The position numbers were made by a program, and so were the translations under genes. Shown here one piece after another: positions 1-14,684 of a stretch of DNA of 14,684 bases. How positions within the stretch are numbered: the stretch's first letter is position 1; each line of letters opens with the position of its first letter. The notes under the pieces are model-generated. The model was not told the DNA's origin. It saw nothing but the letters and a program-made list of their open reading frames with translations, and did no database searches. The stretch comes from Naegleria gruberi (lineage: Eukaryota): the NCBI GenBank assembly GCA_000004985.1, contig GG738979.1, one strand, 5' to 3'.

Positions 1-231
1 ACCCAACCCAAACCCAAACCCAAACCCAAACCCAAACCCAAACCCAAACCCAAACCCAAACCCAAACCCAAACCCAAACCCAAACCCAAACCCAAACCCA
101 AACCCAAACCCAAACCCAAACCCAAACCCAAACCCAAACCCAAACCCAAACCCAAACCCAAACCCAAACCCAAACCCAAACCCAAACCCAAACCCAAACC
201 CAAACCCAAACCCAAACCCAACCCAAACCAA
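1..231. repeat. Telomeric repeat array of about 38 units of CCCAAA on the plus strand (the G-strand TTTGGG is on the minus strand). Shortened CCCAA units occur at 2-6 and 217-221, and the junction at 228-235 is degenerate (ccaacacc). This marks the left end of a chromosome or macronuclear chromosome.
   Basis: Seen directly: perfect 6-nt periodicity from position 7 to 216. The C-rich strand reads 5' to 3' at the left edge of the window, which is the orientation expected for a left telomere. G3T3 units belong to the ciliate-type telomere class (Tetrahymena TTGGGG; Paramecium TTGGGG/TTTGGG). Confidence 0.9.
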
Positions 232-858
232 CACCTTGGTATCACATCAGAAAATTAACTATTCAACTTGTCAACTGACCTATACTAACATTGAAGATAG
301 AAATCTATACCACTTCAATTCGCTTCCAATACCTCTACACATGATATTTAAATACATTAATATCATTTTGACATTCATCCATATCATACATGGTACATGG
401 ATGATCCACTTGACATATACAGGAATGTGACAATGACATCAACTATACAGATCATTATGAAATTGATACAGTACCTTGCTAAAGGTGAATGAACACCACT
501 GTATCAGTTACATGACAATTTGAAATCATTCAACATGTCAGGAGTGTAATCATGAGAATTATGAATATCAAGATAATGAAATCATATTAAATTTATAATC
601 TTTCAATTATAATATCATATATAGATCAATTAATCATGGTGTATCAATAATTGGCATTGAATTTCATATTAATTCATTCAAACCTTAATGACCTATCCTT
701 AGATGACCAACTCAATTTTACACTATCATGAATCATATAACTATTGATACCATTGTGTTCACAATTGAAAATCTAGTCGATTGATATTAGTTTCATCAAT
801 TGGTCATATATATATGGTCAATTAGGGAATCTAAAAGTCAATTTTGAAAAACTAAGAG
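232..858. other. Subtelomeric non-coding spacer that is AT-rich with a strong C>G skew on the plus strand (G-poor). It contains many CATGA/ATCAT-type short motifs and no credible ORF.
   Basis: Base composition read directly: for example, 241-360 has about 8 G against about 27 C. The only ORF in the track (236-430, 64 aa) is low-complexity and rich in I/H/Y. The skew continues the strand bias of the telomeric C-strand. Confidence 0.5.
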
Positions 859-885
859 ATGCAATATATAATATCTATTAAATCA

Positions 886-3800
886 NNNNNNNNNNNNNNN
901 NNNNNNNNNNNNNNNNNNNNNNNNNNNNNNNNNNNNNNNNNNNNNNNNNNNNNNNNNNNNNNNNNNNNNNNNNNNNNNNNNNNNNNNNNNNNNNNNNNNN
1001 NNNNNNNNNNNNNNNNNNNNNNNNNNNNNNNNNNNNNNNNNNNNNNNNNNNNNNNNNNNNNNNNNNNNNNNNNNNNNNNNNNNNNNNNNNNNNNNNNNNN
1101 NNNNNNNNNNNNNNNNNNNNNNNNNNNNNNNNNNNNNNNNNNNNNNNNNNNNNNNNNNNNNNNNNNNNNNNNNNNNNNNNNNNNNNNNNNNNNNNNNNNN
1201 NNNNNNNNNNNNNNNNNNNNNNNNNNNNNNNNNNNNNNNNNNNNNNNNNNNNNNNNNNNNNNNNNNNNNNNNNNNNNNNNNNNNNNNNNNNNNNNNNNNN
1301 NNNNNNNNNNNNNNNNNNNNNNNNNNNNNNNNNNNNNNNNNNNNNNNNNNNNNNNNNNNNNNNNNNNNNNNNNNNNNNNNNNNNNNNNNNNNNNNNNNNN
1401 NNNNNNNNNNNNNNNNNNNNNNNNNNNNNNNNNNNNNNNNNNNNNNNNNNNNNNNNNNNNNNNNNNNNNNNNNNNNNNNNNNNNNNNNNNNNNNNNNNNN
1501 NNNNNNNNNNNNNNNNNNNNNNNNNNNNNNNNNNNNNNNNNNNNNNNNNNNNNNNNNNNNNNNNNNNNNNNNNNNNNNNNNNNNNNNNNNNNNNNNNNNN
1601 NNNNNNNNNNNNNNNNNNNNNNNNNNNNNNNNNNNNNNNNNNNNNNNNNNNNNNNNNNNNNNNNNNNNNNNNNNNNNNNNNNNNNNNNNNNNNNNNNNNN
1701 NNNNNNNNNNNNNNNNNNNNNNNNNNNNNNNNNNNNNNNNNNNNNNNNNNNNNNNNNNNNNNNNNNNNNNNNNNNNNNNNNNNNNNNNNNNNNNNNNNNN
1801 NNNNNNNNNNNNNNNNNNNNNNNNNNNNNNNNNNNNNNNNNNNNNNNNNNNNNNNNNNNNNNNNNNNNNNNNNNNNNNNNNNNNNNNNNNNNNNNNNNNN
1901 NNNNNNNNNNNNNNNNNNNNNNNNNNNNNNNNNNNNNNNNNNNNNNNNNNNNNNNNNNNNNNNNNNNNNNNNNNNNNNNNNNNNNNNNNNNNNNNNNNNN
2001 NNNNNNNNNNNNNNNNNNNNNNNNNNNNNNNNNNNNNNNNNNNNNNNNNNNNNNNNNNNNNNNNNNNNNNNNNNNNNNNNNNNNNNNNNNNNNNNNNNNN
2101 NNNNNNNNNNNNNNNNNNNNNNNNNNNNNNNNNNNNNNNNNNNNNNNNNNNNNNNNNNNNNNNNNNNNNNNNNNNNNNNNNNNNNNNNNNNNNNNNNNNN
2201 NNNNNNNNNNNNNNNNNNNNNNNNNNNNNNNNNNNNNNNNNNNNNNNNNNNNNNNNNNNNNNNNNNNNNNNNNNNNNNNNNNNNNNNNNNNNNNNNNNNN
2301 NNNNNNNNNNNNNNNNNNNNNNNNNNNNNNNNNNNNNNNNNNNNNNNNNNNNNNNNNNNNNNNNNNNNNNNNNNNNNNNNNNNNNNNNNNNNNNNNNNNN
2401 NNNNNNNNNNNNNNNNNNNNNNNNNNNNNNNNNNNNNNNNNNNNNNNNNNNNNNNNNNNNNNNNNNNNNNNNNNNNNNNNNNNNNNNNNNNNNNNNNNNN
2501 NNNNNNNNNNNNNNNNNNNNNNNNNNNNNNNNNNNNNNNNNNNNNNNNNNNNNNNNNNNNNNNNNNNNNNNNNNNNNNNNNNNNNNNNNNNNNNNNNNNN
2601 NNNNNNNNNNNNNNNNNNNNNNNNNNNNNNNNNNNNNNNNNNNNNNNNNNNNNNNNNNNNNNNNNNNNNNNNNNNNNNNNNNNNNNNNNNNNNNNNNNNN
2701 NNNNNNNNNNNNNNNNNNNNNNNNNNNNNNNNNNNNNNNNNNNNNNNNNNNNNNNNNNNNNNNNNNNNNNNNNNNNNNNNNNNNNNNNNNNNNNNNNNNN
2801 NNNNNNNNNNNNNNNNNNNNNNNNNNNNNNNNNNNNNNNNNNNNNNNNNNNNNNNNNNNNNNNNNNNNNNNNNNNNNNNNNNNNNNNNNNNNNNNNNNNN
2901 NNNNNNNNNNNNNNNNNNNNNNNNNNNNNNNNNNNNNNNNNNNNNNNNNNNNNNNNNNNNNNNNNNNNNNNNNNNNNNNNNNNNNNNNNNNNNNNNNNNN
3001 NNNNNNNNNNNNNNNNNNNNNNNNNNNNNNNNNNNNNNNNNNNNNNNNNNNNNNNNNNNNNNNNNNNNNNNNNNNNNNNNNNNNNNNNNNNNNNNNNNNN
3101 NNNNNNNNNNNNNNNNNNNNNNNNNNNNNNNNNNNNNNNNNNNNNNNNNNNNNNNNNNNNNNNNNNNNNNNNNNNNNNNNNNNNNNNNNNNNNNNNNNNN
3201 NNNNNNNNNNNNNNNNNNNNNNNNNNNNNNNNNNNNNNNNNNNNNNNNNNNNNNNNNNNNNNNNNNNNNNNNNNNNNNNNNNNNNNNNNNNNNNNNNNNN
3301 NNNNNNNNNNNNNNNNNNNNNNNNNNNNNNNNNNNNNNNNNNNNNNNNNNNNNNNNNNNNNNNNNNNNNNNNNNNNNNNNNNNNNNNNNNNNNNNNNNNN
3401 NNNNNNNNNNNNNNNNNNNNNNNNNNNNNNNNNNNNNNNNNNNNNNNNNNNNNNNNNNNNNNNNNNNNNNNNNNNNNNNNNNNNNNNNNNNNNNNNNNNN
3501 NNNNNNNNNNNNNNNNNNNNNNNNNNNNNNNNNNNNNNNNNNNNNNNNNNNNNNNNNNNNNNNNNNNNNNNNNNNNNNNNNNNNNNNNNNNNNNNNNNNN
3601 NNNNNNNNNNNNNNNNNNNNNNNNNNNNNNNNNNNNNNNNNNNNNNNNNNNNNNNNNNNNNNNNNNNNNNNNNNNNNNNNNNNNNNNNNNNNNNNNNNNN
3701 NNNNNNNNNNNNNNNNNNNNNNNNNNNNNNNNNNNNNNNNNNNNNNNNNNNNNNNNNNNNNNNNNNNNNNNNNNNNNNNNNNNNNNNNNNNNNNNNNNNN

Positions 3801-5792
3801 NNNNNNNNNNNNNNNNNNNNNNNNNNNNNNNNNNNNNNNNNNNNNNNNNNNNNNNNNNNNNNNNNNNNNNNNNNNNNNNNNNNNNNNNNNNNNNNNNNNN
3901 NNNNNNNNNNNNNNNNNNNNNNNNNNNNNNNNNNNNNNNNNNNNNNNNNNNNNNNNNNNNNNNNNNNNNNNNNNNNNNNNNNNNNNNNNNNNNNNNNNNN
4001 NNNNNNNNNNNNNNNNNNNNNNNNNNNNNNNNNNNNNNNNNNNNNNNNNNNNNNNNNNNNNNNNNNNNNNNNNNNNNNNNNNNNNNNNNNNNNNNNNNNN
4101 NNNNNNNNNNNNNNNNNNNNNNNNNNNNNNNNNNNNNNNNNNNNNNNNNNNNNNNNNNNNNNNNNNNNNNNNNNNNNNNNNNNNNNNNNNNNNNNNNNNN
4201 NNNNNNNNNNNNNNNNNNNNNNNNNNNNNNNNNNNNNNNNNNNNNNNNNNNNNNNNNNNNNNNNNNNNNNNNNNNNNNNNNNNNNNNNNNNNNNNNNNNN
4301 NNNNNNNNNNNNNNNNNNNNNNNNNNNNNNNNNNNNNNNNNNNNNNNNNNNNNNNNNNNNNNNNNNNNNNNNNNNNNNNNNNNNNNNNNNNNNNNNNNNN
4401 NNNNNNNNNNNNNNNNNNNNNNNNNNNNNNNNNNNNNNNNNNNNNNNNNNNNNNNNNNNNNNNNNNNNNNNNNNNNNNNNNNNNNNNNNNNNNNNNNNNN
4501 NNNNNNNNNNNNNNNNNNNNNNNNNNNNNNNNNNNNNNNNNNNNNNNNNNNNNNNNNNNNNNNNNNNNNNNNNNNNNNNNNNNNNNNNNNNNNNNNNNNN
4601 NNNNNNNNNNNNNNNNNNNNNNNNNNNNNNNNNNNNNNNNNNNNNNNNNNNNNNNNNNNNNNNNNNNNNNNNNNNNNNNNNNNNNNNNNNNNNNNNNNNN
4701 NNNNNNNNNNNNNNNNNNNNNNNNNNNNNNNNNNNNNNNNNNNNNNNNNNNNNNNNNNNNNNNNNNNNNNNNNNNNNNNNNNNNNNNNNNNNNNNNNNNN
4801 NNNNNNNNNNNNNNNNNNNNNNNNNNNNNNNNNNNNNNNNNNNNNNNNNNNNNNNNNNNNNNNNNNNNNNNNNNNNNNNNNNNNNNNNNNNNNNNNNNNN
4901 NNNNNNNNNNNNNNNNNNNNNNNNNNNNNNNNNNNNNNNNNNNNNNNNNNNNNNNNNNNNNNNNNNNNNNNNNNNNNNNNNNNNNNNNNNNNNNNNNNNN
5001 NNNNNNNNNNNNNNNNNNNNNNNNNNNNNNNNNNNNNNNNNNNNNNNNNNNNNNNNNNNNNNNNNNNNNNNNNNNNNNNNNNNNNNNNNNNNNNNNNNNN
5101 NNNNNNNNNNNNNNNNNNNNNNNNNNNNNNNNNNNNNNNNNNNNNNNNNNNNNNNNNNNNNNNNNNNNNNNNNNNNNNNNNNNNNNNNNNNNNNNNNNNN
5201 NNNNNNNNNNNNNNNNNNNNNNNNNNNNNNNNNNNNNNNNNNNNNNNNNNNNNNNNNNNNNNNNNNNNNNNNNNNNNNNNNNNNNNNNNNNNNNNNNNNN
5301 NNNNNNNNNNNNNNNNNNNNNNNNNNNNNNNNNNNNNNNNNNNNNNNNNNNNNNNNNNNNNNNNNNNNNNNNNNNNNNNNNNNNNNNNNNNNNNNNNNNN
5401 NNNNNNNNNNNNNNNNNNNNNNNNNNNNNNNNNNNNNNNNNNNNNNNNNNNNNNNNNNNNNNNNNNNNNNNNNNNNNNNNNNNNNNNNNNNNNNNNNNNN
5501 NNNNNNNNNNNNNNNNNNNNNNNNNNNNNNNNNNNNNNNNNNNNNNNNNNNNNNNNNNNNNNNNNNNNNNNNNNNNNNNNNNNNNNNNNNNNNNNNNNNN
5601 NNNNNNNNNNNNNNNNNNNNNNNNNNNNNNNNNNNNNNNNNNNNNNNNNNNNNNNNNNNNNNNNNNNNNNNNNNNNNNNNNNNNNNNNNNNNNNNNNNNN
5701 NNNNNNNNNNNNNNNNNNNNNNNNNNNNNNNNNNNNNNNNNNNNNNNNNNNNNNNNNNNNNNNNNNNNNNNNNNNNNNNNNNNNNNNNNNNN
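886..5792. other. N-masked block of 4907 nt whose content cannot be assessed. It is bracketed by candidate in-frame start and stop codons on both strands. On the plus strand these are ATG 859-861 and TAG 5794-5796. On the minus strand they are ATG at 5797-5799 and TGA at 883-885, which lies immediately next to the mask. One large CDS of about 1640 codons is plausible, but the strand is undetermined.
   Basis: The ORF-track frames through the Ns are open only because N translates to X. What is real is the flanking codons: the minus-strand TGA abuts the mask exactly, and the minus-strand ATG sits 4 nt from the other edge. This mirrors the layout of the better-supported gene at 7995-13496. Confidence 0.3.
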
Positions 5793-6730
5793 GTAGCATG
5801 AAATATCGGAACTTGGCAAATTGATAAGATGATGAAAATCTGATAATAAATATGATGTTTATTATCTATTTAAATAGTAGTACTAAAAGACATGATTCAA
5901 GTTGGTGAAGTACATGTTGAGTTATGGTCCATGTACTTTTTCAAAATTCACATGTACCTATCCCTATCATAACTTGACCAAAATTGATAAGATAAAGTTC
6001 TCCTACCTACTATTGACTATTCCGAACAATGCTACATTGACAGTTTTCCAACTTATCCAGTAGATCCAACGGTGATGAATTTAGTGAAAATTTTGACATT
6101 TCACCAAAATTACATTACTAAAAATTAATTTCCACAAATACTATTATTATATTGATGGAAAACAATAATGATGATGGTTGGTAAATGATCCGATGATGGA
6201 ACACCAAATTGTGATTTTCCATCAAGAAAAATAAATTCCAATTTCATGATGATAATCCACCAATAAAAATTACTAATATTACTACTATTTAGATAATGTT
6301 GAGATGATGTTGTGAAAGTTTGGTGGTTTCATGATGTAAAACCGCTCCGAGAATGGTCATGTCCATAGAGGACCATTTGTTGAATATTTTTTGATTCTTT
6401 TGTTTAAAAAATATCACTTCACTCCTAGTATCTTCATTTCAATATGGAAAACATTGATATTCAATGTACATCATCTTTGGATATCCGTCAATATTAAAAT
6501 AATTAATTTTATTGTTTAAAATCATCAAGAAATTTAAATATAATGCCATCATCTTTAGATGAATCTTGGAAAACTTTCAAATCAATAAGACTCTCGGATG
6601 TTGTTCGAACAGATTGAGTTGTTGTTCTAATAGTATTCCTCAAGTTTACTCTTTGAAATTATTTTTATTTGGTTCAAAGTCGATTTTTTAAGAATAAAGT
6701 AATATTTATTAACGTCTTTTGTATCGTAAA

Positions 6731-6748
6731 GACCTGAGAGACGAGGTC
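6731..6748 (-). terminator. Hairpin with a 5-bp stem and 8-nt loop (gacct gagagacg aggtc), located 35 nt downstream of the stop codon of the 6783-7145 ORF on the minus strand. An AATAAA on the minus strand (plus-strand tttatt at 6705-6710) follows about 20 nt further on. This is a candidate 3'-end processing region.
   Basis: The inverted repeat is seen directly, as is the AATAAA hexamer on the transcribed strand. The functional role is inference only. Confidence 0.25.
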
Positions 6749-6782
6749 TACAACCAGTAAGTTTCGGTTCAGCGTTTAAGTG

Positions 6783-7145
6783 TTATGGGTTGATGCTAAG
6801 TGGTTGGTTAGACTGAGCTTGCCTGTGGTAGGCAGAGAGGTTTTTCCTGTTAATAGTGAAGCTTGCATTGGGACGGTTGTACCACACTGAGTTCTTGTAG
6901 CAATTTTCCAAATAAATAGCTAGTGCTTTGTAGACTTCTAGGGCCACATTCTTAGGTATTCTTTTGCGCTTAGACCAGTTAAGCCAGTCATTACGGGAGC
7001 AACGACCATCAAATTCTATCATAAGTTGAGAGGATTCTGAGATATCAGGAGGGAAACGAATCTTGTTAAGGCTAAATTTCTGGGAGATAGAGTCCCATGT
7101 GGCATACTAAATAACCCAAATAAATCAACTCTGAATCCTAACCAT
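6783..7145 (-). CDS. Small, compositionally distinct ORF, possibly a histone-fold (H4-like architecture) protein of about 108 aa. It would require a 36-nt GT..AG intron (7107-7142) directly after the ATG at 7143-7145. The uninterrupted ORF is 6783-7022 (79 aa), and the frame stays open upstream to 7106. The alternative reading is a pseudogene relic of a pogo/Tc5-type transposase HTH.
   Basis: The region 6715-7110 is clearly GC-richer than its surroundings and uses codons that are rare elsewhere in the window (CGT, CGC, TGC, TCC, GCC). The translation is KRIPKNVALEVYKALAIYLENCYKNSVWY...SFTINRKNLSAYHRQ. It aligns without gaps to the H4 alpha2-L2 region [29 protein letters not shown]...KTVTAMDVVYALKRQ. 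The spacings are identical: KRI to LEN is 17 residues and LEN to Y is 8 residues, and the L2 signature T-[IV]-x3-[DN]-[IL] is present. The N-terminal 45 residues are not basic, so this is not a canonical H4. The segment FDGRCSRNDWLNWSKRKRI also resembles the SNGWLDRFRRRHGV motif of HTH_Tnp_Tc5 (CENP-B/pogo). In-frame stops upstream are bypassed only if the 36-nt intron is real. Confidence 0.35.
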
Positions 7146-7274
7146 TGCTGTGTTGCACCTCTTTTCTTCTTCTTTCCAGTTCAACTCAAAGTAACAAAAG
7201 AACCTTGGAGGTTTACCGTGATTTCTGATTCCATTTTACCAACTGTACCATGTTATCATGATAAACTAAACTCT

Positions 7275-7282
7275 ATAAATAC
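7275..7282 (+). promoter_or_regulatory. Consensus TATA box (TATAAATA) lying 59-66 nt upstream of the ATG at 7341. It sits in the 195-bp divergent intergenic region between the 6783-7145 ORF (minus) and the 7341-7949 gene (plus).
   Basis: Exact TATAAATA match, flanked by the comparatively GC-containing acgagtcc. AT-rich background makes chance matches common, so confidence is low. Confidence 0.3.
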
Positions 7283-7340
7283 GAGTCCAATAACATGACA
7301 CAACCCAAAACCAACTTCAAAAAAACAAGTCAACCAACAA

Positions 7341-7949
7341 ATGCCTCCACCACCTCCACCAAGCAATAATAGCATTATTAGTACTTCTCAAGGATTTACT
7401 CCACCACCACCTCCTGGAATAAACAGTTCTTTCAAAGTAGGAGGAGGCACTCCACCACCTCCTGGATCATTCTCTCCAATGATTCAAGATCCAGTTTCCA
7501 TTCCAGTGATTGGAGGAAAGGTCAATAAGGTTCAAGCAAAAAAGTCAACGAAACAGTACATTAATGTGAGAGAAATTATTGGACCAAAAGATGTTTTCCA
7601 AGCATTGAGAATTGCTCCATCAGTTTTTAAGGAATTATTTGGAGTTTCTTATCCAAATAATTCAGAATATTTGGAAGGTCAACAAATTGCTCAAGTTGTC
7701 TTTGAAGATTTCGAATTAAATTTGATTTGGGCGAGGGATATGAGTCAAACTGATGATTCGTATGCAGTTCCATATGCCATGACTGATAGTACTCATGCCT
7801 TGTGGGAATTGTTGGGAAATAATGGTTTCGAATTGAGAGATTCGAGAAATTATCTCACCTATCAAACTAATAGAGTGAGCAGATTTAATGGAAGAATGTT
7901 ATGCGAAAGAGTATTCAACTCAAAACAAAATCAATATAAATTATTATAA
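7341..7949 (+). CDS. Hypothetical 202-aa protein. Its N-terminus carries three polyproline tracts (PPPPPP, PPPPP, PPPP) spaced 13-15 residues apart, in the style of a formin FH1 or WASP-type profilin/SH3-binding region. The C-terminal half (about 150 aa) is unrecognised. The stop codon is TAA.
   Basis: Uninterrupted ORF from ATG 7341 (context caacaaATGcc, A-rich upstream) to TAA 7947-7949. Proline is encoded almost entirely by CCA/CCT, matching the AT-rich host codon bias. All 12 glutamines are CAA/CAG. A TATA box lies upstream. No domain assignment is possible by eye. Confidence 0.65.
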   Translation: MPPPPPPSNNSIISTSQGFTPPPPPGINSSFKVGGGTPPPPGSFSPMIQDPVSIPVIGGKVNKVQAKKSTKQYINVREIIGPKDVFQALRIAPSVFKELFGVSYPNNSEYLEGQQIAQVVFEDFELNLIWARDMSQTDDSYAVPYAMTDSTHALWELLGNNGFELRDSRNYLTYQTNRVSRFNGRMLCERVFNSKQNQYKLL

Positions 7950-7994
7950 TAAATTAATTTTTTGTTGTACAATTTACAATAAAATTACAATAAA

Positions 7995-10900
7995 TTAATG
8001 AGTGAACTTTTCAATATTCTCTCGTAACCAAACATCTATTTCGTTAATGGTTATTCCACCAGATTTGTCAGTATCAATTACATCGAAGAAGTATGTTACA
8101 TGATCTCCACTTGGTATTCCCAATTCAAATTGTTTGAATAAATCTGTTAAGAATTGATCAAATTCATCTCTATCTATTTTACCATCCACATTAGTATCGT
8201 ACTTTCTGAAAATTGATTGTAAAACTTCAACTTGTTTGGTGGTATTCTTTTCAGCAAGATATGAATCGAGAANNNNNNNNNNNNNNNNNNNNNNNNNNNN
8301 NNNNNNNNNNNNNNNNNNNNNNNNNNNNNNNNNNNNNNNNNNNNNNNNNNNNNNNNNNNNNNNNNNNNNNNNNNNNNNNNNNNNNNNNNNNNNNNNNNNN
8401 NNNNNNNNNNNNNNNNNNNNNNNNNNNNNNNNNNNNNNNNNNNNNNNNNNNNNNNNNNNNNNNNNNNNNNNNNNNNNNNNNNNNNNNNNNNNNNNNNNNN
8501 NNNNNNNNNNNNNNNNNNNNNNNNNNNNNNNNNNNNNNNNNNNNNNNNNNNNNNNNNNNNNNNNNNNNNNNNNNNNNNNNNNNNNNNNNNNNNNNNNNNN
8601 NNNNNNNNNNNNNNNNNNNNNNNNNNNNNNNNNNNNNNNNNNNNNNNNNNNNNNNNNNNNNNNNNNNNNNNNNNNNNNNNNNNNNNNNNNNNNNNNNNNN
8701 NNNNNNNNNNNNNNNNNNNNNNNNNNNNNNNNNNNNNNNNNNNNNNNNNNNNNNNNNNNNNNNNNNNNNNNNNNNNNNNNNNNNNNNNNNNNNNNNNNNN
8801 NNNNNNNNNNNNNNNNNNNNNNNNNNNNNNNNNNNNNNNNNNNNNNNNNNNNNNNNNNNNNNNNNNNNNNNNNNNNNNNNNNNNNNNNNNNNNNNNNNNN
8901 NNNNNNNNNNNNNNNNNNNNNNNNNNNNNNNNNNNNNNNNNNNNNNNNNNNNNNNNNNNNNNNNNNNNNNNNNNNNNNNNNNNNNNNNNNNNNNNNNNNN
9001 NNNNNNNNNNNNNNNNNNNNNNNNNNNNNNNNNNNNNNNNNNNNNNNNNNNNNNNNNNNNNNNNNNNNNNNNNNNNNNNNNNNNNNNNNNNNNNNNNNNN
9101 NNNNNNNNNNNNNNNNNNNNNNNNNNNNNNNNNNNNNNNNNNNNNNNNNNNNNNNNNNNNNNNNNNNNNNNNNNNNNNNNNNNNNNNNNNNNNNNNNNNN
9201 NNNNNNNNNNNNNNNNNNNNNNNNNNNNNNNNNNNNNNNNNNNNNNNNNNNNNNNNNNNNNNNNNNNNNNNNNNNNNNNNNNNNNNNNNNNNNNNNNNNN
9301 NNNNNNNNNNNNNNNNNNNNNNNNNNNNNNNNNNNNNNNNNNNNNNNNNNNNNNNNNNNNNNNNNNNNNNNNNNNNNNNNNNNNNNNNNNNNNNNNNNNN
9401 NNNNNNNNNNNNNNNNNNNNNNNNNNNNNNNNNNNNNNNNNNNNNNNNNNNNNNNNNNNNNNNNNNNNNNNNNNNNNNNNNNNNNNNNNNNNNNNNNNNN
9501 NNNNNNNNNNNNNNNNNNNNNNNNNNNNNNNNNNNNNNNNNNNNNNNNNNNNNNNNNNNNNNNNNNNNNNNNNNNNNNNNNNNNNNNNNNNNNNNNNNNN
9601 NNNNNNNNNNNNNNNNNNNNNNNNNNNNNNNNNNNNNNNNNNNNNNNNNNNNNNNNNNNNNNNNNNNNNNNNNNNNNNNNNNNNNNNNNNNNNNNNNNNN
9701 NNNNNNNNNNNNNNNNNNNNNNNNNNNNNNNNNNNNNNNNNNNNNNNNNNNNNNNNNNNNNNNNNNNNNNNNNNNNNNNNNNNNNNNNNNNNNNNNNNNN
9801 NNNNNNNNNNNNNNNNNNNNNNNNNNNNNNNNNNNNNNNNNNNNNNNNNNNNNNNNNNNNNNNNNNNNNNNNNNNNNNNNNNNNNNNNNNNNNNNNNNNN
9901 NNNNNNNNNNNNNNNNNNNNNNNNNNNNNNNNNNNNNNNNNNNNNNNNNNNNNNNNNNNNNNNNNNNNNNNNNNNNNNNNNNNNNNNNNNNNNNNNNNNN
10001 NNNNNNNNNNNNNNNNNNNNNNNNNNNNNNNNNNNNNNNNNNNNNNNNNNNNNNNNNNNNNNNNNNNNNNNNNNNNNNNNNNNNNNNNNNNNNNNNNNNN
10101 NNNNNNNNNNNNNNNNNNNNNNNNNNNNNNNNNNNNNNNNNNNNNNNNNNNNNNNNNNNNNNNNNNNNNNNNNNNNNNNNNNNNNNNNNNNNNNNNNNNN
10201 NNNNNNNNNNNNNNNNNNNNNNNNNNNNNNNNNNNNNNNNNNNNNNNNNNNNNNNNNNNNNNNNNNNNNNNNNNNNNNNNNNNNNNNNNNNNNNNNNNNN
10301 NNNNNNNNNNNNNNNNNNNNNNNNNNNNNNNNNNNNNNNNNNNNNNNNNNNNNNNNNNNNNNNNNNNNNNNNNNNNNNNNNNNNNNNNNNNNNNNNNNNN
10401 NNNNNNNNNNNNNNNNNNNNNNNNNNNNNNNNNNNNNNNNNNNNNNNNNNNNNNNNNNNNNNNNNNNNNNNNNNNNNNNNNNNNNNNNNNNNNNNNNNNN
10501 NNNNNNNNNNNNNNNNNNNNNNNNNNNNNNNNNNNNNNNNNNNNNNNNNNNNNNNNNNNNNNNNNNNNNNNNNNNNNNNNNNNNNNNNNNNNNNNNNNNN
10601 NNNNNNNNNNNNNNNNNNNNNNNNNNNNNNNNNNNNNNNNNNNNNNNNNNNNNNNNNNNNNNNNNNNNNNNNNNNNNNNNNNNNNNNNNNNNNNNNNNNN
10701 NNNNNNNNNNNNNNNNNNNNNNNNNNNNNNNNNNNNNNNNNNNNNNNNNNNNNNNNNNNNNNNNNNNNNNNNNNNNNNNNNNNNNNNNNNNNNNNNNNNN
10801 NNNNNNNNNNNNNNNNNNNNNNNNNNNNNNNNNNNNNNNNNNNNNNNNNNNNNNNNNNNNNNNNNNNNNNNNNNNNNNNNNNNNNNNNNNNNNNNNNNNN

Positions 10901-13496
10901 NNNNNNNNNNNNNNNNNNNNNNNNNNNNNNNNNNNNNNNNNNNNNNNNNNNNNNNNNNNNNNNNNNNNNNNNNNNNNNNNNNNNNNNNNNNNNNNNNNNN
11001 NNNNNNNNNNNNNNNNNNNNNNNNNNNNNNNNNNNNNNNNNNNNNNNNNNNNNNNNNNNNNNNNNNNNNNNNNNNNNNNNNNNNNNNNNNNNNNNNNNNN
11101 NNNNNNNNNNNNNNNNNNNNNNNNNNNNNNNNNNNNNNNNNNNNNNNNNNNNNNNNNNNNNNNNNNNNNNNNNNNNNNNNNNNNNNNNNNNNNNNNNNNN
11201 NNNNNNNNNNNNNNNNNNNNNNNNNNNNNNNNNNNNNNNNNNNNNNNNNNNNNNNNNNNNNNNNNNNNNNNNNNNNNNNNNNNNNNNNNNNNNNNNNNNN
11301 NNNNNNNNNNNNNNNNNNNNNNNNNNNNNNNNNNNNNNNNNNNNNNNNNNNNNNNNNNNNNNNNNNNNNNNNNNNNNNNNNNNNNNNNNNNNNNNNNNNN
11401 NNNNNNNNNNNNNNNNNNNNNNNNNNNNNNNNNNNNNNNNNNNNNNNNNNNNNNNNNNNNNNNNNNNNNNNNNNNNNNNNNNNNNNNNNNNNNNNNNNNN
11501 NNNNNNNNNNNNNNNNNNNNNNNNNNNNNNNNNNNNNNNNNNNNNNNNNNNNNNNNNNNNNNNNNNNNNNNNNNNNNNNNNNNNNNNNNNNNNNNNNNNN
11601 NNNNNNNNNNNNNNNNNNNNNNNNNNNNNNNNNNNNNNNNNNNNNNNNNNNNNNNNNNNNNNNNNNNNNNNNNNNNNNNNNNNNNNNNNNNNNNNNNNNN
11701 NNNNNNNNNNNNNNNNNNNNNNNNNNNNNNNNNNNNNNNNNNNNNNNNNNNNNNNNNNNNNNNNNNNNNNNNNNNNNNNNNNNNNNNNNNNNNNNNNNNN
11801 NNNNNNNNNNNNNNNNNNNNNNNNNNNNNNNNNNNNNNNNNNNNNNNNNNNNNNNNNNNNNNNNNNNNNNNNNNNNNNNNNNNNNNNNNNNNNNNNNNNN
11901 NNNNNNNNNNNNNNNNNNNNNNNNNNNNNNNNNNNNNNNNNNNNNNNNNNNNNNNNNNNNNNNNNNNNNNNNNNNNNNNNNNNNNNNNNNNNNNNNNNNN
12001 NNNNNNNNNNNNNNNNNNNNNNNNNNNNNNNNNNNNNNNNNNNNNNNNNNNNNNNNNNNNNNNNNNNNNNNNNNNNNNNNNNNNNNNNNNNNNNNNNNNN
12101 NNNNNNNNNNNNNNNNNNNNNNNNNNNNNNNNNNNNNNNNNNNNNNNNNNNNNNNNNNNNNNNNNNNNNNNNNNNNNNNNNNNNNNNNNNNNNNNNNNNN
12201 NNNNNNNNNNNNNNNNNNNNNNNNNNNNNNNNNNNNNNNNNNNNNNNNNNNNNNNNNNNNNNNNNNNNNNNNNNNNNNNNNNNNNNNNNNNNNNNNNNNN
12301 NNNNNNNNNNNNNNNNNNNNNNNNNNNNNNNNNNNNNNNNNNNNNNNNNNNNNNNNNNNNNNNNNNNNNNNNNNNNNNNNNNNNNNNNNNNNNNNNNNNN
12401 NNNNNNNNNNNNNNNNNNNNNNNNNNNNNNNNNNNNNNNNNNNNNNNNNNNNNNNNNNNNNNNNNNNNNNNNNNNNNNNNNNNNNNNNNNNNNNNNNNNN
12501 NNNNNNNNNNNNNNNNNNNNNNNNNNNNNNNNNNNNNNNNNNNNNNNNNNNNNNNNNNNNNNNNNNNNNNNNNNNNNNNNNNNNNNNNNNNNNNNNNNNN
12601 NNNNNNNNNNNNNNNNNNNNNNNNNNNNNNNNNNNNNNNNNNNNNNNNNNNNNNNNNNNNNNNNNNNNNNNNNNNNNNNNNNNNNNNNNNNNNNNNNNNN
12701 NNNNNNNNNNNNNNNNNNNNNNNNNNNNNNNNNNNNNNNNNNNNNNNNNNNNNNNNNNNNNNNNNNNNNNNNNNNNNNNNNNNNNNNNNNNNNNNNNNNN
12801 NNNNNNNNNNNNNNNNNNNNNNNNNNNNNNNNNNNNNNNNNNNNNNNNNNNNNNNNNNNNNNNNNNNNNNNNNNNNNNNNNNNNNNNNNNNNNNNNNNNN
12901 NNNNNNNNNNNNNNNNNNNNNNNNNNNNNNNNNNNNNNNNNNNNNNNNNNNNNNNNNNNNNNNNNNNNNNNNNNNNNNNNNNNNNNNNNNNNNNNNNNNN
13001 NNNNNNNNNNNNNNNNNNNNNNNNNNNNNNNNNNNNNNNNNNNNNNNNNNNNNNNNNNNNNNNNNNNNNNNNNNNNNNNNNNNNNNNNNNNNNNNNNNNN
13101 NNNNNNNNNNNNNNNNNNNNNNNNNNNNNNNNNNNNNNNNNNNNNNNNNNNNNNNNNNNNNNNNNNNNNNNNNNNNNNNNNNNNNNNNNNNNNNNNNNNN
13201 NNNNNNNNNNNNNNNNNNNNNNNNNNNNNNNNNNNNNNNNNNNNNNNNNNNNNNNNNNNNNNNNNNNNNNNNNNNNNNNNNNNNNNNNNNNNNNNNNNNN
13301 NNNNNNNNNNNNNNNNNNNNNNNNNNNNNNNNNNNNNNNNNNNNNNNNNNNNNNNNNNNNNNNNNNNNNNNNNNNNNNNNNNNNNNNNNNNNNNNNNNNN
13401 NNNNNNNNNNNNNNNNNNNNNNNNNNNNNNNNNNNNNNNNNNNNNNNNNNNNNNNNNNNNNNNNNNNNNNNNNNNNNNNNNNNNNNNNNNTTTCAT
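7995..13496 (-). CDS. Large protein of about 1830 codons if continuous through the masked block. Its C-terminus carries a pair of canonical EF-hand calcium-binding loops. Only 7995-8272 (91 aa plus the TAA stop) and the first two codons (ATG AAA at 13491-13496) are visible.
   Basis: Visible C-terminal translation: ...FRKYDTNVDGKIDRDEFDQFL...FFDVIDTDKSGGITINEIDVWLRENIEKFTH*. The loops DTNVDGKIDRDE (8163-8198) and DTDKSGGITINE (8040-8075) fit the 12-residue EF-hand consensus D-x-[DN]-x-[DS]-G-x-I-x3-E. The stop is TAA at 7995-7997, only 45 nt from the stop of the convergent 7341-7949 gene. The start ATG at 13494-13496 is inferred from the track, and the body is masked and unverifiable. Confidence 0.6.
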   Translation of the reverse strand: MKXXXXXXXXXXXXXXXXXXXXXXXXXXXXXXXXXXXXXXXXXXXXXXXXXXXXXXXXXXXXXXXXXXXXXXXXXXXXXXXXXXXXXXXXXXXXXXXXXXXXXXXXXXXXXXXXXXXXXXXXXXXXXXXXXXXXXXXXXXXXXXXXXXXXXXXXXXXXXXXXXXXXXXXXXXXXXXXXXXXXXXXXXXXXXXXXXXXXXXXXXXXXXXXXXXXXXXXXXXXXXXXXXXXXXXXXXXXXXXXXXXXXXXXXXXXXXXXXXXXXXXXXXXXXXXXXXXXXXXXXXXXXXXXXXXXXXXXXXXXXXXXXXXXXXXXXXXXXXXXXXXXXXXXXXXXXXXXXXXXXXXXXXXXXXXXXXXXXXXXXXXXXXXXXXXXXXXXXXXXXXXXXXXXXXXXXXXXXXXXXXXXXXXXXXXXXXXXXXXXXXXXXXXXXXXXXXXXXXXXXXXXXXXXXXXXXXXXXXXXXXXXXXXXXXXXXXXXXXXXXXXXXXXXXXXXXXXXXXXXXXXXXXXXXXXXXXXXXXXXXXXXXXXXXXXXXXXXXXXXXXXXXXXXXXXXXXXXXXXXXXXXXXXXXXXXXXXXXXXXXXXXXXXXXXXXXXXXXXXXXXXXXXXXXXXXXXXXXXXXXXXXXXXXXXXXXXXXXXXXXXXXXXXXXXXXXXXXXXXXXXXXXXXXXXXXXXXXXXXXXXXXXXXXXXXXXXXXXXXXXXXXXXXXXXXXXXXXXXXXXXXXXXXXXXXXXXXXXXXXXXXXXXXXXXXXXXXXXXXXXXXXXXXXXXXXXXXXXXXXXXXXXXXXXXXXXXXXXXXXXXXXXXXXXXXXXXXXXXXXXXXXXXXXXXXXXXXXXXXXXXXXXXXXXXXXXXXXXXXXXXXXXXXXXXXXXXXXXXXXXXXXXXXXXXXXXXXXXXXXXXXXXXXXXXXXXXXXXXXXXXXXXXXXXXXXXXXXXXXXXXXXXXXXXXXXXXXXXXXXXXXXXXXXXXXXXXXXXXXXXXXXXXXXXXXXXXXXXXXXXXXXXXXXXXXXXXXXXXXXXXXXXXXXXXXXXXXXXXXXXXXXXXXXXXXXXXXXXXXXXXXXXXXXXXXXXXXXXXXXXXXXXXXXXXXXXXXXXXXXXXXXXXXXXXXXXXXXXXXXXXXXXXXXXXXXXXXXXXXXXXXXXXXXXXXXXXXXXXXXXXXXXXXXXXXXXXXXXXXXXXXXXXXXXXXXXXXXXXXXXXXXXXXXXXXXXXXXXXXXXXXXXXXXXXXXXXXXXXXXXXXXXXXXXXXXXXXXXXXXXXXXXXXXXXXXXXXXXXXXXXXXXXXXXXXXXXXXXXXXXXXXXXXXXXXXXXXXXXXXXXXXXXXXXXXXXXXXXXXXXXXXXXXXXXXXXXXXXXXXXXXXXXXXXXXXXXXXXXXXXXXXXXXXXXXXXXXXXXXXXXXXXXXXXXXXXXXXXXXXXXXXXXXXXXXXXXXXXXXXXXXXXXXXXXXXXXXXXXXXXXXXXXXXXXXXXXXXXXXXXXXXXXXXXXXXXXXXXXXXXXXXXXXXXXXXXXXXXXXXXXXXXXXXXXXXXXXXXXXXXXXXXXXXXXXXXXXXXXXXXXXXXXXXXXXXXXXXXXXXXXXXXXXXXXXXXXXXXXXXXXXXXXXXXXXXXXXXXXXXXXXXXXXXXXXXXXXXXXXXXXXXXXXXXXXXXXXXXXXXXXXXXXXXXXXXXXXXXXXXXXXXXXXXXXXXXXXXXXXXXXXXXXXXXXXXXXXXXXXXXXXXXXXXXXXXXXXXXXXXXLDSYLAEKNTTKQVEVLQSIFRKYDTNVDGKIDRDEFDQFLTDLFKQFELGIPSGDHVTYFFDVIDTDKSGGITINEIDVWLRENIEKFTH

Positions 13497-13959
13497 GCTA
13501 CCAGAGTTGATTCATAGCCCAATTACAAATCAAACAACAATAAAACAACAATTCATAATGTTTATTATGTTATTAAATGTATAATTTCAAGTCTTGTAGC
13601 ATAATTTGTGAAAATCATGGATATCTGATATTTTCATGTTTTTATTGTTTTTCTCATGATGTGGATATTGAATTCTCACTGAAACATCACGAATAGCATG
13701 TCATTCATCCATTCTCTACCAGATAATTATCTTTTACTGTAATTTTCACTATTGGATATATTACTTTTAATATTTGTGATACTTTACTATTTTATTCAAT
13801 GAATAAGGGATGAAAAACATTCATTAGAAGAAGATAGATTCCCAGTAATATATTCTCTCTCTGTACAATTTATTATTTCAATATCTGTCAAGTTAATTGA
13901 GATAGAAGGTTTTTCATCAGCTCATATCAAAATAGCTGGAGTTGAACTACCTTGAAAAA

Positions 13960-14031
13960 GAAGTCTGGAAATTCCAGGAAAGAATTTGGAACAAAAATCT
14001 TTCCTAGAAAATCCAGAGAAAAATCTTTCCG
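13960..14031. promoter_or_regulatory. Cluster of short symmetric and repeated elements 470-540 bp upstream of the 7995-13496 gene start. It contains a 13-nt perfect palindrome (ctggaaattccag, 13964-13976) and two copies of aaaaatctttcc (13993-14004 and 14019-14030, 26 nt apart). The GGAAA/TTTCC half-sites are reiterated in both orientations.
   Basis: Seen directly in the sequence. The location is an intergenic region between the 3' end of the MYND gene and the start of the large EF-hand gene. Function is inference only. Confidence 0.25.
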
Positions 14032-14316
14032 GCTACATCATCCAATATAATTATTGTTCTTTCCATCCCTTAACAAACTTTCCGATAAATGAAACTCTTC
14101 TTCAAACCGATTTTCTCAAATTTTTTCAACAGAAGAGCCTTAATACTTGTTGAGGTATTTTTTTAAGGTTTTTAACAAACAATTCCACTCTCCACAAGAA
14201 CAACGTTCATTTGAAATTGCTACTATTAAACATTATCTATGTATTTCATGATGAAATTGCTGATAAATGGTGAATATCTTCATCACAAGCTGAAACTCAT
14301 CAAGAATAAAGGCATC

Positions 14317-14684
14317 CTAAGCCTTTTTAGTGCATTCCGGTTTGTGGTTTTGCCAATCTTTAACTTGGCAATCTCTACAACAATACTTGACTTTTCCACA
14401 TCTGGAGCAACTTTTAAGTGGCTCTCCCTTCTCACCACAAAGATTTTTACAAGTTGCGCATTTATCCACTTGTTTCTTAGTGTTATTCAATGACTTTTTG
14501 AGACTTGTATATTTTGTATTGATTAATTTCTCTGCCTCTGCTCCAAATTGACTTCCTATGAGATCATAAAATAATGTTTCCACAGGTGCCATATCATCCA
14601 TCTGATTCACAATAAATCCCAAAAGTGTATCAACATTGATCTTTCCTTTTGAGCTTTCATGTCTCAATGCAACTGTTATAATTT
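14317..14684 (-). CDS. 3' portion of a gene encoding a protein with a C-terminal MYND-type zinc finger. The 5' part lies beyond the window edge. The stop is TAG at 14317-14319.
   Basis: Translation: ...CATCKNLCGEKGEPLKSCSRCGKVKYCCRDCQVKDWQNHKPECTKKA*. This matches the MYND pattern C-x2-C-x(7-12)-C-x2-C-x(5-6)-C-x3-C-x7-H-x3-C and occupies about 14332-14460. The frame stays open from M at 14665-14667 to the window end (..IITVCM..), so the gene is partial. Confidence 0.75.
   Translation of the reverse strand, partial: IITVALRHESSKGKINVDTLLGFIVNQMDDMAPVETLFYDLIGSQFGAEAEKLINTKYTSLKKSLNNTKKQVDKCATCKNLCGEKGEPLKSCSRCGKVKYCCRDCQVKDWQNHKPECTKKA

Follow-up and report, generated by a model that had tools for sequence, protein, structure and literature searches.

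The two 11-base words that begin the second and third contigs of this stretch of DNA, GTAGCATGAAA at positions 5793-5803 and, at 13491-13501, its exact reverse complement, are most likely the ends of contigs in a draft scaffold. They are the mark either of a coincidence or of an overlap that was left unmerged, with a misplaced contig or an inverted copy behind it. The feature is most probably a property of the draft assembly and not of biology, and no biological feature is demonstrated by the two words. A start-site motif, an element with 11-bp terminal inverted repeats and a regulatory palindrome are, even when taken jointly, improbable. Continuity of the two contig ends is slightly favoured over coincidence.

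Scaffold Context and the Nature of the N Runs

The window, i.e., the whole stretch of 14,684 nucleotides that was analysed, makes up an entire small scaffold of the Naegleria gruberi NEG-M draft, as is evident from the exact match of its 202-aa ORF to NAEGRDRAFT_54664, the contig of which has precisely the length of the window (14,684 nt). This NEG-M reference was assembled from Sanger sequence (PMC9928731, Table 1). The scaffold consists of three read-scale contigs, at 1-885, 5793-8272 and 13491-14684, with lengths of 885, 2480 and 1194 nt, respectively. The A+T content of the window is 66-68%, and the stop codons are TAA and TGA. In the first contig (plus strand), which has the length of a single read, positions 1-229 are a telomere array of (CCCAAA)n; these 38.5 copies form the very start of the scaffold and are followed by 656 nt of subtelomere. 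TTTGGG is the reported candidate telomere repeat of N. gruberi (PMC3622300). As the CCCAAA array is the strand complement of this repeat, the start of the scaffold is a chromosome end. The plus strand of the whole first contig (1-885, with the telomere array included) holds 8.6% G against 25% C; the subtelomere alone (230-885) holds 11.6% G against 16.5% C, with a GC skew of -0.17.

The second contig (5793-8272, plus strand) begins with 990 nt that are devoid of any convincing gene. Further along, it carries an ORF on the minus strand (6783-7112), NAEGRDRAFT_54664 on the plus strand (7341-7949) and the 3' part of an EF-hand gene. Similarly, the third contig (13491-14684, plus strand) has 826 nt without a gene, after which comes the 3' part of a gene for a MYND-finger protein (14317-14684, minus strand). 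The scaffold is a mosaic of recent duplications lying beside a telomere, and it is poorly assembled, with two gaps in 14.7 kb.

The first N run covers 886-5792 (4907 nt) and the second 8273-13490 (5218 nt), and each of them is most likely a size-estimated scaffold gap. The preliminary description had taken both for masked blocks of sequence. It was right that the two words adjoin these runs; the idea of a mask was not borne out, as the window is a whole Sanger draft scaffold in which the N runs behave as sized gaps. The runs are read as gaps for several reasons. The flanking contigs of 885, 2480 and 1194 nt amount to one to a few Sanger reads each, and neither 4907 nor 5218 is a multiple of three. 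Moreover, the annotated 202-aa gene stays unmasked, and the second run splits the EF-hand gene in half. It is, therefore, highly probable that both N runs are size-estimated assembly gaps and not masked genes. The second run must hold the 5' half of the EF-hand gene, which amounts to about 327 nt of coding sequence.

The minus-strand ATG found in each word had also been described as being in frame with the adjoining block. The arithmetic of this statement holds good: when N is read as X, minus-strand ORFs extend over 883-5799 and 7995-13496, with products of 1638 aa for the first block and 1833 aa for the second. The meaning attached to it does not hold, since the length of a sized gap is an estimate. 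The '1833-aa ORF' is an artefact because its last 91 codons are residues 110-200 of a 200-aa EF-hand protein. The reading of two large minus-strand genes of 1638 and 1833 aa, lying under masks with the 11-mers on their starts, was given up in view of this EF-hand 3' end and of the draft-scaffold origin of the window. The case calls for caution, as N runs may be ordinary sized gaps, the lengths of which carry no information about frame and the edges of which are read ends.

Genes and Duplications in the Visible Contigs

The 202-aa gene (7341-7949, plus strand) is an exact match to NAEGRDRAFT_54664 (EFC35934.1/XP_002668678.1), and its ORF is also 99% identical to a predicted protein of N. gruberi. 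In NEG-M, the family comprises four paralogues on four scaffolds (707,703, 508,457, 216,243 and 14,684 nt), and their products are 95-99% identical. The related DNA with which the window was compared consisted of five loci (L001-L005), which are short metagenome contigs and a distant relative; together they come to 26.6 kb and do not reach the gap edges. The DNA homology to the related copies L004 and L005 is restricted to 7142-7916 (97.7-98.3%) and is abrupt at both edges. CERVF-ERDLSK(M) is the ending of all the other copies of the protein and also of a relative with 52% identity, whereas the window copy ends in CERVF-NSKQNQYKLL and is alone in being without the conserved C-terminus ERDLSKM. 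It is a truncated duplicate, and the point at which other sequence takes over lies 78 nt past the stop of the EF-hand gene, which is convergent with it. The region has thus been recently duplicated.

The 3' part of the EF-hand gene lies at 7995-8272 on the minus strand. It consists of the last 91 codons and the stop of a 200-aa protein with four EF-hands, and it is cut by the second N run. The visible ORF (7998-8270, minus strand) matches a Pfam EF-hand pair. In a full HMMER search, it was found to have 100% identity to residues 110-200 of NAEGRDRAFT_74989 (P0003), a protein encoded on the separate 216,243-nt scaffold. The 90% cluster of this protein has no member from the 14,684-bp scaffold, in agreement with a gene that lacks its 5' half there. 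A word-index homologue search with the EF-hand and MYND fragments gave no candidates; as the index missed even the 100% HMMER match over 91 residues, its negatives are not readable as absence. The consecutive UniProt accessions D2W0V0 and D2W0V1 were observed to belong to P0003 and to a 176-aa paralogue of the neighbouring gene. This consecutive numbering hints that the two genes are neighbours on the 216-kb scaffold as well.

A GC-richer ORF of about 107 codons is located at 6783-7112 on the minus strand (YATWDSISQKF...SINP). It has no Pfam match, and no in-frame ATG occurs in it before codon 29. A possible first exon of six codons was noticed at 7220-7237, with a GT..AG intron; this exon would belong to the duplicated block, the left edge of which is at 7142. 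The two-exon model (113 aa) is doubtful, as its exact product is absent from the protein collection and its first exon would lie within the block from 7142. The ORF may be a gene fragment that was parted from its 5' end by the duplication. At the far end of the window, the 3' part of the MYND zinc finger gene (14317-14684, minus strand; Pfam E = 2e-10) breaks off where the scaffold ends.

One further ORF was seen upstream of the family gene on L004, a metagenome contig of a close relative. It occupies 2-196 on the plus strand of this contig and ends in ...GHSARIGAATELTSKG...GSRSRKRYQRR, which to our eye resembles the C-terminus of a tyrosine recombinase. This assignment was set aside, as the ORF, with a length of only 65 aa, had no match in Pfam.

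The Two Words and Their Chance Expectation

GTAGCATGAAA constitutes the first 11 bases of the second contig (5793-5803, plus strand), where it abuts the first N run, and, on the minus strand, the first 11 bases of the third contig (13491-13501; TTTCATGCTAC on the plus strand), where it abuts the second run. These coordinates, as well as the exactness of the match, were correctly described from the outset. Even with up to one mismatch allowed, these two are the only matches in the window. The suffix of the reverse complement of the third contig is identical to the prefix of the second contig over 11 nt, and such an arrangement is a valid end-to-end (dovetail) overlap. There are eight pairs of ends from different contigs, and this pair alone has a terminal overlap of at least 4 nt.

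With the composition of the window, the probability of complementarity is 0.284 per position. The chance of seven free positions being complementary, for which the preliminary description had given 1 in 16000, rises to 1 in 6,800 with this composition. When the full register condition is applied, i.e., with the C before both ATGs included, the probability is about 3e-6. Inverted repeats of this length are nevertheless frequent here: 20 pairs of exact inverted 11-mers are present in the 4,330 unmasked non-telomeric bases, and a repeat search of the window listed 55 inverted pairs. An inverted 11-mer as such is, therefore, ordinary in the window, and it is the position flush with two contig ends that is unusual. 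A flush dovetail of at least 11 nt is expected at about 1.3e-6 per end pair from composition, and at about 2-3e-6 per pair when the observed frequency of inverted 11-mers is used. From these values, the chance for the whole scaffold comes to about 1-2.5e-5.

The pair may thus be a pure coincidence, in which reverse-complementary 11-mers have formed around the palindrome CATG in sequence of 68% A+T and the two sites are unconnected. The abundance of inverted 11-mers speaks in favour of this reading, and TTT/AAA supplies three of the seven free pairs. The recurrence of the 7-mer GTAGCAT is equally ordinary. Among words of this length with three G/C, 19 of 846 (2.2%) are present at least four times in the window, and the sub-word CATGAAA has seven copies; as 7-mers with four or more copies are common, the extra copies of GTAGCAT add little. 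The visible flanks of the two words show no further similarity, and the word is not found in the 26.6 kb of related loci. The continuity of the two contigs would, in addition, be at odds with the layout of the scaffold. The point against coincidence is that a flush match in the only dovetail-valid orientation, at about 1-2.5e-5 per scaffold, is small in comparison with plausible rates of collapsed inverted copies in a recently duplicated region. Coincidence was accordingly given a substantial chance, though one below even.

Possible Continuity of the Second and Third Contigs

The other main reading, which has not far from an even chance of being correct, is that one and the same 11-bp stretch was read at both contig ends, either because an inverted copy of the third contig lies in the first gap or because a contig has been misplaced. 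The second and third contigs would then each begin with this stretch, seen on the two opposite strands. In the genome, or in one of the copies of the duplicated region, there would be the sequence ...GAATCAACTCTG-GTAGCATGAAA-TATCGGAACTTGG..., so that ...CAACTCTGGTAGCATGAAATATCGGAAC... would exist as a single uninterrupted sequence and the 30-mer CAACTCTGGTAGCATGAAATATCGGAACTT, which spans the junction, would occur in the genome. An overlap of 11 bp would be too short for the assembler to merge. A second, inverted and near-identical copy of the sequence of the third contig would, most simply, be situated in the first gap, beside the second contig, and would have been collapsed by the assembler. 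A misplaced contig would be the less likely alternative to such a collapsed inverted copy.

Continuity contradicts the order and the orientation of the contigs in the scaffold, so it needs either an inverted copy or wrong mate links. In the mate-pair layout, the third contig is placed to the right of the second and in the other orientation; hence, continuity most simply implies a second, inverted copy. A valid clone link over the true junction would have oriented the contigs correctly, which makes a collapsed inverted copy simpler than a direct junction. Such a copy is plausible since the region is demonstrably duplicated, with four paralogues and sharp homology edges.

The ratio of continuity to coincidence was calculated with a guessed prior of 1e-4 to 1e-2 collapsed inverted copies per such scaffold, multiplied by about 0.05 for an overlap of 11-25 nt. 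The ratio spans from less than 1 to about 20, and it is from this span that continuity was placed just under an even chance and coincidence was rated almost as high. The prior for inverted copies is itself a guess, and if it is less than about 3e-4 per scaffold, chance wins. An inverted copy of the third contig in the first gap is, by itself, about as likely as coincidence. An inverted duplication, the edges of which had been proposed earlier as one source of the two words, survives in this technical form only, as the tip of an inverted copy of the third contig in the first gap.

Two weak side observations point in opposite directions. In their strand-asymmetric k-mer content, the two regions next to the gaps are anticorrelated (r = -0.62 for 3-mers; p about 0.02 in comparison with blocks of scrambled orientation), which is the pattern anticipated for two regions of which one is inverted. 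On the other hand, an end-anchored alignment of the same regions in the scaffold's own (direct) orientation gave z = 2-2.6 against shuffles, which points against inversion. A part of this direct alignment is a 24-nt match of 83% that lies 53 and 59 nt from the two edges. Local alignments among all the visible segments, in both orientations, showed similarity at the shuffle level only, apart from the 11-mer. When the reverse complement of the third contig was joined to the second contig, no ORF was found over the junction. Continuity would set two convergent genes about 1.8 kb apart, with no gene in the interval, which counts against it.

The situation resembles the unmerged end overlaps and collapsed repeats of Sanger shotgun scaffolds in its N runs between read-scale contigs, its flush dovetail and its multi-copy region. 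It differs from them in that the matching ends do not face each other over one gap, and 11 bp is at the limit of chance. A likeness to subtelomeric segmental and inverted duplications is also seen, as the locus is 5.8-13.5 kb from the telomere array, with a four-copy family and abrupt block ends. Unlike in such duplications, the visible arm here is at most 11 bp, and every extension of it falls in a gap.

Two further technical origins of the words were discarded. A palindrome centre at which reads stop does not fit, as the joined sequence of the reverse-complemented third contig and the second contig forms no hairpin with the junction at its centre. The idea of a vector or adaptor remnant was dismissed on logical grounds: an untrimmed cloning-site sequence would share its orientation at the two left contig ends and would not be inverted, and the words run on into A+T-rich, Naegleria-like sequence.

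Predicted Hairpins and Proposed Cis-Elements

The 7-mer GTAGCAT does recur, as had been pointed out earlier, at 6029-6035 (minus strand) and at 13596-13602 (plus strand). The first extra copy forms a gapped local inverted repeat with 5793-5812 (GTAGCAT-gaaata-TCGGAA/TTCCGA-aca-ATGCTAC), and the second is the outer end of a local inverted repeat of 13495-13510 with 13587-13602. It was, therefore, considered whether GTAGCATG is a half-palindromic word, protein-binding or hairpin-forming, that is present as inverted pairs near each gap edge and gives rise to local stem-loops. The four copies of GTAGCAT, against the 0.2-0.4 expected from composition, are consistent with this. So is the fact that each edge copy has an upstream partner in a longer inverted repeat, with 14 of 16 positions paired in 13495-13510/13587-13602 and with 7 + 6 bp and an internal loop in 5793-5812/6018-6035. 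The predicted RNA folds have z = -4.0 and -3.3, and the first fold ranks third among 278 windows.

Against this, the fold segments were picked after the repeats had been seen, and z is -3 or lower in 9 of the 278 windows. In real sequence, 7-mers with at least four copies are common, and the extensions of the arms are themselves frequent words of the window, e.g., GAGTTGA and CAACTTG with five copies each. A cis-element would, moreover, leave the flush position at the contig ends unexplained. Rfam at gathering thresholds gave no match, ARAGORN gave no tRNA, and GTAGCATG is absent from the 26.6 kb of related loci. A word of this kind is thus very unlikely. Rated slightly lower still is the proposal that GTAGCATG is a control word over the start codons of two subtelomeric genes, whose upstream inverted copies, 100 and 230 nt away, would form stem-loops that hide the AUG. 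If this were true, GTAGCATG would be a shared translational or transcriptional switch of a subtelomeric gene pair.

The strongest predicted hairpin of the window is found elsewhere, at 13926-14041; its z values are -5.2 on one strand and -4.9 on the other. Here, inverted repeats of GGAAA/TTTCC are clustered (GGAAATTCCAGGAAAGAATTTGGAAC...TCTTTCCTAGAAAATCCAGAGAAAAATCTTTCC), and the cluster in our view resembles arrays of heat-shock-element-like nGAAn units.

Proposed Start Codons and Mobile Elements

Another proposal made earlier was that the two words are the shared start-codon context of two large paralogous genes hidden in the N runs. Both words do have a minus-strand ATG at 3-4 nt from the N run, and in both no other ATG intervenes between this one and the in-frame stop upstream of it. 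The 24-nt direct match (83%), which precedes the two ATGs by 53 and 59 nt, and the end-anchored direct alignment (z = 2-2.6) would also agree with such a proposal. The resemblance to a Kozak-type start context ends with the presence of an ATG on the same strand in each word, as the flanks differ in the coding orientation. Since both ATGs are on the same strand and the words are reverse complements, no start context is shared: the coding-strand sites are TTTC-ATG-CTAC and GTAGC-ATG-AAA, and only C-ATG is common to both. The only verified start in the window, at 7341 (CAACAAATGCC), has a different context and is without the word. The ATGs were not borne out as starts of real ORFs, as these ORFs exist only by reading N as X; a frame through a sized gap is meaningless, and the block-2 ORF is refuted by P0003. 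In addition, read-based contigs would extend hundreds of bases into a repeated gene, and not 6-7 nt, and the k-mer polarity is opposite in the two 'promoters'. A shared start-codon context is, therefore, most improbable.

The least probable of the readings, with hardly any chance of being right, is that a mobile element extends over 5793-13501 and has the words as its terminal inverted repeats of 11 bp, which had likewise been put forward before. Like the terminal inverted repeats of DNA transposons, the two words are short, inverted and a few kilobases apart (7.7 kb). Unlike in such elements, the visible interior consists of ordinary cellular genes, one for the EF-hand protein and one of the 202-aa family. 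A transposase domain was not detected in the visible interior ORFs, for which Pfam gave either an EF-hand or no match; about 5.2 kb of the interior is N. The left flank of 5793 is also N, so a target-site duplication is unreadable. Further copies of the termini were seen neither in the window nor in the five related loci. The true ends of an element are also unlikely to match two contig ends to the base. A MITE or foldback family was rejected as well, as the two local inverted repeats have oppositely arranged terminal 7-mers (GTAGCAT...ATGCTAC in one case and ATGCTAC...GTAGCAT in the other) and so are not copies of one element.

Implications

If the overlap between the second and third contigs is real, it would mark a local assembly fault at one chromosome end of N. 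gruberi, where either an inverted copy was collapsed or a contig of 1.2 kb was put in the wrong place. Such a finding would not amount to a new biological system; it would be of use for the finishing of the genome.

Follow-up and report, generated by a model that had tools for sequence, protein, structure and literature searches.

A 5'-truncated fragment, very probably of a LINE-type retrotransposon, near a chromosome end of Naegleria gruberi

Organization and composition of the locus

The window, that is the whole stretch of 14,684 bases of Naegleria gruberi DNA that we analyzed, consists of three sequence blocks (1-885, 5793-8272 and 13491-14684) separated by two runs of N (886-5792, 4,907 bases; 8273-13490, 5,218 bases). 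As the N runs amount to 69% of the window, the sequence that separates the telomere from the LINE fragment described below is mostly unseen. Three host genes and the parts of the fragment are listed in Table 1. The product of the proline-rich gene (7341-7947), which owes this name to its N-terminus, is identical to the N. gruberi predicted protein P0026 in 190 out of 192 residues (99%) and has a metagenomic relative, P0027, at 52% identity; no Pfam domain was found in it. The gene is convergent with the EF-hand gene, with only approximately 50 nt between the two stop codons.

All three host genes end with TAA or TAG, and every glutamine codon read in their sequences is CAA or CAG, none being TAA or TAG. 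Together with the 99% identity of the neighboring gene to N. gruberi this argues for the standard code. A Paramecium origin with the ciliate genetic code, in which TAA stands for glutamine, had been suggested by the C3A3 telomere repeat and was rejected: this code would make the convergent genes overlap by approximately 290 nt. Judged by its sequence, the window is chromosome-end DNA of N. gruberi that is read with the standard code.

The first 231 positions are occupied by 36 tandem CCCAAA units, two CCCAA variants among them, forming a telomere-like (TTTGGG)n array. According to a 2013 survey of eukaryotic telomeres, nothing was on record about those of N. gruberi (PMC3622300), and we found no later report on them. 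A second, AT-rich repeat at 5794-6057 matches positions 5285-5548 of the related metagenomic contig L004 with 75.7% identity over 267 nt, the match being cut off on both sides, by the N run in the window and by the contig end in L004. Its orientation relative to the LINE differs in L004, and we therefore regard it as a dispersed repeat and not as the same locus; possibly it is subtelomeric. In the AT-rich non-coding blocks of the window the tetranucleotide CATG, often as part of TCATGA or CATGA, is more common than expected (8 observed versus 1.6 expected in 232-885, 8 versus 2.3 in 5793-6692, and 5 versus 1.6 in 13491-14118). This excess is absent from the LINE fragment.

Table 1. Coordinates of host genes and of the parts of the retrotransposon fragment in the window.
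Feature	Position	Strand	Basis or remark
3' UTR of the element, approximately 90 nt	6693..6782	-	DNA alignment with L001 and L002
Best-conserved block of the 3' UTR	6713..6749	-	two alternative stem-loops
TAA stop of the element ORF	6783..6785	-	lies where the N. gruberi copies have their C-terminus
Final 107 codons of the retrotransposon RT ORF (ORF2), tail 3' of the CCHC knuckle	6786..7106	-	tblastn
5' truncation junction	7106..7107	.	strong protein and DNA matches all begin at 7106
Host spacer up to the start codon of the divergent gene	7107..7340	.	outside the element
Proline-rich protein gene	7341-7950	+	host gene
EF-hand protein gene	7998-8272	-	ends at 7998; Pfam
zf-MYND protein gene	14317-14682+	-	Pfam

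The sequence-only reading of this DNA had described positions 6715-7145 as a GC-rich island that differs sharply in composition and codon choice from everything around it. The island is real. Its GC content is 0.413 (0.408 if calculated for the refined element, 6693-7106), compared to 0.284 in the left flank (5793-6692) and approximately 0.28 in the subtelomeric and other non-coding blocks. The open frame of the element shows a GC3 of 0.477, and the three host genes range from 0.233 to 0.288, with 0.238 for the proline-rich gene. The sharpness of the contrast applies toward the left flank; it does not extend to the right, where the spacer (0.346) and the proline-rich gene (0.362) follow. The limits of the feature also had to be revised, since the homologous element spans 6693-7106 and leaves 7107-7145 outside. 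The raised GC content and the deviating codon usage would be properties of the element and not of the host.

Relatives of the open frame and their domain order

Using tblastn, the last 107 amino acids of four N. gruberi 'predicted proteins' from four different contigs (P0003, P0017, P0018 and P0019, forming one cluster) were placed on window positions 7106-6786 with 95-97% identity and E-values of 1e-60 to 1e-67. The tail is also found at the end of P0031, a fifth N. gruberi model, which comes from a contig of yet another length; the host gene beside the window copy has a reference contig that differs in length from these as well. More divergent relatives within this organism are P0006, P0011 and P0030. 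Identity of the tail is 58-67% with P0001, P0002, P0004 and P0021. A word-indexed protein search with the 107-residue frame retrieved two metagenomic proteins with 61-67% identity. Both extend N-terminally, reading C-x2-C-x7-H-x4-C-PKCAPEKHEL and then YATWD, and it is at YATWD that the frame in the window opens. A HMMER search with a profile of three tail sequences yielded 15 proteins, and a metagenome scan with peptide patterns gave 66 pattern matches, none of which was confirmed. The element family has multiple copies, both in N. gruberi and among related environmental sequences; its copy number and consensus ends were taken from N. gruberi gene models and from three contigs of metagenomic origin.

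The longer relatives reveal what precedes the tail. Pfam reports a reverse transcriptase domain (RVT_1) directly upstream of it in the more distant relatives P0008 (4.4e-39), P0009 (1.8e-37), P0021 (6.5e-28), P0028 (6.4e-33) and P0029 (1.2e-33), and the tail profile matches P0008, P0009, P0021 and P0028 at 7e-15 to 2e-53. For the closest homologues the only Pfam match was zf-RVT at an E-value of 6.6. A C-x2-C-x7-H-x4-C knuckle is present in 18 out of 18 relatives covering the region, and in all 18 an invariant CYKN..W motif follows 74-80 residues later. Among the related contigs the longest is L004 (5.5 kb). It holds a near-complete copy in which a 524-residue ORF1 with a coiled coil precedes an ORF2; the latter matches Exo_endo_phos weakly at its N-terminus and also contains RVT_1. 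The models P0019 and P0031 show the order weak RRM, coiled coil, APE-like region, RT remnants, CCHC knuckle and tail. At the N-terminal position expected of an endonuclease, P0019, P0029 and P0031 matched Exo_endo_phos and Exo_endo_phos_2 with E-values of 1e-4 to 2e-3, which is below the Pfam gathering cut-off. The motifs QE, GDLN and PDH were read by eye, and a search by sequence for a solved structure matching the APE-like region returned none.

The order of ORF1, endonuclease-like region, RT and CCHC knuckle in the relatives is that of a non-LTR (LINE) retrotransposon. We conclude that the minus strand of 6693-7106 is very probably a 5'-truncated, non-autonomous copy of an N. gruberi family of this type. 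By alignment the fragment shares homology with the outermost C-terminal part of proteins with the order endonuclease-like, RT, CCHC and tail. Of the RT ORF it evidently retains no more than the final 107 codons and the stop codon, followed by approximately 90 nt of 3' UTR. The window copy lacks an RT domain because it is truncated, and it lacks the knuckle because the truncation point, 7106, is located 14 codons downstream of where the knuckle would lie.

A mobile element had already been considered as a second option by the sequence-only reading, in the form of a decayed DNA transposon of the pogo/Tc5 (DDE) type that would explain the foreign composition and the upstream stops without an intron. 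The mobile nature of the segment and its explanatory value were borne out; the class was not, as the element is assigned to the LINEs. The segment MIEFDGRCSRNDWLNWSKRKRI bears a superficial likeness to the SNGWLxRFxxRHxI box of HTH_Tnp_Tc5. Yet in none of the frames tested did HTH_Tnp_Tc5, DDE or CENP-B give a match at E≤10, the longer relatives carry RVT_1 and not a transposase, and no terminal inverted repeats surround the segment. A pogo/Tc5 origin is for these reasons hardly credible. Several genomic copies combined with the lack of a histone match, which had been named as signs of a transposon relic, were both found.

Compared to APE-type LINEs (L1/Tx1 group), the family shares the two ORFs seen in L004, the RVT_1 domain and the multi-copy state, as well as a common 3' end combined with variable 5' ends and a weak Exo_endo_phos-like region at the N-terminus of ORF2. 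The cysteine-rich motif of LINE ORF2 proteins is C-x(1-3)-C-x(7-8)-H-x4-C, and the C-x2-C-x7-H-x4-C of the family fits it. There are differences as well. Unlike APE-type LINEs, the window copy has neither a poly(A) tail nor a detectable target-site duplication, approximately 110 residues including the invariant CYKN..W follow the knuckle, and in the ORF1-like part the weak RRM precedes the coiled coil instead of following it. If the RT regions are compared by sequence to solved structures, the closest is that of R2 (E 1e-24), a LINE of the type with a restriction-like endonuclease, and LINE-1 ORF2p is matched with an E-value of 2e-15.

Limits of the fragment and alternative readings

The frame from 7106 to 6786 contains no frameshift and no internal stop, and ends where the N. 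gruberi copies end with ...SNQPLS[IV]NP. The 3' UTR that follows is conserved at the DNA level with indels that are out of frame, and ends near ...GACGTTAATAAATATTACTTTATT. Blastn homology covers 7106-6705 with respect to L001 and 7106-6690 with respect to L002, and all three sequences have a common 3' UTR up to ...ACTTTATT. Their 5' ends vary: homology to L001 begins at 7106 in the window and at approximately 863 in L002, and L001 reaches further in the 5' direction. At positions 3-71 of L001 the LINE frame extends upstream across one in-frame TAA (…KKTFS*MGQLNHEF…), which suggests that this metagenomic relative is degraded or that its start was miscalled.

The shared 3' end shows no A-run in the window or in L002, i.e. 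neither a poly(A) nor a simple-repeat tail was found there. To our knowledge such tails are not universal among LINE clades, and the missing poly(A) is therefore not disqualifying. Comparison of the flanks for a target-site duplication gave only a match of 5-6 nt (TTTATT/TTATT), the exact 3' terminus being uncertain; in DNA as AT-rich as this the match is not meaningful.

Two stem-loops are possible as alternatives in the best-conserved block of the 3' UTR, one from AGACCT/AGGTCT at 6730-6749 and the other from GTCTCT..(A/G)AGAC. RNAalifold predicted nine pairs for this block on three copies, all of them conserved, and no compensatory changes were observed among the three. The block may be a 3'-end recognition element for the RT of the element. 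In AT-rich genomes an island of high GC content often turns out to be an RNA gene, and the local hairpin at 6730-6749 in such an island could also be taken as a hint towards a structured non-coding RNA gene. Rfam, however, gave no match at E≤1 over 5790-8275, and the folding energy is no better than that of shuffled sequences (z-scores of +0.43 and +0.36 on the two strands). Moreover, conservation at the protein level with divergence of the synonymous type explains the region, so that an RNA gene has next to no probability.

On the 5' side, tblastn detected no similarity upstream of 7106 to those N. gruberi copies that are 97% identical downstream of it. The homology to these copies breaks off abruptly at 7106, and we therefore place the truncation there. 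Weak tblastn extensions beyond this point (P0007, P0009, P0014 and P0024) were judged to be due to chance, because the 97%-identical copies have no similarity in this part.

This junction also bears on the first interpretation that had been offered, namely a divergent histone H4-like gene, maybe a telomere- or centromere-associated variant, with a start codon at 7145-7143 and an intron of 36 nt. The elements of this proposal exist as such: the ATG, the GT..AG segment (7142-7107) that would join the frame, and the in-frame TAT at 7106-7104. Start codon and 'intron', however, lie in the host spacer, outside of the homologous element. The 3' 'AG' of this supposed intron falls on the 5' junction, and this is why the frame opens there. 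The residues quoted in favor of a histone core (KRI, LEN, the Y eight residues later, T-I-x3-N-L and RQ) are also present in the minus-strand translation with their spacing. Over one stretch (KRI...LEN...Y) 10 out of 32 residues are identical to human H4, a long helix is predicted there for the fragment, and hhalign picks the same 32 residues.

That this spacing exceeds chance was not upheld. The hhalign comparison of the family alignment to human H4 gives a probability of 0.5% (E 0.11 for a single comparison), so there is no statistical support for the resemblance. In Pfam, the 108-residue product and the longer frame matched no family at E≤10, which applies to Histone (PF00125), CENP-T/W/S/X and TAF as well as to HTH_Tnp_Tc5 (PF03221) and DDE. 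In contrast to H4, the fragment has no basic N-terminal tail and belongs to a multi-copy family that is contiguous with an RT ORF in the relatives. The 'LEN...Y' of the histone reading is part of the CYKN..W motif. We consider a histone H4-like gene at this position extremely improbable.

Under the explanation that we prefer, a truncated LINE copy, established LINE biology suggests that the fragment arose by target-primed reverse transcription which started at the 3' end of the element RNA and whose early stop left a dead-on-arrival fragment. The intact frame of 107 codons together with 96-97% identity to paralogues argues for a young insertion and not for selection on this copy. One must keep in mind that the intact frame fits a young insertion and by itself does not exclude expression.

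The fragment is located 234 bp upstream of the start of the proline-rich gene at 7341, in divergent orientation, and approximately 6.5 kb from the telomeric repeats if the 4.9-kb N run is included. Taken together with the intact frame, this proximity could be read as a sign that the host has exapted the fragment as a small protein (79-108 amino acids), an exon or a regulatory element, all the more as truncated copies figure among the annotated gene models of N. gruberi, for example P0018 with 161 amino acids. Nevertheless, a young copy sharing 96-97% identity with its paralogues is expected to have an intact frame. A conserved start is missing, in-frame stops occur in the upstream host sequence, and conservation at a syntenic position could not be demonstrated. 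The gene models were predicted automatically, and some of them are plainly chimeric. Exaptation is in our opinion very unlikely. The fragment would have no function of its own, and at most it might disturb the promoter region of the host gene.

The tail domain and implications for annotation

A profile search assigned the tail domain to no Pfam family and, by sequence, to no solved chain. In the N. gruberi subfamily the tail has the spacing R-x-PPD ... E/D ... K/R. This could be taken as the trace of a degenerate restriction-like endonuclease of the PD-(D/E)XK fold, inherited from R2-type ancestors, which would make the family one with both an APE and an RLE ('Dualen-like'). A fold search with a tail model returned R2 proteins as best matches, all of them non-significant, with no histone among the matches; a first AlphaFold model, calculated from an alignment of three sequences, reached a pLDDT of 55 and was set aside. 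Conservation of the candidate catalytic residues does not extend to the distant subfamily. Dualen/RandI-like LINEs possess an APE and a catalytically competent PD-(D/E)XK RLE after the CCHC knuckle. Here the APE signal is weak, and the R2 fold matches are non-significant. We regard the degenerate-endonuclease interpretation as rather doubtful. If it were true, a heterolobosean lineage with APE plus RLE would inform on the transition between the two endonuclease types of LINEs, and the copy in the window would be a dead fragment all the same.

The feature is an ordinary repeat fragment: the telomere-adjacent, 'histone-like' open frame is the tail of a truncated retrotransposon and matters little beyond annotation hygiene. 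In public annotation the N. gruberi proteins with this tail are named 'predicted protein'. Six N. gruberi models (P0003, P0017, P0018, P0019, P0030 and P0031) are LINE fragments or chimeras of host and LINE sequence, as observed for P0019, in which EGF repeats are fused to parts of ORF1 and ORF2, and for P0030, in which a PB1 domain is fused to the LINE tail. These six should be masked before surveys of gene families or histone variants are carried out. Recognizable transposable elements are reportedly very few in N. gruberi, 0.28% in one survey, and only a small fraction of its repeats has been classified as known transposable elements. Describing a LINE family whose C-terminal domain is distinctive would thus modestly improve the repeat libraries of Heterolobosea.
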